Shown: positions 1-64,000 of the stretch, piece after piece
Layout of the letters: each line of letters begins with the position of its first letter
Numbering within the stretch: position 1 is the first letter of the stretch
IMG/VR virus record: IMGVR_UViG_3300022839_000006
Coordinates: 124,001 to 188,000 of that record
Length of the DNA: 64,000 bases
Direction: 5' to 3' (one strand)
Translations under genes and position numbers: made by a program
Notes under the pieces: model-generated
Told to the model about the DNA's origin: nothing
Databases searched by the model: none
Seen by the model: only the letters and a program-made list of their open reading frames with translations

Positions 1-1688
1 TTTGTAATTGTCGAAGCAGTATTATTGTTACTTTGTATTACAAGAACATCTCTTAGTGTTTCCGCATCAAACACTTCATCGACCGCTGGTTCTACTGTTA
101 TGGTACCAGCCGAAGAAGGTGCAACTTTACTTTTTCTAATGCTGAACGACATGTCTGAAAGTGATTTTACAAAAGATTTGTTTGCATCAAAGATTAGTTT
201 TGATTCGGACGAATTGATGATTTTTGGCGTTATCTGAATTTGCCCATTAGTAGAACCTTCTTTCACGTAGCCAACATTTTCAAATGCTTGACCTGTGTTC
301 ATACGAATGGCATATAGATATACCCTGTCTCTCGTGTAGTTTTTAACAATAGCGGAACCAATTGCAACAAGTGACGAGTTCAAAAGTGAAACGTTGGCCA
401 TGGTGCCTATCGTGACACTACCAGTTGCTGCTATGACTTTACAGAAGCCGCCGTAATTGAAGTTTACTGGTTGGCTGTTAATGTCGAATGTTACAGTATT
501 TGCATTTGGAACTTCGAATATTCTTTTTGAATCGTTTGCAATGCGATATCCTTTTGAATATGCGATTCCTTCGCCCATTTCAACAAAGAATGTGTCTGTT
601 GCATCGTTCTTTACAATTTCAAATTGAAATTTGTTCTTCGTAAAGTCACCGTTTGTTTCGTACGTTCTACGTGCAAGCTCTTTAGCAATCGAATTAAATT
701 CAGAGACGTTTCTTGTTTCGACTGCGTATCCATTTTCATATCTACGAAGAATGAAAAACTCAGCATCAGCTTCTGCTGCTACTGTATTCAGTGCAATCAA
801 TCTTGGGACGAGTAGCAATCTGTCCGCACCGGGGGCGTTCTCGTTCGCTGAGCCGTTTGCGTTATCAAGCAGTGAAGTGTCCTGTTGGGAGTTAACGATT
901 GACTCATCAACTGCGTAACCCACCGATGTGTTATTAGGCTGAATTGCAAAGGGGTCTTCTTCATCAACTTCAGACAAATATTTACTAACAATGACTGTTT
1001 GATCATCAACGAATAGGAAGTGCCCACGCTGGAACACAATACCTTCGGATGAGTTAAGACCGAACGACTTTCCGATTGGGCTAGAGAAACCTGCAACTGA
1101 AGTGCTTGCTACAATGCCGTTGTCTATAGTTGTTTCGCTCGATACGCCCTCGACAACTTGTGTTCTAAGGATGTATTCTCTTACTGAAAGTGAATCGTTA
1201 GGTTCATACACTTTCTTTTCAATGCCTTCTACTTCAACGGTGTTTAGATATACCATGAAGAACGTGTTAAGGTCTGGTGCTCTACTTTGAAAACCACTTG
1301 TTCCTTGAATAATAAGAGACTTGAGACCCGAACTGTCTTCTATCTCGAAGTAATATTCATCAACCGTGCCGTCAATCTGAACTACAGTACGCTCGATAAA
1401 ATCTTCTGGTCTTGCTCTTCCTCCACCACCAGCAAGTAGAATACTATCTACAACTTTTGCATATTGAAGGTTGCGAATCTCTGTGAATGTGCAGCCCTTA
1501 ATGATTGAACCTTCTTTATAGATATTCTCCCCAAACTGTTCAATTTGGTTTTGAAGCGTTGTTTGTAGCTGAGTCAATTCTCTCGCTTGAACCGCAAAGC
1601 CAGGCTTAAAAAGCACTCTATAATATTTGTTGGCAATATCATAGTCGTCAAAGTACGGTGCAATATTCAGATCTGTTTTGATACTCAT
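1..1688 (-). CDS. VrlC/DUF4815 virion structural protein (3' end runs off the window)
   Basis: Not in the ORF track. Read manually from ATG at 1688: MSIKTDLNIAPYFDDYDIANKYYRVLFKPGFAVQARELTQLQTTLQNQIEQFG, the typical VrlC/DUF4815 N-terminus of T4-like phages; lies downstream of gp8. Confidence 0.85.
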   Translation of the reverse strand, partial: MSIKTDLNIAPYFDDYDIANKYYRVLFKPGFAVQARELTQLQTTLQNQIEQFGENIYKEGSIIKGCTFTEIRNLQYAKVVDSILLAGGGGRARPEDFIERTVVQIDGTVDEYYFEIEDSSGLKSLIIQGTSGFQSRAPDLNTFFMVYLNTVEVEGIEKKVYEPNDSLSVREYILRTQVVEGVSSETTIDNGIVASTSVAGFSSPIGKSFGLNSSEGIVFQRGHFLFVDDQTVIVSKYLSEVDEEDPFAIQPNNTSVGYAVDESIVNSQQDTSLLDNANGSANENAPGADRLLLVPRLIALNTVAAEADAEFFILRRYENGYAVETRNVSEFNSIAKELARRTYETNGDFTKNKFQFEIVKNDATDTFFVEMGEGIAYSKGYRIANDSKRIFEVPNANTVTFDINSQPVNFNYGGFCKVIAATGSVTIGTMANVSLLNSSLVAIGSAIVKNYTRDRVYLYAIRMNTGQAFENVGYVKEGSTNGQIQITPKIINSSESKLIFDANKSFVKSLSDMSFSIRKSKVAPSSAGTITVEPAVDEVFDAETLRDVLVIQSNNNTASTIT

Positions 1689-1703
1689 GGTGTGCTTTTA
1701 TCC

Positions 1704-3302
1704 TTAGAAGTCTATGATTAAACGTATTTGCTCAGCTTTGTCTTCTGTTCTATCAATTGGTGTCGAATCCGCAATAAATAAAACATCTCCGCTATCACCA
1801 ACATACGGTGAATATTCAATAGTATTTATACCAAAACTTGTAGAGTTGATTGTTAGTGGAAGTGAATCCACAAAACTTTCAGAATAAGGGCCTTTGTAGT
1901 CCGAAAGATATATTGTATTTTCTGCTGCAATCACTTGATGCACGATGCCTTGAACCGGTTCTTGTGTTACAGTAGAACCAACATCTATGCCTACAGATCC
2001 AGATGCTGTAACTATTTTTACACGATTGTCAAACGTCACAGCATCTATATCATCTTCAAAGGTTGTCGAAAATCGTGGCTTTTTTACCAAGCCTATTTTA
2101 CTATAAGTACCGAACCCAGGTATACTTGAGCCATTCAATTCGGATATAGTTTTTGCAATTCCTATGTGCCGACATTTTAATTCTCTTAATATATTTGTGC
2201 CATGACCACCGTCAGGTGAAATAATAGGTCTTAGTATTGCCCTTACAGCTCCCTCTCCTGCGTTGAAGCCTTGAGCTGCATCAACAACTACAGCCGTTGC
2301 CCTTGTATAGCCAGTGCCATAATTAAGAATTCTGACTGATACAATTCTTTGTTCTACAAACACAGGCATCGCAGTAGCATCTTCACCATCGCCGGTAATT
2401 ATTATTGTAGGAGCTATTTGAACTGTGTCTCCCGACTCTATGAAAGAATTTGCTTCTACTATTAAAAATGGCTTTGAATTTTGTAGCCCAGACTCTACTA
2501 TTCTGAAAGAAGACGTTTCAAGAATAGGCGAAGATTCATTTTTTCGGACATACAGCGTTCTGCCAACATAGAAGTTGGGTGTCGCAAAGTCAAATGATTG
2601 GATGGTAGAAAAAGAATTGCTATTTGTGTTGTCTGACGAATCAAGTTTTACTGTCGCATTTAAGAATATTTTTGAAGTAACAACATCAAAACTTTCTACG
2701 ACTCCAGCTATCAATTCGTAATTTCTATTTAGATCCTGATTTTCAACGAGTATTGAATAGATTCCATCATTAGCAACATTTTCTACTTCAGCATTTCTTA
2801 CTACTGGCATAAATGTTCTGGCAGCAAATCTTCTATGTGTGTTATAAGGTGTTGACGACATATACTTCCAGATATAGCCATCAGGTAGTTCGTATATGCC
2901 ATCCTCAATGCTGCTTGTAAATTCTGGTTTATTGAGAGAAGGAGTACTTCTTGCGTTTGATATGCACTTAAACAGATTGTAGTTGCCTCCTTCAATGTCA
3001 GGCTCTACCACAACATAAAAAGTTTTTTCGGTTAGTATTGCCATATCATCAAACGGGGCATATGTGGTACCTTGCCTCCATACAATAACAGGTAGCATAA
3101 ACGAAATGTCTTTAGGTCCGATCTTTGTACCAAAGATAGTTTTACCTAAGAAGTCTCTGGCAGTAGACAAAGTGTTGAATGAGTTCGGCTTAACAGTATC
3201 GACCGAACTCGAACCGAATAACCAGAAGTCGTTGGCAATCAGATTTTTCAAATAATAGTTCTCGACCATATCATAGTCAAATTTATCAAATTTAGTTGTC
3301 AC
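1704..3302 (-). CDS. gp8: Baseplate wedge protein gp8-like
   Basis: Motifs W..GTTY..FDD, YNLFKCISN, DGYIWKYM, ISP.GGHG and C-terminal I.R.EDKAEQIRLIIDF; synteny. Confidence 0.85.
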   Translation of the reverse strand: MTTKFDKFDYDMVENYYLKNLIANDFWLFGSSSVDTVKPNSFNTLSTARDFLGKTIFGTKIGPKDISFMLPVIVWRQGTTYAPFDDMAILTEKTFYVVVEPDIEGGNYNLFKCISNARSTPSLNKPEFTSSIEDGIYELPDGYIWKYMSSTPYNTHRRFAARTFMPVVRNAEVENVANDGIYSILVENQDLNRNYELIAGVVESFDVVTSKIFLNATVKLDSSDNTNSNSFSTIQSFDFATPNFYVGRTLYVRKNESSPILETSSFRIVESGLQNSKPFLIVEANSFIESGDTVQIAPTIIITGDGEDATAMPVFVEQRIVSVRILNYGTGYTRATAVVVDAAQGFNAGEGAVRAILRPIISPDGGHGTNILRELKCRHIGIAKTISELNGSSIPGFGTYSKIGLVKKPRFSTTFEDDIDAVTFDNRVKIVTASGSVGIDVGSTVTQEPVQGIVHQVIAAENTIYLSDYKGPYSESFVDSLPLTINSTSFGINTIEYSPYVGDSGDVLFIADSTPIDRTEDKAEQIRLIIDF

Positions 3303-3320
3303 TGTTTAAACCTCGATGAG

Positions 3321-5891
3321 TTATGTAATTAGGTATTGAAAGCCGGTTTCGGCAAGCACGACTGCGTCATCTTCTATGTAATCAGCAGCAACATCTAGGC
3401 CAATGTCAGTAATTCTAGGTGCTGGTAATGTTATATTTATTTCGATTATGTCTGTTTTTCCAAATTTAGTGAATAGTTTAAGTCCTGCAGGATGCATTAA
3501 TTCTTTGTATTCTTCTTGATATACGTTGGTCGATACATCAGTATTTATTTCGTATGAATAGTCCTGATAGTAGAAACTATCTTGTATGACCTTGTTGCTG
3601 TTAAGATGTGAAAAGAAGCTTACCCAACGACCTTCGGTTAAACCTTGGCTTCTTGCCGAAGCAATTCCCTCAGCATCGGGACTAGAATCAAGCAAAATGA
3701 ACAAGTCAGTATTTTCCTGATACCAAGTCTCTTTGACTAGCTGAGGCACAATTATATTCTTCCATCTGTCAACGATACCTTCACTTGCAGTGCCATCTGC
3801 AATCTTTTCAAATTGAAGAACGTCTAGTGAACCAAAATGTTCATTCTCGTCAATGTCCCCGTATGCAAAGCCATCATAATATATTGTTCTTAGAAATAGA
3901 TCAAGTTCCACAGATTTAAGATTGCTATCTACCGCACATTTTAAAAGTTCTACTGCAAACGTTCCACCTTGAGAAGCTGGTTTTGGTCGAATTGGTATTA
4001 CATTTTCTCTGTCTCTTTTTGTAATGTTATACAACCGAACAGTGGCATCGTCTCGATAAGCAAAGCCACTATCAATTATATCTAATTTTTCTATTTTGCC
4101 AGTAACTGTTTCAACAATCCCGTTTATTTTTGCATTGAGACCCATTGGTTGTGAATCGAGGTCTCTTGATATTGTGCTAATAGATATTGGTATTGAACCG
4201 TTTTCTTTAAATAGTGGTTGTGTTTGTACAAACGATTCAAAGGTAAGCTGAGTAACGTATATATTATTTCCCTCAACTTTTACTACTCTGCCTTTTACTT
4301 CAACTGTTGTGTTTATGCCATCAAAACTTTGTATTACTTTTGATTGTACGAGAGTGTCGTCTTCAAAAATAACAACACCAGCAACAGGAAGTGTCCGTAT
4401 AATTTGATCACGCAGATTAAATCTGCGTATGATATTCTCTCTAGCAACAACGAAGGTATCGCTGAAATATTCTGTCCCTGGATTAATATTTGCCAAAGCA
4501 GCGAGAACACCTATCGTAAACGTCTCTGGTACGAAAGCTACATTTAAACGTGTGCTCAACTTAGGGACTATGGAATTTACTCTAGTTCCACTCATTTCAA
4601 GCAGTGCGGGTGGTATCTGCGAATAATTTGACGAATTTATTGGAACGTCTAAATAATTTTCAATTGTGTCCACAATAACAGTAATGGTTTCGGTATCACT
4701 TATCGACCCTATATCAGCACTTGCAGAACTGTTAGTATCTGTAACGAATACAGGTTCTACCGTGATGTTGTCTATTCTGTCTAGAGTCGAAACATCATAA
4801 CCGCCTTCTAAGAAATACGTGGTCGGGTCTGCAATAGCTTCTGATGTTGTTGTGTCAAGTCTTAGTCCCACTGAAATGTTATTTTGTCCGATTATCGATG
4901 CTGTAACAGTTGTTCCATAGCTGTTAATTTGTTGAACATTTTCGCCTACAATAAATTTTATATCGACCGCGGCAGCTAATGGATCTGGATCTGCAAAAAA
5001 CAGAGATTGAGTGGAAATTTCGACGTCTGTATCTGAAGTAGTATAACCATAGCCGCCAGATACAATATCAAATACAATCTCGCCTGTAAGTTCGTCTGAA
5101 ACTTTTGTAACTCTGCCCTTTGCTCCATAACCAGTAGACGATTCTATTTCTATAATATCGCCAATTTGGTTATTGCTTCTAGGTGCATTAGTCACATCAA
5201 CAGTTTTAAGCGAACCATATACCCTGCCGTAAGTTGCATCGGGGTCGGCACTGTATATAACATCAAACCCTTTAAATTCGCCTCTTACATCACTCAAGAA
5301 AATGATGGGTATAATAGAATTTTGAATATTTACGAAGTAGACACTATCGACAAATGCTTCTGCTTGCGATTTATCTCCAAGTATTCTTTTGTTGACAATG
5401 TCGTTAAACGGAATGATACTATCAACTGCATGAAGTTGAATAAACGTACCTACCTTCCACTTGGATGATGACAGCCTCAGCATATCTTCTGAAGGATAAT
5501 AAATCTCTACTTCAGCGTCAAAAAACAACTTGAAGAACAGCTCTATGCCTTCTTTCGACCCTTTTCTGCGATATAGATCAAGTATGTTCTTTACAATAAA
5601 TCTTGTGTCTTCTTCAAAAAACAAACCGCTCAGAAACTTGTTCTTGAAGTATATAAGCATCCTTTCAAGAGTCGTATCAATGTTGCGATACTCATACATT
5701 CTTCGAGCATTGTATATCGATTGATTTTCTTCCGATTCAAGAAATTCATAATAGCCTTTGACGAGCTCTACGAGTTCTTTGCCTTCTTCTCTGTAGATTG
5801 CAGGAAACTGATTTTCTATGAGGTATGATATCTTTTTTGGTTCAGCAAATACGTAATCTGAAAGACGAATATCGTTTAGGTTTTCTGTCAT
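3321..5891 (-). CDS. gp7: Baseplate wedge initiator gp7-like
   Basis: N-terminal LYRRKGSKEGIELFFKLFF; C-terminal IQDSFYYQDYSYEI...HPAGLKLF; lies between gp6 and gp8. Confidence 0.8.
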   Translation of the reverse strand: MTENLNDIRLSDYVFAEPKKISYLIENQFPAIYREEGKELVELVKGYYEFLESEENQSIYNARRMYEYRNIDTTLERMLIYFKNKFLSGLFFEEDTRFIVKNILDLYRRKGSKEGIELFFKLFFDAEVEIYYPSEDMLRLSSSKWKVGTFIQLHAVDSIIPFNDIVNKRILGDKSQAEAFVDSVYFVNIQNSIIPIIFLSDVRGEFKGFDVIYSADPDATYGRVYGSLKTVDVTNAPRSNNQIGDIIEIESSTGYGAKGRVTKVSDELTGEIVFDIVSGGYGYTTSDTDVEISTQSLFFADPDPLAAAVDIKFIVGENVQQINSYGTTVTASIIGQNNISVGLRLDTTTSEAIADPTTYFLEGGYDVSTLDRIDNITVEPVFVTDTNSSASADIGSISDTETITVIVDTIENYLDVPINSSNYSQIPPALLEMSGTRVNSIVPKLSTRLNVAFVPETFTIGVLAALANINPGTEYFSDTFVVARENIIRRFNLRDQIIRTLPVAGVVIFEDDTLVQSKVIQSFDGINTTVEVKGRVVKVEGNNIYVTQLTFESFVQTQPLFKENGSIPISISTISRDLDSQPMGLNAKINGIVETVTGKIEKLDIIDSGFAYRDDATVRLYNITKRDRENVIPIRPKPASQGGTFAVELLKCAVDSNLKSVELDLFLRTIYYDGFAYGDIDENEHFGSLDVLQFEKIADGTASEGIVDRWKNIIVPQLVKETWYQENTDLFILLDSSPDAEGIASARSQGLTEGRWVSFFSHLNSNKVIQDSFYYQDYSYEINTDVSTNVYQEEYKELMHPAGLKLFTKFGKTDIIEINITLPAPRITDIGLDVAADYIEDDAVVLAETGFQYLIT

Positions 5892-7672
5892 CTGATTTCT
5901 ACTACATTAATTGTTACATCTTCGTCCTTGAGCACCAACACTCTTCCTTTAGGTGACGAGACGTTCTTCTCTTGTGTATTTGCTGATACCCTTATTCCGG
6001 CACCAGCGTATGAATCGACCACGAAGTCAGACAGCCTTGCAATACCGTTCTTGTAGTCAACAGTACCGACATTTCGTCTTATTATATCGAAGATTCCTTC
6101 ATTTCTTCGGGCTTCGTTGATGATATTAATAATACCCAAGCCGTCATCTTCAAAGATTGCATTAATACCATCATACACAAAAACACTACTACGAACAAAC
6201 GTATTATAACTTAGAGTATTATTAGATTGTAAGAATATTCCCTGACTTGCCAGTGAAGTGCCAAAATCAAATTTCGGATTGTCGCTTTTCTTAAACTCTG
6301 GAGAATAGAGAATATACGGTAGTGCATCGAGCGTGTTACTTGTGATGGAAGCATTGCTATTATCTATTAGTGTCGACGCTCTTGATACTTCAAATACAGC
6401 ACCAAACTTTTCAAGTGATGTGATGTTGTACTGAGTCAACACTTCTCTTACTGCCTGCTCCAAATCAGACTTTGATTGAGATGTCTGCTTAGGTGAATAG
6501 AATAGATTTATGCTCAGGGTGACATAAAGGAATTCAGGCGGCAAGAATATAGGCTGAATTGCAACAGGTGTCTTATCTCTTAGATACACTTCATAATTTC
6601 TAGCCGCAGCTTCTGACAGACCACCGTCAAGATTGACAGATATAGCAACTTTGCCATAACGTGGCGGGTCCAATTCGTCGCCGCCGTAAACAGAAATGTC
6701 TCTTATTTCATTGAATCTCTGCTTCAGCAATACTTCGTAGTCTCTTTCAGTTACTGCTCTTTCCTGTATCTGAATTGACCGGGGTGCAAAAAACTTCGTG
6801 TCTTCAATTGTCTCTTTTTCTGCTCCGCCCGCTGCGTGCGTAACTGTAGTAACCGTGACATTGCTTTTGAACGCAGTAGAAAATCTGCAAGCTCCGTTTG
6901 CTTCTGTACCGCTTGAGAGCCTGTAAATAACTCTTATCTGCTCGTTTGCCGCTGGAGTTCTACCAAATCTGTTGTTACCGAATATGATTTCATATGTGCT
7001 ATCGAAGCTTGGCTCAATATAAAAAACAGGATCATCCGCTGCGACACCAAAGATGTCCCCTCGGTATACATATTCAATTCTATCGAGTGGCTCATCGAAA
7101 GACTCAAATACCTTGATGCTTGATGTGTCAATATTTTGATTTAAAAGCCTAATTGTGTTTCTTGTTCCTGTAACAAAGAATGCTTCATCAACAATTTCTC
7201 CCTCGAAGATGTCAACACCTTCAACTACATACTTGCCACTTGTTGTATCTTTTCTGGCGATGTACGTCTCGTTTGTAAAGAAGTTATACCTATCACCTGC
7301 ATGAGTGGTTGTAAACCTAGTATTTTCTGGTATTACAATGGTTGAGCTAGTACTATTAGTGTCAGATATTGAGATGTTAACGGAAGACACCGCAGATGTT
7401 GAAGACCTAGGTAGATAGTTTAACTCTTTCGCGTGCGATACAACTGAATTTTCCATCTGTGCAGTATCAAGAAACATCTCAGATATTGCCATATTAGTAT
7501 AAAAGTTGTTCTGATATGTGTTGTATGCCAACACATCAAGTAATACTGACATGTTAGAACCTTCAAAGTCAAAATCTTTGAAGCGGTCAGCGGGGTCCGC
7601 TCTTAGATATTCTTTAAGTTGATTTTTAACTCGAAAGAAGTCTAGCTCTGTGATGGGTGTCTTCAATGACAT
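5888..7672 (-). CDS. gp6: Baseplate wedge subunit gp6
   Basis: FKDFDFEGSNMSVLLDVLAYNT, QERAVTERDY, GGDELDPPRYGKV motifs. Confidence 0.93.
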   Translation of the reverse strand: MSLKTPITELDFFRVKNQLKEYLRADPADRFKDFDFEGSNMSVLLDVLAYNTYQNNFYTNMAISEMFLDTAQMENSVVSHAKELNYLPRSSTSAVSSVNISISDTNSTSSTIVIPENTRFTTTHAGDRYNFFTNETYIARKDTTSGKYVVEGVDIFEGEIVDEAFFVTGTRNTIRLLNQNIDTSSIKVFESFDEPLDRIEYVYRGDIFGVAADDPVFYIEPSFDSTYEIIFGNNRFGRTPAANEQIRVIYRLSSGTEANGACRFSTAFKSNVTVTTVTHAAGGAEKETIEDTKFFAPRSIQIQERAVTERDYEVLLKQRFNEIRDISVYGGDELDPPRYGKVAISVNLDGGLSEAAARNYEVYLRDKTPVAIQPIFLPPEFLYVTLSINLFYSPKQTSQSKSDLEQAVREVLTQYNITSLEKFGAVFEVSRASTLIDNSNASITSNTLDALPYILYSPEFKKSDNPKFDFGTSLASQGIFLQSNNTLSYNTFVRSSVFVYDGINAIFEDDGLGIINIINEARRNEGIFDIIRRNVGTVDYKNGIARLSDFVVDSYAGAGIRVSANTQEKNVSSPKGRVLVLKDEDVTINVVEIR

Positions 7673-7676
7673 TTGA

Positions 7677-8117
7677 TTACCTTACTCGTTCTATAAATAC
7701 AGTTACAGATATCGGATCTTCGCTACTCTTCACGTAAAAATAAATTATTACTTTTACTTTGTTGTCACCGTAAAGAGAAGTGACATCAACGTCAATCAGA
7801 GACACTCTCGGTTCAAAGTTATTTATAACATCTTTTACACGTTCTTCTAGAATTTTAAGAGTAACGGGCGTTGCGTTCTCAAATAATGATGCTCTTACGT
7901 CAGAGCCGAGATTGGGTTGAAACAATCGTTCTCCACGGTCAGTTAGAATTAAGTTCTTTAGAGATTCTTTGATGGATTCCTCATTGCTTTTTAGTGCCAA
8001 ATCCAAAGACAGTGGATTTATTGTCAGATCTTTATGAAAGTCTGTGTATATTACCCGCTTCTTCCGTAGTGGCGAAACTCTAGGTATTGGGCTGAGTGGA
8101 TCGTTTAATGTGGTCAT
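7677..8117 (-). CDS. gp25: Baseplate wedge subunit gp25
   Basis: LKNLILTDRGERLFQPNLGS and FEPRV motifs of the GPW/gp25 family. Confidence 0.93.
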   Translation of the reverse strand: MTTLNDPLSPIPRVSPLRKKRVIYTDFHKDLTINPLSLDLALKSNEESIKESLKNLILTDRGERLFQPNLGSDVRASLFENATPVTLKILEERVKDVINNFEPRVSLIDVDVTSLYGDNKVKVIIYFYVKSSEDPISVTVFIERVR

Positions 8118-8120
8118 ATC

Positions 8121-10262
8121 TTATGCTCCTTTTGCTCCTGATGGACCTGATAGTTGGTAATACTGAAAATAACCCCAATCCCTTGAATCTGATGTATCAA
8201 TGTGAGTAAAAGTGCTGTATGACCCAAACCCTCTAAAACCAACCTGATATGCAAGGTTCATAAATTTTATCTGGTTGGCCTGACCGCTGATATTACAATC
8301 AAACGCTTTTCCTGCTAGGTGCAAAGATCCGCGAGCACCTCCTGCTGATGCGTTTGCTTGAGGATTTCTAAACGCACTGACTACATTGAAAGGCGAACCC
8401 CAACGCTGAACTAGTTTGTATAGCTTATACATTGCCTCTGTATCTACTCCGCCTCCGATGGAAATTGGAGTAAACCCCGCTTTGCCTGATATCTTCGACG
8501 AAGGCCCAGGAGTGTAGGTAATACCGCCCATGCCCTTCAGAGCCTCTTCGTACGATGGAAACTCGTAACCCTCTGAGGTATTTGGCGTTGGTCCAAAGCC
8601 GTCGTATGGTAGTGTGCCCTGTGGCAAATTCACGATGCTGCCCGACGACACGGTAGTAGCTGGAATTAATCCTGCCTGAGTAAATGCCGACACTCTTGCG
8701 CTTGTATCGAATCTGGTTGCTCCTGCCTGCATTGTACTCAAGGTTCTTCTATTGCCAGCAGCAGACAAAACCCTATCTGCTTCTCTGTATTGGTTATGCA
8801 ACTCTTCTAGTGGCTTTGAAGTCCCATCATATATCCTTTGAATTTCTGCATTGAGATTGCTAAAGCGAAGAACGACAAAATCAACTTCTTCCTTTTTTGA
8901 TTCTCTGTATTTTTGAGACGCAATGGCAATTTGTCCTTTTACCACATCCTTCATCTGATTAGTTGTGTCGTCAGTTGACGCTTTTTGGGCGTCCGCCAGT
9001 AAGCCTGCGTTCTTTGCATAAACAGCACCCATATTGAAATTGAAACTGTTATTCAATGATTTTGAGTTGAAGAAGTGTATCTTAGATTTAAGTTGAGATA
9101 CTGCAGTGTCAATGCTGTTTGATAGCTGTTCGTGTAGATTATCTAGCACGCCCACAGCTGCATATGATCTTGAAAGTTCTCTCAATCTGTCTGATTCTAC
9201 TTCAAGCGACAGTCCCGTATCTTTTGATGCTTTGCCCAAGGAAGAAAATGATGATGAAAGGTTGCCATTTAATGCACTCTTGATTAAATTGCTTATCTCT
9301 AATGTTCTGGCCGGATCTGTGACAGAAACTTGTTCTGCTTCAACATAAAGACCTTTTGCCAAAGTATCAATTGTGCTTGTCACAGCAACAAAATCACTGT
9401 ACATTTTAAAATTTAACTCGCCTGTCAAAACTGACAGTGTCGACAAATAAGACAACAGTGAATCTATGCTGACCTTTGATATTGGGCAGGTAAGTTCGTT
9501 GTTCGCATCTTTAATGCTATCTATGAATGAAACAACGTTGCGTATTAGAGATATTAACGCTAGTGCCTCTGTAATGCCAAAATTAGAAGCAAAGATGTTA
9601 CCCAGTGACACAGTAGTTATCTGTGTCACTGCTACCATGTTAGCAACCAATTCTTGAATAGTCTGAACGAGCGATAAAAGTTTGTCGGTTATGCTTATTA
9701 GTTCATCAAGCTTCGCGCCAATTGAATTGACTAAGCTGTTAAATTCGTCAATAAATGAGTATAGGTTCCCAAAAGGATCCTTTGTTGGAGGTATGGCTGC
9801 ATATACGTTTCTTACTGCAAAGCACGGGCTGATTATATCGATTCTTGTGCCAAGGCTTTCAAGATACTTTTCAGTAAGATCAATGAATCTAGTAGGTTTT
9901 GATGCTACTTGCAAACTCAGTAAAACTGGATCGATTCCATTTATTTCGATTATTTGATTTACTTCTGCTGATGACAAATCGTTTATGATGAACTGAGAGT
10001 TTGTAGTAGTTGCCGTTGAAGCACCTAAAGTAATTCTTTTCTCTAGTATAGGATACTCGTCAGAAAATAATCTAGATGTGATAGCCAGAGAGTTTCTTGT
10101 ATTGCGATACTTTTTTATCTCTGAGTTTATCAAGTCGGTGTTGCTATTTAATAGCGACACGTTGAGATTTTCAATCCCCATTGAAGTAGAAAACAGATCC
10201 TCGGATGCTGCCTGCAACATATTAACTAAATCTTCTGAGTAACTACAATCTTTAATGTTCAT
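8121..10262 (-). CDS. Baseplate-associated protein with C-terminal M15-type (LAS) Zn peptidase
   Basis: C-terminal SAFRNPQAN..GGARGSLHLAGKAFD...FTHID (H-x6-D and HxD ligands of Peptidase_M15_3); long helical N-terminus. Confidence 0.8.
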   Translation of the reverse strand: MNIKDCSYSEDLVNMLQAASEDLFSTSMGIENLNVSLLNSNTDLINSEIKKYRNTRNSLAITSRLFSDEYPILEKRITLGASTATTTNSQFIINDLSSAEVNQIIEINGIDPVLLSLQVASKPTRFIDLTEKYLESLGTRIDIISPCFAVRNVYAAIPPTKDPFGNLYSFIDEFNSLVNSIGAKLDELISITDKLLSLVQTIQELVANMVAVTQITTVSLGNIFASNFGITEALALISLIRNVVSFIDSIKDANNELTCPISKVSIDSLLSYLSTLSVLTGELNFKMYSDFVAVTSTIDTLAKGLYVEAEQVSVTDPARTLEISNLIKSALNGNLSSSFSSLGKASKDTGLSLEVESDRLRELSRSYAAVGVLDNLHEQLSNSIDTAVSQLKSKIHFFNSKSLNNSFNFNMGAVYAKNAGLLADAQKASTDDTTNQMKDVVKGQIAIASQKYRESKKEEVDFVVLRFSNLNAEIQRIYDGTSKPLEELHNQYREADRVLSAAGNRRTLSTMQAGATRFDTSARVSAFTQAGLIPATTVSSGSIVNLPQGTLPYDGFGPTPNTSEGYEFPSYEEALKGMGGITYTPGPSSKISGKAGFTPISIGGGVDTEAMYKLYKLVQRWGSPFNVVSAFRNPQANASAGGARGSLHLAGKAFDCNISGQANQIKFMNLAYQVGFRGFGSYSTFTHIDTSDSRDWGYFQYYQLSGPSGAKGA

Positions 10263-10272
10263 ATATTACCTT

Positions 10273-12498
10273 TTATGCAAAGCCTGTTTGGTCTGGCGTG
10301 ATAACCGATCTTGTGGGCGGAATGTCAATCCCGTCTTGCTCAGTTGTTGTTGCTTCTGTTGGCTGTTCAGCTGTGTCAGCCTGTTCGCCCGCAGCAGTTG
10401 GGTCGTAGTTAAAGTCTGGCGCATCAAGTTGTTGCTTTACAAGAGCAGGGTCAGAGTTCCCACCCGCCAAATCTATGATATCGTCTATGTAAACAGTAGG
10501 ACCGCTTATATGCACGTTCCCTGCACCTGTCACACGCACTTCTGAGCCTGCATTCGCATGGATTGATCCAGAACCACCATCAAGATAAAGCGTAGAAGAT
10601 TTCAGAGAAACCAGTCCGCTCGAATTGATGTTGGTAGTTGCATTTGATTCGAGCATCATATTAGCTTCAGATTTGATACTCATAAAGCTTTCTGACTTCA
10701 TGACTATTGCAGCACCTGAATTTATTCTCAGATTGCCAGTTGCTTGCAAGGATATGGTCCCTTCCCCAGAATTTAAATATAGATTCTGTGTAGGGTTAAG
10801 GAAAACATTGCCTTTTGCTTTCATGTGTAAACTATCATTGGACTCCAGATACACACCTTTTTCGCCAGTGACACTTGTCCAATCACCGCCAAGGCGCATA
10901 TTCTTCGATTTGGTATTAAACGATTCAACAGATTGCATTATAATATTCTTTTTAGCGCGAACTTGGAAGTTTTCTATATTTGCCTCGATGCCTATCGATG
11001 CGCTTCGAATGTCGGTTCTGTCTGCTGCGTTCAGTTCAAGCTTGCCAGCGCCGCCGATCATTATATTTCCATGAACTATTTGCTTGTAGTCACCTTGAAT
11101 TTCCTCAACTTTATTTCCCTTAATAAGCATGTGGCAATCACCGTCAATTGTTACAAGGTTATTCCCCTTGATATAGACGTGGTGGTTTCGATCGTGGATA
11201 TCGTAGCTGTCGCCTGTATTTTTGTTTGTTGTAGACGTTGCTGCAATTTGGATATAAGATCCGTTTTTGTGCCAGATCATAATACGTTCTGCATTTGGAG
11301 TATCGTCAAGCTCGATCGAGTGACCAGATGCAGTTTCGATGACTCTATTATAAGGGTACTGTGCTGCGTATGCTGATGCTGGTTCTTCCCACGAAGTGGT
11401 CTCGACTGTTTCTGTTGAAGAACTATCCATATATCCGCTATATGTATTATTGGTCCCTGCTTGACCTGTGCTCGCAACGTCGAACTTGGTTTCGTCACCA
11501 AAATTAATTGTTGCTAATCTTTGTGCTTCTGCTATTCTTTTTCCCATATTGGGAATTCCTGGGCGTAGATTTTGCTCAGAGAAAATACGTGCCGCCTGTA
11601 CTGGATCATTGGCGGCTGCAAGCGATCTTCCTGATCTTGCTTCTGTGGTGTTGAGTTCTTCCACTAAAAAGTCTAATTGAAAATCTACATTCGAAACAGG
11701 GACACCACGTGCACGCGCGGCAGTCTCTAATGCTACTCTGCGCGGCCCTGTCCACTGAATTAAGCCAAGGCCGCCTCTACTGCCTGCAACGGTAGGCGAT
11801 ATTTCATTTATTCCAGCATCTAATCCACTTTCAGCAACCATATTAGCAATGACACCTCTCGAGGCAGCATCTGACAGTCCTCTGCGGCGCAATCCATTAT
11901 AAACAGATTCTTCATTTGCACCGGGAGTCCCAGTTCTGCTTGTCGGTGCTTGCCCCGTCTCGCTAATATCAATTCCCCAAGCATTTCCATTTCCGATGCT
12001 GGTGTGATTTTTAATCTTACCACCGCCAATGGGGACATTCTTAACACGGTTTGTTTCAAGCGTCTCGTTATATGTCTCATTTAAAAACTCACCAGTCGCA
12101 AGTTTCGACATCGGAGATAAGCCTAAATCTCTTGGTCTTGAACCCTGTGCTTGTCTATCATAATTTTCTACTGGTATTGCTCCCCAGCCCGTCGCTGATG
12201 GGTCAATGACAGAAGTAACTTGGGTAGGTATCAAACCAAGAACCATTGGCTGCTGTGCATCTCTGCCATCTATAAAGAAACCAAATATCCAAGCATTGAG
12301 TGGAGGTATTGTAAAGTTTACATCATGACTGCCAATAATAAGTGTTGCCCAAGGAAGGTCTTCTGTTGGCACGTCTTGGTTTGACCCATGCACGCCAAAA
12401 GCTCTTACTTGCACTCTACCTTCTGCACGAGGATCTTCTCGGTTTTCAACTACGCCAATAAAGAAAAGAGGTTGAATAAAGCCAAGACCAGTGTCCAT
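10273..12498 (-). CDS. gp5: Baseplate hub/tail spike gp5 with phage tail lysozyme domain
   Basis: N-terminal OB fold (GVVENREDP..GRVQVR..G.H); central GVIANMVAESG...GLIQWTG lysozyme; YPYN...SGH.IELDDTP followed by beta-helix repeats. Confidence 0.92.
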   Translation of the reverse strand: MDTGLGFIQPLFFIGVVENREDPRAEGRVQVRAFGVHGSNQDVPTEDLPWATLIIGSHDVNFTIPPLNAWIFGFFIDGRDAQQPMVLGLIPTQVTSVIDPSATGWGAIPVENYDRQAQGSRPRDLGLSPMSKLATGEFLNETYNETLETNRVKNVPIGGGKIKNHTSIGNGNAWGIDISETGQAPTSRTGTPGANEESVYNGLRRRGLSDAASRGVIANMVAESGLDAGINEISPTVAGSRGGLGLIQWTGPRRVALETAARARGVPVSNVDFQLDFLVEELNTTEARSGRSLAAANDPVQAARIFSEQNLRPGIPNMGKRIAEAQRLATINFGDETKFDVASTGQAGTNNTYSGYMDSSSTETVETTSWEEPASAYAAQYPYNRVIETASGHSIELDDTPNAERIMIWHKNGSYIQIAATSTTNKNTGDSYDIHDRNHHVYIKGNNLVTIDGDCHMLIKGNKVEEIQGDYKQIVHGNIMIGGAGKLELNAADRTDIRSASIGIEANIENFQVRAKKNIIMQSVESFNTKSKNMRLGGDWTSVTGEKGVYLESNDSLHMKAKGNVFLNPTQNLYLNSGEGTISLQATGNLRINSGAAIVMKSESFMSIKSEANMMLESNATTNINSSGLVSLKSSTLYLDGGSGSIHANAGSEVRVTGAGNVHISGPTVYIDDIIDLAGGNSDPALVKQQLDAPDFNYDPTAAGEQADTAEQPTEATTTEQDGIDIPPTRSVITPDQTGFA

Positions 12499-13991
12499 TA
12501 CAATCCACCTACAAGTGCGCCACCAGCACTGATTCTCAAATCAGTGCTGCTCCAGTCCTTTTTCACCATGACATAGTAATTTTTCATCTCATCTTGTTCC
12601 ATTCTGTGATTTACCGATCTTACTATATACTTGCCACTTAGGTGTTTATTTCTTTCTGGAGAACTTCTGCTTGTACCATCTGCTTGTTGAAACTTCTTGA
12701 CGTCCAAATCGATAATGTCTCCAGCAGTAATGTCGAGTCGACCAGGCCCTATAGCAGATACAGTAACACTTTCAATGTGCTTTTCATATGCTTGTCTATT
12801 TGAAATTATTTCTGCATAGTAATTTTCCGAATTTAGAGAATTTGCATCACTCGACGCGTCGCCATTCTTATCATAATTTACAACCACAATGAATTTCTTC
12901 TGAATATCTTCATCGCGGCCAGTGGCTTGCAAACTTCGATGGGAAGCATCTACAAATTTGTTTGTGTGTTTATCTTGTAGCTTTTGATAACTTTCAATAT
13001 TGAAATACTTGTCACGCTCTTGGAAATAGTTATACTGGCCGTCATCATTTAGAAGATTTGTTTGTCTTCTGAGAATGTCCAATTCAATCACTTTGTTTCT
13101 ATATGCGCCGTTGTAAAGATCATCAAGACTGTTTATTCTGTGGGTATTTTCGATAGTCTCTAAGTTGTTTAGCTGAGCATCAAAAAAGTCAAGCGTATTT
13201 GGTATCGCATCATAATACGTAAAATTGAACAATCTTGTTTCATCATAGTCAGGCGTTTTTATGTCTTCCGCAAGTCGAAATAGATGTTCGTCAGTAACAA
13301 AATGGTAACCACGAGAAGACTCGAAGAATCTATATGTGCACGAGGGGCTGTTGTCAGCTGAATAGGCTCTCTTGGTAAGAAATTCCATTGCTTCTTCTGC
13401 TCTCATAGCAGGAATTATACAACGTGTTCTTCCACTTGTTTCTTCGACGATAAGATCTTTGTTGTCATACGATCTTCTGTTTAATGACTTTGAAAATGCA
13501 TCAGCACTGTTATCAAAGTAATCAGCAAAAACAATTTTTGCCATTTCTGAAATAGGGACATCGCGAAACGGGCGTGTTATTTTATAGGTGCCAGCTTTGT
13601 ATGATTGGTACGAGATGAAGTGTAGGTCGTAGTAGATGCCATCGTTTGTGTCTTTTACAGTTACATTGTCAATCTTATAGATGAAGCCAATAAATCTAAA
13701 TGGCTCAGCAACCGCACCTGTTTGAACACCACCATTCTCGTTTATGATTTTTGAATCAGCAAGTTCAAAAACAATCTGCTCTTCGCCTCTCAGCGGAGTT
13801 TCTTCAAGCAATCCAACAGAATCGATTATACGGACTGTGCCGTGCATAGTTTCACTGTTAGTAGATGAATTTAAACTAATCGAAGGGATCAAGGCTGTTA
13901 TGTCAAGATCGCGTTGACTATCATCAAATTCAAATCTAATAGTAGCTTTTTGAAGATTGTAATATGTTGGGTTGACAAACGAATCGCTCAT
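12498..13991 (-). CDS. Baseplate hub protein (gp27-like)
   Basis: Immediately upstream of gp5; YRFFES..GYHF and LSGKYIV..V.H hub motifs. Confidence 0.7.
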   Translation of the reverse strand: MSDSFVNPTYYNLQKATIRFEFDDSQRDLDITALIPSISLNSSTNSETMHGTVRIIDSVGLLEETPLRGEEQIVFELADSKIINENGGVQTGAVAEPFRFIGFIYKIDNVTVKDTNDGIYYDLHFISYQSYKAGTYKITRPFRDVPISEMAKIVFADYFDNSADAFSKSLNRRSYDNKDLIVEETSGRTRCIIPAMRAEEAMEFLTKRAYSADNSPSCTYRFFESSRGYHFVTDEHLFRLAEDIKTPDYDETRLFNFTYYDAIPNTLDFFDAQLNNLETIENTHRINSLDDLYNGAYRNKVIELDILRRQTNLLNDDGQYNYFQERDKYFNIESYQKLQDKHTNKFVDASHRSLQATGRDEDIQKKFIVVVNYDKNGDASSDANSLNSENYYAEIISNRQAYEKHIESVTVSAIGPGRLDITAGDIIDLDVKKFQQADGTSRSSPERNKHLSGKYIVRSVNHRMEQDEMKNYYVMVKKDWSSTDLRISAGGALVGGL

Positions 13992-14239
13992 TCACGAAGA
14001 GACCTTCTAAATTCTTCGACAATTTGATTGCGATATACTTTATCAATCAAAATAATCTCGCGTTTGTTCTCGTTCATCTGCCTTTCAAAATCATACAACC
14101 GGATTGGCTTCCACTCATCTGGTATAATCTGCCGAATGGTTATTCTTCTACCTTCTTCAGTCAGAAGAACAACTTCATCCTCTTTTCGCAAGAAAAGTGT
14201 TCTAAACGATTCGGGGCTAATTCTTACAACATCTGTCAT
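13988..14239 (-). CDS. gp53 C-terminal part (separate ORF)
   Basis: LYDFERQMNENKREIILID matches the usual gp53 C-terminus; ATGA overlap with the upstream part; AAGGA SD. Confidence 0.65.
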   Translation of the reverse strand: MTDVVRISPESFRTLFLRKEDEVVLLTEEGRRITIRQIIPDEWKPIRLYDFERQMNENKREIILIDKVYRNQIVEEFRRSLRE

Positions 14240-14625
14240 TTTACTACATCCTTATAGTAGTATACAATATTATCAGTTCTTTCTTCGTCCTGAGCCCACG
14301 ATATAACATCATACGTGCCACCAGTAGTTCTTGATATATCTGCGTATTTATTGGCAAAGTATTGATTGAATTCTCTTTCGTCCATTACCCATTTTGTATA
14401 GGGATCTGTAATGCCATTCGAAAGCATTACTAACCAAGTATCATCTACTGACCCGTAATAATTTTGAGCAATGTCTTCTGGTTTCTCTCCTTCCCTCACT
14501 GTGTATGGCAAAAAGATGTAGGGATCTTTTAGTAAATCATCAATGATTTTGCTGCGCCTTGTTATGTCTGTAATTGTTTTACCGTCATATTGTATCAGGG
14601 GAAAATTTGCAAAGTATTTTGACAT
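14236..14625 (-). CDS. gp53: Baseplate wedge gp53, N-terminal (LysM-like) part
   Basis: MSKYFANFP...YTVREGEKPEDIAQNYYGS...WLVMLSN.I.DP. Confidence 0.85.
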   Translation of the reverse strand: MSKYFANFPLIQYDGKTITDITRRSKIIDDLLKDPYIFLPYTVREGEKPEDIAQNYYGSVDDTWLVMLSNGITDPYTKWVMDEREFNQYFANKYADISRTTGGTYDVISWAQDEERTDNIVYYYKDVVK

Positions 14626-15581
14626 TAAGTGGATCCTACTCGTCCAGGGAACGTTGGATTGTTGCCAGATGAATTTACATTCGTGCTTGTTGCACCGTAA
14701 TCTTCCGCCGTGTGGATGTCTGATTCGATTACAGTCATTTGCATTTGAACAGCAGCAGGTCTTCCACCACGCAACACAGCATTTCCGTTTGGTGTGAAGT
14801 TTGAGGAAAACGTTTGAACCATTGCTGTTTTAAAATAGAAATAGTGTCCTGGGTCGATGCCGACAAAGAACATATCAACCATCGCAGGATATTTAAACAT
14901 TGCTCTTTGAACTACAGAAGTATTTACGTATTGAGGCAGCATATTCTTTTTAATTGTATCTGATATTTGTTGCAAATTAAAAGATTCCTCAGCGCTTTTG
15001 GGTGCAAGAGTCCAATCAAAACTGTGGGTTTTCATTTCCACGCCATCGAATGACAGCGCAGCTTTTGGGTTTACGAATGTCCCGGTTCCAGCATCTATAT
15101 TCCTACCTTGATTTGAAAACACTCCGTCAATGCCCTTTCTTGCAAGGAAAGCAATGTCCTTAGATAAATTGCCAGCAATTTCCTGCAAATTGTTACCCTG
15201 AATGCCGGGAATGTTCTTGAGAGCACCTTTTACTATTGCGCCCGATAGGTTACCAAGGCCTAGATCTTCCACATCGATTTCTGACAGAAGGCTCGAAACG
15301 ACGTCTCCAGCGGTGCCTTGGTCAAATCTCTGAATGCGGACGTTAAATGTATCTGATATATTTGCGGGTAGTGGCAAGAAGATTGTATCAGTAGATCTTG
15401 TACCGGCGCTTACCAATTGAGAAAACCCTCTTTCAGAAGACGTCCGATATTGATATTCTCTGAACATAAGTAGAATACCATAATCATTATCTTCGATCGG
15501 AAAGTTAAGATTTTTAGGTGCGTTTTTTGCTGCCCTAAATAATTCTTCTTTTATCGGTTTAAAATTTGAACCGTTAGGCAT
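14625..15581 (-). CDS. gp48: Baseplate tail-tube cap gp48
   Basis: IFLPLP, NP....F.GV..KTHSFDW.LAPKS..ES, F.YP motifs; synteny. Confidence 0.85.
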   Translation of the reverse strand: MPNGSNFKPIKEELFRAAKNAPKNLNFPIEDNDYGILLMFREYQYRTSSERGFSQLVSAGTRSTDTIFLPLPANISDTFNVRIQRFDQGTAGDVVSSLLSEIDVEDLGLGNLSGAIVKGALKNIPGIQGNNLQEIAGNLSKDIAFLARKGIDGVFSNQGRNIDAGTGTFVNPKAALSFDGVEMKTHSFDWTLAPKSAEESFNLQQISDTIKKNMLPQYVNTSVVQRAMFKYPAMVDMFFVGIDPGHYFYFKTAMVQTFSSNFTPNGNAVLRGGRPAAVQMQMTVIESDIHTAEDYGATSTNVNSSGNNPTFPGRVGST

Positions 15582-15595
15582 TTTGTTCCCATCGT

Positions 15596-15626
15596 TATAA
15601 ATAACTATTGACTAGTTCTATTTATA
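15596..15626. promoter_or_regulatory. Two oppositely oriented T4-type late promoters
   Basis: TATAAATA at 15596-15603 (+, toward gp4) and TATAAATA on the minus strand at 15619-15626 (toward gp48). Confidence 0.85.
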
Positions 15627-15641
15627 CAGAAAGATAAAAAT

Positions 15642-16106
15642 TTGGCATATAGTGGAAGGTTTCGCCCGAAAAATCCTGGCAAATACAAGGGCGATCCAAC
15701 AAAGATTACTTATCGATCTTTGTGGGAATTAAAGGTATTTCGCAGATGTGATGAACATCCTGATATAGTTGAATGGCAATCTGAAGAGATTGCCATACCA
15801 TATATGAATCCGGTCAAAGGCAAAACAAGTAGATATTTTCCAGACATCGTGATTAAGAAGCGCGTATCTGCGGATAAATACCATATGATAATGATTGAAA
15901 TAAAACCTAAGAGCCAGACTAAACCGCCAGATCCTTCTGGAAGAAACAAGACAGCAACAGGTAGAGTATCACGGCGGTACATAAACGAAGCTGCAACTTA
16001 TGCGGTCAATGAAGCAAAATGGAACGCAGCGGAAAGATATTGTAGAGAACGCAATTGGACTTTTCATATTATGACAGAAGATGAAATTAAACCACTAGGG
16101 AAGTAA
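15642..16106 (+). CDS. gp4: Head completion nuclease gp4
   Basis: AYSGRFRPKNP.KY.GD...I.YRS.WE and RYFPD...IEIKP (PD-ExK); TTG start. Confidence 0.93.
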   Translation: MAYSGRFRPKNPGKYKGDPTKITYRSLWELKVFRRCDEHPDIVEWQSEEIAIPYMNPVKGKTSRYFPDIVIKKRVSADKYHMIMIEIKPKSQTKPPDPSGRNKTATGRVSRRYINEAATYAVNEAKWNAAERYCRERNWTFHIMTEDEIKPLGK

Positions 16107-16108
16107 AA

Positions 16109-16705
16109 ATGGCAGCATCACTATTCGATGACATTCTATTAAAAGGACTTCGGTCAGGTCAAGTGCCTGCTCGGTCGGAGTCAGCGCGTACTTGGTTTAG
16201 AGACAAAGCAAAATCCATGGGTAAAGTATCAGAAACAAAAATTCTGAGAGATGATACTTCAAGATTGAAAAATCGTTCTGCTATAGGTAAAATGTATTTC
16301 TTCATGTATGACGCAAAGCATAAGAAAACACTTCCTTACTATGATGCGTTTCCGCTTATTTTTCCAGTTGATAGAGTCGAAGGCGGATTTTACGGACTTA
16401 ACATGCATTACCTGCCTCTGAAATTAAGAGCACAGCTAATGGACGCGCTGTACGACATAGCAAGTAATAGCAGATATGATCAAAGTACAAAGCTAAAACT
16501 CTCATACAGTGTTCTAAAAGGCGCTGAAAAATTTAAGATATTTCAGCCTACATTCAAACGATATTTGAGCAGTAACGTAAGAAGTAGATTCGTAGAAGTA
16601 GAGTCTGCAGAGTGGGACATTGCACTATTTCTCGGTTCGGAGCAATTCGTCGGCGCATCGAAAACAAAAGTCTGGGCAGATTCTAGAAAAATAATAAAAG
16701 GTTAA
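16109..16705 (+). CDS. gp2: DNA end protector gp2
   Basis: YDAKHK.TLPYYD.FPL and GLN.HYLP motifs. Confidence 0.93.
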   Translation: MAASLFDDILLKGLRSGQVPARSESARTWFRDKAKSMGKVSETKILRDDTSRLKNRSAIGKMYFFMYDAKHKKTLPYYDAFPLIFPVDRVEGGFYGLNMHYLPLKLRAQLMDALYDIASNSRYDQSTKLKLSYSVLKGAEKFKIFQPTFKRYLSSNVRSRFVEVESAEWDIALFLGSEQFVGASKTKVWADSRKIIKG

Positions 16706-16710
16706 TATAG

Positions 16711-17421
16711 ATGTTCAACATCTCAGAGTTTAAAGCAAGAATAGACCGTCACGGCGGTCCTGCTCGCACGAGTTTGTTTGAGGTGGCTATATCACCAACG
16801 AATAGACGCGGGGAACTAATCGTCCCTGGAGTTATTTCGACGGATGACCTTCGTTTCTTTTGTCAGACTGTATCCATGCCAGGCATCAACCTAGAGGTAA
16901 TGCCGTATAGACCAAATGGCTTGGGTTTTACCGAATCAATGCCAATGAACTCGTCTCCCGACCAATTAAATGCGGTATTCATGCTTGATAGTAATCAGCG
17001 TGTTATGACTTATTTTCATCGTTGGATAGCATCAGTTGTAAACGTGAATGGGAACAGAGGAGACAGTGTAACAGGACTTGCACCTAAGCTCATTGAATAT
17101 AAAGATACATATGCTGCATCTGAATTGACCATTAGACACTATTCCACGCATAACCCGTTTGAATATTATGAATGTCGCTACGAGGGTGTGTTTCCTACTC
17201 AAGTCGGCGCACTTGAGTTAAGTTGGGCTGGCGACGGCGCAGCAACAATAACCGTAAATTTCACATACAACAGAATGGTGTATTCTGGGTTTACAGAGTC
17301 GAATGTTGACGTGTCGTCCAGTTTTGTTGGGACACAAGGCTCTACAATAAGAGGCAATAACTTGGCTCAGACAATACAAGACTTCAACACGAGATCGGTT
17401 GATTTACTTACAACAGTATAA
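16711..17421 (+). CDS. Tail tube initiator (gp54/gp19-like)
   Basis: Tube-fold motifs C...MPG and FP..VG.L.L.W; follows gp2. Confidence 0.75.
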   Translation: MFNISEFKARIDRHGGPARTSLFEVAISPTNRRGELIVPGVISTDDLRFFCQTVSMPGINLEVMPYRPNGLGFTESMPMNSSPDQLNAVFMLDSNQRVMTYFHRWIASVVNVNGNRGDSVTGLAPKLIEYKDTYAASELTIRHYSTHNPFEYYECRYEGVFPTQVGALELSWAGDGAATITVNFTYNRMVYSGFTESNVDVSSSFVGTQGSTIRGNNLAQTIQDFNTRSVDLLTTV

Positions 17422-17447
17422 TTACAACATAAAGGATACTACATATT

Positions 17448-18149
17448 ATGGCACTACCTAAAATTGAGCTTCCAGTCTACCAATGTGAATTACCATCAAC
17501 AGGCAAGAAGGTCAAATTCCGCCCATTTACCGTTAAGGAGGAAAAGATACTGTTGACTGCTCAAGAGTCAAAGGAAACTGAGCAAATATTACTGTCTATT
17601 AAACAGATTCTGACTAACTGTATTGTTGATAAAGACGTGGCCGAGCTTGCTATTTTTGACGTTGAATATTTGCTTATTCAACTTAGATCAAAATCAGTCG
17701 ACAACAGAGTTGAATTTGAGATAACAGATCCTGCAACAGAAGAAAAGATTAAACTTGAACTTGACCTAGGAACAGTAAAGGTAGAGCACAACAAAGAGCA
17801 TACGGATAAGATTGTGATTTCCGAACAATATACACTGTTTCTAAAGTATCCAACCATTGACGACTTTGAAACACTGATGTCGAAAGAAGAGCCAACTGCG
17901 GAAGATAGCTACCAGTTAATGATTTCTTGCCTTGACAAACTTGCATCAGAAGATGAAGTTTTTAACTTTAAAGATTTTCCCAAAGAGGAAATTGACGAAT
18001 TCGTTGAAAGTCTGCACAGTGATACGATCAAAAAAATAAAGACATTCTTTGATACAATGCCTAAAGTCCGCCACGAAATAAAATATAAAAACTCTAAGGG
18101 CGACTCGAACATATTTGTGATGGAAGGAACCCAAACTTTTTTTATCTGA
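17448..18149 (+). CDS. gp26: Baseplate hub assembly protein gp26
   Basis: MALPKI..P.Y...LPSTGK.VKFRPF.VKEEK.LL. Confidence 0.92.
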   Translation: MALPKIELPVYQCELPSTGKKVKFRPFTVKEEKILLTAQESKETEQILLSIKQILTNCIVDKDVAELAIFDVEYLLIQLRSKSVDNRVEFEITDPATEEKIKLELDLGTVKVEHNKEHTDKIVISEQYTLFLKYPTIDDFETLMSKEEPTAEDSYQLMISCLDKLASEDEVFNFKDFPKEEIDEFVESLHSDTIKKIKTFFDTMPKVRHEIKYKNSKGDSNIFVMEGTQTFFI

Positions 18150-18325
18150 TGTTGAGCCATACAAGTTTGTCGATATATTACCAAAAAATATTTTCCATGG
18201 CTCAACACCATAAATATAGTATTACAGAATTAGAGGCAATGTTACCGTACGAGAGGGACATTTATTTTGAATTGTTAATTGATTTCATAGAAAAACAAAG
18301 AGAAGAACAAAGGAATCGAAGCTAA
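18149..18325 (+). CDS. gp51: Baseplate hub assembly catalyst gp51 (58 aa, below the ORF-track cutoff)
   Basis: Manual translation MLSHTSLSIYYQKIFSMAQHHKYSITELEAMLPYERDIYFELLIDFIEKQREEQRNRS; overlaps the gp26 stop and the next start. Confidence 0.9.
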   Translation: MLSHTSLSIYYQKIFSMAQHHKYSITELEAMLPYERDIYFELLIDFIEKQREEQRNRS

Positions 18326-20103
18326 TGGCGGAAGCAACTCTACAGAATGTCATTCAACATATGAAGGTAGAAGGTCAGCTGGTGCGAAACACTGGCACAA
18401 ATTCTATCAGATCGGTAAAAATTGAACTGCAGAGTATCTACAAAACTGTGTTCGAACAGACCGCAATTCTGCAACAGATGTTGGACCTTACGAAAGTTGA
18501 TTCAGAGGCGGCAGAGCGACGCAGGCAGACTGCACAGGCAGATACGTCTAATGTTGTACCACAAATGGTTGCACCTCCTGTGGTACAACCTGTCACTTCT
18601 TCTATGTCAAGCGACTCTGCGCTCATGTCAGCAATATCCAGTCTTAAAGGCGTAGGTATTCTTGCGGGCTCGATGGCACTAGGTCTGGGAACTGCATTAG
18701 GCTTGGTCTCAGGACAATTAAAGGCAATAAGAATCTTAATTCCCGGTCTTAATTCTACAATTGCTTCTATATCAAAATTCTTTTCTGATTTTAAAGCAAA
18801 CCTTACAAGTAAAATTACAAGCATTACAACTATCACTGGAAAGATATTTGACGGCGCATTGTCATTCATAAAGAACACTTTTTCATTAGGCGACAATTCA
18901 GGTATAGCTAAGGTTCTTGTGCCAATAAAAAATTATTTAAGCGACGCTGTAAAAATGTTTACAGGTATAGGTAAAACACTGGGCAGCATTTTTAGTTTTG
19001 TGGGCAAATGGTCAATTACATTTAAAGCGCTAAAAGGCAGTTTTGGCCTGATAGGATCAGCAATAGGGTCCATCGGAAAGGTAGCAGGAAAACTATTTGC
19101 TCCTATAGCTATAATCACAACAGCATTCGACACGATAAAAGGCGCACTTGACGGCTTTGCTTCTGGTGGTATTCTTGGAGGTATACAAGGCGCAATCACT
19201 GGGTTTGTAACATCATTAATTACAGTTCCGTTAGATTTGATAAAGAATGCTGTGGCATGGGTATTAGGCAAATTTGGCTTCGAAGGTGCATCAGAGGTTC
19301 TAAAAGGTTTTAGTTTTACAGACCTATATAAAGAATTAATAGGCTCGATATTCTCTGGCGTAGAAGGTGTGATAAATTTTGTTAAGGATCTGTTTACAAG
19401 TCTTATTGACGGCGCATTTTCTGGTATTAATATGGCAATAGATTTTGTAAAAGGTATCTTTGGATTTGATACGAGTGAAGAACCATTCAAACTTCAAGAC
19501 TGGATTATGTCTAAGGCAACAGAAATTTTTGAATGGATAGGTAAACTCTTCTCATTCCTTCCTTCAGTAGAGGAAATAAAGAATACTCTCATGTCTTATC
19601 TGCCCGAGTGGATGCAACCAGATTCTATTAATGCGCAACGAGACTCAATCTCCAATCAAATTTCCCAGCAAAGAGCATACATGTCAAGTGGCGATATGCG
19701 TGACTGGAAAGGCAAAAGCAGAGAAAATATAGTACAGGAGCTAGAAGATCAGAAGTCCCTATTGCCAGGATATAGCACAGGCACTCGAGGATTTGTCGAT
19801 TTTGGTGTCGGTTCTCCTGCTATGCTTCACGGCATAGAGGCTGTGGTTCCTAGAAACACTGCTGCGGGCTTGTTTCTTGCCAACAACTTTGATAAGAACT
19901 ATGCTCCGATTTCAAAGAACATTGCAAACGTATCAACTGCTGCAATACAGGCGTCTGGCGCTGCACCGATTGTAATTGCAAATGCGCCAACCATTGCCCC
20001 AGTGACCAATAACGTGCGAGGAGCAACTAACTATAGCAACCAACGGATAACTGCTATGGGCAGTGGTTCTAGTGGTTCTGGCCTAGGCAGGTTTGCAAAT
20101 TAA
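18325..20103 (+). CDS. Tape measure protein (gp29-like)
   Basis: 592 aa of Gly/Ala/Phe-rich amphipathic helical repeats, directly after gp51. Confidence 0.75.
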   Translation: MAEATLQNVIQHMKVEGQLVRNTGTNSIRSVKIELQSIYKTVFEQTAILQQMLDLTKVDSEAAERRRQTAQADTSNVVPQMVAPPVVQPVTSSMSSDSALMSAISSLKGVGILAGSMALGLGTALGLVSGQLKAIRILIPGLNSTIASISKFFSDFKANLTSKITSITTITGKIFDGALSFIKNTFSLGDNSGIAKVLVPIKNYLSDAVKMFTGIGKTLGSIFSFVGKWSITFKALKGSFGLIGSAIGSIGKVAGKLFAPIAIITTAFDTIKGALDGFASGGILGGIQGAITGFVTSLITVPLDLIKNAVAWVLGKFGFEGASEVLKGFSFTDLYKELIGSIFSGVEGVINFVKDLFTSLIDGAFSGINMAIDFVKGIFGFDTSEEPFKLQDWIMSKATEIFEWIGKLFSFLPSVEEIKNTLMSYLPEWMQPDSINAQRDSISNQISQQRAYMSSGDMRDWKGKSRENIVQELEDQKSLLPGYSTGTRGFVDFGVGSPAMLHGIEAVVPRNTAAGLFLANNFDKNYAPISKNIANVSTAAIQASGAAPIVIANAPTIAPVTNNVRGATNYSNQRITAMGSGSSGSGLGRFAN

Positions 20104-20133
20104 AAAAGGAGCCTTCAGAAGGCTCCTTTTGTT
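20103..20133. terminator. Bidirectional intrinsic terminator
   Basis: AAAAGGAGCCTTC-A-GAAGGCTCCTTTT inverted repeat with A/T tails between convergent genes. Confidence 0.9.
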
Positions 20134-20154
20134 TCGATTGCGTTGAGATAGGTG

Positions 20155-20670
20155 TTATTCTACTCCCGTCGAACCCAAACCGCCTTCGCGGTCAGTCTTT
20201 TGAGTCGGACGTGACAAACGCTCTGTGAGTTTGCACTTATCCCTATCGATCTTCTGCAACTGTGCTTGGGCAATTCTATCGCCTGCATATATTGTAATCG
20301 GCGTATCGCTTGCATTGTAGACCATTACGTATGTAGGATCAATGTAGTCCGAATCGATAACACCAACACCGTTTGCAAGCATCAGTCCATATTTTAGAGC
20401 CATGCTTGAACGAATGTAGATCTTCATCTCGTGATATTTGGGGATATCAAATATCAAACCTGTAGGGACAAGAGTTCTGAACGATGCGTGAAGCTGAATA
20501 GAAGGTTTGCCACCTGCAATTCTAACTGGTAGTTGCATAGTTTTGTTGTGAGGATTGTATGCTGTAACTTTGTCTTCCAGATCAAAACATGCACGAAGAT
20601 CAAAACATGCTGACCCTTCTGTTGCAAATTCGGGGATTACAGCTGACTCTTTATCACGAAATATTCTCAT
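20155..20670 (-). CDS. dut: Trimeric dUTPase
   Basis: ACFDL, IRSS, GVIDSDY, DRIAQ, R.GG.GSTG motifs; likely start MRIFRDK at 20670. Confidence 0.93.
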   Translation of the reverse strand: MRIFRDKESAVIPEFATEGSACFDLRACFDLEDKVTAYNPHNKTMQLPVRIAGGKPSIQLHASFRTLVPTGLIFDIPKYHEMKIYIRSSMALKYGLMLANGVGVIDSDYIDPTYVMVYNASDTPITIYAGDRIAQAQLQKIDRDKCKLTERLSRPTQKTDREGGLGSTGVE

Positions 20671-21103
20671 TGTATGTTCTTCCTCTTTTGGTGCCAACTG
20701 TGTACTTGCTCTCTAACGACCAATTACTTTTTTCTTTGAAGGCAATGATTTTAATTTTGTTTAACTCCGCCACGGGCGTATCAGATTGATCAGGGTACAC
20801 AATTTCTAACAGTCCCCATTCTTCAAGAAGAATGGCTGTGGTGTTTCTACGTGCAATGTCTTCTTCGTCTAGGGTATTATGCTTTCCATCAAGAATAAAC
20901 AACTCTTTGAAATGCATAATAGCGTACCGACTTGCATCTGTACTTTTGTCTTTTTTGTGTAGTATGTGACAGGACTGGTACAAGATGCGTTCTCTCCGTG
21001 ACGCAATTCCTATTCGTGTTAGTGTCTCTTTTATCTTTAGGAAATTGTCTGGGGTGATTAGCTCGATTTCTACACCGTGTCCTCTAAATAGGTTCTGATA
21101 CAT
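20654..21103 (-). CDS. regA: Translational repressor RegA
   Basis: DNFLKIKETLTRIGIAS, LYQSCHILHK, HFKELF.LDG. Confidence 0.95.
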   Translation of the reverse strand: MYQNLFRGHGVEIELITPDNFLKIKETLTRIGIASRRERILYQSCHILHKKDKSTDASRYAIMHFKELFILDGKHNTLDEEDIARRNTTAILLEEWGLLEIVYPDQSDTPVAELNKIKIIAFKEKSNWSLESKYTVGTKRGRTYNENIS

Positions 21104-21184
21104 GTTATGTTCACTCTCATTTCTTGTTATTATCTACGACGAGTTCATTGTGAATGTTCGCATGTTTATTTATCATTTTTATTT

Positions 21185-21664
21185 TTATTTTTTTGTGGGC
21201 TTCTGCTCTCCTGTTTCTGATAATGTACGTAGATCGCTGAGATTTTGCTCTGTAAGTAGTTTCAGGTATTGTTTTGCTATTTCAGGACGAACACCATACA
21301 ACTTTTGAACCATCACAATGTCATCGTTCTTTTCTAGTTTGTGCCACTTTGAAAATCTCTTTCGCTTTCTGAGCGAACCCATGTAATAGTAGAACTGTGC
21401 TGTATCTGGTATACACGAATGTATATTCATCTCATTGGCGTGCAAGACCGTATCAGGGAAAAACCCAAACCCACGATTGATGATATACGCTACATAGTCT
21501 TTTGCAACCTCAGGCTCCTGTGCAATCATGTCTTTTTTGGTTTCAGATACAGCTGTCATGAACTCGAACGGACTTTTCTTCAACGTCTTCGTAACGACTT
21601 GTTCCTCAGCACAACCTTCATATGGCTTTATCACATCACACGCGTCAATTTCTACCAAACTCAT
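21185..21664 (-). CDS. gp62: Clamp loader small subunit gp62
   Basis: Y.AYIINRG...D....ANEMN and KRKRFSKW; start uncertain. Confidence 0.9.
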   Translation of the reverse strand: MSLVEIDACDVIKPYEGCAEEQVVTKTLKKSPFEFMTAVSETKKDMIAQEPEVAKDYVAYIINRGFGFFPDTVLHANEMNIHSCIPDTAQFYYYMGSLRKRKRFSKWHKLEKNDDIVMVQKLYGVRPEIAKQYLKLLTEQNLSDLRTLSETGEQKPTKK

Positions 21665-21831
21665 AAATCCTTCCCACTGACCATTTTTTGCATCGTATCA
21701 GCACACTCTAAACACACAACAAGTACATGATCGCCGTCCGCCGTATTGATATGTAGACTGAACTTCTCTTTTTCACTGACCATCGCTGGACATAGCTTAC
21801 ACTTGACTTTCTTGGCTTTGAATATGCTCAC
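21661..21831 (-). CDS. Small putative Zn-binding protein (56 aa)
   Basis: Manual: GTG start overlapping the gp44 stop; MSIFKAKKVKCKLCPA...VCLECAD (two CxxC); stop overlaps gp62. Confidence 0.65.
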   Translation of the reverse strand: MSIFKAKKVKCKLCPAMVSEKEKFSLHINTADGDHVLVVCLECADTMQKMVSGKDL

Positions 21832-22772
21832 AAATCACACGATGCCATTATTTCTGTCAAACATGCAACCAAATTCAACTCGTGATCAGGAACGGAAGTG
21901 TGTTGAAACTGGTATTTTCCAAGAAGAACAACAAAGTCAGCCATAGAGTTAAGGGGAACAACAGTAAGTCCTGTATCAAACAACTTGCGAAAGATGTTCG
22001 CGAAATCTTGGTCAGTATTAGAAGCGACCCACTTACGCATTTCTGTGAAGTTCTTGTCTTTCAAAAACACAAACAATCCGTCAACAGACTCTTGTTTGAA
22101 GTTAACAAATATCCCCTCGTCAATTCTACCCGAAGAAGCGTATTTTTGCAATTCGTTAAGGGTCCGACGGAAATCAGGGAAATGCTTTTCAACAACTTTC
22201 GCTACTACTTTTGTGTCAAAGTCCACACCTTCCTCTTTAAGGATCGAAAGTACTCGTTTGAAGAACTGCGCGGCTATTACAGGCTTCTCAGATTTGTCGA
22301 TGGAAAATTCTACAAGAGAAAAACGTGAGTGAAGAGGCTCAATGATACGGTTTTTAAAGTTGCATGTGAAAATGAATCCACAGTTGCGGCTAAACTCTTC
22401 AGAGAACGATCGAAGTGCATATTGTGTGTTTGGAGTGAGGTAATCAGCCTCGTCAATTATCACATACTTGCGACCGCCCGCAAACGATACAGAGGACGCA
22501 AAATTTGAGATCTCATAGCGGAGAGTGTCGATGCCACCATTCAACGATCCGTTGATAATGATGTAGTCGCAGCTAAGCTCTTTGAGCATTGCGACTGCAG
22601 CAGTCGTTTTACCTGTTCCAGGCGTTCCAGAAAGTAGTAGGTTGGGGATGTTTTTATCGTCTACAAACTTTTGAAAAGACTTCGTTGTCTTTTCTGGTAG
22701 GATGATATCAGAAACTTTTTGAGGTCTGTACTTCTGGCACCACAGCATTTCAGCAGCAATTGAATCGAGCAT
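21828..22772 (-). CDS. gp44: Clamp loader large subunit gp44
   Basis: LW.QKYRP, Walker A GTPGTGKT, IIDEAD, SRF, FPDFRR. Confidence 0.95.
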   Translation of the reverse strand: MLDSIAAEMLWCQKYRPQKVSDIILPEKTTKSFQKFVDDKNIPNLLLSGTPGTGKTTAAVAMLKELSCDYIIINGSLNGGIDTLRYEISNFASSVSFAGGRKYVIIDEADYLTPNTQYALRSFSEEFSRNCGFIFTCNFKNRIIEPLHSRFSLVEFSIDKSEKPVIAAQFFKRVLSILKEEGVDFDTKVVAKVVEKHFPDFRRTLNELQKYASSGRIDEGIFVNFKQESVDGLFVFLKDKNFTEMRKWVASNTDQDFANIFRKLFDTGLTVVPLNSMADFVVLLGKYQFQHTSVPDHELNLVACLTEIMASCDL

Positions 22773-22823
22773 AATATAATACCTTTGTGTGTGTTAATCA
22801 AATAGGGTGGATGGTGATGGTCT

Positions 22824-23039
22824 TTAAAGACCATCACCATCCACTTCGTGATCCATTTCGCCATCCACTTCGGTGGCTTCAGCTGAGTGGCTCTCTATAA
22901 ACACAACAAACCTCTCGCGTACAGTTCCCACTGCAACTAACTCACTTCCTTTGAACGAGCCACGCTCTGTACAGGCATCAATGATGTTGACCACCATTCC
23001 AAGATCGTTTAGTGTCAGGCTGTTTTGTAGGTCAGTCAT
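22824..23039 (-). CDS. Small conserved T4-like phage protein
   Basis: LTLNDL...IID.C..RG.FKG.EL..VG motif; ATG at 23039 with SD. Confidence 0.6.
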   Translation of the reverse strand: MTDLQNSLTLNDLGMVVNIIDACTERGSFKGSELVAVGTVRERFVVFIESHSAEATEVDGEMDHEVDGDGL

Positions 23040-23706
23040 GTCGTTGCCCCTTTTTATATGTTGATTTTGATTCGATTGCAATGAAGTATGTAACTTTAGA
23101 TGAACAGAATTTTGATATCCCTTTTGAGGACAGTTCAACTTCATAGTCGCCTGAGAGAAGAGGTAGATTCTCCGTTTTAATAATCAGCGAAAAAGTATCA
23201 TCTGTATTGCCCAATTCGAACCCATACGAGTCAGCAGACGGGTTTGCACTGTCAATTGCTTGTAGATAACACTTGCCCTCAGCGCCCACAAACGCAATCT
23301 CAGGCAACTGAAAGACACTCGACGCCTTCAACACCTTTGATAGATCATCTGCAGAAAGTGAAACAGACACGTCAACAGATGGCAGCTTAATTTCTTTCTC
23401 TGGGGGCGAAATTATCATGGACGGATCAGCATAAACATACTTCGCCTTGCTCTTTCCTTCAACGATTGTGATAAAGCTGCTACCAAAGTCAAGATCAGGA
23501 TCTGAATATAGGCTACATACAGACAAGAAGCGTGGAAGGTTGTATATTCCTGCTGTTCGTGGAAACTCGTCAGGAACAGTGGCAATTGCCATGATAGTTT
23601 TTAGCGGACTGATCGTTTTGAGTGTGTTGCCTTCTTTAAGAAGGATGGATTGGTTGATTCCTGCAAAATTCTTTAGTACTGTCATCGTTTCACTTGATAG
23701 CTTCAT
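23032..23706 (-). CDS. gp45: Sliding clamp gp45
   Basis: MKLS.ET..VLKNFA.INQS and IY.L..FL motifs; synteny. Confidence 0.95.
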   Translation of the reverse strand: MKLSSETMTVLKNFAGINQSILLKEGNTLKTISPLKTIMAIATVPDEFPRTAGIYNLPRFLSVCSLYSDPDLDFGSSFITIVEGKSKAKYVYADPSMIISPPEKEIKLPSVDVSVSLSADDLSKVLKASSVFQLPEIAFVGAEGKCYLQAIDSANPSADSYGFELGNTDDTFSLIIKTENLPLLSGDYEVELSSKGISKFCSSKVTYFIAIESKSTYKKGQRHD

Positions 23707-23738
23707 AGTATATCCTTTGTATGTGTTGGAGTGTTATA

Positions 23739-23767
23739 ATTATAACAGATCTTGGCGTCGAAGTCAA
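23739..23767 (-). promoter_or_regulatory. Sigma70-type promoter for gp45
   Basis: TTGACT-N17-TATAAT on the minus strand, preceded by hairpin GGGACCGCT...AGCGGTCCC. Confidence 0.85.
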
Positions 23768-23917
23768 TGGGGGACCGCTCTTCAATAGCGGTCCCGTTCT
23801 ATGACAGACGCTGATTTTCCTCGATAGCTGGGGCTGTATTCCAGACACAATCTACTGATCATTTCCTCACGAGTAGTTGTCATTTGTCACGCTCCATTTT
23901 TTGTAGAAGGGCGATTG

Positions 23918-24562
23918 TTATCTGTCGACGTTTTCCATGTCGAGCTCTGCACGCATAATTGCTTGCATACGAAGAATATTAGCCATAACGTCGATGCTCG
24001 AGTCTGCTTTTACATGAATGCTTTTCCAATATTCTTCATCGTTAATTGGCGCCATGTCAAGCTTGGGAAGATTGAACTCAAACTTCGAATCTATAAACGT
24101 TGACATGTCGCGGGACTTGTGACGAGGAAGGTGTTCGCGGATCACACCTTCTTTCGTTGATTCACAGAACAGACGCCACAAGATTGCTGCATCATCCATG
24201 CTGTTCCAAGACCACCAAAGATCGATTTTACCGTACGGTGCTAGGTAATTTACGAATTCTTTCGTAAATTCGTCTACTGTAAGATCTTTAGAATGTGGCT
24301 TCAACGTCCTTTCAATAATCGCTTTGGGCTGAGATGTCCAAAACTCAACACCGTCTGACAGTGCCACACGTCCACGCGCTTTTTGGTCAGCAATGCTAAA
24401 CTTGAATCGTCTTATCTTTGAATAGGCTGATTTTGTAGTGTACGGAGTAGAGGATACCATTGTTTTTGTGTCGACTACAGCAACAGAGCAGTCCAAGACA
24501 ATACAGCTTTCAGGGTGGTAACCAAGCATTGAGAAGTCTATGAACAGAAACTTATCCTTCAT
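23918..24562 (-). CDS. dexA: DexA-like DEDDh exonuclease homolog, catalytic residues degenerate
   Basis: IDF..LG, F.....Q, W..Q, D..IL, RD..T.I pattern of DexA; ExoI reads DFS rather than DFE. Confidence 0.7.
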   Translation of the reverse strand: MKDKFLFIDFSMLGYHPESCIVLDCSVAVVDTKTMVSSTPYTTKSAYSKIRRFKFSIADQKARGRVALSDGVEFWTSQPKAIIERTLKPHSKDLTVDEFTKEFVNYLAPYGKIDLWWSWNSMDDAAILWRLFCESTKEGVIREHLPRHKSRDMSTFIDSKFEFNLPKLDMAPINDEEYWKSIHVKADSSIDVMANILRMQAIMRAELDMENVDR

Positions 24563-25085
24563 TACACGTTCCCGCTTTATACAAATTAAGTTCCATTTGC
24601 TTGGTTGTACCGTCCGTTGCACGTCCATAGTCACCGTCATACGTCTTCAATGCTTCTGCTTCAAACAACACAAATTGAGCAATTCGAGTGCCTTGTTTGA
24701 CTCTGACAGGCCCTGTTGTAACATGCAGTGCACCACCAACATTCCCACTGTATCCTGTATCATAAACACCCGACGTGATGAACACTCCATTACGATTAAA
24801 CGAGGAGCGAATTACCAGCCATCCAGCCTCACTCTCCCCGACCGAGACATCGCTACCCATTACAACATCATAAACACCAACGTCTAAGTTAAAATATCCG
24901 TCGGCATCAACCTCGACATTGGTGCGATCGCGGTGCTGTTTTTTATCGTCATCAATCTCAAAAAGCGCAGATGAAATGGCGAATACTCTGTCCAATCGTA
25001 CATCTATCGCGTTGGAGCTTACCATGTCCTTATCGACGTTGGTCGCTGTACTGTTGCTCTGTTCACTGGCGATGTGTTTCATCAT
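24552..25085 (-). CDS. Second trimeric dUTPase/dCTP-deaminase-fold protein
   Basis: NAIDVRL, IRSSFNRNG, YDTGYSG, G.RIAQ, YDGDYG. Confidence 0.8.
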   Translation of the reverse strand: MMKHIASEQSNSTATNVDKDMVSSNAIDVRLDRVFAISSALFEIDDDKKQHRDRTNVEVDADGYFNLDVGVYDVVMGSDVSVGESEAGWLVIRSSFNRNGVFITSGVYDTGYSGNVGGALHVTTGPVRVKQGTRIAQFVLFEAEALKTYDGDYGRATDGTTKQMELNLYKAGTCNEG

Positions 25086-25420
25086 GTTTCCCGACGCTCC
25101 TTGTCCGTAAAATGTGTCAGAAGGATGATGTAATGCATCGACTTGAGAAGGTCCTTCCGGTTGATACCTTCTTTACGTCCAAGTCTCATGAGATATTTGA
25201 TGGCTGTCCCTTGACACATTTCACTGGCAATGTCGAGTGATTCCCACACGTCTATTGTTTGAATCTCTTCCTTGCCGACGTAGTGTTGAGAATAAGTACT
25301 TCCGATGTACTCTCCTACGTCGCGGAGTATTTCTTGCTCACTAAACTTGTATTTAATTGGAGGCAAGTAGTGGTCGTCTGTCGTTTCTTTATGTTGGGGT
25401 TCGTCTAATTCATCTTGCAA
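25082..25420 (-). CDS. DUF3310-like protein
   Basis: TY.QHY...IQTID...G.AIKYL.R.G.K....DL.K..HY; TTG start with GGAGA SD. Confidence 0.75.
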   Translation of the reverse strand: MQDELDEPQHKETTDDHYLPPIKYKFSEQEILRDVGEYIGSTYSQHYVGKEEIQTIDVWESLDIASEMCQGTAIKYLMRLGRKEGINRKDLLKSMHYIILLTHFTDKERRET

Positions 25421-26267
25421 GGTCAGTCTCCATGTTAATAAGGTTGTCGATATAATCACAATTGGTCCTGGCAAGGTTGATCAAGGCTGAATCGGTACAT
25501 ACCATGTCAAAATCAACCTCGTGCTCATACTTGCCGTTCACTAAGCCTGAAGGACTATTGTCGAATCTGACGTTGTTCAATCCTGCCCACACAGCAGCAG
25601 AACTGTCCCACGTGTTAATATACCCAAGGTGATCTTTGACCAGAGATATTTCATTGGGACCGTCGACCATTCCAAGCATGTGAACACGCTTGTTGTTGTC
25701 CTGGATCTTTTGTACAATCCCACGATCAACGAGGGCGTTCAGAAAGTGCCATCTGGAAAGAAACCGTTGAAGTTTGTTGTCTTGCTCTACGCCATATGCA
25801 TTCGGTATAGCAAGAATGGACACGCCAATGTAATCTACGTGTTTGGAATCAGCTGCCCATGCAAAACCATCGATTAGATCTTCGATGTCACCAATATTCG
25901 ACTGTGGGACAAAGAATGTCCCAAACCCACCATCCCTGATTTCTCGGCTAGTTTCAACAGCTTTGTCGATTGTTTTTTGACCTGGCTCAGCAGGATAATC
26001 AGACATTACAATGTAATCGGCACCTACTGTTGTGCCCATCTCGACAAGCTTTGATGAAGGATACATAGGTAACCCTTGCTTGAACATCTCAAACCCGCCG
26101 TTATCAAGAATTGTGATGTTATCAGGGTTTTCAAAATTTTCGTCGCTATACCACTGTGCATAACGTTGATCTGTTTCAACAAGATGTGCCAACACAAGAT
26201 GTGTCTTTCTTCCTTTAGCAAAGTCGTCAAGGTGGGGGGTGGGCGCAATGTGACAAAAGTCTGTCAT
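25410..26267 (-). CDS. TGT-fold (DpdA-like) 7-deazaguanine transglycosylase
   Basis: ILDNGGFE (cf. TGT DSGGF), HMLG and WDSS motifs; inside the folE/queD/queE cluster. Confidence 0.7.
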   Translation of the reverse strand: MTDFCHIAPTPHLDDFAKGRKTHLVLAHLVETDQRYAQWYSDENFENPDNITILDNGGFEMFKQGLPMYPSSKLVEMGTTVGADYIVMSDYPAEPGQKTIDKAVETSREIRDGGFGTFFVPQSNIGDIEDLIDGFAWAADSKHVDYIGVSILAIPNAYGVEQDNKLQRFLSRWHFLNALVDRGIVQKIQDNNKRVHMLGMVDGPNEISLVKDHLGYINTWDSSAAVWAGLNNVRFDNSPSGLVNGKYEHEVDFDMVCTDSALINLARTNCDYIDNLINMETDLAR

Positions 26268-26290
26268 GTAGTTCTCCATACTATAAATGC

Positions 26291-26322
26291 AAAGAAGTGG
26301 AGGGCATTGGTGCCCTCCACTT
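26291..26322 (-). terminator. Intrinsic terminator-like hairpin
   Basis: 12-bp stem AAGTGGAGGGCA/TGCCCTCCACTT, 4-nt loop, short U tract on the minus strand. Confidence 0.7.
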
Positions 26323-26333
26323 ATTAGTTCTGG

Positions 26334-26714
26334 TTATTGGTAGATTGAAGTGGAGCCGTTCTCACCATCTTCAGATATTTCGATGTGAATGCCACGATCG
26401 GGATATCGCGCTGATATCTTCTCTGCAAGATCATCTGAAATCATCTCACAGCTTTTGTAGTCTAGCTGCAGGGTACCGTCACCATACAACGATTCAAGCC
26501 AACGCTTGAATTGAATAAATTCAATGTCACGGTCGTCGTGAAAGACGTCAATGGCCACTTTGATGTGAAAGATGTGACGATGTGGATAACCCAAAAAGCT
26601 GACATCATACTCGTCACCTGTAGCGAGTTCCGGATCAGTCAGGGCAGCGGGATATTTGTGAATCCCCTCTCGCTGAAACTTGACCCAAATACGGTTTGTA
26701 ATTTTATTTAGCAT
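26334..26714 (-). CDS. QueD-paralog T-fold protein (DpdL-like, putative CDG decarboxylase)
   Basis: LGYPHRHIF (LxxxHRHxF), SCEM, EDGENG; second QueD-fold gene in the cluster. Confidence 0.7.
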   Translation of the reverse strand: MLNKITNRIWVKFQREGIHKYPAALTDPELATGDEYDVSFLGYPHRHIFHIKVAIDVFHDDRDIEFIQFKRWLESLYGDGTLQLDYKSCEMISDDLAEKISARYPDRGIHIEISEDGENGSTSIYQ

Positions 26715-26734
26715 TATACGTCTCCATTATATAG

Positions 26735-26766
26735 AAAATGATGTAGGACAGAACCTACACCATTTT
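26735..26766 (-). terminator. 13-bp hairpin, terminator-like
   Basis: Minus strand AAAATGGTGTAGG-TTCTGT-CCTACATCATTTT. Confidence 0.6.
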
Positions 26767-26789
26767 GATTGTTGTTCGTCGGTTCGTCA

Positions 26790-27056
26790 TTAGTCGATTT
26801 GCGTAACAGGAACCATCGTCATTCCTCCTTTGTTATCAACTTCAACTTTTGCATAAGATCTGCCGCCGCGATTCTCAAGACCTTTATATCGTCCAGTTGT
26901 CTTCACACCCTTGGTGTTTGTAAAGGATACAGGATCGCCTTTTTTCATCTTTTGTACGCGCTTTTTGGCTTTGTCATATTCTGCATCGCGTGATGCAGGC
27001 ATGTCCTCGGAAAGCTTAGCTTTAATTGATTCTTCGATTAGTTGTTTGATTGACAT
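26790..27056 (-). CDS. Small basic late protein, possible internal head protein
   Basis: SD AGGAG; late promoter CATAAATA at 27097-27104; N-terminus MSIKQLIEE. Confidence 0.6.
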   Translation of the reverse strand: MSIKQLIEESIKAKLSEDMPASRDAEYDKAKKRVQKMKKGDPVSFTNTKGVKTTGRYKGLENRGGRSYAKVEVDNKGGMTMVPVTQID

Positions 27057-27116
27057 GTGCAATTCTCCTGTTATTGACTTGATTAGCATTGTCGTCTATT
27101 TATGTGAAAACGAAAA

Positions 27117-27347
27117 CTACACAACGCGGTTATCTGGAAATAATGCAAGCTGGGCTGCAATTCGGTCAAGTTCATTGGGCGTAGAGGCTTTGCGAATCGT
27201 CGACTGAAAGCGTTTGACGTTTTGGCTATTCTCGCCTTTAGCGACGAATTCTTTCACAGCTTTCAAGAGAATCTGTTGTTTTTCGTCTGCTGATTGTGCT
27301 GCCCATACTTTTTTTGCTACGTCGCTATAATCATTCAGAGTTTTCAT
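27117..27347 (-). CDS. Hypothetical protein
   Basis: 76-aa ORF with AAGGA SD, tightly packed. Confidence 0.6.
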   Translation of the reverse strand: MKTLNDYSDVAKKVWAAQSADEKQQILLKAVKEFVAKGENSQNVKRFQSTIRKASTPNELDRIAAQLALFPDNRVV

Positions 27348-27352
27348 TTGAT

Positions 27353-27751
27353 CTATCCTTTTATTGACGCCTTATGATACGATTTAGAGCGACGGGAGTC
27401 AACACTGGTACTCATGAATGTAGGAGGACCGTCGCAATAAATTGTCCTATCGCCTCCTCTTTTGAGATGGTCTTTTAAGATTTTTGTGTCACACCATGCC
27501 ATCTGTTGGTTTGAATTGTCAACAAAGAACATCCGATGTGTCTTGACAGACTCGATTAATTTGTCATTAAGCATGAGGTGTCCTCTTGAATTGAATGGAA
27601 CGACAGTGCCTGTATATCCATTTGACCACTTAGGGTTCTTGAATCTTATCGTGTTGTTACCTGTTCTGTTGCATTCCCATCTCCATTTGACGATTGTATA
27701 GACTGCAGTCTTTACCGCACCATCTACTTGTAGATCAACAAATTCTTCCAC
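27353..27751 (-). CDS. Hypothetical protein
   Basis: 132-aa ORF, GTG start with AAGGA SD. Confidence 0.6.
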   Translation of the reverse strand: MEEFVDLQVDGAVKTAVYTIVKWRWECNRTGNNTIRFKNPKWSNGYTGTVVPFNSRGHLMLNDKLIESVKTHRMFFVDNSNQQMAWCDTKILKDHLKRGGDRTIYCDGPPTFMSTSVDSRRSKSYHKASIKG

Positions 27752-27767
27752 AATTACGTTCCTTCGA

Positions 27768-29480
27768 TTATTTTGTATACTTCAACTTTCCACAATCATA
27801 CACTTTTAAAAACCCGTGATTTAGTGCGTTCTGGTGCTCTGTCAATTCGGGACAAAAAGTGTCAGGATACTTTGCTTGGAGTTTGGCTCTTGTCATTTGC
27901 CTCCGAGGGATTCTCCTCTTTGTAGCTCTACAGTAGTAAGTGTAATCTGGTTTTGTCTGATGGGTCAGACTCATCCCCGACTTTTGATATATGTTGTTTT
28001 CAAAATCAGTCCACAACAAATCAGCATACGTGTAGACGTTGGTAACCTTTGACATTATTTTTGACAGTCCACCTACAACAGGGAGTTTTGACGCAAATCT
28101 TGTAAGATCGTGACTGTCACCATACCGCTTAAATGTCGCAACAGAAACCAACAGACCCTCATGCTCGAGGCCTATGTTGAAAGAGTGATTGACATTCCCT
28201 TGAATGTGATGATGCTCGAGAAACTCCTTACAATCAACATCATATACTACTTTTGTCTTTCTTGCCCCTATAGATATATCTGATGGCTCCAAAAGAGACA
28301 TGATTTTTCGTCGGATTAGATCTGGACCATCTCTTAGATCATCTTCAAACAGGTGGATCAATCTTATACCATTATGTGCAGCATCTTTCTTTTTGTCTAA
28401 ATGATAATTTGTAGGTTTGAATTTCTCGGAGTGCCAATAACAACCATTTATTTCAAACCCTATGTTATAATCAGGGAGAAAGATGTCAATCTCCTTACGG
28501 TCACTCAACAATGTTCTATCATTGAATATAGGAGAATAATCAGCTAGCCATCTACCAACCATGTGCTCGTAGGATGAAGGCTGTCCAATTCCCTTTCTCA
28601 GAATGTCGAAACTATCAAGCATCTCTGCTACAATAGGGTGGCTGCATCCTAGAAATTCGCCCATTTGCTCGAGTGACATCGTTTTATAAAGTTCCTCCAA
28701 CAGAACTTTGTCGTAAAGACCTTCAATGTTTTCTCTTGGTGTTCCTTTTGTAAACACACCCAGTTTGTGTATTTGTGTGTTGATTATGTGATTCTTGACC
28801 TTATATTTTTTCGCAATCTGTGGTATCGTATATTGCTCTCTTAGTTTACGTAGAGTATCAGCACTCTGTATGTCTATATGAATCTCTACATGTGTGTTTC
28901 TTTTTGTGTCTTCTCCAGACTGTTTAATAATATCTGATGCTGTCTGAACACTACAGCCAATTTCTTTTGAACATTGTGTGACATTAGAACCGCTATGCCA
29001 TTGTTTTAATATCTGTGTTTTCACACTCTCTACATCGAACTTAAACTTGTCAAACTTTTTGTACTTTTTGGCCCACTTGGTTACAGTAGAGGGTGCATGT
29101 CCTGTAATTGCTGATATTCCAACAATTGTCTCGCACGAATCGAATAGGATAGGATCGAAGGGGATTGATTTAATCACAACAATCTTGCTAATTCTCACAA
29201 ATCTTCGAACAGAATCTACTGGAACCTCTAACCTGTCTGCAATGACTCTGCAATTGATATTTCCGCTAATATAATCATCCTGAAACTCACAGAACCTACG
29301 CGCGACAATATCATAGAACGTCTCCCTCAATACTACGCCCCAACGATCTGCAAGTTCCTGCACCGACGAAGACGATACGCCGTACGTATTTGCAATGGAA
29401 GAGAAGCTCTCTCCCGAATCGATTAGATCCTGAAAAGAGCTTCTATTAAGAACAGACGTAAGTGTTCCTCTTTTAGACAC
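27768..29480 (-). mobile_element. Hef-like (Vsr/DUF559-type) free-standing homing endonuclease with HTH repeats
   Basis: SSYE...EIDIFLPDYNIGFEINGCYWHS...GIRLIHLFEDD; multiple N-terminal HTH-like repeats; GTG start overlaps the folE stop. Confidence 0.75.
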
Positions 29481-30187
29481 TATGCGCGATTACCTGCAAA
29501 CTGCTGCTGCATTTTCACATTGTCAAAGAACTCTTGCTTGACACTTTGGTTGAAGAATTGTCCCCTAAGTTCTGTTGTTTGAGTCAAAGAGCTGTTTGCC
29601 ATCACTCCTCGTGTGGAACAACATCCGTGTGTAGCTTGGATGTAGACAGCAACATCACGCGTTTCTGTCGCCTTGCTGATCTCGTTAGCAATGTCCATCG
29701 TCAACTGCTCTTGGAGTGTTCCACGACGTGCTGCATGTTGAGCAATTCGAATGTACTTCGAGAGCCCGATCACACTTGATGATGGCAAAACTCCGATATA
29801 TGCGACACCTTGAACGTCCTTGTGGTGGTGACTACACATTGAGTGGATCTCTGCACGTACAACAATCATTCCGCTATACCGTGTATCAGGATCAGTGTTT
29901 GGGAATGAAGTTACAGGTGGAGGTGGCGTGTAGCGACCTCGCATCGTTTCGTTGATGTACATCTTTGCAAGACGCTTTGCTGTTCCCATTGAGTTTGGAT
30001 CTGTATTGCGATCGATAATTAGAGAGTCGAGTACACCTTCAAACTTAATTGCCAATTCATCGATCAGCATATCCGTTTCGCCCTCTTCAATGAATGGCGA
30101 TATGTTGTCATTTGCCCAGAAACGGCTATTACTGTCTTGTATCCGCGCACGTATTGTCTCGGAGATTGTTTTGTTTTCTTTCGTCAT
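29480..30187 (-). CDS. folE: GTP cyclohydrolase I
   Basis: SMCSHH, IGLSKY.R, R..LQE.LT, HGC...RGV; start MTKENK. Confidence 0.95.
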   Translation of the reverse strand: MTKENKTISETIRARIQDSNSRFWANDNISPFIEEGETDMLIDELAIKFEGVLDSLIIDRNTDPNSMGTAKRLAKMYINETMRGRYTPPPPVTSFPNTDPDTRYSGMIVVRAEIHSMCSHHHKDVQGVAYIGVLPSSSVIGLSKYIRIAQHAARRGTLQEQLTMDIANEISKATETRDVAVYIQATHGCCSTRGVMANSSLTQTTELRGQFFNQSVKQEFFDNVKMQQQFAGNRA

Positions 30188-30285
30188 GTTTGTAGTGCCT
30201 TTCAGATTGTGTTTTATGTCAGTGGAAAGGAGCGAGGACTGACACACTCGGCCAACAGAAAACCTTACGGTGCAACCTGTTGGAA
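30188..30285 (-). promoter_or_regulatory. Candidate riboswitch (SD-occluding pseudoknot) in the folE leader
   Basis: Hairpin CCAACAG/CUGUUGG, then stem UGUCAGU/ACUGACA whose loop CCUUUC is complementary to the SD GAAAGG. Confidence 0.5.
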
Positions 30286-30299
30286 AGTCTTGTTGCTTT

Positions 30300-30740
30300 C
30301 TATTGTTGTTCCCAGGGAAATGTGACCCAGGGCGCATCGGCTGGGATCAACATGGCTGTCACATCACTGTTGAATATGCTATCTACTTTTGTAACAAGTG
30401 ATGCGTATACGACGTTGTCTGTGCCGCCATACACATTGTTTATTGAGTTAAAAGTATGACCAGTATCATTGATGTCGTCAACAAATACAACTCTTTTACC
30501 TGATTTTATACCTTCTTTGAGTTCAGAGTTGTGCTCACACTTCTGAACATCGCGTGTTTGCCACACAATAGTTTGGAGCGGCAACTCAAGATGGTGTGAT
30601 AGGTAAAGAGCAGGAAGAAGCCCCCCTCTTGTAATTCCTACAATAATGTCAGGACTATGTGTTTCGACGTGCGTCCTGAGGTGTTTACACATGAGATCAA
30701 TATCATTGTAGCTGATATGCATTTTAGCGACTGTGCTCAT
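30300..30740 (-). CDS. Type I purine phosphoribosyltransferase (Gpt-like)
   Basis: GITRGGL, PRPP-binding VFVDDINDTGHT, W..FPWE. Confidence 0.9.
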   Translation of the reverse strand: MSTVAKMHISYNDIDLMCKHLRTHVETHSPDIIVGITRGGLLPALYLSHHLELPLQTIVWQTRDVQKCEHNSELKEGIKSGKRVVFVDDINDTGHTFNSINNVYGGTDNVVYASLVTKVDSIFNSDVTAMLIPADAPWVTFPWEQQ

Positions 30741-30897
30741 TTACGTGCTCCTATTGTAGGCGGAATGAACGACAGATCTGCTTCATTCAATCAGATCTGT
30801 CGTTTGTATGTTAGGTTACGATTTGGTTTTCAAATCGATACACGTGAACTCTTGCAGCTACGTTGGGTGTGGGCACAAGAGGCTCACCACCTTGATG

Positions 30898-31782
30898 TTA
30901 CGCTAAACTGGCATAGAGGTGAATCTGAAGATTGAGAACGTAACCGTGTTCGATGCAGTATTGTGCTGCATATTCATGATTACGTTGATTTGCATCCATA
31001 TCCAACAATCCAGGTTCCCAGAAGCTAATTACCTCATCGACTGTAGATCTTTCTCCGATCTCAATTCTATTTGCTCCACTGTTCCGCAACTCCTTACTCT
31101 TTATTGGCTCGTCGTTGTATACGTTCATTGGACTGATGTAGATTGGCTTGTTTGTCTTTTCGTGCCATTCTTGTGCCCACTCTGGAATTGAGCTGTATGG
31201 GCTGTCCGGATCCGCTTCCATCACGAACTTCAAACAATCCGCATCGATCATGTTGTCTTTGTGTGGTTTGATGTACTTGCCCATCATTCCACCCTTCTCG
31301 ATGCACTTTGGACTCATAACCAAAACCGTTGTTTTCGGAATACTCGATTGATGAACGATCCCATTGGATTCGATTTGAGTATTCTTAAATACCTTATTCA
31401 TCCGTTCCAACAGCGGTCCAATATTCTTCTGTAAGAGGGGTTCACCACCCGTCATTACAAGAACCACTTGCTTTTTAATTCCCGTCAACGGATCATGCAA
31501 AGTCCAATCAGGACGATTCATCCCCTTGTCTGAATAGAATTTGTCTATTGCTGTTTCGATGTTCGCATCGACCTCGTCGAACGTCATCCAATCGCCATCA
31601 TCAAAGAATGTGTCACAAAAACTACAAGCCAGATTACATTTTGCTAATCTAATAAAGAAAGCTGGTTCGCCCCGGAATGGCCCTTCCCCTTGTAAGGTCA
31701 TGAACATCGAAGTGACGAACAACTTGTCTTCTTCTGCGTCCTTAAAATATTTTTGTCCTACTATTTCGTTTTTTCCAAACAT
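30898..31782 (-). CDS. queE: 7-carboxy-7-deazaguanine synthase (radical SAM)
   Basis: TLQGEG...FIRL..CNLACSFCDT, TGGEPLLQ, IESNG, SPK, LQ.H. Confidence 0.93.
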   Translation of the reverse strand: MFGKNEIVGQKYFKDAEEDKLFVTSMFMTLQGEGPFRGEPAFFIRLAKCNLACSFCDTFFDDGDWMTFDEVDANIETAIDKFYSDKGMNRPDWTLHDPLTGIKKQVVLVMTGGEPLLQKNIGPLLERMNKVFKNTQIESNGIVHQSSIPKTTVLVMSPKCIEKGGMMGKYIKPHKDNMIDADCLKFVMEADPDSPYSSIPEWAQEWHEKTNKPIYISPMNVYNDEPIKSKELRNSGANRIEIGERSTVDEVISFWEPGLLDMDANQRNHEYAAQYCIEHGYVLNLQIHLYASLA

Positions 31783-31846
31783 TACATGTCCTTATTTCTT
31801 GAGTGTTGAAATTTCATTGATCAGTTGAAACTGTGTGTCGTTCACT

Positions 31847-32491
31847 TTACGGTGTGCCACAAGAGCATTCATGATCTCCTTGCTCGATTTTTGTTAGATG
31901 TGACCAGGATCCAAGACGCTCAATCGCATCGATTGGCGCTTCCCAATCCCATCGTGATTTGATAGGAAGAGTTTCGTGACCGCCATCAATCTTACTATTT
32001 GCATCAGCAAAGGCTGTTTGTTTATCTACTTCGCACATTGCATCGTTGCGGTTGTGCTCATATACACGTACACGTTCTACATAACAGCGTCCGTCCGTTA
32101 CCTTATACACGTAATGGTTGACGTGCTCCCAGATAAACAGCGAGCTCATTTCCATAGATACACCACTTGGCAATACACGCAACGTGCCAAGTATGCCACC
32201 AGGCGCTGTCAGTTCGGACGTGATTTGTCCAAGTCTCGGATCGTCAGCAGGAAGTACTGTGACGTGATCGAAGTAATATTCGAGGAAGTGTTTCACAGGA
32301 CCGAGTTCACCAAACGGAACAATCCATCCATGTGGATCAATCTCTCCTGCAAATGTAAACTCAACTTCACGATCGTATCCGTGAACGCTTGCACAATCAC
32401 CTGGCGTGCCGTCAGGATTCTTGTCAAAATGTTGTGCATGGCCACACGGAAGGTACTTGAACACCTTCGTTGCCTTAATTTGTATTGCCAT
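31847..32491 (-). CDS. queD: 6-carboxytetrahydropterin synthase
   Basis: CGHAQ...CASVHGY, FDH, S.E, V.E...N motifs of the QueD/PTPS family; adjacent to queE. Confidence 0.85.
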   Translation of the reverse strand: MAIQIKATKVFKYLPCGHAQHFDKNPDGTPGDCASVHGYDREVEFTFAGEIDPHGWIVPFGELGPVKHFLEYYFDHVTVLPADDPRLGQITSELTAPGGILGTLRVLPSGVSMEMSSLFIWEHVNHYVYKVTDGRCYVERVRVYEHNRNDAMCEVDKQTAFADANSKIDGGHETLPIKSRWDWEAPIDAIERLGSWSHLTKIEQGDHECSCGTP

Positions 32492-32551
32492 TGTAAATAC
32501 TCCTTTGATTATCGGTCGGAGTGTTTAGAGAGGGTCGATCCGTAGTCCTCT
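32492..32551 (-). promoter_or_regulatory. Candidate preQ1-I-like pseudoknot riboswitch in the queD leader
   Basis: AGAGG-ACUACGGAUCGAC-CCUCU-CUAAACAC-UCCG: 5-bp P1, loop CGGA pairs with 3' UCCG; the same 3' strand can instead pair with the SD. Confidence 0.55.
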
Positions 32552-32559
32552 TGCTTAAT

Positions 32560-33021
32560 CTATTGTACGGCATTTCCATAGTTGACGTCAACAAAATTGT
32601 CGCTTATAGACGTGCCGTAATATCTGTACCAACTAGGTTTAGATCGGATTCGCTCGACGACTCTTGCTACATTCACAGCGAGATCTACACTGTTGGGGAC
32701 CCAATCTTGCCACAGACCCTCAGCTCGTTGAAACACTGTCCAATCTATCACCCTTTCTTCTGGTTTCATGTTATAACCACGCATACGCAACTCAGCGATT
32801 AGGCTATGGTACCTGTTTAAGAGATACAGGCCCTTGTCGTAGTGAAAGGTTACGTGTCCCTTATTTAGCGTATAATTCTTAGGGATCCGTCCTTTGACTA
32901 GTCCACTTTTTGAGTCTAATGTGCGTCTCAGAGATGCGTTGACCATAGGCAATTCCCTATATTCAGCCATTGCATGTTGATCTGTGAGTTTCGATGGAGG
33001 AATCACGTTAATTCTAGTCAT
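32560..33021 (-). CDS. denV: Pyrimidine-dimer glycosylase, endonuclease V
   Basis: MTRIN...L.DQH.MAEYRELP and L..GHV.F.YDK. Confidence 0.95.
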   Translation of the reverse strand: MTRINVIPPSKLTDQHAMAEYRELPMVNASLRRTLDSKSGLVKGRIPKNYTLNKGHVTFHYDKGLYLLNRYHSLIAELRMRGYNMKPEERVIDWTVFQRAEGLWQDWVPNSVDLAVNVARVVERIRSKPSWYRYYGTSISDNFVDVNYGNAVQ

Positions 33022-33022
33022 A

Positions 33023-33208
33023 TTAGCAATTCCAAAGGTAAGTAGTGTCTGTCTCTGGATTGTCTAGGATGTCTTCTGACATTCCAACGATCATTTCCGC
33101 TTCTTCTTCTACGTCGCCTTCAAGCTGTACAGTGTTGATGTAATGCTCCATCGCTTTTTTGATAATTTCAAGTTGGTCAGAGTTCATCTCAATGCTAATT
33201 TTACTCAT
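33023..33208 (-). CDS. Small acidic hypothetical protein
   Basis: GAGGA SD then MSKISIEMN. Confidence 0.55.
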   Translation of the reverse strand: MSKISIEMNSDQLEIIKKAMEHYINTVQLEGDVEEEAEMIVGMSEDILDNPETDTTYLWNC

Positions 33209-33263
33209 TGCGTGTTCCTCAATGTTACTTATACAAATAACGTACACTTCATATGAGGCAGCG

Positions 33264-34976
33264 TCAAGCGAAAAAGTCTTCCAACGTGTCAACCTTTGTG
33301 GCAGACCACCCCAATGAGTCGAGAATGTTTTGAATTGGATCTAGGAACACTTTTGAGAACTGCTTCTCTCTGTCAACGTAATTGTCTATTTCCATTTCAG
33401 CAGGAGGACTCTCAATGAACGATATTATATTTTCGCGAAGAGGATTCGGCAGCTTCAAGTACACGAACTTGATTTTGTCTCCTGACTGTATAAGAGGATA
33501 ACGATTGACGAGGTCATTGTCTACAGTCCACTTGTTTGATAGAAGACAACCACGGATGTGAATTGGACAGGCCTTTTTGTATATCGTCCTTGGATCAGCA
33601 TAGCCATCCACGTCGTTGGTCCCAGAGACCTTAGCTATGTGTTGAACAGACAAACCAAAAAACTCCTCCTTGAAGTCTCTTATAAATTCCTGTGTCTCAG
33701 ACTCGCCTTGCGTAACAATGATCTTAAACGCTTCAAAAAACTTCTTTCTACATATTTCTGGTGTAGAGCTTCTTGCCGCATCAATTCCCGTGACAGACAC
33801 CTTTGGCTCATCATAGTGAACACCCTCACTATTAAGAACATTTAATATGTATCGCTTCTTTGCAACAAAGATGGCCTTGTCTGCAATCTTTTCACGTTTC
33901 ATTTTCATTGCATTACGATATGCACCCATTCTTTCAGCTAAATCATCATACGCATCGTCAAGCAACGGCTCAATCTTTTCTTTGCACACTTTGTCAATAA
34001 AAGACTCGCCTTGCTCGCGCGTAACATTGACGGTTCCAAACACCTTTTCGACGAGTGGACCAAGATTGACATACACACTGTCTGTGTCGCAATACACACA
34101 ATAATCAACATCTGTCGTTTTGAGCACTTTGTTTACGTACATGTTAATTGCCTGTGCGGCCCACTTGGTGGAAAGCTGTCCTGACGTTGTAATGCCCTCA
34201 GCCATGTCACTAATGTAGTAGATAAAAAATGCGTTGGCTGTACTTCCATAAAGTCCGTTCATTAGAATCTTGATGGACATTTGGCTGTTGTGTAGCTGGG
34301 TTATCAGCTTTTTCAACCGTACAATTTCATCCTTCGTTGTTGCTATCTCAAGCTCAGACTCTGCCATGAGCATCTTTACTTTGATCTCTGCACGTTCGTC
34401 GTAGTATCCTTGAATGATCTGAGGAATGATCCCCTCACGTTCTTTAGAGAAGCAAGCTCCATTTGCTGCTACTGCATACTTGGTCGTGTTTTTGTAGTTG
34501 CCGTCTAGTACAATCTGTTGTGACACGTCCTCTTTTACGTTGTGTTGATATGTTTCTGGTGACATGTTGTATTGCATCATTAAGTGCGGATAAAGGCTGT
34601 TAAGGTCAAAGGACACAACCCAATCTTTCATTCCCTTTTGTGGGTCCTTTACATATCCACCAACGATGCCCCTTGCACTTTCCTCTGATGCAGATTTGAT
34701 GAATGGTACGCGTCCTTGATCCATTAGGGCTCTGAATATAGTGGTATCCCACAGTCCCACAGTTCCAAACGCCTCGTTAAAATTGACACCACTCTTGTAT
34801 GCAACAGTAAACGACAGTGCAAGAAGAGCTACTTGCTCTTCAAACATCTCAACAAGCCTCGTGTCATACAAGTTGTAATCCAATCCAAGCTGATAATATT
34901 CACGATCGGCAAGGTCGGAATACTTGCGATGCATTTCAAGCAACTGCTTGTCCGTTAGGTCCTTCATATCTTCCAT
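33264..34976 (-). CDS. gp43: Family B DNA polymerase gp43, C-terminal subunit (ExoIII + polymerase)
   Basis: YNLYD (ExoIII), DLNSLYP, K..MNGLYG, YCDTDS, KKRY, clamp-binding tail LEDFF; own GGAGA SD. Confidence 0.93.
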   Translation of the reverse strand: MEDMKDLTDKQLLEMHRKYSDLADREYYQLGLDYNLYDTRLVEMFEEQVALLALSFTVAYKSGVNFNEAFGTVGLWDTTIFRALMDQGRVPFIKSASEESARGIVGGYVKDPQKGMKDWVVSFDLNSLYPHLMMQYNMSPETYQHNVKEDVSQQIVLDGNYKNTTKYAVAANGACFSKEREGIIPQIIQGYYDERAEIKVKMLMAESELEIATTKDEIVRLKKLITQLHNSQMSIKILMNGLYGSTANAFFIYYISDMAEGITTSGQLSTKWAAQAINMYVNKVLKTTDVDYCVYCDTDSVYVNLGPLVEKVFGTVNVTREQGESFIDKVCKEKIEPLLDDAYDDLAERMGAYRNAMKMKREKIADKAIFVAKKRYILNVLNSEGVHYDEPKVSVTGIDAARSSTPEICRKKFFEAFKIIVTQGESETQEFIRDFKEEFFGLSVQHIAKVSGTNDVDGYADPRTIYKKACPIHIRGCLLSNKWTVDNDLVNRYPLIQSGDKIKFVYLKLPNPLRENIISFIESPPAEMEIDNYVDREKQFSKVFLDPIQNILDSLGWSATKVDTLEDFFA

Positions 34977-35070
34977 AGAGTCTCCGAGATTGGTTATTTT
35001 TCAAAAAGAGGATTCATAGTACAACGAAACATTAATTCTGATGCTTAACAGAAATAGTAATGGACACAAG

Positions 35071-36117
35071 CTAGACAGAAAGTCCTCTACGCTGGATTTC
35101 TTCCAGCAAAACGTCCCTTCGTTTTACACACATTTCTCCATGTGTCAGTACATCATCGGGAAGGTCGCGCGATATTTTTACGTCCTTGGCTCCATCAGAA
35201 ATGAATCGGTGAGTATCAACTTTGTTTCCGTGCGCCTCATAAGAAAGCTTCTTTGTGCCAAGTACAATCGTAGCGACGTTATCAAGCTTGTATGACTGCA
35301 TCGTGCCGTACTTGTATCCGAACTTCTTAAATGCATTCATGTAATCGACAATGCTGATACCGCTAATTACGTATGTTTTTTGCATCTTATTGAACATCTC
35401 GAACGACCGTTCGCGAACATGTCCCCACGGCGAAAGTCGTTTGACAGCAGCCATTCCAAGTATGTTTTCAATTCTCTTTACAATATACGTGATGTCAAAC
35501 AGCTCGACGTTCCACCCCGTGACAACATCTGGATAGTCACTACACCACAAATCGACAAACCTGTTCAGCATGTCATACTCTGATTGACACTTGTGGTACT
35601 TGATCAATGAGGGATCAATTCCTGTTATAGTCTTTTCTGGATCGTAGTCTTTTGTACCAAACATGTAGTAATTAGACGATTTAGACGATTTAATTGCGAC
35701 AGACGTAATCTCGTTGTCTGCAGTCTCCATGTCAGGCTTCTTCTTGCTGATATCTACCTCGATGTCAAAGGTAAAGATGTTAATCAGCGAAGGATCAAAA
35801 TCAATGGTACCAGGATACATGTCATATGTGAAAGACGCGACGTAATTGGTATTCCCACACATGACCATGTTCTGAACGTCTTTGTACCTCTCCACAAATT
35901 CTGTTGCACGCTTCATGTCATCACACTGGATCGACTTCAATGGCCTGTCACCTATTAACGACACGTGCGATGGCTTTTGGTCCTCATTCTGACGATCCTC
36001 TACGTAGAATGTAGGCTGATACTTGACCTTCTTGTAGAACCGTTTGCCGTTGTCATATCCTGTCCATAGGATATCATTTCCATAACGTTCGATCTTTGTG
36101 TACATCGTGTTGTTCAT
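35071..36117 (-). CDS. gp43: DNA polymerase gp43, N-terminal subunit (NTD + ExoI/II)
   Basis: FDIEV (ExoI), TGWNVELFDITY (ExoII), SYKLD.VA...LG..KL.Y, then a ~50-aa non-polymerase tail. Confidence 0.92.
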   Translation of the reverse strand: MNNTMYTKIERYGNDILWTGYDNGKRFYKKVKYQPTFYVEDRQNEDQKPSHVSLIGDRPLKSIQCDDMKRATEFVERYKDVQNMVMCGNTNYVASFTYDMYPGTIDFDPSLINIFTFDIEVDISKKKPDMETADNEITSVAIKSSKSSNYYMFGTKDYDPEKTITGIDPSLIKYHKCQSEYDMLNRFVDLWCSDYPDVVTGWNVELFDITYIVKRIENILGMAAVKRLSPWGHVRERSFEMFNKMQKTYVISGISIVDYMNAFKKFGYKYGTMQSYKLDNVATIVLGTKKLSYEAHGNKVDTHRFISDGAKDVKISRDLPDDVLTHGEMCVKRRDVLLEEIQRRGLSV

Positions 36118-36175
36118 TGATTGTCCTTATATGATCTGCGTGGATTCTTCATTATGCATCAAAACGTACGAAACA

Positions 36176-37906
36176 TCAATTGTCATCATCTGCTGATTCA
36201 GCCACTTGGGTGAAATTCTTCACCTTCTCGAACTTGAGGTGGCGATCAAATCGCTCAGTGAAAGCATCACCACGGTGGGTAATGACAAAGATGTTGTCGT
36301 TTGCATTTAGCTTTTTGAGGATCTCAAGGAGCGAATCTACTCCTTGTGCATCGCTACCGCTGTCGAGTATCTCGTCCAGAATTAACAGGTTGGTCGAGAC
36401 ACTGTTTCTTAGTTTTGATAACGCTCTCCATGAGAACAGCAGGCTCAGGTTGATTCGCATCTTTTCGCCCTCTGAAAATGAGCCGAACGAAAACGTATCA
36501 CGGAATCTGCTTTTTATCACTTCGTTGAAATTCTCGTCAAGATTAAAGTCTACAAACAACTCGAACCCTGAAAGATATTGATTAATTAGCGTGTTCATTA
36601 TTGGAATGTAGGTCCTGACAATACTCGTCTTGATTCCTCCATCCTTTAACATTGTTGCCACAACACCAAGAGTCTCTCTTTGTTCGTACAAATCTGTCTG
36701 AACGCCTTCTAAGTCTGTCAAACTCGCCGCATATTCAACAATTCTACTTTGATCGATCTCCCGGACGTCCTTTTCAGCAGATTGTAGTTCTTCCTTGATG
36801 TTGTTTAGTTGATTGATGGTCATCTTGACTGACAAACGACATTCACTCGCCTTGGTGTGCAATTTCTGAATGTCGTCTTCTACGACAGATATTTCTTCCA
36901 GTCGTTGTTCCAGTGCAGTTTTTTTGTTTTGAAGTTGGACAATGCCATTTCCAAGCTCGACGCCTCTGCTTGTTTTCTCCTCAACAACAGCCTGTTTGAA
37001 TTCGTGTTCAATTCCCTGCTTGCAGGTAGGACAGTTGTCATGTACAGAGTAAAAGTCAATCTCTTTTTCAAACGTTTTTTGTTTTGTGTCGAGATCGTAA
37101 ATCAATTCTTTGACTTTTTCGTGTGATGTCTTCTGCTTGGATTTATCACGGATCGTCGTTGCTAGTTCTGTAATATTCGTCTCGTATCCTTCTATCTCAA
37201 CTTTGTCACGCTCTACTGTAGTAAGATGCTCCGATATTCTTAGTTTGAGTTTATCAACCTCTGTTAGTTTGAGTTTTCGGATCTCTACATTGTGTTCTTT
37301 AGCGGACGTGATTTTCATCTTCAGCAAATCAACAGAATGGTTGTTGTCCGATATAAGCGTCTTGTTTGAGGATATCCGATCCTTTAGCAACGTGTTCATC
37401 GTACTGAACACTTGAATGTCGAGGAGATCTTCGATTATTTCCCTTCGTTGGCCTGTAGGAAGGTCCATGAACGGGACGTACGTTGCACTTCCCAAGATTA
37501 CAATTTGTGTAAATGACTTGTAGGTCATTTTAAGAATAGACTGTTCCAAATAATCCTGATAGTCTTTTGAGGCTGCATCCTTGTTGAGTATTACACCGTC
37601 CTTGAGGACCTCAAATATGTTTGGTTTGATTCCTCTGCGAATTGTGTAGTCACTCGACCCTATTGAGAATTCAACTTCGACGAGCATGTCCTTTTGGTTG
37701 ACAGAATTGACAAGCTGTGGCTTGTTTATTTTTCTGAAACTACGACCATACAACACAAAAACAATTGCCTCAATCATCGTTGACTTGCCTGCACCATTAC
37801 TGCCTGATAGCAACGTGGTCTTCACGTCCGTGAAGTTAATTTCGACAAATTGATTTCCGACAGAAAGGATGTTTTTATATCTAATGTTCTTAAAGTGAAT
37901 ATGCAT
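36176..37906 (-). CDS. gp46: Recombination endonuclease subunit gp46 (Rad50-like)
   Basis: G.NGAGKST, CPTC hook, FSEGEK, LILDE. Confidence 0.95.
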   Translation of the reverse strand: MHIHFKNIRYKNILSVGNQFVEINFTDVKTTLLSGSNGAGKSTMIEAIVFVLYGRSFRKINKPQLVNSVNQKDMLVEVEFSIGSSDYTIRRGIKPNIFEVLKDGVILNKDAASKDYQDYLEQSILKMTYKSFTQIVILGSATYVPFMDLPTGQRREIIEDLLDIQVFSTMNTLLKDRISSNKTLISDNNHSVDLLKMKITSAKEHNVEIRKLKLTEVDKLKLRISEHLTTVERDKVEIEGYETNITELATTIRDKSKQKTSHEKVKELIYDLDTKQKTFEKEIDFYSVHDNCPTCKQGIEHEFKQAVVEEKTSRGVELGNGIVQLQNKKTALEQRLEEISVVEDDIQKLHTKASECRLSVKMTINQLNNIKEELQSAEKDVREIDQSRIVEYAASLTDLEGVQTDLYEQRETLGVVATMLKDGGIKTSIVRTYIPIMNTLINQYLSGFELFVDFNLDENFNEVIKSRFRDTFSFGSFSEGEKMRINLSLLFSWRALSKLRNSVSTNLLILDEILDSGSDAQGVDSLLEILKKLNANDNIFVITHRGDAFTERFDRHLKFEKVKNFTQVAESADDDN

Positions 37907-38967
37907 TACAGATTCAAAGCCTCCTGATAGAGATCGTCGACCACGGTCTTGATCTTTATTTTGTTAATTTTTGTGTCAACCAGATCTATGTATGTGTGCA
38001 TCACGTCTTTGGTATCTTTTGCTCCATCCATCACAACATCAACGCCAACATCAGAAAGATTTAAGACATCCTCTACAGCTTTAACATCTGCAGCATTGCT
38101 GTCATTGAGACGGTTCATGAACATATCATACAAGTAAGGATTGGTGCGGTTCTTTACCATTACCTTGACATAACAACCATCTAACATTGACAGATCAAGA
38201 GATGTAATCTCATCAATTGTCAAGTCCGAATCATCGTACTCTAGCTTGTGGTGTATTGTCGACTGATTAGCAACAAATGTCAACTCTCTTGTTTCACAAT
38301 CAAGTAAGTAGAATCCGCGCTGTGAGTTGTAATCAGACCAGCTCATTTCGTATTGAGCGCCGAGATAACGTACATTACCGTATTGGGAAGGGTGATGAAA
38401 ATGTCCTGAAAACACAGATTCAAAGTGGCTAAACTTTTTGTGATCGTCACCGTGATCACTGACAAACCCCTTCATCATCTCAAAGCCTTTTAGCTCGAAA
38501 TGTCCCATCAAAATGTGAGCTGTTGATTGTTGAACAGTGCTCATCGAATCAGCATAGTTTTCCTTTACGAGCCACGGACACATCATTATCCGCGTCTGAT
38601 CAAACTGAAGTTCGACAGGATCCTTCTCATAAACATGAATATTTTTGTACTCTTTTAACAGTAAAGACGATGAATTCACATCGTTTGTTGTTGTATATGT
38701 GGTATCGTGGTTACCGAGTATTGTGTGCATGGTAATATTCTGATCGCGTAGCACATCGAAAAAGAATTCTTTGCTACGCTTCAGTGTTCCAAAGCTGATA
38801 TATTTTCTACGGTCAAACACGTCACCAAGATGTAGGACCGTGTCCACTCCGTGTTTAGCCAATGTTGGGAAAAACGTATCTGTGAAGAATTTAGATTGGT
38901 GATCAAGGAAGATCTTCGAATCGTTTCTTACGCCAAAGTGCGTATCGTTAAGTAGCGCTACCTTCAT
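37906..38967 (-). CDS. gp47: Recombination endonuclease subunit gp47 (Mre11-like)
   Basis: DTHFG, LGD.FD, GNHD, SGHFH. Confidence 0.95.
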   Translation of the reverse strand: MKVALLNDTHFGVRNDSKIFLDHQSKFFTDTFFPTLAKHGVDTVLHLGDVFDRRKYISFGTLKRSKEFFFDVLRDQNITMHTILGNHDTTYTTTNDVNSSSLLLKEYKNIHVYEKDPVELQFDQTRIMMCPWLVKENYADSMSTVQQSTAHILMGHFELKGFEMMKGFVSDHGDDHKKFSHFESVFSGHFHHPSQYGNVRYLGAQYEMSWSDYNSQRGFYLLDCETRELTFVANQSTIHHKLEYDDSDLTIDEITSLDLSMLDGCYVKVMVKNRTNPYLYDMFMNRLNDSNAADVKAVEDVLNLSDVGVDVVMDGAKDTKDVMHTYIDLVDTKINKIKIKTVVDDLYQEALNL

Positions 38968-38970
38968 ACA

Positions 38971-39489
38971 TTACTCCTCGCGCTTTTTAGCTTTTGCCTT
39001 GTCTCTTGCAAGTTTGTCTTCAAAGTCGCCAATGAAGGTGTCGATATAGTCTGCATCAAGACTAAGGTTCAATCCTATCTCACTGCCACCGACGTGCGTT
39101 TCGCCCATTGCAAGTAGCGCCTGTGAGGACTTGAGTTTTGTGTAGAGGAACTTCTTCTCTTTTGCAATCCGGCGCAAGAAAGCGAACCAAATGATCTGAG
39201 TGAAATATGCAAACGGATTGCTCGATTTAGCTGCATCGAAATTCTCGATGTACAGCAGCGAGTTTTCTATTCCATCCATAACCATGTCCTCTCTGAAGGA
39301 ATATCCTGAGAAGTTAGGCTTTGATGATAGTCGATTAGAAATGTGGTAAATACACTCTCCAAGATAATTAGGAACAACGGGAAGCTGTTTACTTGCATCT
39401 CTCGCATCTTGACAGTTCTTCTTGTGCAGGATTAGCGCTTCGAGAAAGTCAGGATTGTTCACGTAGTTTCTCTTTTTTCTCTTTTGCAT
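38971..39489 (-). CDS. gp55: Late sigma factor gp55
   Basis: YVNN..F, NF.GY....DM..DG.EN, NPFAYFTQI...AF.RRI.KEK. Confidence 0.95.
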   Translation of the reverse strand: MQKRKKRNYVNNPDFLEALILHKKNCQDARDASKQLPVVPNYLGECIYHISNRLSSKPNFSGYSFREDMVMDGIENSLLYIENFDAAKSSNPFAYFTQIIWFAFLRRIAKEKKFLYTKLKSSQALLAMGETHVGGSEIGLNLSLDADYIDTFIGDFEDKLARDKAKAKKREE

Positions 39490-39561
39490 TTTGTACCCTC
39501 TGATGGTTTTACAGCGGTGCGGACGTTACATCCGCACCGCTGTATTTGTTAATTGTATATT

Positions 39562-42500
39562 TTAGGTTGTTGTCAACATCTTCTCTTTGAGATACGCTAC
39601 GAACCGTTCCGCATAAAGAACCAGTCCATCACCTACTAAAAGATGAGCATATCGCTCGTCGTACACTTCACTCATTGTTGCGCTTGGAAACACGACTGCA
39701 GGTCCTTGACTTGTTATGTCATAAAGCTCTTCGGGCAGTTTACCTTGTTGTAGAGCCTCTTGAAAATCGACATATTCAATTTCATTCGTTTCCACATCTA
39801 CAATAGGGATCATTCCGTCCCTGAATATAAATGTGGTTGTTGGCGCAAAGTTGTCCATTAACTGTTCCGTAATGTAATTTTTGAAGGTAGATACCTTGTT
39901 ATTATTACAGTATACACCCTCAGCCAAGTGTTTGTCAACGTTTTGTTTTGTGGCTAACTCAACTTCGTACACTTGCTGAATGCGCAACTGCGCAGGCGGA
40001 TTGAACACGCACCATTCAGGCGATCTGATACCACCACCTGCTCCAGGGACACCTGCAACCTGATAGTCTGTTCTTTTTTCCCCAAGGTTGACGTCCATCG
40101 AGAACAAATAGCCCTTTTGGCCTGCACGTCTTGAGTAACCGCCGTTAGAAACATATTGTAGCGCTTTGTCGACCTTGTTGCTGAAATATATACCGTCACC
40201 AAGCATTCTACCAACAACGCCTGAATCAGAAGGCTTGATGACTCTGAACCCATATCTCAATATCATTGATGCTGCAACACCACCTGTACCATGGTAAGCA
40301 GGTTCTACTGTTCCATCACCAAACTTGTTTTTGCGGAAGTCGTCAAACAGAGGGTTGTCTGTTGTTCCGTCATATACGTTTAGAATCTTAGGAAACACAT
40401 CGCCATGCTTTCCTGCATGATCTCTTTGAATAATGGTTTTGTTCAGCGCATTAACGTTTATAGTATCGTTTTTTGCAATCTCCGGTTCGGGAAGAATTGT
40501 CCCTTTCCGAGCAATTGTAGCTTTTGCGCGTGCAAAGAACTGTGTATACGTCTCGCCCTTCTTTTTCTTTGATACTGCGCCTGATACAATTGCAGACAAA
40601 TCAATGTCGTTGTATAAAAACAGCTGCTTTAATCTATTGTTATCGATTTTATCGAACGGTTTAATCTCTCCGCTAGAAATTTCATCTATCAAAACTTGCG
40701 AGCCGACAAGTGACATTCTAATCTTCTGTACAACATGAGGTGCGAGCCCATCGATGATGTCATTGACATAATCTTCGACATCTGTGCCAATAGTGTCAAG
40801 AATGATTCCTGTTAACACTTCAACATATTTACCTTTCTCGTCTTTGCGGATGCTTTTATACAGTCCTACACTCATAATGTATTTCTTCTGTGAGGATTTT
40901 GCGAATCTCATCCACTCTAATACTGTCTCTGATGTTGCACTTGAAAGAAGGTTCATGATAGTATCGCCACCCTTTGACGTATCAAAATCAAAACCGGTGT
41001 CTTTCTTTGCAACGATCAGTGACGCTTTGGCCAAAGCGTCACTGATCTTGTCTTTATCACCAGGCGCATATTTTGCGACACTTAGATTGCTGTAGAAACT
41101 GTTTCTTGATTCAAGGAAGTCTACTAACACTTGTGTATCAAGATCCCCAACGCCGTCACGTCGAACCTTCACTCCCACTAGTGCCTCATCGTTGGGGAAT
41201 TTAGCCATCATTTGATCAAGATCAATGTTAAGCACTCTAACAACTTTGACAGTTTTATCTACATTATATATACTATTTGAACCTATTAATTTGCCTATCA
41301 ACGACTTTTCAAAACCTACATCTACAAGGTCCGCTGCATAGCGGTCGTGCAGCAGCTCAAAGAGCATGCCGCCGTTTTGAGGAGCCTGTGTATCATACAC
41401 CTCTCCCTTTCTGAATTCTTCAAACAATTTTGGAACGATAGAAGCCTCATAGGTAGAAAACAAATCAGCTTGAATGAAGTGTTGAGCCATCTTCTCAATA
41501 CGGTCCATCGTTGACTGTTTAAGTCTCGTAGTTACATCGGTAACTTTTGATCTACTGTCTCCTGATACTATAAGCAATTCTATAAAATTTGCCTGCGACG
41601 CTCCAACAGTCACTGTATCGTTGTACACAGTTGATAAGAAATCTATCGGCTGTGCAGCAACAAATTCCACCAGCATCTGGTCATAATATCTTCCATATTG
41701 GATATCACCACTAGGATACGATCGCGTTAAGCCATTAAATGTGTTTTGAATAAGCATTTTGCTTGAGATTTCCGGATCAGAAACAATGAACGATATCAAT
41801 CTTTGTTTTTGTTTTTCCTGAACAGTGTTTTTGTATACATCTGATAGAAGAGAACTATAAAATTCACCTATATTGATTATACGCTTTATTAGTGGATCTT
41901 TTGCCTCTATTTCAAGTGCAGCGTTTATAAACGCTGCAACAGATGATTTGCGATAGGACGCCATTTTACCACTACTGTATATCTGATCGACGAACATTTC
42001 AAGAAAACCAATTGGCGTATATTTAGTCTTCCGTACAGCATTAGCTTGTTTAAGCACTGGTGTAAAATCTTGGGAGGTGTCACGATCTCTAAAAGCTTCA
42101 ATATAATTTTCAACGTTAGTCACAGTTTTATATATTGCTTCAAATGCTTGGCGAGGTGCATCAGGTAAATTATCAGCATAAATCAAGGTATCTGCAAGAT
42201 TGTATTTTGTTTTAACAAATTTAAGGGCCGCTGCTGCAAGTGCATCACTTTGATACATACCGTCCACGTGTATATCTACAAGGAGCTTTATGCCCTCATC
42301 AATCAATTGATCTATGTCGATGTTACTTGCAACTAATGTCTGCGCTGCCTCTCTTTCCTTCTGATCAATAGCAGCCTGAGCATCACGTGCCTTCTGATCA
42401 ATAGCAGCCTGAGCATCAATCGCTTGTTGTGCTTGTTGTGCTTGTTGTGCAGCAGCTTGTTTAATCTGTTTTTGACGTTGATAATAACCCAGCTTCGGTG

Positions 42501-43281
42501 CTGTAGGCGCAGGAACAGCAGGGTCAACAGGCGCACCTGTCAGTGCCGCAAGCTTCTTCAGTTTTTGACGTTGATAATAGTTCATTGGTGGTGCAACAGC
42601 AGGTGTTGTAGTGACCTGAGCTGACGGATCAACAATTGGTGTTGGCACTGTAGGAGCTGCAGGTACCGCAGCTGTGGCCATAGGAGACACTCCAGCAGGC
42701 TGCGGTGTTATTTCTGTCAATCCAAAGAATCTCTTGGCATATTTTTGATAGTCACCACCACCATCAACTGTATTGACTCTCTTCTTCAATTGAACAGCAA
42801 ATCTGGAAACATCAACAGCCGTTCCGCCACCACCTACGAAATCATCAAATACTTGACGCATCTTTGCATCTTTAATATTCAATCGGAAACTTGGAACCAT
42901 CCCTCTAAGCCATCCTGCAACAACGTTCGAGTCAATAGAATCGATTTGGCCTGATTTCAACTTGAAAAGGAATTTTGTTATTTCGTTTGCTGTGATGTCC
43001 TGCTTGAAGAATCCTGCCTCATGAGCCAACTTCACGGACAATGAAATGTCATGGTTATCATCGCCGATTGATCCAAGACGTACCTGTTTGTCTTTGCGCA
43101 AGAACTTGATAATTGTTCCACGTTGGGTAGGGCTCGTTGCGTTAATCATCCCCAGCATTCCGAGAAAGTTAAACATGAAAGCAGCAGCAACTCGATCTTT
43201 ATCTGCGAGTAACGCAGCTCTTTCTGCATCGTTAGAGTAAAGAGAATTTTCCCCAAGAAAAGATTTGAAGTTTTTGGTCAT
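39562..43281 (-). CDS. Large putative virion-packaged protein with PARP-like (H-Y-E) ADP-ribosyltransferase domain
   Basis: YHGT...GF...G.MLGDGIYFS...KALQY...V.LG...EWCVF; late promoter GATAAATA at 43320-43327; start MTKNFKSFLGE. Confidence 0.8.
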   Translation of the reverse strand: MTKNFKSFLGENSLYSNDAERAALLADKDRVAAAFMFNFLGMLGMINATSPTQRGTIIKFLRKDKQVRLGSIGDDNHDISLSVKLAHEAGFFKQDITANEITKFLFKLKSGQIDSIDSNVVAGWLRGMVPSFRLNIKDAKMRQVFDDFVGGGGTAVDVSRFAVQLKKRVNTVDGGGDYQKYAKRFFGLTEITPQPAGVSPMATAAVPAAPTVPTPIVDPSAQVTTTPAVAPPMNYYQRQKLKKLAALTGAPVDPAVPAPTAPKLGYYQRQKQIKQAAAQQAQQAQQAIDAQAAIDQKARDAQAAIDQKEREAAQTLVASNIDIDQLIDEGIKLLVDIHVDGMYQSDALAAAALKFVKTKYNLADTLIYADNLPDAPRQAFEAIYKTVTNVENYIEAFRDRDTSQDFTPVLKQANAVRKTKYTPIGFLEMFVDQIYSSGKMASYRKSSVAAFINAALEIEAKDPLIKRIINIGEFYSSLLSDVYKNTVQEKQKQRLISFIVSDPEISSKMLIQNTFNGLTRSYPSGDIQYGRYYDQMLVEFVAAQPIDFLSTVYNDTVTVGASQANFIELLIVSGDSRSKVTDVTTRLKQSTMDRIEKMAQHFIQADLFSTYEASIVPKLFEEFRKGEVYDTQAPQNGGMLFELLHDRYAADLVDVGFEKSLIGKLIGSNSIYNVDKTVKVVRVLNIDLDQMMAKFPNDEALVGVKVRRDGVGDLDTQVLVDFLESRNSFYSNLSVAKYAPGDKDKISDALAKASLIVAKKDTGFDFDTSKGGDTIMNLLSSATSETVLEWMRFAKSSQKKYIMSVGLYKSIRKDEKGKYVEVLTGIILDTIGTDVEDYVNDIIDGLAPHVVQKIRMSLVGSQVLIDEISSGEIKPFDKIDNNRLKQLFLYNDIDLSAIVSGAVSKKKKGETYTQFFARAKATIARKGTILPEPEIAKNDTINVNALNKTIIQRDHAGKHGDVFPKILNVYDGTTDNPLFDDFRKNKFGDGTVEPAYHGTGGVAASMILRYGFRVIKPSDSGVVGRMLGDGIYFSNKVDKALQYVSNGGYSRRAGQKGYLFSMDVNLGEKRTDYQVAGVPGAGGGIRSPEWCVFNPPAQLRIQQVYEVELATKQNVDKHLAEGVYCNNNKVSTFKNYITEQLMDNFAPTTTFIFRDGMIPIVDVETNEIEYVDFQEALQQGKLPEELYDITSQGPAVVFPSATMSEVYDERYAHLLVGDGLVLYAERFVAYLKEKMLTTT
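42358..42418. repeat. 28-bp direct repeat (33-nt period) in the ART gene linker
   Basis: CTTCTGATCAATAGCAGCCTGAGCATCA occurs twice, encoding DAQAAIDQK twice. Confidence 0.85.
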
Positions 43282-43350
43282 TGTGCACGGTATCCTTGTG
43301 AAAGCTGGTGTGTCTTGCTTATTTATCAAAACACTCCAGCTTCGACTCTT

Positions 43351-43668
43351 TCACGTAAATTTTACAGACGTGTGCCAATATTCAACTTGTTCAGATGTCA
43401 CGATCATTTCAGGATTATCATCAATCCACACATCAACCTTGATGTTGTTGTCTTCCGCAAACGTCTTCTTATAACTGCCGCCTGTCGGCCTACAATTGTG
43501 TACTCCAATAGTCACGCCAAGTGTATCATACACTTTCTGCATCTCGTCGTGTCGTCTGAACGTGATGCACAGAACTGTATGTCCCCTCTCCATAGCTGAT
43601 TTGGCCCACAACGTCCAAAGGTCAGGATCTGCCGTATAAGTCCCATCAAAATCCAAAGCAAAAATCAT
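43351..43668 (-). CDS. Small HAD-superfamily hydrolase
   Basis: ALDFDGT, IT.R, K, WIDD.P motifs; start uncertain. Confidence 0.85.
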   Translation of the reverse strand: MIFALDFDGTYTADPDLWTLWAKSAMERGHTVLCITFRRHDEMQKVYDTLGVTIGVHNCRPTGGSYKKTFAEDNNIKVDVWIDDNPEMIVTSEQVEYWHTSVKFT

Positions 43669-43729
43669 GTCTTTATCTATCCCTGACATACAAAAATTAG
43701 CACCCCAAATCACAAGGATGCTATTTTTA

Positions 43730-44056
43730 TTACATTGTGCGTGCTACACTCGAAAGCTTCTGGTAGTATGTTGCTGCTGTGCCGCGTGACACGCCTTGCT
43801 TGACTGCAAGGTCGATCACGTCTTTGCGACGAAGCAAACCGTAGTTTGCTTGAAAGATTTGACGAAATTCAGCAACAGGAGATACAATCGAGGACGATAC
43901 AGGTGAATCTTTTTTTGTCTTTGCTTTTGCAGGAAGTGTGACAAGAATTTTACCGCCATCGCGTTTGGTGAAAATGGGCTGTACCAAGCCTGCGCGAACT
44001 GCACCGCGCTTTGCACTTGACATTGAGGTGTATGTTTTTTCAAAGTTCTTAGTCAT
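43730..44056 (-). CDS. Basic hypothetical protein, possibly DNA-binding
   Basis: C-terminal RKDVI..AV..GV...TA.TYYQ HTH-like segment. Confidence 0.55.
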   Translation of the reverse strand: MTKNFEKTYTSMSSAKRGAVRAGLVQPIFTKRDGGKILVTLPAKAKTKKDSPVSSSIVSPVAEFRQIFQANYGLLRRKDVIDLAVKQGVSRGTAATYYQKLSSVARTM

Positions 44057-44145
44057 TTTTATGTTCCGTTTATTTGTTGCTGTTTGCTTACCTTTATAAG
44101 CTAGCGCCAAGCAAATAGAATGGCAACAATGTTTTTGGAACATTC

Positions 44146-44643
44146 TTAACTAATTTCTACCAGACTGACTTTTATCTGTTTTTCACCTCTGAGTTGAGCA
44201 GCGACGACAGCATGGTGCCCATCACTTATGAAGAACCTCCCAGCATACTTAACAACATGGATGTGGTTAGGGTTTGTGTTTGTGATCTTGTCGCGTAGCT
44301 TTTCAACGTCGTTTGTCATGACGTATGGCTGTGTGGCAACCAACTGACTGATGTTCAATGTGGTCTGTTTGTTCATCTTGTCGTACTGACGCTGGCCTTC
44401 ATCTCTCACCTTCTTATCTACGTCTTCCATTCCCAACTCCATCTGCAAGTCATATAGTGCCTCTGCTGCCTGACTTGAAAGTTTTTCATCGAAGGACGTA
44501 AGGGGGATGTGACCTCCCTTTGGGACCTTCTCCCATGTGCCAAAGCTTGAACGTGTGCCGTATCTACGTGATGCACGCTGCGCGAGCCTTACAGGGTCCA
44601 CCTTACGTTCAAATAATTGACAAAATTGTGTAAAAAGTATCAT
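44146..44643 (-). CDS. ParB/Srx-like domain protein
   Basis: I..L.ATQ and I.VV...G..FI.DGHH...A. Confidence 0.7.
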   Translation of the reverse strand: MILFTQFCQLFERKVDPVRLAQRASRRYGTRSSFGTWEKVPKGGHIPLTSFDEKLSSQAAEALYDLQMELGMEDVDKKVRDEGQRQYDKMNKQTTLNISQLVATQPYVMTNDVEKLRDKITNTNPNHIHVVKYAGRFFISDGHHAVVAAQLRGEKQIKVSLVEIS

Positions 44644-44726
44644 TTTGTTGTTGACCTGCTTGTGAAAATAGGGATAATAGAGTTATGGCTCTGGATATAA
44701 GAGGCTATAGTAGGTGCTGAGGTGGT

Positions 44727-45060
44727 TTAGTTTAGGTCGATGTTGAACACTTTGAATGGAAATTGTTCAGAAGAATATATCTCAATTCGCTTCTTAAAGT
44801 GGTCTAATGTATAGTTAGTGTATGCGCCATGGGTGATATCATCAGCAATGTCATACAGTGTAGCTTCGTCAGCATTGTTACCCTTTCTTAGCACTCTACC
44901 AATGGATTGAAGAATACGAACTTCTGATTTTGATCCTGAGGCGAGAATTAGATTATCAAGCCGCTTGATCGACACACCTGTGGAGAAATGTTCCATACGA
45001 AGCAAGTATATTGTGATTCTTAACAGCGTATGACCTCCGTTCTATTTTAGTCGGTTTCAT
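44727..45060 (-). CDS. uvsW: UvsW helicase C-terminal part (contains a +1 frame discontinuity at 44985-44988)
   Basis: ATG at 45060 with GAGGA SD gives MKPTKIERRSYAVKNHNILASYGTF; the +1 frame continues STGVSIKRLDN...LQSIGRVLRK. Confidence 0.8.
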
Positions 45061-46201
45061 TTATAATTTCCTCTATTTTATGTTCATATCCATTTAACAT
45101 ACCGTATCTTTCACAATATATCTTTATGATGTTGTGTAAATTTTCAATCGAAGTTCTATACCACCCTCTATCTGTAAGAGGATCCTTGCTAACTTTATTT
45201 TTTAGTTTATACGCTTTAATAATTTTTATTTCTATACGTTTTGCAAGTTCTGTATTTGGAGTTTTAGTATTTAATTTTCTGGAGTATTTTCCGTATGTTT
45301 TTATTATTTCATCATCAGCTAAATCTTCTAATAGATGTATCATGTCACTTGGTATTTTATTTCTTATATGACTTATTTTTCTGCTTTTTAGTGTTCTTTC
45401 TTTGTAATTTGGATCTTTCCAAAGTTCTGAAATGGCAGATCCATCAGAACCTCTGTATTTCCTATTTTTCATTTTTTCTATAAAGACTTCATCATTTTTC
45501 CAAAGACTTTTTAATTTTTTAGAAGCTTGTTCTTTTTTCTCTTTTGATCCATTTATTTTTTTCATAGTATTTTTGAAATTGTTAAAATCGCTTTCGGACA
45601 TTTCAGAATATCTCTTATTCAGCGCATCTGAATATCTTTGTGTACCATTTATTATATTATACTCTATCATGTCTTTTGATTTTTGCTCTCGTCTTTCAGG
45701 TATCCACCACCTTTTTAATTGCTCTGATTTTTTAACACGATTTTCTGGAGAATTGCCAATGGCAGACATATTTTTAGAATGCCCATTGAGCATTTGTGCT
45801 CTGGCAATGTTTCTTCTTTTTTCTCTCCAGTCTTCATATTTTGGAGACTTTTTAAATTCTATCCACGCATTTTTTGTCGCCGTTGATATTATTTTTCTAT
45901 ATTCTTTTGATTCTCTGGTAGTTTTAGGAAGCATAAAGTTTAATGGTCTCGTAAATCTCCTTATTGGATACGCTTTTGACAATAGAAAATGTGCTTCCAC
46001 GTGATCGGTATATGTTAAAGCATATACTAAATCATTTGCGTATATACATCGTGGAATTATATGGTGATCTTCACAATATAATTCTGATGAAATCTTGTCT
46101 GTTTTATTTTCAAGAACAAAATCTATATATTTTTCTAGTGTAGACTCGTCTGATGGATCACCCAAAAGTTCAACAAATTTATCAAATATGATCTTTTCCA
46201 A
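45047..46201 (-). mobile_element. HNH (MobE-like) homing endonuclease inserted in uvsW
   Basis: HHIIPRC...LT..DH..AH.LL.K.Y; Lys-rich C-terminus; visibly AT-rich; own late promoter GATAAATA (46223-46230) and AAGGAG SD. Confidence 0.85.
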
Positions 46202-46242
46202 TATAATACTCCTTATAGGTATTATTTATCAAAGATGACATT

Positions 46243-47595
46243 TCAACCGCCATTAGCTTTATTTTTTATCCAATTTTCGGAAATGTCAGAATTTTCGGTT
46301 ATATTTTTTCCTAAACAGACAGATCCGTCAGTAAGAATTACTTGTTCATCTTCTTCTATTTCAAGTTTATGTTCACCGAAAAAAAGAACTACCATTGTTT
46401 TGTTATCATTTTCGATTAAATGTCGAATTCGTTCTCGTTCTTCTCCTTTGGTATCTCCGTAGATGAAGTGAAGATTTGTATCTGGGCTTTCAAGCATTGG
46501 AGCAAGAACCTTACCATGCTTCTCTACAAGTTCAAACAAAATAAGATTGTTCTGACCTTTGAGTGACCATACGAGATTGCGTATGAATGTGTTTCTCTTA
46601 CTGCTATTTATGATGAACTCGCGCTCTGCATGGTAACGCTCTTCTTTTTTCAGCTTCTTAATTGCCTTTGAGAACGTTGACCGTGTCTGTGCAGGATGTT
46701 TGAGAACAATTGCTTTGACATTAAATGTTGCAACTGTACCACTATCAATTAGGTCCTTTGTCGATACATATCTCTTAACATTTCCAAATAGTCCTGTCAA
46801 GATTAAAACGTGTGTTTTAGAATCAGAGGAGATGGTACCAGTAAAGCCAAATCTGTAGGGAGCTTCAGTGCATTTTTCCATGATCTGGGTAAGCGACTTG
46901 CCTGTAAACAAATGTGCCTCATCACCCATCACAACGCGGAATTGGTCAAACCACTCCTTTTGTAACGGTCCTAACGACTGCCATGTTGATATTACAATTT
47001 GTGCCGAGGTGTTTTTATCAACACCCCCTTGGATCTTGTATATCAAACTTGGATCACAGCCATAATCGATGAAGTCTCCTGCCATCTGATGTACAAGGGA
47101 AATTGTTGGGACAATTATTAGAACACGGTGTTGAAAGGCAGAAATGTAGTGGTGAGATATTAAATACTGCATGAACGATTTGCCACTAGAAGTTGGCGAA
47201 AGAGATAGGGTTCTCTTTTTACGAATGGCATTAACAATGTAGTCGTTTTGATACTCACGAAGCTCGAGCTTCGTCCCTGTTTCTTTTGCTAGTTGGTATC
47301 CGTAGTCATCAGGAACATTTGGTTCGTCGCATATTTCTTTGTCTACAATCAGATCATACGATCTGATTTCACAAAATTGTCGAAGCTGATCGATTAGACC
47401 TATGTGGAGATAAGGCTTGAATGGGGTGATCAGGCGAATGTACCCATCCCAAACCTTCGCCTTGTACTTCGGTGAGAATTGATAGTTTGCAGGTTGGAAG
47501 GCAAAGAATTCCATCAACTCTTGCATTATGCTCACATCAGCGATTACCTTCATGTGAACTTCGTTCATTTTCTCAACTCGAATTGTATCAGTCAC
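46243..47595 (-). CDS. uvsW: UvsW helicase N-terminal part
   Basis: LREYQ, SPTSSGKS, DEAH, GFTGT; ends with a ~53-aa foreign extension after ...IEND. Confidence 0.93.
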   Translation of the reverse strand: MTDTIRVEKMNEVHMKVIADVSIMQELMEFFAFQPANYQFSPKYKAKVWDGYIRLITPFKPYLHIGLIDQLRQFCEIRSYDLIVDKEICDEPNVPDDYGYQLAKETGTKLELREYQNDYIVNAIRKKRTLSLSPTSSGKSFMQYLISHHYISAFQHRVLIIVPTISLVHQMAGDFIDYGCDPSLIYKIQGGVDKNTSAQIVISTWQSLGPLQKEWFDQFRVVMGDEAHLFTGKSLTQIMEKCTEAPYRFGFTGTISSDSKTHVLILTGLFGNVKRYVSTKDLIDSGTVATFNVKAIVLKHPAQTRSTFSKAIKKLKKEERYHAEREFIINSSKRNTFIRNLVWSLKGQNNLILFELVEKHGKVLAPMLESPDTNLHFIYGDTKGEERERIRHLIENDNKTMVVLFFGEHKLEIEEDEQVILTDGSVCLGKNITENSDISENWIKNKANGG

Positions 47596-47601
47596 GGTAT
47601 A

Positions 47602-48039
47602 TTAATAGCCTCCGTTTTGGAATTTCTGAAAGTCGATCATGTTCTTTATGATGAAGTTTCTGTTATTTATCTGCTTGATTACATCTTCAAGAAACTTAGC
47701 CATTCCTGTATAGTAATCGATCTGTAGGGACAATTTAATTACCTCCTTGTCAGAGTGAATATATTTATCCATGTCGCTCCGAAGTATTTTCAAAGGGTTT
47801 GGCTTCCACCCACGCTCCTTCAAATCTTCCATGGCCATCGTACCGTTGTAATATTCTATCTTGTCCTTCTCAAGGACCTTTAGGTCCGCTTTAAGTTTAT
47901 TAGCTTTCATTACAGCACGGTAGTATATTTTATAGTATTTTGCGTGTAGTCCAGGGATCTTCCCCGACTCTTGCGACAAGTTAGTTTCGTTTATTGTTGC
48001 GTCTTGGGCCCACATCTCTTCATATTTTTCAATGTCCAT
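47602..48039 (-). CDS. uvsY: Recombination mediator UvsY
   Basis: W..D..I, LH.KY, YY.G, R.F.IKN.I...KF..G. Confidence 0.92.
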   Translation of the reverse strand: MDIEKYEEMWAQDATINETNLSQESGKIPGLHAKYYKIYYRAVMKANKLKADLKVLEKDKIEYYNGTMAMEDLKERGWKPNPLKILRSDMDKYIHSDKEVIKLSLQIDYYTGMAKFLEDVIKQINNRNFIIKNMIDFQKFQNGGY

Positions 48040-48057
48040 AAATTCAATCCTATCATA

Positions 48058-48558
48058 TTATTTTGGTATCTTTTCAATTGTGAACGAGTCGTATTGAAAC
48101 GTCGCCGTCGCTTGAGGGTATGTGACGTCTGAATCAGTTACATTTAACGAGACATCGCTCAGCGACGTTGGAAAGCAATTTATATATTTCACAAGAATGT
48201 TTGAGTTCTTCTTGCTGTTCATTACTGTAATTGTAATGTCCGAAAACAGTCTTTGTACAGTATTCTGTATTTTCTCATATTGACTGTGGTTGCTTGGAAA
48301 TGCTGAACCGACAATCCAATCAAAAATCTCCACGTAGTTGTTCATGTCTTCATCGATTATAAAAACAAGATCTAGATTTGAGTATGTTACGTTGCTAGGA
48401 GTCTGAAATACGGGGTTGAATCGTGTAGGCTGCACAATTGGTGATGTGCTGATGCTTGGGATCGAGGACTGTTGCGCGAAGAACTCAACATTAGGTAGCC
48501 TCTTTATTGCTACTCTAAATTCAATTGGTGAAAAATAGTTCGGTACTATTGTTGACAT
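48058..48558 (-). CDS. gp3: Tail tube terminator gp3
   Basis: F...I..LP.VEFF.Q...IP and L.FIIDED..NY.EI..W; late promoter CATAAATA at 48606-48613. Confidence 0.88.
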   Translation of the reverse strand: MSTIVPNYFSPIEFRVAIKRLPNVEFFAQQSSIPSISTSPIVQPTRFNPVFQTPSNVTYSNLDLVFIIDEDMNNYVEIFDWIVGSAFPSNHSQYEKIQNTVQRLFSDITITVMNSKKNSNILVKYINCFPTSLSDVSLNVTDSDVTYPQATATFQYDSFTIEKIPK

Positions 48559-48620
48559 GATATCCTGTTCCCTGTTGACTAAGCAATTTCAGACGACTAC
48601 AGTGTTATTTATGTTTAAAG

Positions 48621-48881
48621 ATGAAGGACGACCTGATGAAACAGAAGCGACACGACTTTCATATAATCAGCGGAGACAGAGTCGAAGATGCTCGAGGAAA
48701 TGTGTACTTGATTACAAGCATTACGGAGCCTGTCGGATATCGATGGTGTGAACCGTATGTAGGTAGGACGGTCAATTTGGTTTGTGTGTCAGGACCAAAT
48801 ACTACAAGCACTCGTGCTATTGAACACAAAGTGTTGGATGGCATGTCACAGAGCTCTAAACTGTGGAAGTGTAACACCTAA
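48621..48881 (+). CDS. Hypothetical protein
   Basis: ORF at the strand switch; start may be 48636. Confidence 0.45.
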   Translation: MKDDLMKQKRHDFHIISGDRVEDARGNVYLITSITEPVGYRWCEPYVGRTVNLVCVSGPNTTSTRAIEHKVLDGMSQSSKLWKCNT

Positions 48882-48910
48882 CATACCACAATTTCAAGAA
48901 AAAACAACCG

Positions 48911-48939
48911 TTGACCACGTGTTCTATAACATGTATATA
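48911..48939 (+). promoter_or_regulatory. Early sigma70-like promoter
   Basis: GTTGACC-N17-TATATA; similar GTTGAC promoters at 51122, 55094, 55754, 63826 and elsewhere. Confidence 0.6.
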
Positions 48940-48970
48940 AAACTTATAACAAACGTGAAAGAAAACCAAA

Positions 48971-49165
48971 ATGAAATGTGCAATCATCACTTCCGTCCTG
49001 CTTCTATCAGCTTGTTCTTCGCCATCGATTACAGACCTCGATAAACGCCTTCGTGCCGAGGAAGATTTCCGCTCACACCAAATGTATCTCGAAGAACTGT
49101 ACACTAAACATGACCCTGAGTTTGTAGATGACTGCATCTACCACAATCTCAGTTGTGAGTTTTGA
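48971..49165 (+). CDS. Small lipoprotein
   Basis: Signal peptide with lipobox LLSA-C. Confidence 0.65.
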   Translation: MKCAIITSVLLLSACSSPSITDLDKRLRAEEDFRSHQMYLEELYTKHDPEFVDDCIYHNLSCEF

Positions 49166-49223
49166 AACGACACGTGCTAGAAATAACAGCAAAAGAAGAC
49201 ATATTACAAAAGAGGGCGTGGAA

Positions 49224-50465
49224 ATGAAAAAATATCTTGTAGGTGGTGCAGTTCGCGACATGCAAATGGGTATTGAGCCTAAAGATCTAGATTATGTTGT
49301 AGTAGGTGCTACACATGAACAAATGATTGCTAGTGGGTTCGAGCACGTTGGTGCCGATTTCCCCGTGTTTCTACATCCTGTTACGAGTGATGAGTATGCG
49401 CTGGCACGACGTGAAAAGAAGACAGGCGTAGGATACGTCGGATTCACGTCTGAATTTGGTGTGGGTGTGACCCTGGAGGAGGATCTAGGGAGGAGAGACA
49501 TTACTGTTAACAGCATGGCATATGACATTGATGAAGGACTAATCGATCCGTTCAACGGTCAAGACGATGTTGCTAACAAAGTTCTTCGTCATACCGGCAC
49601 TGCCTTTGTTGAAGATCCTGTTCGTGTTCTCCGGATCGCACGACTTCGCGCACGATTTGGCTCGGAGTGGACAGTTGCACCTGAGACAAAGGTTCTAATT
49701 TATCGTATGGCCAAATCGGGCATTCTCAATGAGCTGCAAGCAGATCGTGTGTGGAAAGAAATGAGCCGTGCACTGATGGAGCCAAATCCACAGCTTTTCT
49801 TTGACACACTACTTGAGTGTGATGCGCTTCATGTTATATTTCCTGAAATCTACAAACTGCTGACCGCACTGGAAAGTAACCGTTGGCACCCAGAGAAAAC
49901 AGCGCTAGCACATACAATGCTTGTGCTCGAGCAATCTGCAAGGTTTGATTTTCCTCTTGATGTACGCTTTGCGTGTCTCGTTCATGACATTGGAAAGGGA
50001 CTCACACGTTTTGAGAATCTTCCAAGTCACTTTGGCCATGATGTCAATGGGGTGGCTCTTGTAGAAGCGTTTGCAAACCGAATTTCAGTTCCTGCAAAAA
50101 TTCGTGACCACGCGAAGAAGGCAACACGCTACCATATGAGCATGCATAAACTCAGTACGTTGAACGACAAGACGTTTGTTAAGATGTTTGATGCTATGAG
50201 TGTTAAGAACGACCCACGCAGCGTAGAGGTTTTACTTTGCGTTGGTATTTGCGACGAGAGAGGACGTCTTGGCTCTGAAAACAATTCTATTGACCACCTC
50301 AACGATCTGACCACGTTGTTTGAAGCATATGACAGCGTGAAGTTTACTAATGTTTTCCCAAACGGTCAAACAAACGTCAACAAGATCAAAGACGGAATGT
50401 TCAAGGCGAGAATCCAAGCGATTAAATCAGCCAGAGCCTCTATCCGATCTGATTGTAAATTATAA
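49224..50465 (+). CDS. cca: Multifunctional CCA-adding tRNA nucleotidyltransferase with HD domain
   Basis: YLVGGAVRD..D.D, ALAR.E.K, EEDL.RRD.T.N, EDP.R.LR.AR, HPE...H, HDIGKG. Confidence 0.95.
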   Translation: MKKYLVGGAVRDMQMGIEPKDLDYVVVGATHEQMIASGFEHVGADFPVFLHPVTSDEYALARREKKTGVGYVGFTSEFGVGVTLEEDLGRRDITVNSMAYDIDEGLIDPFNGQDDVANKVLRHTGTAFVEDPVRVLRIARLRARFGSEWTVAPETKVLIYRMAKSGILNELQADRVWKEMSRALMEPNPQLFFDTLLECDALHVIFPEIYKLLTALESNRWHPEKTALAHTMLVLEQSARFDFPLDVRFACLVHDIGKGLTRFENLPSHFGHDVNGVALVEAFANRISVPAKIRDHAKKATRYHMSMHKLSTLNDKTFVKMFDAMSVKNDPRSVEVLLCVGICDERGRLGSENNSIDHLNDLTTLFEAYDSVKFTNVFPNGQTNVNKIKDGMFKARIQAIKSARASIRSDCKL

Positions 50466-50498
50466 ATAAAGCACATACTTTACAAGAGGCTTACTCCA

Positions 50499-51119
50499 AT
50501 GATGTCATTTAAACAGCACGTGAATGAAAACTATAAGAATTTTATAGGACCTGTAGAAACAAGAATTCAACGTGAGAAGTGGATTGATCGGGTGTGGGAC
50601 ATCGTACAGAAGTCTTACGCACCGATTGGTGGAATTCAAGGTAGCGGTTTTGGCTCTAAAAAAGATATGATCGAAAAGATCCCCTTTTGGAAATTGTACA
50701 CAAAAGGGGATAACCTTGTGGCTGCAGCCTTCTATAAAGATAAAGGCGGCAGAAAGTCAGTGGCAATTGCCACTGACGGGTCCGATCTTGGTAAGAAAGT
50801 TGTTGGAGATATTTTTAAGGCGTCTCTTGGTGTTTCATATGGTGAAAAGTCAGGACCTTCTCTTGCAATGATGATAAAAACAGTCCCGTGGGACGTGTTG
50901 CAGAACTTCATGCTTACACCAAAGCAAATATCAAAAATTAGTAGCGTGGACGTAATGACAGTGGCAGAGTTTGGTGTAGAACAATTGAACACGAAAGACA
51001 AATTAACGTACGACAAATTTCCTCAATTACGTCCTTTCTTCTACATCAGATCACTTGGCGGTGAGATGCATCTGAAAGCTGCTATGGGAACTCCAAATCT
51101 TGGTATAATGTCAAAATAG
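50499..51119 (+). CDS. Late protein with capsid-targeting-like N-terminus
   Basis: TATAAATA at 50461; N-terminus MMSFKQHVNE. Confidence 0.65.
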   Translation: MMSFKQHVNENYKNFIGPVETRIQREKWIDRVWDIVQKSYAPIGGIQGSGFGSKKDMIEKIPFWKLYTKGDNLVAAAFYKDKGGRKSVAIATDGSDLGKKVVGDIFKASLGVSYGEKSGPSLAMMIKTVPWDVLQNFMLTPKQISKISSVDVMTVAEFGVEQLNTKDKLTYDKFPQLRPFFYIRSLGGEMHLKAAMGTPNLGIMSK

Positions 51120-51171
51120 CGTTGACGTCTGTCTGTATTCAGCTTATAGATACACACAAGGAGACCGCACA

Positions 51172-51756
51172 ATGTATTACATTTACTTACACGGCTTTAA
51201 TTCGGCATACGGATCAGATTCGCAGAAGGTTGTAGATCTATCTACAATTGGTGAAGTCTCGGGTATTACGTACGACACCTTTGATACGTTCTCGAACATA
51301 TTTAAGTACATCGTCAGCCAAGTTCCTGATTCCTCAGACGTTGTGTTTGTTGGAACGTCACTCGGTGGTTTCTGGGCTGCGCAGATGGGTCACTACTTTG
51401 GTGTTCCGTCTATCATAATTAATCCGTGTACTGACCCGTTTACAATGCTTCGTAAGTATGTAGGAATGCCGCAAGTGAACTACCAGACGGGCGAAGAGCA
51501 GGTTTTAACGGACCGTGACGTAGATACCTATTACACAGCTCCGTTGAAGAGTTGTAAAAAAACGTTTGGTGTACTTCCTCTAGTGTTACTTGATATGGGT
51601 GATGCAGTCATCGCTTCGCGCGAAACGGTGGTCACTCTTGAAGGGTTCCCAACCAATACATGGGAAGGTGGGAGTCACCGGTTTGAACACATGAAGGAAG
51701 CACTCGAACACATCGCTGCGTATGTCAATCACGCCTCATACGTCTGTAACACATAA
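51172..51756 (+). CDS. YqiA/YcfP-like alpha/beta hydrolase
   Basis: YLHGFNS, GTSLGG, INP, D..I, GG.H.F. Confidence 0.9.
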   Translation: MYYIYLHGFNSAYGSDSQKVVDLSTIGEVSGITYDTFDTFSNIFKYIVSQVPDSSDVVFVGTSLGGFWAAQMGHYFGVPSIIINPCTDPFTMLRKYVGMPQVNYQTGEEQVLTDRDVDTYYTAPLKSCKKTFGVLPLVLLDMGDAVIASRETVVTLEGFPTNTWEGGSHRFEHMKEALEHIAAYVNHASYVCNT

Positions 51757-51947
51757 CACACATGTAGTACAGATAAGGCAAGAAAAATGTTTGAGGCTGC
51801 TTGCATGATATTCTGTAAAGAAAAGACTGTTGATGGAATAATGAGTATCTATAACATCATTGAAGAGGAAGCAGTTGCTCTTGTTGAAGCATGCAAGTAA
51901 CATCAACACCAACCCACGTTCCCCACACAATGAAAGCGAATATAACA

Positions 51948-52132
51948 TGTATAGTGTCTTTTTTACTCGGCCATACTCTAACAAACCGCAATCTGCCAAG
52001 TGTCGCACGTATGCGCGTGCTCTGGATCGTCTTGACGAGGAACTGTCAAACGGCTCTGTCAAGTGCCAAATGGTTTATCGAGACACAGACGAGTCTCTTG
52101 AGCGTGAGGAACAATTCCTCTACGAAGATTGA
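51948..52132 (+). CDS. Hypothetical protein
   Basis: MYSVFFTR... internal ATG of track ORF 51860..52132. Confidence 0.45.
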
Positions 52133-52191
52133 AAGTGTTGATCCCCATGAGTTAAACAAGTATCTATGTTTTAAGCGATGAAAGGCTTCAA

Positions 52192-52368
52192 ATGCAAAAA
52201 GAAACACGAGCTCTGATTCATACAATCAACAACAATTATTTCACACCTATCAGTTTGTATTCTAAAACTGATAGGGTGGTGGCGAAACTCTGTCCCAAAA
52301 TTGGGAACACAGAAGGTAAAAAGTACATCCGCATTTCTTTAAACGGATCTGCGTGGACGGGAGCTTGA
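52192..52368 (+). CDS. Small hypothetical protein (58 aa)
   Basis: Manual ORF MQKETRALIH...; its stop overlaps the TTG start of tilS. Confidence 0.45.
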   Translation: MQKETRALIHTINNNYFTPISLYSKTDRVVAKLCPKIGNTEGKKYIRISLNGSAWTGA

Positions 52369-52973
52369 TTAAAATTCAAGGGAAAATTGACCGTGAAGTA
52401 AACGTTGCCTGCTCAGGTGGAATCGACTCCATGGCTGTTGTCGACTTCCTGATGCAAAACCACAAAGTGAATTTGTTGTTTTTTGATCATGGCACAGAGA
52501 CATCAACAGATGCAAGAAACTTCATCACAGAAAAATTCACACAAAGAGAGTTTTCTGATGATACGCGTGTCGAATTTGGCAACGTCCAAAACACAAAATC
52601 GAAATCAGAATCGTGGGAAGAGTACTGGAGGAATGAACGGTATGCGTGGTTCCACTCATTTGACAGCCCTGTTATTACCTGCCACCATCTTGACGATTGT
52701 GTTGAAACGTGGCTGTGGTCATCCATTCACGGGAATGGTAAGATTATCCCATATGCAAACCTAAACGTCATCCGTCCGTTCCGCCAGAACAGAAAAGCAG
52801 AATTTGCCAACTGGGCAAGACGTAAAGATGTGTCATGGATCGAAGACGTGTCCAATCAAGATGTGAAATATATGAGAAACTTCATTCGTCGTGATCTGAT
52901 GCCAAAAGCATTGGTTGTCAACCCTGGACTGCACAAAGTTGTGGAAAAGAAGGTTGGGGCAGATGCACCCTAA
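52365..52973 (+). CDS. tilS: tRNA(Ile)-lysidine synthetase, catalytic domain only
   Basis: PP-loop SGGIDS, E...R..RY, HHLDD..ET, IRP, W.ED.SN...RN.IR. Confidence 0.88.
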   Translation: MIKIQGKIDREVNVACSGGIDSMAVVDFLMQNHKVNLLFFDHGTETSTDARNFITEKFTQREFSDDTRVEFGNVQNTKSKSESWEEYWRNERYAWFHSFDSPVITCHHLDDCVETWLWSSIHGNGKIIPYANLNVIRPFRQNRKAEFANWARRKDVSWIEDVSNQDVKYMRNFIRRDLMPKALVVNPGLHKVVEKKVGADAP

Positions 52974-53133
52974 CGACGACGAGTATCAACAGTTCAAGCA
53001 ATCTTTTTGGTTGTGGTTTGATGGGATGTCGATTGGAGAGAAAGAAAAGTTTTGGAGTTATAAAGATGACATGTCCGAAACGAACTACTACTTCTCTATG
53101 TGGTCAAAAATTAACAAGGACAACTACAAATGA
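52963..53133 (+). CDS. Hypothetical protein
   Basis: Aromatic-rich 56-aa ORF overlapping both neighbours. Confidence 0.55.
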   Translation: MHPNDDEYQQFKQSFWLWFDGMSIGEKEKFWSYKDDMSETNYYFSMWSKINKDNYK

Positions 53134-53492
53134 AACCTCTAATTCACGCGCGGAACTCAGTTAAGCGATACGGCGGAACAGTTGAAGATTATCTCGAAGT
53201 TCACAACTGGCTCGACAGTACAAAAGCGTCCACAGCAAATTTTTACCATCGAGCAATTCTCCACAATACGTTTGGAATCTTCCTTTGTGAGCAGTTGTTT
53301 GGCGTGTACGTTACTAATACAGATGGCAAGCAAGTATCTGTACGGGACGTTGCCGAGGATCATGTCAAAGAAGATTGTCAAGGTAGGATCCCTACCATCG
53401 ATCAGTGGCTTGGGGACTTGCCACCACAAGATTGGATGGTCGGCAAAGGTTTGCGAAAGCACATAATGAGTATAGGAATGGAGGCTGATTAA
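53130..53492 (+). CDS. His-rich conserved phage protein (DUF6915-like)
   Basis: P..HA..S...YGG..EDY...H.W.D..K...HRA..H...E.HV.ED. Confidence 0.7.
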   Translation: MKPLIHARNSVKRYGGTVEDYLEVHNWLDSTKASTANFYHRAILHNTFGIFLCEQLFGVYVTNTDGKQVSVRDVAEDHVKEDCQGRIPTIDQWLGDLPPQDWMVGKGLRKHIMSIGMEAD

Positions 53493-53779
53493 TGGAAAGA
53501 CAAGAGTTTAACGAGATTGTAGATGGTGACGGCGAAGACTATTTGCACGTCAATAGTGTAACCATTGAAGATCAGAGTCGGTGGTCGATCTATAAGAGTG
53601 TTGTAGTGCAGCAGTTTTCGACAGGGAAATTCTTCAAGTGTTATTGGGGTGAAGGCGCCACAGAGATACAAGATGGCCAAGACGAGATGTGGTCCATCAA
53701 TGAGGTCGAATCCTACACTGTTTCTGAAACAAAATGGAGACCCGTCAAAGATGGGATTTTAATTGAAGGGAGTTGCTGA
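53492..53779 (+). CDS. Hypothetical phage protein
   Basis: SRW....GATE.QD motif; coupled start. Confidence 0.65.
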   Translation: MERQEFNEIVDGDGEDYLHVNSVTIEDQSRWSIYKSVVVQQFSTGKFFKCYWGEGATEIQDGQDEMWSINEVESYTVSETKWRPVKDGILIEGSC

Positions 53780-53781
53780 AA

Positions 53782-54456
53782 ATGGACACAAAAACACTCA
53801 AACTGCTGAAATTTGAATGTGGTGAGCTTAACAACCAGATAGAAGCACTAAAGACGAAGGCGCAAGCGAAGTCGCGTGACCTGATGGCAGAAGGGTTCAA
53901 AGAGTTTTTTACGTGTCATGGGGAGCTTGTTGAAAACCTGTTTTGGACTCAATATACCCCACATTTCAACGACGGAGAGGAATGTTCGTTTGGTGTCAAC
54001 GAGGTCTGTATATTGCTCAAGGGCGACGAAGAAGCGTGCGAGTGTGAAGGGTCGCTACTGTATGACCAAGAGAGAATTGTTGAAATTGAAAATGACATTG
54101 CCACAACTATCGCATGGCAAAAAGATCCTATTGGCGTAGCACAGAAGTACGCAGATGATTATTTCGCAAAGTATAAGAGGGATCTGTTCCAAGCAAATAT
54201 TTGGGACAGAGAAACTGTTCAACAAAAAATGAAAAAATGGACACCGTGTCGTCAGAGCATCGTCGAACTTAATAGTGAGCTACTGTTTGCTACGCAGTTT
54301 GTTTCGAAAAGCAAGAATCTCAAAAAAGACTTCAAACAGATCAAGAGGACAGTTGAATCAATGGACGACGATATGATGAAAATGGTGTTTGGTAATCATG
54401 TCAAAGTGATTGTTTCTAGGGACAGTATTGACGTGGAAGAATATCATCACGACTGA
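53782..54456 (+). CDS. Conserved hypothetical phage protein
   Basis: W.QYTP.FNDGE.C.F and FG.H..V...EY.HD. Confidence 0.7.
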   Translation: MDTKTLKLLKFECGELNNQIEALKTKAQAKSRDLMAEGFKEFFTCHGELVENLFWTQYTPHFNDGEECSFGVNEVCILLKGDEEACECEGSLLYDQERIVEIENDIATTIAWQKDPIGVAQKYADDYFAKYKRDLFQANIWDRETVQQKMKKWTPCRQSIVELNSELLFATQFVSKSKNLKKDFKQIKRTVESMDDDMMKMVFGNHVKVIVSRDSIDVEEYHHD

Positions 54457-54485
54457 TGCTTATTGAAAAATGAAAGGAATCCACC

Positions 54486-54737
54486 ATGTTTGAAGTTATA
54501 ATTATGATTTGTGCTAGTTCTTTTGCACTTGAGGTCGATTTTGACAATTGCATATACATAAAGGATGCGTGGGGTCCGTATAAGACAGAACACTACTGTG
54601 AGATAAGGTCAGATCAATTGTCAGAAGAACTACTTGTTGGTGAGCTTAATAGGCACTTTACAGTAATGTTAGACTATCCTGAGATGTTGTCTGCAATGGG
54701 ACATTGTCGAAAAGTGGACGGCGATGAAATGACATAA
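54486..54737 (+). CDS. Small Cys-containing, possibly exported protein
   Basis: Hydrophobic N-terminus; GPY....C motif. Confidence 0.55.
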   Translation: MFEVIIMICASSFALEVDFDNCIYIKDAWGPYKTEHYCEIRSDQLSEELLVGELNRHFTVMLDYPEMLSAMGHCRKVDGDEMT

Positions 54738-54765
54738 ATAACTGTAACCTCTAAATAGGAAGCAG

Positions 54766-55077
54766 TTGATGAATACGTTTAAGGAATATATCGTTGAGTC
54801 AGAAGCACAGCTCAAAGCAGCAGGTGTTTCAAAATACAATGAACCAAAAAGAACACCCTCACATGCAACAAAATCGCACGTGGTTGTCGCCAAAGAGGGT
54901 GGTAAAATTAAACTGATTCGGTTTGGTGAGCAAGGTGCTGAAACTGCTGGTGAGCCCAAAAAAGGCGAATCTGATAGAATGATAGCCAAGCGCAAATCGT
55001 TCAAAGCGCGACACGGTGAAGACATCGCTCGCGGCAAAATGAGTGCAGCATATTGGTCCGACAAAGAAAAGTGGTAA
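54766..55077 (+). CDS. Small basic late protein with capsid-targeting-like N-terminus
   Basis: CATAAATA at 54733; MNTFKEYIVE; K.IRFG.QG, SF.ARH, SA.YW...W. Confidence 0.7.
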   Translation: MMNTFKEYIVESEAQLKAAGVSKYNEPKRTPSHATKSHVVVAKEGGKIKLIRFGEQGAETAGEPKKGESDRMIAKRKSFKARHGEDIARGKMSAAYWSDKEKW

Positions 55078-55158
55078 TTGACAATGACTACCGTTGACTA
55101 AAAAGGTAGTCATTGTATACTACGGATCTGTGTATAACCTACAAATGGAAGATTTATT

Positions 55159-55602
55159 ATGAAAATTGAGTATCGTCGCGGCGATGTGTTAACCACAGAC
55201 ATCGCCCACATTATCCACGGCTGTAATAGTCACGGAGTGATGGGCTCTGGCGTTGCTAAGATGGTCAGATCAAAATATCCCCCAGCATATCAAAGATACG
55301 TAGATGAGTATAACCGTGTCGGTCTTGAACTGGGCACGGTCATCCCTTCTATCCAACGTGACGACAAAGTGATTTACAACGCCATCACGCAGCAAAACTA
55401 CGGCAACAATAAAAATGTAGTGTATGTGTCATATTGGGCCATTGCTGAAGCTTTCAGATACATTGACTCGGCCGTCAACATTAAACAGATTGCGCTGCCG
55501 ATGATTGGTGCAGGATTAGCAAATGGAAATTGGGACGTAATCTCCGCAATTATAGAAAACACCCTGACACGAACATTGCCTGTGGTATACGTCTATGGGT
55601 GA
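55159..55602 (+). CDS. Macrodomain (ADP-ribose processing) protein
   Basis: GDV...I.HGCN..G.MGSGVA and P.IGAGLA.G.W. Confidence 0.9.
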   Translation: MKIEYRRGDVLTTDIAHIIHGCNSHGVMGSGVAKMVRSKYPPAYQRYVDEYNRVGLELGTVIPSIQRDDKVIYNAITQQNYGNNKNVVYVSYWAIAEAFRYIDSAVNIKQIALPMIGAGLANGNWDVISAIIENTLTRTLPVVYVYG

Positions 55603-55824
55603 TTTGTGGTCTTCGTGTCACGTTGAACAAACACTAAAAGGTTGGACGATTTTATATCCTGACAACACAAGCGCTTGGTCTCAATCTTTCAAAACGAGGG
55701 GTTGGGCTACAAGAACGCTTAATTGGCTCAACAAACAGTAGTAATTACGATAGTTGACATTGTGTAATTCCGCATATATAAATAGTCTTACGTGTGCGAA
55801 GTTTTAACAAAGAAAGCAAATCCA

Positions 55825-55992
55825 ATGAAGCAAAAGAAGAAAAAGGGCCTGCCCAAACAAAGAAACGAATTTGTTGTGCAGCTGATTCAAAGAGCAGGAG
55901 CAGGTGCAGGAAGCCATCAGAAGTCGAAAAAGGCTTCGAGACGTAACGATAAAATGAAACTGAACAAGGAATGGTCAATCAAGGTCACTTAA
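55825..55992 (+). CDS. ArfA-like small basic protein
   Basis: 55 aa, K/R-rich, RN..V..L...GAG.H.KSKK..RR; stop codon in the loop of a long hairpin (55966-56020); overlapping TTGACA-N17-TATAAA and TATAAATA promoters. Confidence 0.55.
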   Translation: MKQKKKKGLPKQRNEFVVQLIQRAGAGAGSHQKSKKASRRNDKMKLNKEWSIKVT

Positions 55993-56083
55993 TCACAGTG
56001 TCTTTCATTGACTGTTCCTTTTAATGTTTTATACATTGTAACTGTCAGAACCCCCCAATTACCCCAAACAGGAGGCTTGAACT

Positions 56084-56281
56084 GTGTTTCAGCTTAATAG
56101 ACGCGACCAGAGATTTACTCAGGAAGAACGTGACATGATCGATGCAGCAGTTAAAGCAGGTAATGTAAGCATCGTTGAATTAGGGAGTGTAGGCTATGTT
56201 GATAAGTTTCAACAGAAGAGGGATGATGCACGTAAAGAGCGTGCAAGATTGCGAGCGATTGAAAAGAAGGCTGAAGAGTAA
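56084..56281 (+). CDS. Hypothetical protein
   Basis: AGGAGG SD, GTG start. Confidence 0.55.
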   Translation: MFQLNRRDQRFTQEERDMIDAAVKAGNVSIVELGSVGYVDKFQQKRDDARKERARLRAIEKKAEE

Positions 56282-56283
56282 TC

Positions 56284-58113
56284 ATGACTGAAAAATTTGA
56301 AATACTGACACCACGTCAACATGTAAGGCTAAAAACAGGGATGTGGCTTGGATCGACATCTATTGAGGAGATTGATAGGTTTGTTGTGGGCAAGTGGGAT
56401 AGAGTGTCCTATGTGCCAGCATTGTCAAAAATGATCGACGAGATTGTTGATAATAGCATCGACGAAGCAATCAGAACAGACTTCAAGCATGCCAATAAAA
56501 TAGGGGTCTCCGTTGACGGTGATACTGTCACCATCGTTGATAATGGTAGAGGGATCCCACAGGATGATATCCTAGACGTGTCCACCAACGAAATGATTTC
56601 AAGACCTGTTGCAGCGTGGACAAGAAACAATTCTGGTACGAGCTTTTCAAGTGAAAGAACGTCTATTGGCTCGCACGGACTCGGAGCAGCACTTGTAAAT
56701 TATATGTCAACAAGTTTTGTTGGACACACGTGGCAGAATGGTAAATGCATTGAGGTAAATTGCCTCAATGGTGCTGAAACAATTGAGGCAAAAACCAAGA
56801 AGAAAGAAGGGCATGGCACATCTGTATCCTTTACTCCTGATTTCAGTCTTTTGGAAGTTAGTGGAGTATTAGAGCTTGATACTGTTGCTTTGGTTGAAGA
56901 TAGGTTGACGTCTCTACAATTAGCATTTCCTGAAATTCAGTTCTCGTTCAATGGAAGCAAGATTAAGGTAACTGACCTCAAAAAGTATGCGGCGTTGTTT
57001 ACTCCGCAAGATGCGTCCATCGTCGTTGAAAAGACAGACGACTTGTCGTTCTTCTTTGTAGCGTCTGATGACGGATTTCGTTCAAACAGCTTTGTCAACG
57101 GAGTGAATACACGCCAGGGCGGCGTCTATGTTGATTATATTGTCAACAATGTAATGGACGAACTCGGCGGAATGATTAAAAAGAAATACAAAATTGAAGT
57201 TGCTAAATCTACGCTGAAGAACGGAATTACCTTTGTAATGTTTGCGCGTGGTTTCACAAACCCAAAGTTTGACAGTCAGACCAAAGAGAGGTTGACCAAT
57301 CCACTTGTAGATGTTCGGGAGCATTTTGAGAAATCAGGAGCGAAGCCTTTTCAACATATAGCTAAGAGACTGTTTGCAGCACACGACATTATCGAGCCAA
57401 TCATTGCTGCTCAGATTGCAAAGAAAGAGCAGCAGGATCGACGTGAGGCACTTCAAGCACAGAAGAAACTCAAGAAGGTTAAAGTTGCAAAGCACATCTC
57501 TGCTTCTTCGCCTGACGCGACACTCTTCTTGACTGAAGGCCAATCTGCATCAGGTTTCTGCATCAAAGTTCGCGATCCGAAAATGCACGGAATGTATCCT
57601 TTGCGTGGTAAGGTAATGAACATCTGGGACATGAAGGCCTCAGACGTTTTGAAAAACAAAGAACTTAGTGAACTTGTTGCTGTCCTCGGACTAAACATTA
57701 ACGATCCGAGTAGCGCTCAATTTGCTCACTATAAGAACATTGCGATCCTCGCTGATGCTGATAAAGACGGTGGACACATTGCTGCTCTTCTGGTAACATT
57801 CTTCTACAAGTTTTGGCCAAAACTGTTGGCTGATGGTCGGATCAGAATCACGCGAACACCTATTATGATCTCCACAAAGGGCAAGGAGACGTCATGGTTC
57901 TACACGTATAAGGAAGCTGAGGAATTCAAAAAGGATGTTACTAATGGATATGCACACCGATTCATAAAAGGTCTTGGATCTCTCGAAGAGAGTGAATATT
58001 CTGTGATTCTGAACGACCCAACAATGGATCAGGTTACTGTTGATGATGAAGGACTGTTTGAGGTGATGTTTGGCAATGACTCGAGCCTCCGTAAAAAGTT
58101 CATGTTGACATGA
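56284..58113 (+). CDS. gp39: Type II topoisomerase large subunit (gp39+gp60 in one ORF)
   Basis: EIVDNS.DE, DNGRGIP, TEG.SA, PLRGK, DAD.DG.HI, KGLG. Confidence 0.95.
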   Translation: MTEKFEILTPRQHVRLKTGMWLGSTSIEEIDRFVVGKWDRVSYVPALSKMIDEIVDNSIDEAIRTDFKHANKIGVSVDGDTVTIVDNGRGIPQDDILDVSTNEMISRPVAAWTRNNSGTSFSSERTSIGSHGLGAALVNYMSTSFVGHTWQNGKCIEVNCLNGAETIEAKTKKKEGHGTSVSFTPDFSLLEVSGVLELDTVALVEDRLTSLQLAFPEIQFSFNGSKIKVTDLKKYAALFTPQDASIVVEKTDDLSFFFVASDDGFRSNSFVNGVNTRQGGVYVDYIVNNVMDELGGMIKKKYKIEVAKSTLKNGITFVMFARGFTNPKFDSQTKERLTNPLVDVREHFEKSGAKPFQHIAKRLFAAHDIIEPIIAAQIAKKEQQDRREALQAQKKLKKVKVAKHISASSPDATLFLTEGQSASGFCIKVRDPKMHGMYPLRGKVMNIWDMKASDVLKNKELSELVAVLGLNINDPSSAQFAHYKNIAILADADKDGGHIAALLVTFFYKFWPKLLADGRIRITRTPIMISTKGKETSWFYTYKEAEEFKKDVTNGYAHRFIKGLGSLEESEYSVILNDPTMDQVTVDDEGLFEVMFGNDSSLRKKFMLT

Positions 58114-59510
58114 ATAACCAACTGACAGACTTCTTTGAACAAGATGAACAAACACAGCGAAAGGATACTCCTCAAGTGTCAAAATCCACCGTTAAACCGT
58201 ATCCTCTTTCCGCACTTGCCAGCAACGAGTGGAAAGATTACGCAATGTACACCATCGAGTCGCGCGCAATCCCAAACATGATCGATGGCATGAAGCCTGT
58301 CAATCGGTTTTATCTTTATTCGTCCATCAAAAATTCTAAGAAGGAATTTAAGAAGGTGTCTGCCGTATCAGGTGTGGTCTCGGGATATGGCTACAACCAC
58401 GGCGAGACGTCTGCTGCTGCAGCGGGTCAGTTAATGGCAGCTGATTGGGCAAACAACATTTGTTTGATTCAAGGACGTGGTTCCTTTGGAACACGACTGG
58501 TTAATGATGCTGCTGCTCCACGATACACATATACGAAATTACACGACAACTTCGAGAAGTATATCAAGGATATCGACATTGCTCCTGTTCACAGTGACCC
58601 TGAGCACGAGCCTCCTGCATTCTACGTTCCGTCGATTCCTCTTGTTCTTGTAAATGGCATCAAGGGAATTGGTACGGGGTTCGCGACAAACATTCTACCA
58701 CGCGATCCTATTGAGCTCGCACGCGCATGTGAAGAATATATCAATACAGGTGACATTGTTAATAAGGTCAATCTGAAGTTTCCTGATTTTCGAGGAACAG
58801 TGTCATATGACGTTGAGAATGATCGTTATGTCAGTCGTGGTATTTTTGAACGTAAGGGCAAGACCATCGTCACGATTACTGAAGTTCCCTACGGTTACGA
58901 CAGAGAAAATTACGTGAAGATTCTTGATGTTCTTGAAGATAGGGACCTCATCGTTTCATACGACGATCTATGCGACAAGGACGGATTCAAATTTGAGGTC
59001 AAGCTCAAGCAAAGCACCTCATCAGGATGGAGCGATGAAAAGATTCTCACACAGTTTAAACTTGAGAAGATGTTCACAGAGAATCTTGTTGTGATCGATC
59101 ATGATGGAAAGTTGCGCGAGTATAAAGACGAGCGACAGTTGATTAAGGACTTTTGTGACTATCGCAACACTGTAATCGAAAAAAGAATTGCAAAAAGGAT
59201 CGAGGAGTGTGTTGAAGACACGAGATGGCTCAATGCTAAAATGCAATTTATTCAGGCGGTAATCGACAACAAGATCACGTTCAAGAATATGAAAAAAGAC
59301 CGTGTGGCAAAACAAATTGTTGACAACACGTCTGCCAAAGACGAAGATGTTGACAAGCTACTAAGAGTTAATATGATGAGTCTTACTGATGAGATGGTCA
59401 AACAGCTCGATAAAGAATGTCAAGACGCAGAAGTTCAATTGAAGTTTTGGTCCAAGACAACCATCAAGAAGCAGTTTCTCAACGACCTAAATCAATTACA
59501 AACAAATTAG
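58110..59510 (+). CDS. gp52: Type II topoisomerase medium subunit gp52
   Basis: RAIP..IDG.KP..R, Y.HGE, G.FG.R, catalytic AAPRY. Confidence 0.95.
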   Translation: MNNQLTDFFEQDEQTQRKDTPQVSKSTVKPYPLSALASNEWKDYAMYTIESRAIPNMIDGMKPVNRFYLYSSIKNSKKEFKKVSAVSGVVSGYGYNHGETSAAAAGQLMAADWANNICLIQGRGSFGTRLVNDAAAPRYTYTKLHDNFEKYIKDIDIAPVHSDPEHEPPAFYVPSIPLVLVNGIKGIGTGFATNILPRDPIELARACEEYINTGDIVNKVNLKFPDFRGTVSYDVENDRYVSRGIFERKGKTIVTITEVPYGYDRENYVKILDVLEDRDLIVSYDDLCDKDGFKFEVKLKQSTSSGWSDEKILTQFKLEKMFTENLVVIDHDGKLREYKDERQLIKDFCDYRNTVIEKRIAKRIEECVEDTRWLNAKMQFIQAVIDNKITFKNMKKDRVAKQIVDNTSAKDEDVDKLLRVNMMSLTDEMVKQLDKECQDAEVQLKFWSKTTIKKQFLNDLNQLQTN

Positions 59511-59522
59511 AGGAATTATAAA

Positions 59523-59942
59523 ATGGTAACTGTAGAACTAACGTGCGATCAAGCAGATGGCATCATACTAGCAGATCTAAAATCTGTTGTTAGAGGGATT
59601 CTTGACGATCCGTGGGAATGTCACCACAACCTTGATGAGACATCTAGCTGTGTGGATGGATTTCTGAAAGTGATTGAGTACTACACAGTGTCGAAGGAGT
59701 ATGAATATTTTGTTGAAACGTTGGATTTTAAAAAACTCAAAACAGTTTCGTCTTCGTCTGATAAAGTGGTAGGACGCGCAGAGGTTGTTGACATCACTGA
59801 AATGGAAGACGGTTCTGCAGTGGTAAATTTCAACGTCGATGTTGAAAATCAAGCGACGTTGATCGGAGAGGGATTCAAGTTCTTGATGATCAAAGCGGCA
59901 CTTGGCAAAACAGATGACGAGATCATGAAGGCGTTCGATTGA
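59523..59942 (+). CDS. Hypothetical protein
   Basis: 139-aa ORF with GAGG SD. Confidence 0.6.
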   Translation: MVTVELTCDQADGIILADLKSVVRGILDDPWECHHNLDETSSCVDGFLKVIEYYTVSKEYEYFVETLDFKKLKTVSSSSDKVVGRAEVVDITEMEDGSAVVNFNVDVENQATLIGEGFKFLMIKAALGKTDDEIMKAFD

Positions 59943-60352
59943 TTTACGAGGTTTACAACAAGCCTAAACGGATCGAGATTGCTTTCCTCGACAAAGCAAT
60001 CTCGTTTGCGTGCGATTACCTGCATGTTGATGTTGATGTTGTGTTAGAATTTAAAAAACTTAAAAAGCACGTCTACGGTTTTTGCGATTACGAACAGGAC
60101 GAAGTGGTCATTACTCTATCACAGCGACTGAACACAAATGACGTGGCGAGGACACTGTTCCACGAAATGGTTCACGTCAAACAGCACCATGATGGAAGGC
60201 TTGTACACGGACGTCCTAACACGTGGATGGGCGTTCCACACACAGAAATTTACGAGAATCTTCCATGGGAATTAGAGGCGTTCGACATCGAGAACAAAAT
60301 GGTAGAGTTGTTTAGTGTTGATAATTGCACACCACTGTTGTCAACCACATAA
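59939..60352 (+). CDS. Small zincin (HExxH) metalloprotease-like protein
   Basis: TLFHEMVHVKQ...Y...PWE.EA. Confidence 0.8.
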   Translation: MIYEVYNKPKRIEIAFLDKAISFACDYLHVDVDVVLEFKKLKKHVYGFCDYEQDEVVITLSQRLNTNDVARTLFHEMVHVKQHHDGRLVHGRPNTWMGVPHTEIYENLPWELEAFDIENKMVELFSVDNCTPLLSTT

Positions 60353-60364
60353 AGGAGAACGTAT

Positions 60365-61255
60365 ATGTCGTCCCGTGCACAGCTTATGAAGCAAAAAGGA
60401 TTGATCAGTCCTCCAAAATGGTTGACACCAAACATCCACTATGAAACCATTGCAGGCTCACAATCATATGGAATCAACTCAGACGATTCAGACATGGATA
60501 TTGTCGGTTTTTGTATTCCTCCCAAAGAGGATGTGTTTCCTCACCTCGCAGGCATTATCCCAGGGTTTGGAACACAAAGAGACAAGTTCAATGTGTGGCA
60601 ACAACATCATGTAACAGACAAAGAAACACGACAGGAATACGATTTTGCGATCTACTCTATTGTGTCCTATATGTCACTTGCAATGGACAACAATCCGAAC
60701 ATTCTCGATTCGCTGTTCACGCCTCAACGGTGTGTGCTGTTCTGTACCACTGTCGCACAGCTTGTTCGTGACAATAGAAAATCGTTCTTGCATAAAGGAA
60801 GCTATCAGAAGTTTAGAGGATATATGTTCAGCCAACTGCACAAAATTGGCACAAAGGCAAACTCTGCTAATGAGAAAAGAGCAGCAAACATTGCCAAGTT
60901 TGGTTTTTGTACAAAATTTGCAACACATACAATACGTCTCGGACTGCAATGCGAACAGATTCTTGTCGAGCACGATTTGGACATTGAATGTAATCGAGAA
61001 GTGCTTAAATCTGTTCGTCGTGGCGAATGGTCTTATGAAAGAATCAAAGAGTGGGCAACGCAGAAGGAACGACACCTTGATGACTTATATCAGAAGTCGA
61101 CACTTCAGCAGGGCCCAGACGAGCAAGCAATCAAAGAATTGTTGATGAGCTGTCTCGAGCAACATTATGGCTCTCTTAGCACAGCGGTCAAGCGTGAAGT
61201 CCCTTTAGATCGCATGGTCAACGAGCTTCAAGCGGTCATCGACAAGTATAGTTAA
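60365..61255 (+). CDS. Pol-beta superfamily nucleotidyltransferase (PF10127/NrdC.11-like)
   Basis: GS.SYG....SD.D..G, NPN.L..L, K.A.H..RL, .R.G. Confidence 0.85.
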   Translation: MSSRAQLMKQKGLISPPKWLTPNIHYETIAGSQSYGINSDDSDMDIVGFCIPPKEDVFPHLAGIIPGFGTQRDKFNVWQQHHVTDKETRQEYDFAIYSIVSYMSLAMDNNPNILDSLFTPQRCVLFCTTVAQLVRDNRKSFLHKGSYQKFRGYMFSQLHKIGTKANSANEKRAANIAKFGFCTKFATHTIRLGLQCEQILVEHDLDIECNREVLKSVRRGEWSYERIKEWATQKERHLDDLYQKSTLQQGPDEQAIKELLMSCLEQHYGSLSTAVKREVPLDRMVNELQAVIDKYS

Positions 61256-61545
61256 ATTTTATACTTGAGCATCGGATCGTGAGCCCATGTTATATCTGCA
61301 AATGTCAGATAACTGATAGCATCTAACTTTGTCATGTCAAACCATTCACCTTTCAACCGCTTGTAGCCAATGTCCTTGTGCAAGAATTTCTCTAATATGC
61401 GGACATTGTCCTCAGACACCTGTATAGTGTGATGCAAGTGTAGTGTTTCAGAGTTCCCTGTTTGCAATTGCTTCAGCCTTGCCTTAGGATTTTTGCTGAA
61501 CCCTATTTTTTGCTTCGTCTCAGTCCCAATCGCGTAGATTTCCAT
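61252..61545 (-). CDS. T5orf172/GIY-YIG domain protein
   Basis: IY.I...KIG.S.NP..RL.QLQTGN...E..LH....GEWF. Confidence 0.85.
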   Translation of the reverse strand: MEIYAIGTETKQKIGFSKNPKARLKQLQTGNSETLHLHHTIQVSEDNVRILEKFLHKDIGYKRLKGEWFDMTKLDAISYLTFADITWAHDPMLKYKI

Positions 61546-61636
61546 CACATTCTCCAATAAAACAATATTTATTAGAGTTGACTTTTGATTGTAACCGTTT
61601 TATGTTGTGTAGGAACCGTAGAGGATACGTCAACGC

Positions 61637-61876
61637 ATGACCTACACAAAAAAAACTTGCTCTGTATGTGGCCTTCGTTGTAACCAGTCTACAATGCGAA
61701 ACGAAAAGGTTTATGTCGAGACAGGAAAGTCCAAACAAGGCCTTTCATGGGCAACGTGGATTGGAGCGATACTCGGAAATCAAAAGAGTCGCCGAGCAGT
61801 ATGGACATGGATTTTTAATTCAGGCCAGAGAACCTATAGCAGAAAGAGAACTGTTTGGTTCTGCCAAAACTGCTAG
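61637..61876 (+). CDS. Small Zn-ribbon protein
   Basis: CSVC and CQNC; GAGGA SD; upstream TTGACT promoter. Confidence 0.55.
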   Translation: MTYTKKTCSVCGLRCNQSTMRNEKVYVETGKSKQGLSWATWIGAILGNQKSRRAVWTWIFNSGQRTYSRKRTVWFCQNC

Positions 61877-61963
61877 AGCATGTATAACAACCTCGTTGAC
61901 AAACATCCGCAGTCGAGGTAATAACAAGCATATAAAACAACATAGACGTGGAGTCGAAAAACA

Positions 61964-62188
61964 ATGGTTGTAGTAGCTTCTATTAAATTACTGAAGGTTG
62001 GTGAACCTGATTCTGTGATTATGGCCAACACAATCACAGATGAAATTCGAGGCGTTGTAGACGTTGTTCACACCGCAAACCATGTAATTTTCAAATTCAC
62101 AGATGTTAGACACGGCGGAACTTCTGAAGTTGCTTTCCGTGCTGATAGAGTGTTATCATACTACACCTTCTTCGAAGAGGAAGTATAA
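61964..62188 (+). CDS. Hypothetical protein
   Basis: GGAG SD; upstream TTGACA promoter. Confidence 0.55.
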   Translation: MVVVASIKLLKVGEPDSVIMANTITDEIRGVVDVVHTANHVIFKFTDVRHGGTSEVAFRADRVLSYYTFFEEEV

Positions 62189-62192
62189 ACAC

Positions 62193-62573
62193 ATGAAAAT
62201 CGAACTCACGTCCGATTTTGATACAAACGTTGTTGAGAGGTTTGTCACCTTTTTGTGTTCAGAATTGGACATTGTACCACGAGAGCTGACGATCGCAACA
62301 TATCGCATGTCTGATGCTGTAGGGATGTGCATTGATACGTCTCCAGACGAGTTTATCATTCTTGTTAATGAGGAAGAGAGACAACCGATTGACATTTTTG
62401 TCACAATTGCTCATGAGATGGTTCACGTGAAGCAGTACATGAAAGAGAATCTGGGGTGGTTTCTCGACAACCGATCTGATATTCCTTACATGAAACGGTG
62501 GTGGGAGGTGGAGGCTTACAAAGACTCTGTCACGTTGGTTGAAAAGTTTATACACACCATCCAAAAAAATTAA
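62193..62573 (+). CDS. Second HExxH metalloprotease-like protein (paralog of 59939..60352)
   Basis: TIAHEMVHVKQY...Y...WWE.EA. Confidence 0.8.
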   Translation: MKIELTSDFDTNVVERFVTFLCSELDIVPRELTIATYRMSDAVGMCIDTSPDEFIILVNEEERQPIDIFVTIAHEMVHVKQYMKENLGWFLDNRSDIPYMKRWWEVEAYKDSVTLVEKFIHTIQKN

Positions 62574-62616
62574 ATTGAAAAATTCCAAGTTTATTTGTCG
62601 AACTTGGAATTTTTGT

Positions 62617-62827
62617 TATAAATAAGCTTATAATTCCATTAGAGAGAAGAAAATGAACATTCTACGAACATCGACATCACTGCAGTATGGGAGACCGAAT
62701 AGTATCAATTCAGGTCGCATTCCATCCGTGAGTAATATAGCGAAGGCTGATTTAGAATAATAGAGTTTTTTATAAACATTTTTATTCTAAATCAGCCCTG
62801 ATATTGTTATCAGGGTTTTTTTGTTTT
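62617..62827 (+). promoter_or_regulatory. Leader-peptide transcription attenuator
   Basis: TATAAATA promoter; 35-codon uORF 62653-62760; 16-bp antiterminator 62745-62760/62782-62797 overlapping terminator CCCTGATA-TTGT-TATCAGGG-T7. Confidence 0.7.
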
Positions 62828-62931
62828 AACGGTTGATGAAAAGGATCGTTGAGTATACTATGAACACTACGGACATCCAAAAAAAGAAGTTTGAAACAAC
62901 ACTACGACTTGGTATTTTTTAGAAATACCAA

Positions 62932-62943
62932 CGCTCTTTAAAT
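62932..62943 (+). promoter_or_regulatory. boxA-like antitermination motif
   Basis: CGCTCTTTAAAT (cf. rrn boxA TGCTCTTTAACA), preceded by a hairpin and promoter TTGATG-N17-TACTAT (62833-62861). Confidence 0.55.
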
Positions 62944-62944
62944 C

Positions 62945-63225
62945 TAACTGTATCCTATGATCTTAGAGAATTTTCTCGATGATAGATTGAAAGCAAAGTT
63001 TTTGAATATACACTGTTCAAAAACTTTGCGTGAGGCAATAATTGGTGCACTGCTCTTCAGATTGTGTGGTGGTTGTTGCCTTCTGCTTTCACCTACATTG
63101 TCTCTAATCAACAAACAACGTAACTGAAAACAGAAGAACTCGTGGTACTGCATACTGCAGCTAAGTCGCCACACTTGTGGTCGAGCCTACCCCGTTGGTA
63201 GACAGTCTCTTTGGCTGTATACGAA
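62945..63225 (+). ncRNA. Putative structured non-coding RNA
   Basis: No + strand ORF in the track; stems 62993-63006/63016-63029 (14 bp), 63033-63042/63072-63081, 62988-62995/63084-63091. Confidence 0.45.
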
Positions 63226-63226
63226 T

Positions 63227-63307
63227 AGCATGACGCCAGATGTAGCTACCTGGAAGTGGACTATATAGTCAGTGACAATTAAACACGTTCGATTCGTGGT
63301 CATGCTC
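63227..63307 (+). ncRNA. tRNA-like RNA / degenerate tRNA
   Basis: Acceptor AGCATGAC/GTCATGCT, T-arm CACG-TTCGATT-CGTG, D-like stem CCAG/CTGG; anticodon arm irregular; no encoded CCA. Confidence 0.5.
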
Positions 63308-63393
63308 ACTTATTTCCTGACGCTTAGCGTTGACGTGCTAGGCGTCATAGTGTAAAAAGATGTAGCAATCAAAAAAGGTAAAGGAACTAGACA

Positions 63394-63609
63394 ATGATTC
63401 GGAACAAAATTGAAAAACGTGAAATCGTTTTGGACCTTACAGGGCCTGATGGCAATGCATATGCTCTAATGGGATATGCGAGAGACTTGGCAAAACAACT
63501 AGGGTTTGATCATGAGCTGATCATAAATGAAATGAAAAGTGGTGATTACGATAATCTCGTACTTACCTTTGATAGATACTTCGGACGTATCGTAACTTTG
63601 GAGCGTTAA
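63394..63609 (+). CDS. Conserved hypothetical phage protein
   Basis: DLTGPDGNAY.LMG...EM.SGDY..L...F motif. Confidence 0.7.
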   Translation: MIRNKIEKREIVLDLTGPDGNAYALMGYARDLAKQLGFDHELIINEMKSGDYDNLVLTFDRYFGRIVTLER

Positions 63610-63610
63610 T

Positions 63611-63775
63611 ATGGACGTTTATGAAACTAACGGCTTTGCGAATCGCGAAGAATATCTCGACACACTTGCAGAAGAGCATGGCCACATTGCTTTTGAACTT
63701 GCAGATCTTCTAGGTCCAACCGAAGACTTCGATGGGTTGGTCACGTCACTAGAAGATGTTGGTGACATGTGGTGA
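63611..63775 (+). CDS. Small acidic hypothetical protein (54 aa)
   Basis: Manual ORF MDVYETNGFANREEYLDTLAEE...LLGPTEDFDGLVTSLED. Confidence 0.6.
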   Translation: MDVYETNGFANREEYLDTLAEEHGHIAFELADLLGPTEDFDGLVTSLEDVGDMW

Positions 63776-63825
63776 TGTACTTTATTGTCAGTAGCGGAAC
63801 AACTAAGAAAAATAAAATGTAGTCG

Positions 63826-63886
63826 TTGACAAAGCTGTACAAATAAGTTACAATGAACGTATCAGATAATAACACACTCTTTGAAA
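63826..63886 (+). promoter_or_regulatory. Strong sigma70 promoter plus second boxA-like motif
   Basis: TTGACA-N17-TACAAT, then CACTCTTTGAAA at 63875-63886. Confidence 0.65.
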
Positions 63887-64000
63887 CCAACTACAAACGT
63901 TGTTAGGTTGAAAGATGATTAAGTATGGATAGTATCCTGTAAACCTTAATTGAAATTCTTTCTGTTCTCTACTGCATGTTAGGTATAGTCTACTTGAAAG

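Follow-up and report, generated by a model that had tools for sequence, protein, structure and literature searches.

How can a family B DNA polymerase be made from two genes whose border runs through its proofreading site, and what put the border there? These questions arise from a locus of a T4-like phage from a salt lake, in the window analyzed here, a stretch of 64,000 nucleotides from the IMG/VR virus record IMGVR_UViG_3300022839_000006 (positions 124,001 to 188,000). Thousands of unsplit relatives encode gp43 as a single protein of ~843 aa, whereas the window contains two adjacent ORFs on the same strand, 43A and 43B, that code for 348 and 570 residues and together keep all motifs (Table 1). 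43A matches the Pfam family DNA_pol_B_exo1 (PF03104, E 4.6e-23), and its best match among solved structures is the N388 exonuclease fragment of T4 gp43 (1noy, E 6e-31 by HMMER). 43B matches DNA_pol_B (PF00136, E 2.9e-26) and can be aligned to RB69 gp43 from residue 316 onward. By mapping the motifs through alignment to T4 and RB69 gp43, we could confirm the original prediction that ExoI and ExoII reside in one ORF and ExoIII and the polymerase in the next. Polymerase motifs A, B, and C are all found in 43B, the C-terminus of which (...TLEDFFA) is conserved. The feature set of T4-family polymerases (ExoI–III, motifs A–C, C-terminal clamp-binding tail) is complete, divided between two ORFs. The break falls between T4 residues ~310 and 314 (RB69 ~316), inside the exonuclease domain and in the interval between ExoII and ExoIII.

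The two ORFs had also been described as lying 94 nt apart with a fresh Shine–Dalgarno sequence. Indeed, the gap measures exactly 94 nt, and GGAG stands ahead of the ATG of 43B. The most likely start codon of 43B lies three codons upstream of MKDL (MEDMKDL...). The 3-kb stretch is colinear, without alternative joints, in two salt-lake metagenome runs from 2018 and 2020 that are independent of each other, and two further assemblies that are ~95% identical in protein show the same layout with a 97-nt gap. The split gene is therefore neither an assembly artifact nor a pseudogene. Megablast with the locus and tblastn with one tail found no match among 50,697 deposited phages, so that there is no cultured phage to compare.

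Table 1. Features of the split gp43 locus (positions are those of the window)
Feature	Positions	Strand	Length	Description
43A	35071-36117	minus	348 aa	N-terminal domain and first part of 3'-5' exonuclease domain; ORF list, Pfam PF03104
ExoI motif D118-I-E120	35758-35766	minus		in 43A; invariant columns D118, I119, E120; aligned to T4 DIEV
ExoII motif N203..F207-D208	35494-35511	minus		in 43A; F207 and D208 invariant; aligned to T4 GWNIEGFD
Tail of 43A, residues 299-348	35074-35223	minus		cassette-borne C-terminal extension; without counterpart in unsplit sisters, kept in all split alleles
Most conserved tail segment VDTHRFISDGAKDVKI, residues 300-315	35173-35220	minus		possible degenerate ExoIII-like copy; predicted contact with 43B
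Amphipathic tail helix, about residues 325-346	35080-35145	minus		equivalent helix 323-340 in P0012/P0199, pLDDT 92-96
Untranslated gap	34977-35070	minus	94 nt	empty site where relatives carry endonuclease gene
Shine–Dalgarno GGAG	34982-34985	minus		5 nt before 43B ATG (34974-34976)
43B	33264-34976	minus	570 aa	ExoIII, remaining N-terminal domain, palm, fingers, thumb, C-terminal tail; ORF list, Pfam
Head of 43B, residues 1-31	34884-34976	minus		cassette-borne N-terminal extension lengthening ExoIII helix
True ExoIII Y34-N-L-Y-D38 (YNLYD)	34863-34877	minus		in 43B; D33, Y34, N35, D38 invariant; aligned to RB69 YNIID
Putative cassette remnant	34872-35280	minus		~43A residue 280 to 43B residue 35; by analogy with L009/L017 block and from identity drop vs P0002

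Two ORFs could still yield one polypeptide if trans-splicing by a split intein, the splicing of an intron, or ribosomes bypassing the gap restored a single chain. Split-intein halves do occur in the same gene family, where three ORFs of lineage L007 match Intein_splicing, and "fractured genes" in which a free-standing endonuclease gene accompanies a split intein are known from phage-like metagenome loci (PMC2677866). For the window, we consider a restored single chain extremely improbable. The tail of 43A, the head of 43B, and the continuous insert found in some alleles (see below) gave no Pfam match to intein or Hint families at E ≤ 10, whereas the same scan detected the intein halves of L007 as a positive control; the initial statement that the extensions lack intein motifs therefore holds. 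Different alleles begin the tail with different residues (K, N, L, H, I, S), the junction between head and native sequence does not show HN followed by Cys, Ser, or Thr, and tail and head add up to about 80 aa, far short of every known intein. With no Hint-fold blocks, no conserved Cys or Ser at position 1, and no terminal His-Asn-Cys/Ser/Thr, a fractured gene with a split intein was rejected. Programmed translational bypass of the T4 gene 60 type was discarded as well: the gap contains stop codons in all three frames, 43B lies in the +1 frame and has its own ribosome-binding site (GGAG) and ATG, no Rfam family matched the gap, its RNA fold z-score of 0.79 is unremarkable, and the corresponding gap in relatives spans 731–896 nt and holds an ORF. 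A search for promoter- or terminator-like sites in the gap found none. At the start of 43B, the string GGAGACxCTATG is common to the window and to the split lineages L009 and L017.

The original prediction had suspected a scar of a lost homing endonuclease and had proposed that relatives be checked for such a gene at this site. Eight more distant lineages are split at the same point, and each of them carries a free-standing HNH homing endonuclease gene in the gap. An empty gap (94–97 nt) occurs only in the lineage of the window, which is represented by three assemblies. The gap endonucleases match phrog_655 (E 1e-19 to 1e-36) and Pfam HNH, show homology to T4 MobE (E 2e-16), and are all mutually homologous across lineages. 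Seven lineages have this gene on the opposite strand, and L011 has it on the same strand. As a separate observation, gp43 of L010 and L017 is broken a second time, at the fingertip. In the window, tblastn with six endonucleases returned only noise from the 94-nt gap, and no endonuclease copy was found elsewhere in the 208-kb genome. It is the distribution, and not a visible relic in the gap, that is consistent with the suspected scar and points to loss of the endonuclease rather than to its never having been gained.

The same break recurs in many lineages, of which the 43A cores are 33–67% identical and the tail is conserved. In a tree of the exonuclease domain, the split alleles are scattered (10 changes over 11 rows), and every one of them has an unsplit sister at good support; the nearest core relatives of the window (P0002 and P0004) are also unsplit at this site. 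Tail identity and endonuclease identity co-vary, at odds with core identity. L009 and L017, which are co-occurring phages, share a block of ~1.2 kb that is 98–100% identical and comprises exactly the tail, the endonuclease gene, and the head, and the gp43 sequence flanking this block shows ~43–80% DNA identity. By these identities, the block is a recent lateral cassette transfer between co-occurring phages. Judged from the same comparisons, the extensions correspond to the coding sequence at either end of a mobile cassette that consists of the tail, a MobE-like HNH homing endonuclease gene, and the head. The probable extent of its remnant in the window was estimated from the bounds of the L009/L017 block and from the drop in identity to P0002.

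The order of events might also have been the reverse, with a short untranslated spacer as the ancestral state, preserved in the window, and Mob-like endonuclease genes settling in the gap later. The same order has been proposed for Aeromonas phage 25, which carries a seg endonuclease, relative to 44RR with only an untranslated spacer. Free-standing endonuclease genes of T4-like phages are usually intergenic (PMC2988022), the deviating orientation in L011 could mean more than one entry, and the gap in the window contains no endonuclease relic. Nevertheless, we regard this order as unlikely: all other lineages possess the endonuclease, in homologous copies; the tail co-varies with it; and the block transferred between L009 and L017 moved as one unit. 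Since P0002 and P0004 are unsplit, it was by lateral transfer that the lineage of the window acquired the cassette, and such a transfer is most easily explained by an active endonuclease.

The extensions had originally been described as foreign residues gained by the two chains, a description that required amendment. As predicted, 50 residues follow KKLSYEAHGN in 43A, but homology to T4 and cyanophage gp43 runs past this point: HMMER and tblastn extend it into the first ~17 tail residues (NKVDTHRFISDGAKDV vs NKLRETNHQRYISYNIIDV in T4), and an HMMER alignment pairs the tail segment VDTHRFISDGAKDVKI, in which H, F, I, G, and A are invariant, with T4 ExoIII. The tail may therefore begin with a degenerate ExoIII-like segment, in which Tyr-Asn is replaced by Asp-Gly. 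Support for this look-alike is moderate. With the segment as a position-specific scoring matrix (PSSM), the ExoIII window came out on top in 8 of 22 cyanophage-like gp43 sequences, a result matched by 2 of 500 column shuffles, but profile–profile comparison of tail and ExoIII with hhalign was negative. Only for cyanophage-type ExoIII did the position-specific scan give a moderately positive result. 43B does carry an N-terminal extension, but instead of the ~20 foreign residues initially counted, ~28–31 residues lack an equivalent in unsplit sisters: the net gain is ~11 residues, and the remainder takes the place of the native helix that precedes ExoIII. For the head, the notion of residues simply gained therefore falls short. 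"Foreign" is apt insofar as both extensions are absent from unsplit sisters, but they are conserved, selected, and cassette-borne modules across a wide clade, not incidental additions. The dN/dS ratio is 0.10 for the tail (vs L012), 0.03 for the head, and 0.03–0.04 for the cores; on these ratios, tail and head are under purifying selection.

Alternatively, the insert could serve chiefly to add a function to the exonuclease domain, perhaps as an arm on which another replication or recombination protein docks, with the endonuclease having landed in a tolerant loop. The insert would then first have been continuous, as in the alleles P0012 and P0199, and joining of the halves would be a side effect. 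Such continuous-insert alleles exist and are predicted to fold confidently, the THRFITDGAKDV segment is conserved beyond the needs of a simple zipper, and the insert shows a weak resemblance to BRC repeats. We treat this resemblance as chance, because the profile match to P0202 is a repeat-inflated sum of seven weak repeats and the tail has no Pfam BRCA2-repeat match. A docking arm seems quite improbable, given that thousands of related unsplit gp43 lack the insert, which is limited to split alleles apart from four continuous sequences, travels with the endonuclease gene, and matches neither BRCA2 repeats nor any other Pfam family, and that its conserved segment lies within the predicted 43A–43B interface. 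The continuous insert of the P0012/P0199 type may be either ancestral or the product of secondary re-fusion.

These uninterrupted natural alleles also indicate how the two chains of the window may come together. In P0012 and P0199, AlphaFold2 predicts that tail and head form a helix-turn-helix arm (pLDDT 92–98), and the turn of this hairpin is exactly where the split alleles break. The P0012 model, which was based on a shallow alignment, showed low confidence around residues 261–305; P0199 was modeled from a deeper alignment. In P0199, the head is predicted to be part of a continuous helix (residues 345–384, pLDDT 93–98). The original prediction held that the extensions zip the halves into a composite exonuclease site, and suggested structure prediction of the two chains together. 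From an alignment that left out rows from deposited records, the two-chain model of 43A and 43B scored an ipSAE of 0.86, compared to 0.00 for three controls; this mark is reached by 58 of 80 solved complexes and by 2 of 110 mismatched pairs, and the score may partly echo the model's memory of single-chain RB69/T4 gp43. Both extensions participate in the predicted interface (tail residues 302–313 and 325–348, head residues 4–20), and the interface residues within 325–348 are spaced i, i+3/4. Since residue pairs are not among the two-chain output, we infer tail-to-head pairing in trans from the model of the uninterrupted alleles and from the periodicity of the contacts. These models agree with the proposed zipper. 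The proofreading site would be a composite, with the carboxylates of ExoI and ExoII contributed by 43A and the Tyr and Asp of ExoIII by 43B.

In our reading, the locus probably encodes a two-subunit T4-family DNA polymerase that was made by a mobile element, the endonuclease ORF of which has since been lost, and the halves of which are rejoined by a clasp. The cassette would consist of ~65 codons ending in the 50-aa tail, the MobE-like HNH endonuclease gene, and the ~31-codon head. It would have inserted between ExoII and ExoIII of gp43, replacing about 19 native residues and supplying the stop codon of 43A as well as the ribosome-binding site and ATG of 43B, and homing with co-conversion would have spread it among diverged gp43 alleles. 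In the lineage of the window, loss of the endonuclease ORF would have left the 94-nt untranslated gap, and both coding ends would have been retained because the enzyme now depends on them. 43A and 43B would be translated as separate chains, most probably from a shared transcript on which ribosomes initiate independently at the GGAG-ATG, and would reassemble noncovalently into a presumably active enzyme. In this assembly, the ExoIII helix of 43B would be extended N-terminally by the head, the tail helix of 43A would pack antiparallel to the head, and the conserved THRFITDGAKDV segment would also lie against 43B, with the clasp supplementing native intradomain contacts.

Tail and head could constitute a portable heterodimerization clasp carried by a homing endonuclease, an idea that we put forward tentatively, as a serious possibility. 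If true, the clasp would represent a third route, beside self-splicing introns and inteins, by which a selfish endonuclease can enter an essential gene midway and leave it functional. The halves of the cut host protein would each receive a cassette peptide and would be rejoined noncovalently across the catalytic site. The ~80-aa module might then be transplantable as a small natural split-protein tag. How enzymes split by homing endonucleases reassemble is called an open question in a review on T4 mobile elements (PMC2988022); the locus offers a concrete, testable answer for one case, in the form of a conserved cassette-borne helical clasp. It also suggests that interruption of the proofreading site is tolerable for a family B polymerase. 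Unsplit alleles, continuous-insert alleles, and split alleles with or without an endonuclease gene provide natural comparison sets.

Several known systems resemble parts of this arrangement. The T4 gp43 fragment N388 (1noy), which among solved structures matches 43A best, demonstrates independent folding of the N-terminal and exonuclease part, but N388 includes ExoIII, whereas 43A ends before the true ExoIII. The "fractured genes" (Dassa et al. 2009, PMC2677866) share the order of N-part plus extension, endonuclease gene, and extension plus C-part in phage replication genes; they include a variant without endonuclease gene (gp41-7), and in that model as well, stop and start signals come with the invading element. 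In contrast, the extensions described here lack intein blocks and nucleophiles and total about 80 aa. As they are not intein halves, two noncovalently held chains are expected instead of a ligated product.

Split gp43 (43A/43B) is described for the Aeromonas and Acinetobacter T4-like phages 25, 31, 44RR, 65, and 133 in the literature (Petrov et al. 2006, 2010; PMC2988022, PMC3061061), according to which the subunits from phage 25 co-purify and are active. These genes also form two adjacent cistrons, and phage 25 with its endonuclease gene relates to 44RR with only a spacer as the relatives relate to the window. However, their break is in the fingertip of the fingers domain (PMC3061061), as the original prediction had noted, and the endonuclease is of the GIY-YIG type, whereas the family of the window combines a break within the exonuclease domain (ExoII/ExoIII), an HNH endonuclease, and dedicated extension peptides. 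Reported PolB splits likewise concern family B polymerases that work as two gene products, but according to PMC3061061 none of them divides the exonuclease active site, so that the endonuclease-made "genes in pieces" described here have a break site new among the reported natural splits.

Finally, in Aeromonas phage Aeh1 (Friedrich et al. 2007; see the review PMC2988022), the nrdA-a/mobE/nrdA-b genes are also the product of an essential and normally uninterrupted T4-like enzyme gene cut near the active site by a free-standing HNH gene of the Mob family, and the endonucleases of the window's relatives are homologous to T4 MobE. In both systems, two polypeptides must reassemble; for 43A and 43B, assembly into an active enzyme is a prediction only, based on the two-chain score and on purifying selection on both ORFs. 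The free-standing endonuclease ORF between the halves that characterizes the Aeh1 type is absent from the window and present in all eight other lineages. Mobility of the insert between alleles, a further feature of this type, is supported by the L009/L017 block, the scattered tree, and the co-variation of tail and endonuclease. The differences are that the host gene is gp43 instead of nrdA, that the endonuclease gene appears to have been lost in the window, that the cassette carries conserved tail and head peptides with a predicted clasp, and that spread among diverged alleles is directly visible. We therefore file the window as an endonuclease-less derivative of a homing-endonuclease-made gene in pieces.

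The split gp43 is encoded by two minus-strand ORFs in a 208-kb record of a T4-like virus from a salt-lake metagenome. ExoI (D118/E120) and ExoII (D208) are encoded by the first piece (43A), and ExoIII (Y34...D38) and polymerase motifs A-C by the second (43B), which has GGAG five bases 5' of its ATG. The best solved match of 43A is the N388 exonuclease fragment of T4 gp43 (1noy, E 6e-31), and the alignment of 43B with RB69 gp43 begins at RB69 residue 316. The locus was colinear in two independent runs (2018 and 2020), neither of which contained alternative joints across it, and two more assemblies with ~95% protein identity have the same layout with a gap of 97 nt. ORFs, Pfam matches, motifs, runs and assemblies thus bear out the original prediction that gp43 is split inside the proofreading domain. 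Independent assemblies and purifying selection rule out an assembly artefact or a pseudogene. Upstream of 43A lie homologues of gp46, gp47 and gp55, in the order gp55 - gp47 - gp46 - 43A - 43B; unlike T4 and the cyanophage loci L001 and L002, the window has no gp45, gp44, gp62 or regA between gp46 and gp43.

Features of the split gp43 locus and of the loci of relatives
Feature	Locus	Position	Strand	Remark
43A	window	35071-36117	minus	348 aa; PolB exonuclease domain PF03104, E 4.6e-23
43B	window	33264-34976	minus	570 aa; PolB polymerase domain PF00136, E 2.9e-26
Gap	window	34977-35070		exactly 94 nt
Putative cassette remnant	window	~34872-35280		by analogy with L009/L017
Conserved tail segment	window	35173-35220		43A residues 300-315
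gp55 to 43B	window	33264-39489
DenV-like glycosylase ORF	window	32560-33021	minus	directly downstream of 43B
Glycosylase and genes beyond	window	29480-33021	minus
Late-promoter-like motif	L008	5527-5586
Late-promoter-like motif	L010	5736-5804
Late-promoter-like motif	L014	3949-4003
Late-promoter-like motif	L016	4752-4820
Late-promoter-like motif	L011	5009-5061
Intein-bearing ORFs	L007	6957-8951		183, 209, 233 aa
Three-piece gp43	L010	5802-8357
Three-piece gp43	L017	4935-7038
Three-piece gp43	L005	5001-8791

By way of a length-restricted protein search we identified a family of chain A homologues (336-348 aa, 33-67% identical) that end in a common tail pattern, x-I-D-T-H-R-F-I-T-D-G-A-K-D-V-K-I-P ... 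P-D..L..G-E...K-R-R-D....E-I..R-G-L. We examined the loci of eight other split lineages (L008, L009, L010, L011, L014, L015, L016 and L017). All eight contain an ORF of 230-289 aa between the gp43 pieces, on the strand opposite to gp43 in seven loci and on the same strand in L011. These ORFs are all homologous to each other; their PHROG match is 655, 'homing endonuclease' (E 1e-19 to 1e-36), and they share homology with the T4 MobE HNH domain (E 2e-16 and 2e-10). The L011 ORF is also a Pfam HNH match. A late-promoter-like TATAAATA motif (T4 type) stands just 5' of the endonuclease genes in relatives, on the endonuclease-gene strand, and is absent from the gap of the window. This gap contains no detectable endonuclease relic, and no other copy of this kind was found elsewhere in the genome.

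Compared to L012, a ~95%-identical relative (gap at L012:3904-4000), the gap differs at 13 of 94 positions and by one 3-nt indel (~14%). Set against the synonymous divergence of the flanking ORFs (0.42-0.62), the untranslated gap seems to have changed less than neutral sites would, and it may contain a signal involved in 43B translation or regulation. The sequence GGAGACxCTATG at the 43B start is common to the window, L009 and L017. Read-through of the gap by way of an intron or ribosomal bypass is excluded or weakened, as the gap has no Rfam match, folds unremarkably and contains stops in every frame, 43B is in frame +1 and has its own ribosome-binding site and ATG, and the gaps of endonuclease-bearing relatives measure 731-896 nt. 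The same holds for restoration of a single chain by intein trans-splicing. In agreement with the predicted lack of intein motifs, no Pfam intein or Hint signal appeared at E <= 10, using a library that does recognize three ORFs of L007, a related locus, as carrying intein halves; conserved nucleophiles are absent, and the extensions total only ~80 aa.

In a maximum-likelihood tree built on the first 290 residues, no fewer than 10 changes of split state are required to account for the 11 split rows. The tree partner of most split alleles is an allele unsplit at this site, and several pairs are strongly supported (P0001+P0002, 99/86; P0011+P0024, 100/99; P0005+P0022, 99/89; P0006+P0016, 100/90). 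The identity of the 43A extension (tail) tracks that of the endonuclease, and both are at odds with core identity: the window core is closest to L008 (71%) and its tail to L010 (64%) and L009 (58%), with 42% to the L008 tail, and L008 pairs with L014 in both tail (63%) and endonuclease (64%). The most direct evidence of lateral spread is a ~1.2-kb block that is 98-100% identical between L009 and L017, two contigs from one metagenome with gp43 flanks of 43-80% DNA identity. This block starts at ~codon 280 of 43A (SYKLDHIA), takes in the tail, the endonuclease gene and the 43B extension (head), and ends at ~codon 35 of 43B (LDYN), the pattern that homing with co-conversion of flanks produces. 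These comparisons indicate that tail, endonuclease gene and head travel as one cassette. By analogy, the window would retain a remnant close to the altered region originally delimited, and the comparative evidence supports the proposal that this is a scar left by a lost homing endonuclease. A model in which the split came first and the endonuclease later has been discussed for Aeromonas phages 25 and 44RR (PMC2988022). It is a less likely reading here, fitting less well with the presence of one endonuclease family in all eight other lineages, its co-variation with the tail and the joint transfer of the two.

In comparison to unsplit sisters, such as P0002, the jointly spreading cassette replaces ~19 native residues (...DYSEYGTLTELYNKNPQLY...) with xYExFGN and a 50-aa tail on the 43A side, and with a ~31-aa head (M.....L[ST]D.EL....KY.DLADxEFYQLG) on the 43B side. 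P0002 is 77% identical to 43A residues 1-293, and its match to the first 200 residues of 43B (79% over 86%) starts after the head. Tail and head are both under purifying selection (dN/dS against L012: tail 0.10, head 0.03; cores 0.036 and 0.029). Searching 1.84 billion representatives with a tail profile yielded only seven clusters; five are pieces of gp43, some of them from additional distant split lineages (P0201). The tail segment HRFITDGAKDVKI resembles the BRC-repeat core ...GFTTAGGKEVKIS...; this likeness is probably chance. Pfam gave no BRCA2-repeat match in the tail, and the repeat protein P0202 matched the profile (E 1.3e-4) solely through the sum of seven weak repeats.

In four sequences (P0012-14, P0199), tail and head are continuous, forming a single in-frame insert. 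AlphaFold2 modeled P0199 (mean pLDDT 84.6) with a tail helix (323-340), a four-residue turn that coincides exactly with the break point of split alleles, and a long helix (345-384) comprising head and ExoIII, the arm having pLDDT 92-98. Co-folding of the window's two chains gave ipSAE 0.86 in three runs (controls 0.00, n = 3; mark reached by 58 of 80 solved complexes and 2 of 110 mismatched pairs), a model confidence to which memory of single-chain gp43 structures may contribute at the core interface. Since the predicted tail/head pairing (clasp) has no solved counterpart, such memory should not contribute there. The predicted interface takes in residues 302-313 and 325-348 of the tail, the latter with i, i+3/4 spacing, together with residues 4-20 of the head and the ExoIII helix (22-46) of 43B. 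Comparison and modeling thus support the idea that the extensions zip the halves together.

Both tblastn and phmmer extend the chain A alignment into the tail (NKV-DT--HRFISDGAKDVK vs T4 NKLRETNHQRYISYNIIDVE). In a scan of 22 cyanophage-like gp43 with a 14-residue tail-motif PSSM, ExoIII ranked first of ~470 positions in 8 and among the best three in 11; only 2 of 500 motifs with shuffled columns did equally well. The motif does not stand out against the local clade's PQLYLDYNLKDT, and hhalign of tail with ExoIII was negative. It is plausible but unproven that this segment is a degenerate ExoIII copy, with Tyr-Asn replaced by Asp-Gly, that would be left over from a partial duplication when the cassette first arose. 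Because its Asp varies among tails, we expect no catalytic role for this segment, which falls within the predicted interface.

Elsewhere in this clade gp43 is broken at further sites. In L007, which encodes P0002, the relative nearest to the window by core, a 500-aa 43A is followed by three ORFs: the first has an intein N-part, the second an intein C-part together with a Hint N-part, and the third another intein C-part. Genuine split inteins therefore apparently break the C-terminal half of this gp43 twice more, and the polymerase looks to consist of four pieces. In L010 and L017, a second break, at the fingertip of the fingers, adds to that at the exonuclease site; both have an ORF there, endonuclease-like by PHROG in L010. 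In L005 the exonuclease insert is continuous, and a break just past motif A is followed by a GIY-YIG endonuclease gene and a 118-aa polymerase fragment. In this clade, gp43 is a mobile-element hot spot. Downstream of 43B, the window encodes a DenV-like pyrimidine-dimer glycosylase and, by synteny with L012, QueD-like PTPS, radical-SAM, phosphoribosyltransferase and GTP cyclohydrolase I genes, a set that suggests 7-deazaguanine modification of phage DNA.

Since no endonuclease gene lies between its halves, we file the window allele as a cassette derivative that lacks the endonuclease. Its nearest counterpart in mechanism is nrdA split by mobE in phage Aeh1, and in terms of the gene affected it is nearest to the 43A/43B polymerases of T4-like phages from Aeromonas and Acinetobacter (PMC2988022). 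The locus architecture resembles that of 'fractured genes' (Dassa et al., PMC2677866), which include an endonuclease-less variant, but has a non-intein clasp where those have a split intein. None of the reported natural PolB splits cuts the exonuclease site (PMC3061061). What is new here is the break point, the conserved, cassette-borne predicted clasp and direct evidence that such a cassette spreads laterally.

Follow-up and report, generated by a model that had tools for sequence, protein, structure and literature searches.

A giant PARP-type ADP-ribosyltransferase of a T4-like phage as a candidate Alt analogue delivered by the capsid

Introduction

T4 Alt, an ADP-ribosyltransferase (ART) of the R-S-E class, is the textbook case of an enzyme injected into the host together with phage DNA. 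Do T4-like phages also deliver an ART of another class in this way? The question is raised by one gene in a window of 64,000 nucleotides, positions 124,001 to 188,000 of the IMG/VR record IMGVR_UViG_3300022839_000006. The sequence comes from salt-lake metagenomic DNA and belongs to a T4-like phage. The original prediction took the product of this gene for a giant PARP-type ART built like a processed, injected protein, and proposed a macrodomain encoded elsewhere in the window as the eraser of its modification.

Organization of the gene and its product

A single open reading frame (ORF) on the minus strand, followed by its stop codon, fills positions 39562-43281 and encodes a 137-kDa protein of 1239 aa counted from ATG (Table 1). 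A longer form beginning with TTG at 43329 is possible, without support. The late-promoter-like motif in front of the gene, GATAAATA, matches T4 TATAAATA in seven of eight positions. TATAAATA stands ahead of most structural genes in the genome, and the G variant GATAAATA recurs 31 nt upstream of the gene of the gp21-like protease and 27 nt upstream of the Ps15 homologue. As another gene precedes the ART gene on the same strand, read-through from earlier promoters is also possible; the sequencing runs found were of DNA only. The gene is located outside the head module, adjoins gp55, gp47 and gp46, and has a gene for a phrog_4256 protein as its upstream neighbour.

The conserved N-terminal domain, called here the type A module, gave no match in a fold search; among cultured phages it was seen only at the start of this PARP-type protein family. 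The two YYQRQK copies noticed in the linker region are real (residues 235-240 and 266-271) and restricted to close relatives, each with one or two copies. The helical body (residues 320-929) matched no Pfam family and no WGR domain, its fold matches stayed at noise level, and residues 1-869 were modelled as purely alpha-helical, without a WGR-like sheet. The C-terminal tail is present family-wide (62-156 aa, median 92), and a search for a stand-alone paralogue of the C-terminal domain (residues 1149-1239) found none. PARP is the sole Pfam domain of the protein, and its PHROG match is a family of unknown function. A polyvalent or MuF-fused head effector was considered and rejected, since Pfam detected PARP alone and no MuF/portal-associated or further effector domain.

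Table 1. Positions of the features of the ART gene and of the macrodomain gene in the window
Feature	Position	Strand	Remarks
Whole ORF	39562..43281	-	1239 aa plus stop
Late-promoter-like motif GATAAATA	43320..43327	-	38 nt upstream of ATG
Ribosome-binding site AAGGA	43293..43297	-	ahead of ATG
Residues 1-11, MTKNFKSFLGE, capsid-targeting-like propeptide	43249..43281	-	predicted protease site LGE-11
Residues 12-190, conserved all-alpha N-terminal domain (type A module)	42712..43248	-	pLDDT ~95
Residues 191-267, disordered Pro/Ala-rich linker	42481..42711	-	holds first YYQRQK (42562-42579)
Residues 268-319, long single helix, Q- and A-rich	42325..42480	-	start spanned by second YYQRQK (42469-42486)
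Residues 320-929, all-alpha solenoid-like body	40495..42324	-	poorly conserved
Residues 930-1113, PARP-type ART domain	39943..40494	-	H997, Y1032, K1039, Y1043, E1089
YHGT, H997	40291-40293	-	catalytic His
GIYFS..K..QY, Y1032/K1039/Y1043	40153-40188	-	catalytic Tyr is Y1032 (40186-40188)
EWCVF, E1089	40015-40017	-	catalytic Glu
Residues 1114-1148, inter-domain linker	39838..39942	-	two conserved protease-type sites
LAE-1121 protease-type site	39919-39927	-	102/134
FKNYITE-1139 protease-type site	39865-39885	-	124/134; family consensus [KMS][ST]FK.[FY]LxE|[AS]
Residues 1149-1239, beta-rich C-terminal domain	39565..39837	-	pLDDT >90
Macrodomain protein, candidate ADP-ribose eraser, TARG1/SCO6735-like	55159..55602	+	
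Sigma-70-type promoter TTGACT-16-TATACT of the macrodomain gene	55094-55121		

The PARP-type ADP-ribosyltransferase domain

The assignment of a PARP catalytic domain to this 1239-aa protein is borne out by Pfam, a PDB profile search and fold comparison, all of which place it in the H-Y-E PARP class, distinct from the R-S-E class of T4 Alt. The Pfam PARP model (PF00644) scored 35.5 bits over residues 951-1069, above its curated cut-off of 26.7 bits (E 1e-8), the own-genome scan with the same model gave 38.4 bits, and a profile built from the family matched PARP1 with E 1.3e-8. The AF2 model of the domain (pLDDT 90) matched PARP1/PARP2 in Foldseek with E 1.9e-10 and probability 1.00; VIA-align returned Z 15.5 against both PARP1 and PARP2, with 187 aligned residues and an rmsd of 3.6 A to 6nri.

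The proposed triad elements YHGT, GIYFS..K..QY and EWCVF all fall within ~39960-40400, as predicted. In the HMMER alignments H997, Y1032, K1039 and Y1043 pair with PARP1 H862, Y896, K903 and Y907; E1089, which lies beyond the end of these alignments, presumably corresponds to PARP1 E988. Conservation was assessed in 135 aligned sequences, comprising the query and 134 representatives clustered at <=50% identity. H997 is retained in 133 of the 135 and Y1032, K1039, Y1043 and E1089 in all of them, and no other region of the protein comes near the ART domain in conservation, the helical body being the least conserved. The intact and invariant active site suggests, at the level of sequence, that the domain is catalytically competent. 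The residue aligned with Ser904, which anchors nicotinamide in PARP1, is Ala here and A, V or S across the family.

The domain has in common with the catalytic domains of PARP1, PARP2 and tankyrase the fold, the H-Y-E triad and the signature elements 'HG', 'G.GIYF' and 'K..Y' with the strand ahead of His. Unlike these enzymes, to which it shows only ~15-20% identity, it has Ala at the Ser904 position and belongs to a viral protein with a 900-residue helical carrier and a beta-rich tail, in which no WGR, zinc-finger, BRCT, ankyrin, SAM or recognisable PARP_reg helical domain is present. Pfam gave no WGR or PARP_reg match in the query or in the N-terminal parts of 53 relatives; a weak WGR match is on record only in some distant relatives (P0045). 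PMC9503650 includes the PART (PARP) family in its list of the most frequent viral ARTs.

Conserved protease-type sites at the module boundaries

The motifs flagged as possible processing signals, namely the start MTKNFKSFLGE, HLAE (1118-1121) and STFKNYITE (1131-1139), exist as written. The protein contains 18 [LIVM]-x-E motifs, and family-wide conservation was found for only three of them: LGE-11 (125/134 sequences), LAE-1121 (102/134) and ITE-1139 (124/134), with each of the others kept in at most 31 of the 134. The three motifs picked from the sequence beforehand are exactly these three, an agreement beyond what chance would give. E11 is the single invariant column within the first 200 residues (67 sequences), and the P3 position of the N-terminal site is L, I or V in 115 of 119. 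The three conserved L-x-E motifs sit at module boundaries, bracketing the mature body, and low-confidence stretches of the AF2 model lie in or beside them (residues 1-10 with pLDDT 48, 1124-1131 and 1139-1143, both below 50). In the model, residues E11-N12-S13-L14-Y15 belong to an ordered stretch of the N-domain; the conservation of a short [LIV]-x-E motif could be structural instead.

The genome supplies a protease of the matching type, a gp21 homologue with 41% identity to T4 gp21, and its gp23 retains L-x-E at the maturation site, LNE-58 aligning with LTE-65 of T4. Three other late ORFs begin in a similar way (M..FK.[FYH]..[LIV]xE), with MNTFKEYIVE, MKSFKEFNVTE and MMSFKQHVNE. Altogether four ORFs with an M-x(0-3)-F-[KQ..]-x-[FYH]-..-[LIV]-x-E start were found, all behind NATAAATA motifs (Poisson P ~1e-6), and one of them, which encodes a neighbouring small protein with a start like a capsid-targeting sequence (CTS), weakly matches the 'minor head protein and DNA pilot' family. 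IPI, IPII and IPIII, which are internal proteins of T4, carry the capsid-targeting sequence MKTYQEFIAE, and the resemblance consists in a start of ~10 residues with the pattern aromatic-K/Q-x-aromatic, ending in [LI]-x-E and common to several late proteins of one genome. The IPs are small and basic, whereas here such a motif stands at the start of a 137-kDa enzyme and appears again inside it, ahead of the C-terminal domain. In many relatives only 4-5 residues precede the conserved E, too few for a T4-style targeting sequence of 10 residues; hence this prefix alone cannot hold the targeting. The C-terminal ~100 residues, suggested earlier to be a module released by the protease, may be such a functional module or, by analogy with Alt, a discarded propeptide.

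The protein family and its kinship with Alt

At E<1e-30 the family comprises 189 clusters (50% identity), mostly of 1100-1600 aa, in T4-like phages of Aeromonas, Stenotrophomonas, Pseudomonas, Ralstonia, Xanthomonas and salt-lake hosts. Known phage homologues (1183-1395 aa) are 30-38% identical in the N-domain, in the ART domain plus tail, or in both. Cultured relatives include Aeh1, phiAS5, Ps15/Moby, pf16 and RSP15. The helical body is swapped among at least four N-module types across the family, and some members link the family to Alt directly. The Alt profile phrog_802 is matched at its positions 5-182 by residues 3-174 of P0054 (E 9.8e-12) and also by P0047 (E 9e-7); both carry an Alt-family N-module ahead of a PARP domain, with the PARP triad and both post-ART sites kept. 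In RSP15, ORF128 (Alt/VIP2-type ART) adjoins ORF127 (PARP-type), and the two have in common an N-module of 200 aa, 66% identical (E 4e-81). As Alt and the PARP-type family coexist in some phages (Aeh1, RSP15), the latter is not a simple replacement of Alt. The genome studied here gave no PF03496, phrog_802 or phrog_15144 match that would indicate an Alt of its own, and no similarity of the 1239-aa protein, including its type A N-domain, to T4 Alt was detected.

T4 Alt is cut at both ends, at ITE-6 and LTE-619 (PMC5694885), by gp21 (PMC5694885; PMC9026906). Both proteins are large products of T4-type phages, the present one presumably late, and in both the ART domain occupies the C-terminal part, while [LI]-x-E closes a short N-terminal propeptide (LGE-11 here) and occurs again ~60-120 residues before the C-terminus (LAE-1121/ITE-1139 here); relatives of the present protein bear the Alt N-module or have their N-module in common with an Alt-type paralogue. 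The double cut of T4 Alt, the Alt N-module in P0054 and P0047 and the common N-module in RSP15 lend support to the Alt-like role put forward at the outset. Unlike Alt, the present protein is nearly twice as long, is of the H-Y-E PARP type instead of the R-S-E clade, has no sequence similarity to Alt, and starts with a type A N-domain unrelated to the Alt N-module; packaging and cleavage, proven for Alt, are predicted here. The Ps15 paper names the domain only, and neither it nor PMC9503650 describes the layout of protease sites or the links to Alt modules.

The macrodomain and NAD+ genes

The macrodomain gene announced at 55159 was verified (55159-55602, plus strand; Pfam Macro, E 4.6e-9), and the motif in front of it, a sigma-70-type promoter of its own, gives it the appearance of an early gene. 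It lies 12 kb from the ART gene on the opposite strand, and the link between the two is circumstantial. In Aeh1 the homologue directly follows an ADP-ribosylglycohydrolase gene, and such an ART-ADP-ribosylglycohydrolase gene pair of Aeromonas phages has been read as a toxin-antitoxin pair (PMC9503650). No PF03747 (ADP-ribosylglycohydrolase) match was found anywhere in the genome studied here. An ART-ARG (DraT/DraG-like) toxin-antitoxin pair was accordingly rejected for this locus, where the adjacent gene encodes the phrog_4256 protein. The phage also encodes NadV (NAD+ salvage), which fits an NAD+-consuming enzyme and does not separate a transferase from a glycohydrolase.

Proposed role and its significance

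The reading that we favour, and consider reasonably likely, is that the protein is a packaged, processed and injected PARP-class (H-Y-E) analogue of Alt, that is, an NAD+-dependent ART effector delivered by the capsid. The arrangement of its motifs makes packing into the capsid, followed by injection, probable. The ART gene would be transcribed late from the GATAAATA promoter, and the full-length 137-kDa protein would enter the prohead core, with the CTS-like elements at the N-terminus and ahead of the C-terminal domain as candidate targeting determinants. The gp21-type protease would then cut after LGE-11 and after LAE-1121 and/or ITE-1139, removing the 11-residue propeptide and detaching the last ~100 residues; these cuts are suggested by the precedent of T4 Alt and by motifs that are conserved and fall within or next to stretches of low model confidence. 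The mature protein (~residues 12-1121 or 12-1139) would be kept in the head and ejected with the DNA, and in the new host its ART domain would move ADP-ribose from NAD+ onto host macromolecules at the onset of infection. Later, as a speculation, the early TARG1/SCO6735-like macrodomain and the phage NadV might limit the modification and restore NAD+.

If the family is packaged, a second ART class, known in eukaryotes as the maker of poly(ADP-ribose), would be delivered in the manner of Alt by many T4-like phages. One could then ask what PARP-type modification acts on in bacteria as infection begins, and by what chemistry (mono or poly; protein, DNA or RNA), and the predicted maturation cut sites could be checked in an existing cultured phage. 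The swapped modules, i.e., the Alt N-module joined to a PARP domain and the tandem pair of RSP15, hint at which parts deliver and which act, and may be useful for capsid targeting beyond T4. A bolder extension, tentative and probably not right in full, is that T4-like phages possess modular capsid-delivery carriers (at least four N-module types with a protease-cut propeptide) on which R-S-E and H-Y-E ART warheads are exchanged. The injected PARP warhead would synthesize poly(ADP-ribose), or attach ADP-ribose to the ends of nucleic acids, in bacteria within seconds of infection, and an early macrodomain or ARH would erase the marks, forming a timed writer/eraser circuit with the first injected PARP-class effector in any virus.

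Alternative explanations

One alternative, unlikely in our view, is an ART that stays out of the virion and acts on components of host or phage inside the infected cell, its L-x-E motifs being structural. In one version it would be the toxin of a toxin-antitoxin-like writer/eraser pair serving superinfection exclusion or lysis timing. That the gene is surrounded here by genes of replication, recombination and transcription, and follows gene 32 in relatives, speaks for an intracellular enzyme, as does the order of genes in Aeh1, and no virion proteomics for any relative was found in the literature. However, an ARH gene is absent from this genome and the macrodomain gene is distant, on the other strand and under its own promoter; moreover, an enzyme confined to the cell leaves unexplained why exactly three L-x-E motifs are conserved at module boundaries, the CTS-like start common to other late ORFs, the late-promoter motif and the N-modules common to Alt-type proteins. 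The packaged effector accommodates these features and is preferred.

Packaging itself might serve a different end. A non-enzymatic helical body, with a conserved N-domain, accounts for three quarters of the protein. Acting as a structural or ejection component, this 900-residue part could help to organize the DNA, to pilot it or to cross the envelope, the ART domain modifying phage DNA or head proteins or being secondary. The small CTS-like protein with its weak 'DNA pilot' match and a weak, non-significant structural likeness to a cyanophage pre-ejectosome chain (Z 7.1) point in this direction, but the fold matches of the body are at noise level. A conserved ART domain with an invariant active site, attached to the least conserved and repeatedly swapped body, fits an enzyme carrier better than a core structural part, which makes a mainly structural role quite improbable. 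The least probable proposal, to which we give very little weight, is that no ADP-ribose reaches macromolecules and the domain is an NAD+ glycohydrolase depleting NAD+ or a binding pseudo-enzyme. The variable position aligned with Ser904 would agree with this, and NADases do occur among H-Y-E-clade domains (PMC9503650). Against it, the residues H, G, Y, K, Y and E hardly vary, if at all, among the 135 diverged sequences, which argues for a working catalytic site.

A PARP-type catalytic domain

Residues 951–1069 of the 1239-aa protein match the Pfam PARP family (PF00644) with 35.5 bits (curated cut-off 26.7). A single-sequence search of solved structures returned PARP2 and PARP1 as the only, weak matches; a profile from 71 family members reached PARP1 with an E-value of 1.3e-8, followed by PARP2 and the tankyrases, and the PARP alignment takes in the strand preceding the catalytic histidine as well as the "G.GIYF...K..Y" motif. 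For the AlphaFold2 model of residues 870–1239 (mean pLDDT 90), the catalytic domains of PARP1, PARP2 and PARP4 occupied the top Foldseek ranks (E 2e-10, probability 1.00), and VIA-align gave Z 15.5 over 187 residues against the human PARP1 ADP-ribosyltransferase (ART) domain and Z 14.7 against tankyrase (model residues 61–244, corresponding to protein residues 930–1113).

The MAFFT alignment comprised 135 sequences, namely the subject protein and 134 representatives, each of more than 900 aa, from clustering at no more than 50% identity. Y1032, K1039, Y1043 and E1089 are each present in all 135, G998 in 134 and H997 in 133. The H-Y-E triad put forward in the original prediction is thus borne out: its near invariance, together with the PARP fold matches, indicates that it is real and under strong constraint. 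The assignment to a class other than that of Alt, the packaged and injected R-S-E enzyme of T4, also stands, as the protein carries the PARP-type domain and BLASTP against T4 Alt detected no similarity. Several searches of the phage genome for an Alt-type ART likewise found none. The phage enzyme is thus predicted to be of the PARP type, and our confidence in the enzyme class alone is much higher than that in the complete mechanism discussed below. Two features set it apart from canonical PARPs. At the position that aligns with PARP1 Ser904, the subject protein has Ala and the family A, V or S, and neither Pfam nor the model reveals a PARP_reg domain or a WGR domain, the latter looked for because one relative has a weak WGR match.

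Family members in other phages

With residues 755–1239 as the query, a full HMMER scan against 1.84 billion cluster representatives yielded 442 matches at E up to 1e-3, 189 of them at E up to 1e-30. Among the best 150 of the 442, nearly all are 1000–1700 aa long and have their ART domain close to the C-terminal end. Among cultured phages, homologues are encoded by Aeromonas phages of the Aeh1/phiAS5/PX29 group, the Stenotrophomonas Menderavirus group, Xanthomonas phages X1 and BUDD, Ralstonia phage RSP15, Pseudomonas phage pf16 and Ochrobactrum phage vB_OspM_OC. The survey by Iyer and colleagues placed PART (PARP) enzymes among the commonest viral ARTs (PMC9503650), and the paper on Ps15 mentions its homologue merely as the second largest protein. 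Literature searches turned up no virion proteomics for any of the relatives. One relative (P0045, 1469 aa, from locus L015) has a weak WGR match on record, N-terminal of the PARP domain; nucleic-acid sensing of the PARP1-3 kind is therefore possible for some members of the family. The P0045 gene is flanked by gene 32 and a dexA-like gene, a position matched in Ps15 and X1.

Architecture and predicted processing of the protein

The ART gene is a single ORF of 1239 codons starting with ATG, preceded 12 nt 5' by an AAGGA ribosome-binding site. The segments distinguished in the two AlphaFold2 models are listed in the table; the model of residues 1–869 had a mean pLDDT of 78. No significant structural or family match was obtained for the N-domain or the body, and the only matches from fold searches with residues 1–869 were to helical repeats, at the level of noise (Foldseek E>1e-3; VIA-align Z up to 8.2), while ESM Atlas scores of 0.65 or less have value as leads only. 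The ART domain is the best-conserved part; the N-domain and tail are moderately conserved, and the body shows almost no conservation. The linker repeat occurs in one or two copies per linker and in close relatives only; in the model its first YYQRQK copy forms a short helix, and the beginning of the long helix falls within the second.

Features of the phage genome and of the ART protein (nucleotide positions refer to the window, or to the whole genome record where marked G000)
Feature	Position	Strand	Remarks
Hairpin	39510–39544		perfect 14-bp stem; between ART gene end and gene 55 start
ART gene	39562–43281	-	
Repeated motif (K)L[NS]YYQRQKLKK	42469–42579	-	linker of ART protein
165-aa protein	44146–44643	-	Pfam VapB-like antitoxin, 27.7 bits vs cut-off 27; ParB-like nuclease weakly
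92-aa ORF	44727–45005	-	QSIGRVLR, read from sequence as helicase motif VI-like
384-aa ORF	45047–46201	-	CEDHHIIPR, read from sequence as HNH-like motif
450-aa ORF	46243–47595	-	separated from 92-aa ORF by 384-aa ORF
206-aa protein	50499–51119	+	CTS-like start MMSFKQHVNE; behind TATAAATA motif
102-aa basic protein	54769–55077	+	start MNTFKEYIVE; promoter-like CATAAATA at 54733–54740
Macrodomain gene	55159–55602		
250-aa acidic protein	G000: 16337–17089 (outside window)	+	CTS-like start MKSFKEFNVTE; behind TATAAATA motif
NadV-type nicotinamide/nicotinate phosphoribosyltransferase	G000: 43106–44605 (outside window)	+	PF04095, E 9e-51; TATAAATA 29 nt upstream
ART protein segment	residues 1–10		disordered (AlphaFold2)
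N-domain	residues 12–190		all-alpha, very confident (AlphaFold2)
Linker	residues 191–267		Pro/Ala-rich, disordered (AlphaFold2)
Long helix	residues 268–319		50 residues (AlphaFold2)
Body	residues 320 to ART domain		all-alpha, solenoid-like (AlphaFold2)
Helix after ART domain	residues 1112–1125		AlphaFold2
Low-confidence stretches	residues 1124–1131 and 1139–1143		AlphaFold2
Beta-rich domain	residues 1149–1238		confident (AlphaFold2)

The T4 prohead protease gp21 cleaves after Glu in [L/I]-x-E and takes off the short N-terminal propeptides of Alt and of the internal proteins, the latter propeptides being capsid-targeting sequences (CTS) (PMC9026906). By mass spectrometry, T4 Alt was shown to be trimmed at its N-terminus (ITE-6) and also at its C-terminus (LTE-619), where 63 residues are lost (PMC5694885). 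The ART protein contains 18 [LIVM]-x-E motifs, and the three originally singled out proved to be exactly those kept across the 134 representatives: LGE-11 in 125, LAE-1121 in 102 and ITE-1139 in 124, with the next best retained in 31. All three are located in or beside disordered or uncertain segments of the models. E11 is the sole invariant column within the first 200 residues (67 sequences); the prefix before it is variable in sequence and 4 to 57 residues long (median 10), often starting M-x-K-x-F-x-x-[FY], and position P3 of this site is L, I or V in 115 of 119 sequences. At the internal site the family shares the consensus [KMS]-[ST]-F-K-x-[FY]-L-x-E followed by [AS], with Met at the first position in 16 of the 135 sequences; this site reads like an independent targeting sequence. 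The last ~100 residues may be either a propeptide like that of Alt or a small protein set free on cleavage; a tblastn search with the 112 C-terminal aa gave no match, and HMM searches of the genome and of the relatives' loci for a stand-alone paralogue of the tail or N-domain found none. The phage encodes homologues of T4 gp21, gp22 and gp23. Its protease is 41% identical to T4 gp21, and SLLNE-58 of its gp23 aligns with the T4 maturation site SFLTE-65, so the two enzymes probably share their specificity.

Late-promoter motifs and other CTS-like starts

The T4 late promoter, TATAAATA, was found ahead of most structural genes. A variant, GATAAATA, lies 31 nt upstream of the protease gene and 38 nt upstream of the ART gene, and the same variant stands 27 nt upstream of the Ps15 homologue, following a terminator. 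When 482 ORFs of at least 60 aa were scanned for the start pattern M-x(0-3)-F-[KRQNSE]-x-[FYH]-x(0-2)-[LIV]-x-E, four carried it at the N-terminus, the ART protein included (Poisson P ~1e-6), and all four have a NATAAATA motif 28–38 nt upstream. Elsewhere in the 76,542 residues the pattern occurs only three times, once as the internal FKNYITE of the ART protein. Together these ORFs resemble the T4 complement of internal proteins with a CTS. The start of the 102-aa protein is a near copy of both the T4 internal-protein targeting sequence and STFKNYITE of the ART protein; its phrog_7595 match begins at residue 12, a "minor head protein and DNA pilot" family is weakly matched, and it is probably head-internal and ejected. 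The 206-aa and 250-aa proteins, for which no Pfam or PHROG family was found, are candidate internal proteins.

N-terminal modules shared with Alt-type proteins

Across the family, the PARP-type domain and tail stand behind at least four unrelated N-terminal modules: that of the subject protein (residues 12–190, type A) and three others. In each of them a short prefix comes first, followed by an invariant [LI]-x-E. The other N-termini, provisionally labelled type B, did not hold together as one group, since iterative HMM searches split them into three unrelated ones (P0054/47/65; RSP15/P0076; pf16/P0098/99/121); an hhalign comparison of the mixed alignment with Alt (probability 9.6%) was not relied on.

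Only the P0054/47/65 group matches the Alt profile. Residues 3–174 of P0054 (locus L021) match positions 5–182 of phrog_802 with E 9.8e-12, and P0047 matches this profile with E 9e-7. By their predicted domains, these two metagenomic proteins join a T4 Alt-family N-terminal module to a PARP-type ART, and neither has lost the PARP triad or either of the post-ART sites. As P0054 rests on a single 5.6-kb contig of only 2.8x coverage, the second case, P0047, carries weight. Ralstonia phage RSP15, whose genome is complete (L017, LC121084.1 99086–106407), has the PARP-type ORF127 adjoining ORF128, an Alt/VIP2-type ART (PF03496, E 2e-6; phrog_802, E 3e-32). The two have in common a 200-residue N-terminal module, 66% identical (E 4e-81), and nothing else. 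This predicted pair is a natural case of "same carrier, two warheads" in a cultured phage, and a carrier-plus-warhead design would give just such a delivery-type module bearing either ART class. Both types occur in Aeh1 and RSP15, which rules out Alt replacement as a general rule, and Ps15, pf16 and X1 lack Alt; the two types are therefore alternatives or partners rather than strict substitutes.

Proposed packaging and a rival toxin reading

The most likely mechanism, which we favour as a whole chain with moderate confidence, would be that of a PARP-class ART made late, packaged in the capsid, trimmed by gp21 and injected. The original prediction is to this extent supported, as far as sequence analysis reaches. 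The weak points of the packaged-ART reading are the shortness of the [LI]-x-E-type motif, the very short prefixes in some relatives, the variant form of the late promoter, and the location of the ART gene outside the head module. A further weak point is the pairing of the homologue in Aeromonas phages with an ADP-ribosylglycohydrolase (ARH), which fits a toxin-antitoxin reading; the "ART-ARG" pair of Aeromonas phages, probably Aeh1 ORF131c/ORF132c, has been read as a toxin-antitoxin pair (PMC9503650). A search of the present genome for ARH and NADAR found neither.

A possible counterpart of the ART is the macrodomain gene, which had been proposed as a candidate eraser and was confirmed to be real. 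The solved structures nearest to its product are those of bacterial macrodomain proteins (5m31, 5e3b) and of C6orf130 (TARG1); TARG1 and the 5e3b protein (SCO6735) take ADP-ribose off proteins. The gene, situated just downstream of that for the 102-aa protein, is directly preceded by a TTGACT-16-TATACT promoter, lacks a CTS and is probably early, and a timed writer/eraser relation between ART and macrodomain is possible. Phage PARP-type ARTs and packaged ARTs are already known separately. In the literature searched, the PARP/packaging combination, the two-ended processing layout and the module exchange with Alt-type proteins are not described. The genome also encodes NadV, i.e., NAD+ salvage in a phage with a predicted NAD+-consuming enzyme.

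Source virus and gene neighbourhood

The window covers bases 124001–188000 of a 208-kb virus record, which CheckV rates complete, and the sequence was present only in DNA runs of salt-lake metagenomes. A 12-kb megablast against the phage collection gave no match; the source is a T4-like myovirus without a close cultured relative. Downstream of the ART gene, on the same strand, lies gp55, the late sigma factor (phrog_234, E 3e-52), and two further same-strand ORFs are read, from sequence and position, as the gp47/gp46 recombination nuclease pair. The hairpin may be a terminator or a processing site isolating the ART transcript. On the other side of the ART gene, the layout of the 92-aa, 384-aa and 450-aa ORFs resembles that of a helicase gene interrupted by a homing endonuclease.

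What the first reader, a model, noticed from the sequence alone, without database searches (positions are those of the whole stretch)
44727..46410. uvsW fractured by an HNH endonuclease that appears to bring its own intein-derived, non-splicing adaptor
Seen: uvsW-N ends ...IEND plus NKTMVVLFFGEHKLEIEEDEQVILTDGSVCLGKNITENSDI..., resembling the block-B-to-end part of a Hint IntN but lacking Cys1 and TxxH. uvsW-C starts MKPTKIERRSY, like the first strand of an IntC, with no Asn-Cys/Ser/Thr junction. The tail looks as AT-rich as the endonuclease, and the uvsW-C start and SD lie inside the endonuclease 3' end. Known: fractured genes use true split inteins, and Aeh1 mobE splits nrdA with none. Inference: a third strategy, in which a mobile cassette supplies a dead mini-intein as a heterodimerisation clasp; it parallels the gp43 split.
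Basis: partly seen in the sequence, partly recalled or inferred. Interest (0 to 1): 0.82.

Follow-up and report, generated by a model that had tools for sequence, protein, structure and literature searches.

The report
Endonuclease-split uvsW needing a frameshift
A selfish endonuclease cassette has cut this phage's UvsW helicase gene in two, adding an intein-like tail and a short head to the two pieces. It also leaves one extra base in the second piece, so that piece can be made only if ribosomes shift frame, much as in the T4 gene 60 bypass.

Summary
The split is real. On the minus strand, uvsW-N plus a 53-aa tail (47595-46243), a MobE-like HNH endonuclease (46201-45047) and a restart at ATG 45060 (MKPTKIERRSY) replace 168 nt of a 95%-identical phage that has an intact 496-aa UvsW.

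After Phe25 (TTT 44988-44986) an extra C (44985) forces a +1 shift. The same gap sits at the same codon in at least 8 divergent metagenomic lineages. Sister clades carry an 11-nt gap (TCG-TGA...TCG) or an in-frame TAG-AAC at the same spot.

The tail is a conserved family. Four lines of evidence place it on Hint block B with the TxxH residues lost:
- AlphaFold models of two members, pLDDT about 91.
- Foldseek, where inteins are the only low-rmsd hits.
- hhalign against an intein profile, P = 3e-4, 0 of 300 permutations as good.
- ESM Atlas features.

The head is too short to test.

The concept is not new. Element-encoded assembly tails are known for Aeh1 MobE/NrdA and T4 MobA/gp39-gp60. The same uvsW element, without recoding, is in Dickeya phage LIMEstone1 (annotated as an intron) and in Vibrio phages.

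What is new is the evidence for a Hint-like tail and the short recoding gaps. Translation across the gap and assembly of the fragments are inferred, not shown.

The parts
46405..47595 (-). uvsW-N proper (residues 1-397, through ...IEND): UvsW_N domain, RecA-like domain 1 and the first part of RecA-like domain 2
   Evidence: Pfam UvsW_N, ResIII and DEAD. It is 95% identical over residues 1-397 to the intact UvsW of L003/L004.
46405..46507 (-). Left diverged tract. This is uvsW-coding sequence that came in with the element (...LAPMLESPDTNLHFIYGDTKGEERERIRHLIEND against ...LEPLLRKEGRVLHFIHGNVSGEERERIRDQIEND).
   Evidence: The roughly 95% nucleotide identity to L003 stops at window 46508.
46243..46404 (-). 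Tail, a C-terminal extension of 53 codons plus the stop: a Hint block-B-like mini-domain without the TxxH residues
   Evidence: Conserved family. AlphaFold pLDDT 91. Foldseek finds inteins. hhalign P = 3.4e-4. ESM Atlas neighbours are Hint families. No UvsW-HMM match.
45047..46201 (-). MobE-like HNH homing endonuclease gene: 384 aa, TTG start with AAGGAG upstream, in a different frame from the tail
   Evidence: PHROG 655 and 12434. tblastn matches to mobE and homing endonucleases. 46% identical to the L008 endonuclease.
45070..45073 (-). Shine-Dalgarno-like GAGG, 9 nt before the head ATG and inside the endonuclease ORF
   Evidence: Read from the sequence.
45028..45060 (-). Head, the unique N-terminal extension MKPTKIERRSY (11 codons). 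Its ATG overlaps the endonuclease 3' end.
   Evidence: MKP.K[IV] is conserved in every lineage, including those found through the tail alone.
44986..45027 (-). Element-encoded replacement of the displaced uvsW codons (AVKNHNILASYGTF against parental PIKRHDILASFGTF), in the head frame
44985..44988 (-). Recoding site TTT C: the Phe25 codon plus one extra base. A +1 shift (UUU to UUC) is needed to continue.
   Evidence: Supported by independent contigs.
44727..44984 (-). uvsW-C in the +1 frame (STGVSIKRLDN...NIDLN, 85 codons plus the stop): helicase motifs V and VI and the C-terminal part
   Evidence: PHROG 9690 helicase at 1e-29. 95% identical to L003 UvsW residues 411-496.
44962..44984 (-). Right diverged tract (STGVSIKR against STGTNLKK). 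High identity to the cassette-free allele resumes at 44961.
   Evidence: The Logan contig of run X4 carries the cassette-free allele and departs from the window exactly at 44961.
44956..44958 (-). TGA that ends the unshifted head ORF (34 aa)

Best explanation
This is a Mob-type homing-endonuclease cassette of the same kind as T4 MobA (genes 39/60) and Aeh1 MobE (nrdA-a/b). It entered uvsW just before helicase motif V by homing and replaced 168 nt with 1546 nt.

The cassette carries five things:
1. An in-frame 53-aa tail on UvsW-N. The tail is a degenerate Hint block-B module that cannot splice.
2. The HNH endonuclease gene.
3. A new ribosome-binding site and start codon, with an 11-aa basic head.
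4. Its own copy of the 14 displaced uvsW codons.
5. A one-base coding gap after Phe25.

The likely mechanism, all inferred:
- UvsW is made as two polypeptides.
- The acidic tail and the basic head act as an assembly bracket that rebuilds RecA-like domain 2 without splicing.
- UvsW-C is made only by ribosomes that shift +1 at UUU_C, with tRNA-Phe re-pairing from UUU to UUC.
- The extra base, like the 50-nt gap of T4 gene 60, probably breaks the endonuclease's target in the conserved motif-V DNA. That would make cassette-bearing genomes immune to cutting.

Shown here: the anatomy, the cassette boundaries, conservation of the tail, head and gap, and the Hint-like fold prediction.
For: Cassette and boundaries:
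- Intact 496-aa UvsW in L003/L004 and P0001.
- Identity breaks at 46508 and 44961.
- A cassette-free allele is present in another salt-lake sample.

Mobility:
- Nearly identical cassettes (99% over the head region) sit in uvsW-C backgrounds with pS = 0.63.
- The cassette sits in UvsW backgrounds that are 36-95% identical to the L003 protein, always at the same site, and the helicase parts are intact in all loci but L013/L020 (one in-frame TAA in uvsW-N).

Tail:
- It is open and, from the FG motif to the conserved Trp, aligns without gaps in 13 sequences, with F9, L24, I35, E37, D40 and W45 invariant.
- Hint-like by four methods.

Charge: tails run from -9 to 0, heads from +1 to +3.

Gap:
- The same +1 site is present in the window, L008, L010, L012, L013, L016, L036 and the L021-L026 clade, although the endonucleases are only 43-47% identical.
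- The extra base is always C or T, so the +1 codon is still Phe.
- L008 has no start codon in the +1 frame before the motif-V Ser-Thr-Gly codons. The ATG or TTG there in other lineages is not conserved and has no SD.
- L013 and L016 share a nuclease-less, deeply diverged cassette (pS 0.54-0.64). They still keep uvsW-C in the +1 frame under constraint (pN 0.09, pS 0.87).
- Sister clades have other gaps at the same spot, one with matched TCG...TCG codons and a stop right after the first.

Stability of the split state: cultured phages (Dickeya LIMEstone1, Vibrio 144E46.1) carry the same tail and head, and the Vibrio phages have no endonuclease left.

Precedents: PMC3045599, bioRxiv 10.1101/2022.08.31.505936, PMC11461880.
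Against: - No experiment shows frameshifting, the two polypeptides or their association.
- No stimulator was found. There is no conserved RNA structure. The 0-frame A-site codon varies (CUC, UUC, CAG), and no stop follows the site.
- L024 carries the extra base two codons earlier, at a non-slippery GGA_A.
- L013 has an in-frame TAA in uvsW-N.
- uvsW is dispensable in T4 (my own knowledge), so a dead gene could persist.
- Because the cassette homes, much of the apparent purifying selection on uvsW-C could date from before invasion.
- LIMEstone1 has an apparently intact endonuclease and no gap, so a gap is not generally needed for immunity.
- Hint similarity: Foldseek E-values are all above 0.01, hhalign probability is only 38%, and the Pfam and PDB sequence searches find nothing.
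Confidence: 0.6

Rival explanations
1. uvsW is dead in these phages. In this reading the extra base (and the 6- and 11-nt gaps in sister clades) is only a scar that protects the cassette from its own endonuclease. It spreads by co-conversion, and UvsW-C is never translated.
For: - The gap lies inside the co-converted block.
- The cassette is actively mobile.
- No frameshift stimulator was found.
- L013 has a nonsense codon in uvsW-N, and L024 has an odd gap position.
- uvsW is non-essential in T4 (my own knowledge).
Against: - The tail and head stay conserved in the gap-bearing lineages. That is pointless if the second fragment is not made.
- uvsW-N and uvsW-C are full-length and free of other lesions in all assessable loci but one.
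- L013 and L016 keep uvsW-C constrained although their cassette has lost its nuclease domain and diverged to saturation.
- The extra base always keeps a Phe codon in the +1 position.
- The 11-nt gap has matched flanking codons plus a stop, chance about 7e-4 by my estimate.
Confidence: 0.25
2. The gene is in three pieces. UvsW-C starts on its own at an internal codon in the +1 frame (ATG 44996 or TTG 45005 in the window, giving MEHFSTG...), and the 34-aa head ORF is a separate small peptide.
For: An ATG and a TTG exist in the +1 frame of the window just before the shift. Clade B has a GTGA stop/start overlap.
Against: - These starts are by-products of the Tyr-Gly (TAT GGN) and Leu/Val-Ala (NTT GCN) codons. 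L008 has none, and no lineage has an SD in front of one.
- Such a product would lack the beta-strand ILASYG of RecA-like domain 2.
Confidence: 0.08
3. The insert is removed by splicing, either as a group I intron (as annotated for I-LimI in LIMEstone1) or as a working intein, giving a contiguous UvsW.
For: LIMEstone1 ORF123 was annotated 'putative intron' (PMC3296691). The insert length of 1377 nt is a multiple of three, and the tail and head are in the same frame.
Against: - No Rfam intron model matches, even at E = 10.
- The tail is conserved as protein and ends at a stop in every lineage.
- The endonuclease is in another frame.
- There is no Cys/Ser at position 1, no TxxH, and no HN followed by Cys/Ser/Thr.
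- The Vibrio phages have two abutting ORFs with an ATGA overlap and nothing to splice.
Confidence: 0.04

Closest known systems
T4 MobA element: gene 39 / mobA / gene 60 with the 50-nt translational bypass (bioRxiv 10.1101/2022.08.31.505936; structure PMC11461880)
   Same: - An HNH endonuclease sits inside a conserved replication gene.
- A conserved in-frame C-terminal extension of about 44-53 aa is added to the upstream fragment.
- The downstream fragment gets an N-terminal extension made of a unique part plus an element-encoded copy of the displaced codons.
- A coding gap follows directly and must be recoded.
- Near-identical cassette-free relatives exist.
- Some variants have lost the endonuclease but keep the split.
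- The T4 gp39 extension aligns to the same Hint block-B columns (P = 0.0034).
   Different: - The target gene is uvsW, not the topoisomerase.
- The gap is 1 nt (a +1 shift). Sister clades have 6 or 11 nt, not 50 nt.
- No take-off hairpin or stop follows the shift codon in the window.
- The unique part of the head is 11 aa, not about 30.
- Direct tail-to-gp39-extension similarity is weak.
Aeh1 MobE-split nrdA with element-derived tails (PMC3045599)
   Same: A MobE-like HNH endonuclease splits an enzyme inside a catalytic domain. The tails come from the insertion and are needed for activity. A degenerate-intein origin and an electrostatic interaction between the tails were proposed there.
   Different: No recoding is reported for nrdA-b. 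Hint similarity of the NrdA tails was a suggestion without evidence. Function is shown biochemically for NrdA and is untested for UvsW.
Dickeya phage LIMEstone1 ORF124 / I-LimI / ORF122 (PMC3296691) and Vibrio Ackermannviridae such as 144E46.1
   Same: It is the same element family at the same uvsW site. The tail is homologous (...LEFGNISIMVGDNEKVLLSNGETKVAMFVTEEDDVDDNWIK) and so is the head (MKPTKINKAED..., MKPTKVVHKQG...).
   Different: Their uvsW-C is one uninterrupted ORF with no coding gap. The LIMEstone1 insert was annotated as an intron. The Vibrio phages have lost the endonuclease.
Fractured genes with split inteins and an endonuclease between the halves (PMC2677866)
   Same: The layout is host-N plus a Hint-N-like piece, then an endonuclease gene, then a short piece plus host-C. 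The two pieces have complementary charge.
   Different: All splicing residues are absent. Only about 40 residues, the block-B region, are Hint-like. Blocks A, F and G are missing, so no trans-splicing is possible.
+1 frameshifting on UUU_C (influenza PA-X UCC_UUU_CGU; cited from my own knowledge, not checked here)
   Same: P-site tRNA-Phe can re-pair from UUU to UUC.
   Different: There is no conserved rare A-site codon here, and this is a bacterial system. Efficiency is unknown.

Membership tests
Intein / Hint protein-splicing domain | Cys/Ser/Thr nucleophile at the first residue of the insert | tested here: not met
   The first insert residue is Asn. Other family members have N, S, T, K or Q at varied positions, and none has a conserved nucleophile.
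Intein / Hint protein-splicing domain | Block B TxxH | tested here: not met
   The aligned columns read E-E-D-E in the window, against T-E-D-H in the intein row shown, and vary across the tail family.
Intein / Hint protein-splicing domain | C-terminal His-Asn followed by Cys/Ser/Thr | tested here: not met
   The head has no such junction. 'KNHN-I' is native UvsW sequence and is present in uninterrupted relatives.
Intein / Hint protein-splicing domain | Hint fold | tested here: inconclusive
   About 40 residues of the tail match the block-B half. AlphaFold pLDDT is 91. Intein hits have TM 0.58-0.70 at rmsd 1.2-2.1 A. hhalign gives P = 3.4e-4. ESM Atlas neighbours are Hint families. Blocks A, F and G are missing, and all Foldseek E-values are above 0.01.
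Homing-endonuclease 'genes in pieces' with element-encoded assembly tails (MobA/gp39-gp60, MobE/NrdA) | A free-standing HNH endonuclease gene inside a conserved gene, with cassette-free close relatives | tested here: met
Homing-endonuclease 'genes in pieces' with element-encoded assembly tails (MobA/gp39-gp60, MobE/NrdA) | A conserved in-frame C-terminal extension, and an N-terminal extension whose start overlaps the endonuclease 3' end | tested here: met
Homing-endonuclease 'genes in pieces' with element-encoded assembly tails (MobA/gp39-gp60, MobE/NrdA) | An element-encoded copy of the displaced host codons | tested here: met
   AVKNHNILASYGTF against parental PIKRHDILASFGTF. The diverged tracts are 46507-46405 and 44984-44962.
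Homing-endonuclease 'genes in pieces' with element-encoded assembly tails (MobA/gp39-gp60, MobE/NrdA) | The fragments assemble into an active enzyme and the tails are required | not testable with these tools
   This needs co-expression, pull-down and helicase assays. The only indirect support is persistence of the split in cultured LIMEstone and Vibrio phages.
Programmed ribosomal +1 frameshift / short bypass | A conserved shift site at which the P-site tRNA can re-pair | tested here: met
   UUU followed by C or U in all +1 lineages but one. The exception is L024.
Programmed ribosomal +1 frameshift / short bypass | The new frame encodes the conserved, constrained product, and no other route to it exists | tested here: inconclusive
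   uvsW-C is intact in the +1 frame in every locus and is constrained in the L013/L016 pair. L008 has no +1-frame start before motif V. Homing confounds the selection test.
Programmed ribosomal +1 frameshift / short bypass | Stimulatory signals (slow A-site codon or stop, nearby SD, RNA structure) | tested here: not met
   RNAalifold finds no conserved structure. The A-site codon varies. The SD-like GGAGG lies about 48 nt upstream. Clades B and C do have a stop right after the last in-frame codon.
Programmed ribosomal +1 frameshift / short bypass | A trans-frame protein is observed | not testable with these tools
   No RNA or protein data. The runs found hold DNA contigs only.
Group I intron with a homing endonuclease | A conserved catalytic RNA core | tested here: not met
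   cmscan of 44000-48000 at E up to 10 finds no intron family. The flanks of the endonuclease are conserved as protein.

The most novel reading that the evidence does not exclude
Mob-type endonuclease cassettes would then share a general toolkit with two parts. One part is a pair of tails that descend from a decayed (split) intein, with the Hint block-B module kept as a non-covalent clasp in both the uvsW tail and the T4 gp39 extension. The other is a short translational recoding gap (1, 6 or 11 nt here, 50 nt in T4) placed in the most conserved codons of the target, which blocks self-cleavage while still letting the host protein be made. That would make the T4 gene 60 bypass one end of a family of natural 'coding gaps' rather than a unique oddity.
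Probability: 0.45. Interest if true: 0.85.

Novelty: new variant of a known kind. Interest (0 to 1): 0.74.

Why it matters
Translational bypass linked to a homing endonuclease has been known only from T4 gene 60 and its direct homologues. The 2022 survey of that element says the bypass cassette 'remains unique'.

A second, unrelated target gene with the same cassette logic but much shorter gaps would give a simple, graded series for study: a +1 slip, a 6-nt gap with a stop, and an 11-nt hop with matched codons. That series could show how such recoding arises and what it is for.

The Hint-like fold of the tail is the first direct evidence for the 2010 suggestion that these assembly tails are remnants of inteins. 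It links three ways of surviving an endonuclease invasion: splicing inteins, split inteins and non-splicing clasps.

Cultured carriers of the same element exist (Dickeya LIMEstone phages, Vibrio Ackermannviridae), so the clasp can be tested at the bench. Annotators should also stop calling these inserts introns, and should not call uvsW-C a pseudogene or a 92-aa orphan.

Tried and rejected
- **Tail as a decayed duplicate of the uvsW motif V region.** tblastn and PHROG alignments ran a few residues into the tail. An HMM of 119 close UvsW proteins scores the tail at -2.7 bits, no better than shuffles. Rejected.
- **'KNHN|I' as an intein C-terminus.** Rejected, because it is native UvsW sequence.
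- **Group I intron.** No Rfam hit.
- **Sequence-level Hint detection.** Pfam at E = 10, phmmer against PDB and a tail profile against PDB all found nothing.
- **Word-index protein search restricted to the tail.** Nothing found. The exhaustive phmmer search was needed.
- **Megablast of the locus against GenBank phages.** No match.
- **Head as an IntC strand.** Adding the head to the tail profile does not raise the hhalign score: 23.2, against a permuted-head mean of 23.3.
- **Direct homology of the tail to the T4 gp39 extension.** Probability 4% with protein comparison, and only P = 0.004 over 21 columns locally. Left open.
- **Conserved RNA structure at the shift site.** None.
- **A tRNA in the window that might read four bases.** No tRNA genes in the window.
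- **Promoter and terminator scan.** Promoter-like sites are at chance level, and the four terminator-like hits are all on the + strand.
- **dN/dS as proof of function.** Weakened by evidence of recent homing into diverged backgrounds. Only the L013/L016 pair is usable.
gp43 is split (35071-36117 and 33264-34976) but has no endonuclease and unrelated tails that look helical by eye.
Full report
**Anatomy.** All features are on the minus strand.
- A 450-codon ORF (47595-46243) is UvsW residues 1-397 (Pfam UvsW_N, ResIII, DEAD) followed by 53 extra codons.
- After 41 nt comes a 384-codon ORF (46201-45047). It matches phage homing-endonuclease and HNH families (PHROG 655 at 2e-10, PHROG 12434 at 4e-8). 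By tblastn it finds only distant (<40% identity) genes annotated mobE or homing endonuclease.
- Inside its last codons, an ATG at 45060 preceded by GAGG (45073-45070) opens MKPTKIERRSYAVKNHNILASYGTF.
- That ORF then runs out of frame and stops after 34 codons, at 44958-44956.
- The rest of UvsW (STGVSIKRLDN...QSIGRVLRKG...NIDLN, 85 codons, 44984-44727) is in the +1 frame.

It missed that uvsW-C is broken by one extra base.

**What the insert replaced.**
- IMG/VR holds two contigs identical to the window (L001, L002, from different metagenomes).
- It also holds two contigs, L003 and L004, whose UvsW is 95% identical over residues 1-397 and is an uninterrupted 496-aa protein reading ...IENDPIKRHDILASFGTFSTGTNLKKLDN....
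- P0001, from a 264-kb contig, is closer still and also intact.
- Nucleotide identity of about 92-95% stops at window 46508 and resumes at 44961. In between, 1546 nt of the window stand in for 168 nt of L003.
- The block therefore contains about 100 nt and about 23 nt of diverged uvsW coding sequence on its two sides, which are co-conversion tracts. It also contains the tail, the endonuclease, the head and its own version of the 14 displaced codons.
- Aligned to L003 (GGA ACT TTT TCA ACA GGT), the window reads GGA ACA TTT C TCC ACA GGT. The extra base is C 44985.
- Logan contigs of four salt-lake metagenome runs were laid on the stretch. One covers all of it with no difference. A second sample covers 44936-45111, which includes the site, with no difference. 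A third carries the cassette-free allele and departs from the window exactly at 44961.
- The frameshift is therefore real DNA, and both alleles circulate.

**The tail is a conserved family.**
- An exhaustive phmmer search of the 53-aa tail against 1.8 billion proteins found three proteins that carry a 42-48% identical tail. P0126 is a distant 451-aa UvsW-N fragment with the tail at the same position. P0125 and P0124 are shorter pieces.
- A back-translated scan of IMG/VR with the tail alignment returned 19 loci.
- In all of them the tail follows a full-length uvsW-N, whose identity to the L003 protein ranges from 36% to 95%.
- Thirteen tails align without a single gap from hhLxFG to the conserved Trp. 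Invariant positions are F9, L24, I35, E37, D40 and W45.
- An open frame of 53 codons in DNA of this composition has a probability of about 0.007.
- The tail is not a decayed copy of the uvsW sequence it displaces. A UvsW HMM scores it no better than shuffles.

**Is the tail Hint-like?**

Sequence searches say nothing: Pfam, phmmer against PDB and a tail profile against PDB all came back empty.
1. AlphaFold2 folds the tail alone with pLDDT 91.4 and pTM 0.70, as four strands and a helix. A second family member, 37% identical, gives pLDDT 91.7 and the same elements.
2. Foldseek against PDB gives no significant E-value for so small a query. Even so, 10 of the top 25 hits are Hint-fold domains, mostly inteins, and they include all the hits with low rmsd: VidaL (TM 0.64, 1.2 A), Npu DnaE IntN (0.65, 1.9 A over 45 columns), MchDnaB-1, NrdJ-1 split, Mtu RecA and a BIL domain. 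The replicate model repeats this. Against viral models, the best hits (probability 1.0, TM about 0.7, rmsd 1.3 A) include viral topoisomerase, polymerase, DnaB and terminase entries of the kind that often host inteins (two are named as intein-containing). They also include the UvsW fragment of a Dickeya phage and fragments of split Campylobacter and Aeromonas phage proteins.
3. hhalign of the tail profile against a profile of 105 inteins (collected) aligns tail residues 1-39 to intein columns 51-88, which is block B and the strand-turn-helix after it. With 7 tails the score is 19.3 (P = 0.0026), and 1 of 300 column permutations reaches it. With 13 tails it rises to 22.8 (P = 3.4e-4), 0 of 300 permutations reach it, and z = 6.9.
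4. ESM Atlas features: most of the 100 nearest named clusters are PT-HINT, Hint, Intein_splicing, Hint_2 or Vint.

In the alignment the Thr and His of TxxH are E and E in the window and vary across the tail family. So the tail most likely is, or mimics, the block-B module of a Hint domain and cannot splice.

The head cannot be judged. Adding it to the profile leaves the score unchanged.

The T4 gp39 C-terminal extension aligns to the same intein columns (P = 0.0034, z about 4, though the best of 200 shuffles scored higher). Its direct similarity to the uvsW tails is weak.

**The coding gap is conserved.**
- L008 was found through the tail alone. Its endonuclease is only 46% identical, yet it has the same head (MKPTKIERR...) and the same extra base: GGT ACC TTT C TCA ACT GGT.
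- A scan for the head DNA pattern, together with the tail-based scan, gave further lineages. All carry one extra base directly after the Phe codon of G-T/V-F|S-T-G:
  - L010: TTT T TCA
  - L012 = L028: GTC TTT C AGT
  - L013 = L020: TTT C AGC
  - L016: TTT C TCC
  - L036: TTT C TCA
  - L021-L023, L025 and L026: TTT C TCA
- The extra base is always a pyrimidine, so the +1 codon is again Phe.
- The Ser codon after it switches between TCN and AGY while Ser-Thr-Gly is kept.
- The +1 frame then runs through a complete uvsW-C of 84-89 codons in every locus.
- L008 has no ATG, GTG or TTG in the +1 frame before the motif-V Ser-Thr-Gly codons. The ATG or TTG found there in other lineages is a by-product of the Tyr-Gly or Leu/Val-Ala codons and has no SD.
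- Two sister clades have different gaps at the same place:
  - L027 and L029-L031 read GCA TCC TCG TGA ATG AT TCG GGN ACC TTC. That is 11 nt flanked by identical TCG codons, with a stop directly after the first, which is the take-off, stop and landing logic of T4 gene 60 in miniature. By my own estimate such an arrangement has a chance of about 7e-4. A GTGA overlap would also allow a restart.
  - L034 and L035 read TCC TAT TAG AAC GGA ACC TTC, an in-frame stop plus one codon.
- L021 and L022 have lost the endonuclease but keep the tail, head and shift.
- L024 is an exception, with the extra base two codons earlier (GGA A ACA TTC AGT).
- No conserved RNA structure surrounds the site, and no tRNA gene lies in the window.

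**Is the split, shifted gene functional?**

The evidence is indirect.
- For function:
  - The tail and head remain conserved in gap-bearing lineages.
  - The helicase parts are intact in all assessable loci but one.
  - L013 and L016 share a cassette whose endonuclease has lost the HNH domain and has diverged to near saturation (pS 0.54-0.64). They still keep uvsW-C in the +1 frame with pN 0.09 against pS 0.87.
- Against function:
  - L013 has a TAA inside uvsW-N.
  - The cassette is clearly mobile. L027 and L029 have 99% identical head regions in uvsW-C backgrounds with pS 0.63, so constraint on the flanks may predate invasion.
- The split state is stable in viable phages:
  - Dickeya phage LIMEstone1 and 18 related records carry a homologous tail, an endonuclease (I-LimI) and a head MKPTKINKAED... 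at the same site. Their uvsW-C is uninterrupted.
  - 51 Vibrio phage records, including the Ackermannviridae phage 144E46.1, carry the tail. In 144E46.1, the one inspected, it is directly followed, with an ATGA overlap, by MKPTKVVHKQG...LLASYGCLSTG, without any endonuclease.

**Comparison with what is known.**
- The architecture matches point for point the MobA element described by Manning and Atkins (bioRxiv 10.1101/2022.08.31.505936). That element has an HNH gene and an out-of-frame conserved C-terminal extension of about 44 aa on gp39. On gp60 it adds an N-terminal extension made of a unique part plus a homologous replacement region, and then the bypass cassette. Cassette-free relatives 96-99% identical exist, and some lineages keep the split after losing the endonuclease. 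That paper states that the bypass 'remains unique', and that the gap protects against MobA nicking.
- For Aeh1, Crona et al. [quoted passage not shown] They suggested the tails could be remnants of a degenerate intein acting electrostatically.
- The T4 topoisomerase II structure shows the gp39 and gp60 extensions forming a roughly 70-aa 'pendant' that acts as an assembly bracket (PMC11461880).
- LIMEstone1's uvsW insert was published as a putative intron (PMC3296691).
- Its Hint reading of the tail now has evidence behind it. Here the tails are acidic (net -9 to 0) and the heads basic (+1 to +3), as in split inteins.

**Verdict.** This is a new variant of a known kind. It is a Mob-type cassette in uvsW with a Hint-like non-splicing tail and, in aquatic T4-like phages, a 1-nt coding gap (6 or 11 nt in relatives) that must be recoded.
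- The anatomy and its conservation are shown.
- Hint ancestry is probable (about 0.65).
- Productive +1 frameshifting (about 0.55), the clasp function and the immunity role are inferred by analogy and need the experiments listed.

Noticed in passing
window 35071-36117 (-) and 33264-34976 (-): The DNA polymerase gp43 is split into a 348-aa exonuclease part and a 570-aa polymerase part, 94 nt apart, with no endonuclease between them. The junction tails (...THGEMCVKRRDVLLEEIQRRGLSV* and MEDMKDLTDKQLLEMHRKYSDLADRE...) look helical by eye and are unlike the uvsW tail and head.
   Followed up: partly
L027, L029-L031 (IMG/VR), about 80 nt after the head ATG: There is an 11-nt coding gap at the same uvsW position: GCA TCC TCG TGA ATG AT TCG GGN ACC. 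The flanking TCG codons are identical and a stop follows the first, which is gene-60-like hop logic. A GTGA overlap could instead allow a restart.
   Followed up: partly
L034, L035 (IMG/VR): An in-frame TAG plus AAC is inserted between ...IIIASY and GTFSTG. This would need readthrough or a short hop. Whether these phages reassign TAG was not checked.
   Followed up: no
L024 positions about 1030-1045: This is a variant of the L021-L026 clade in which the extra base sits two codons earlier (GGA A ACA TTC AGT), at a site with no re-pairing potential. It could be a recombinant, a defective copy or an assembly chimera.
   Followed up: no
L013 (= L020/L014), uvsW-N codon after ...NTMTG: An in-frame TAA (ACT GGA TAA ATC) interrupts an otherwise full-length uvsW-N in the lineage whose endonuclease lacks the HNH domain.
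   Followed up: partly
L013 and L016, ORF between tail and head (about 179 aa): This endonuclease remnant has no HNH N-terminal domain, but its ORF is intact and constrained in both lineages (63% aa identity, pN/pS 0.33). It may keep a non-nuclease role.
   Followed up: partly
P0047 (632 aa); P0127 and P0128 (352-353 aa): Relatives of this UvsW carry a true mini-intein at a different site, the motif III region (...DDSK|CLDKN...LVHN|CHR). P0127 and P0128 look like UvsW-N fragments ending in a Hint-N half, so they may be genuine split-intein 'fractured' uvsW genes.
   Followed up: partly
L017 (T4) 3781-3945 (-), gp39 C-terminal extension: The T4 gp39 extension (...EWFTFELNGDTIIVNENDEVQINGKWITVGELRKNL) aligns to the same intein block-B columns as the uvsW tails (hhalign P = 0.0034), with NxxD in place of TxxH. 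The gp60 head begins MKFVKID, compared with MKPTKIE here.
   Followed up: partly
L021, L022 and L038 (Vibrio phage 144E46.1): The endonuclease has been cleanly lost while the tail and head ORFs now overlap or abut (an ATGA overlap in the Vibrio phage). These are 'hit and run' states like those described for MobA.
   Followed up: partly
window 46222-46229 (-): GATAAATA lies just upstream of the endonuclease ribosome-binding site and resembles the T4 late-promoter box TATAAATA. That resemblance is from my own knowledge. The generic sigma-70 scan was at chance level.
   Followed up: no
window 39562-43329 (-): A 1255-aa ORF has an Ala/Pro/Gln-rich repetitive stretch near residues 230-330. It was not analysed.
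   Followed up: no
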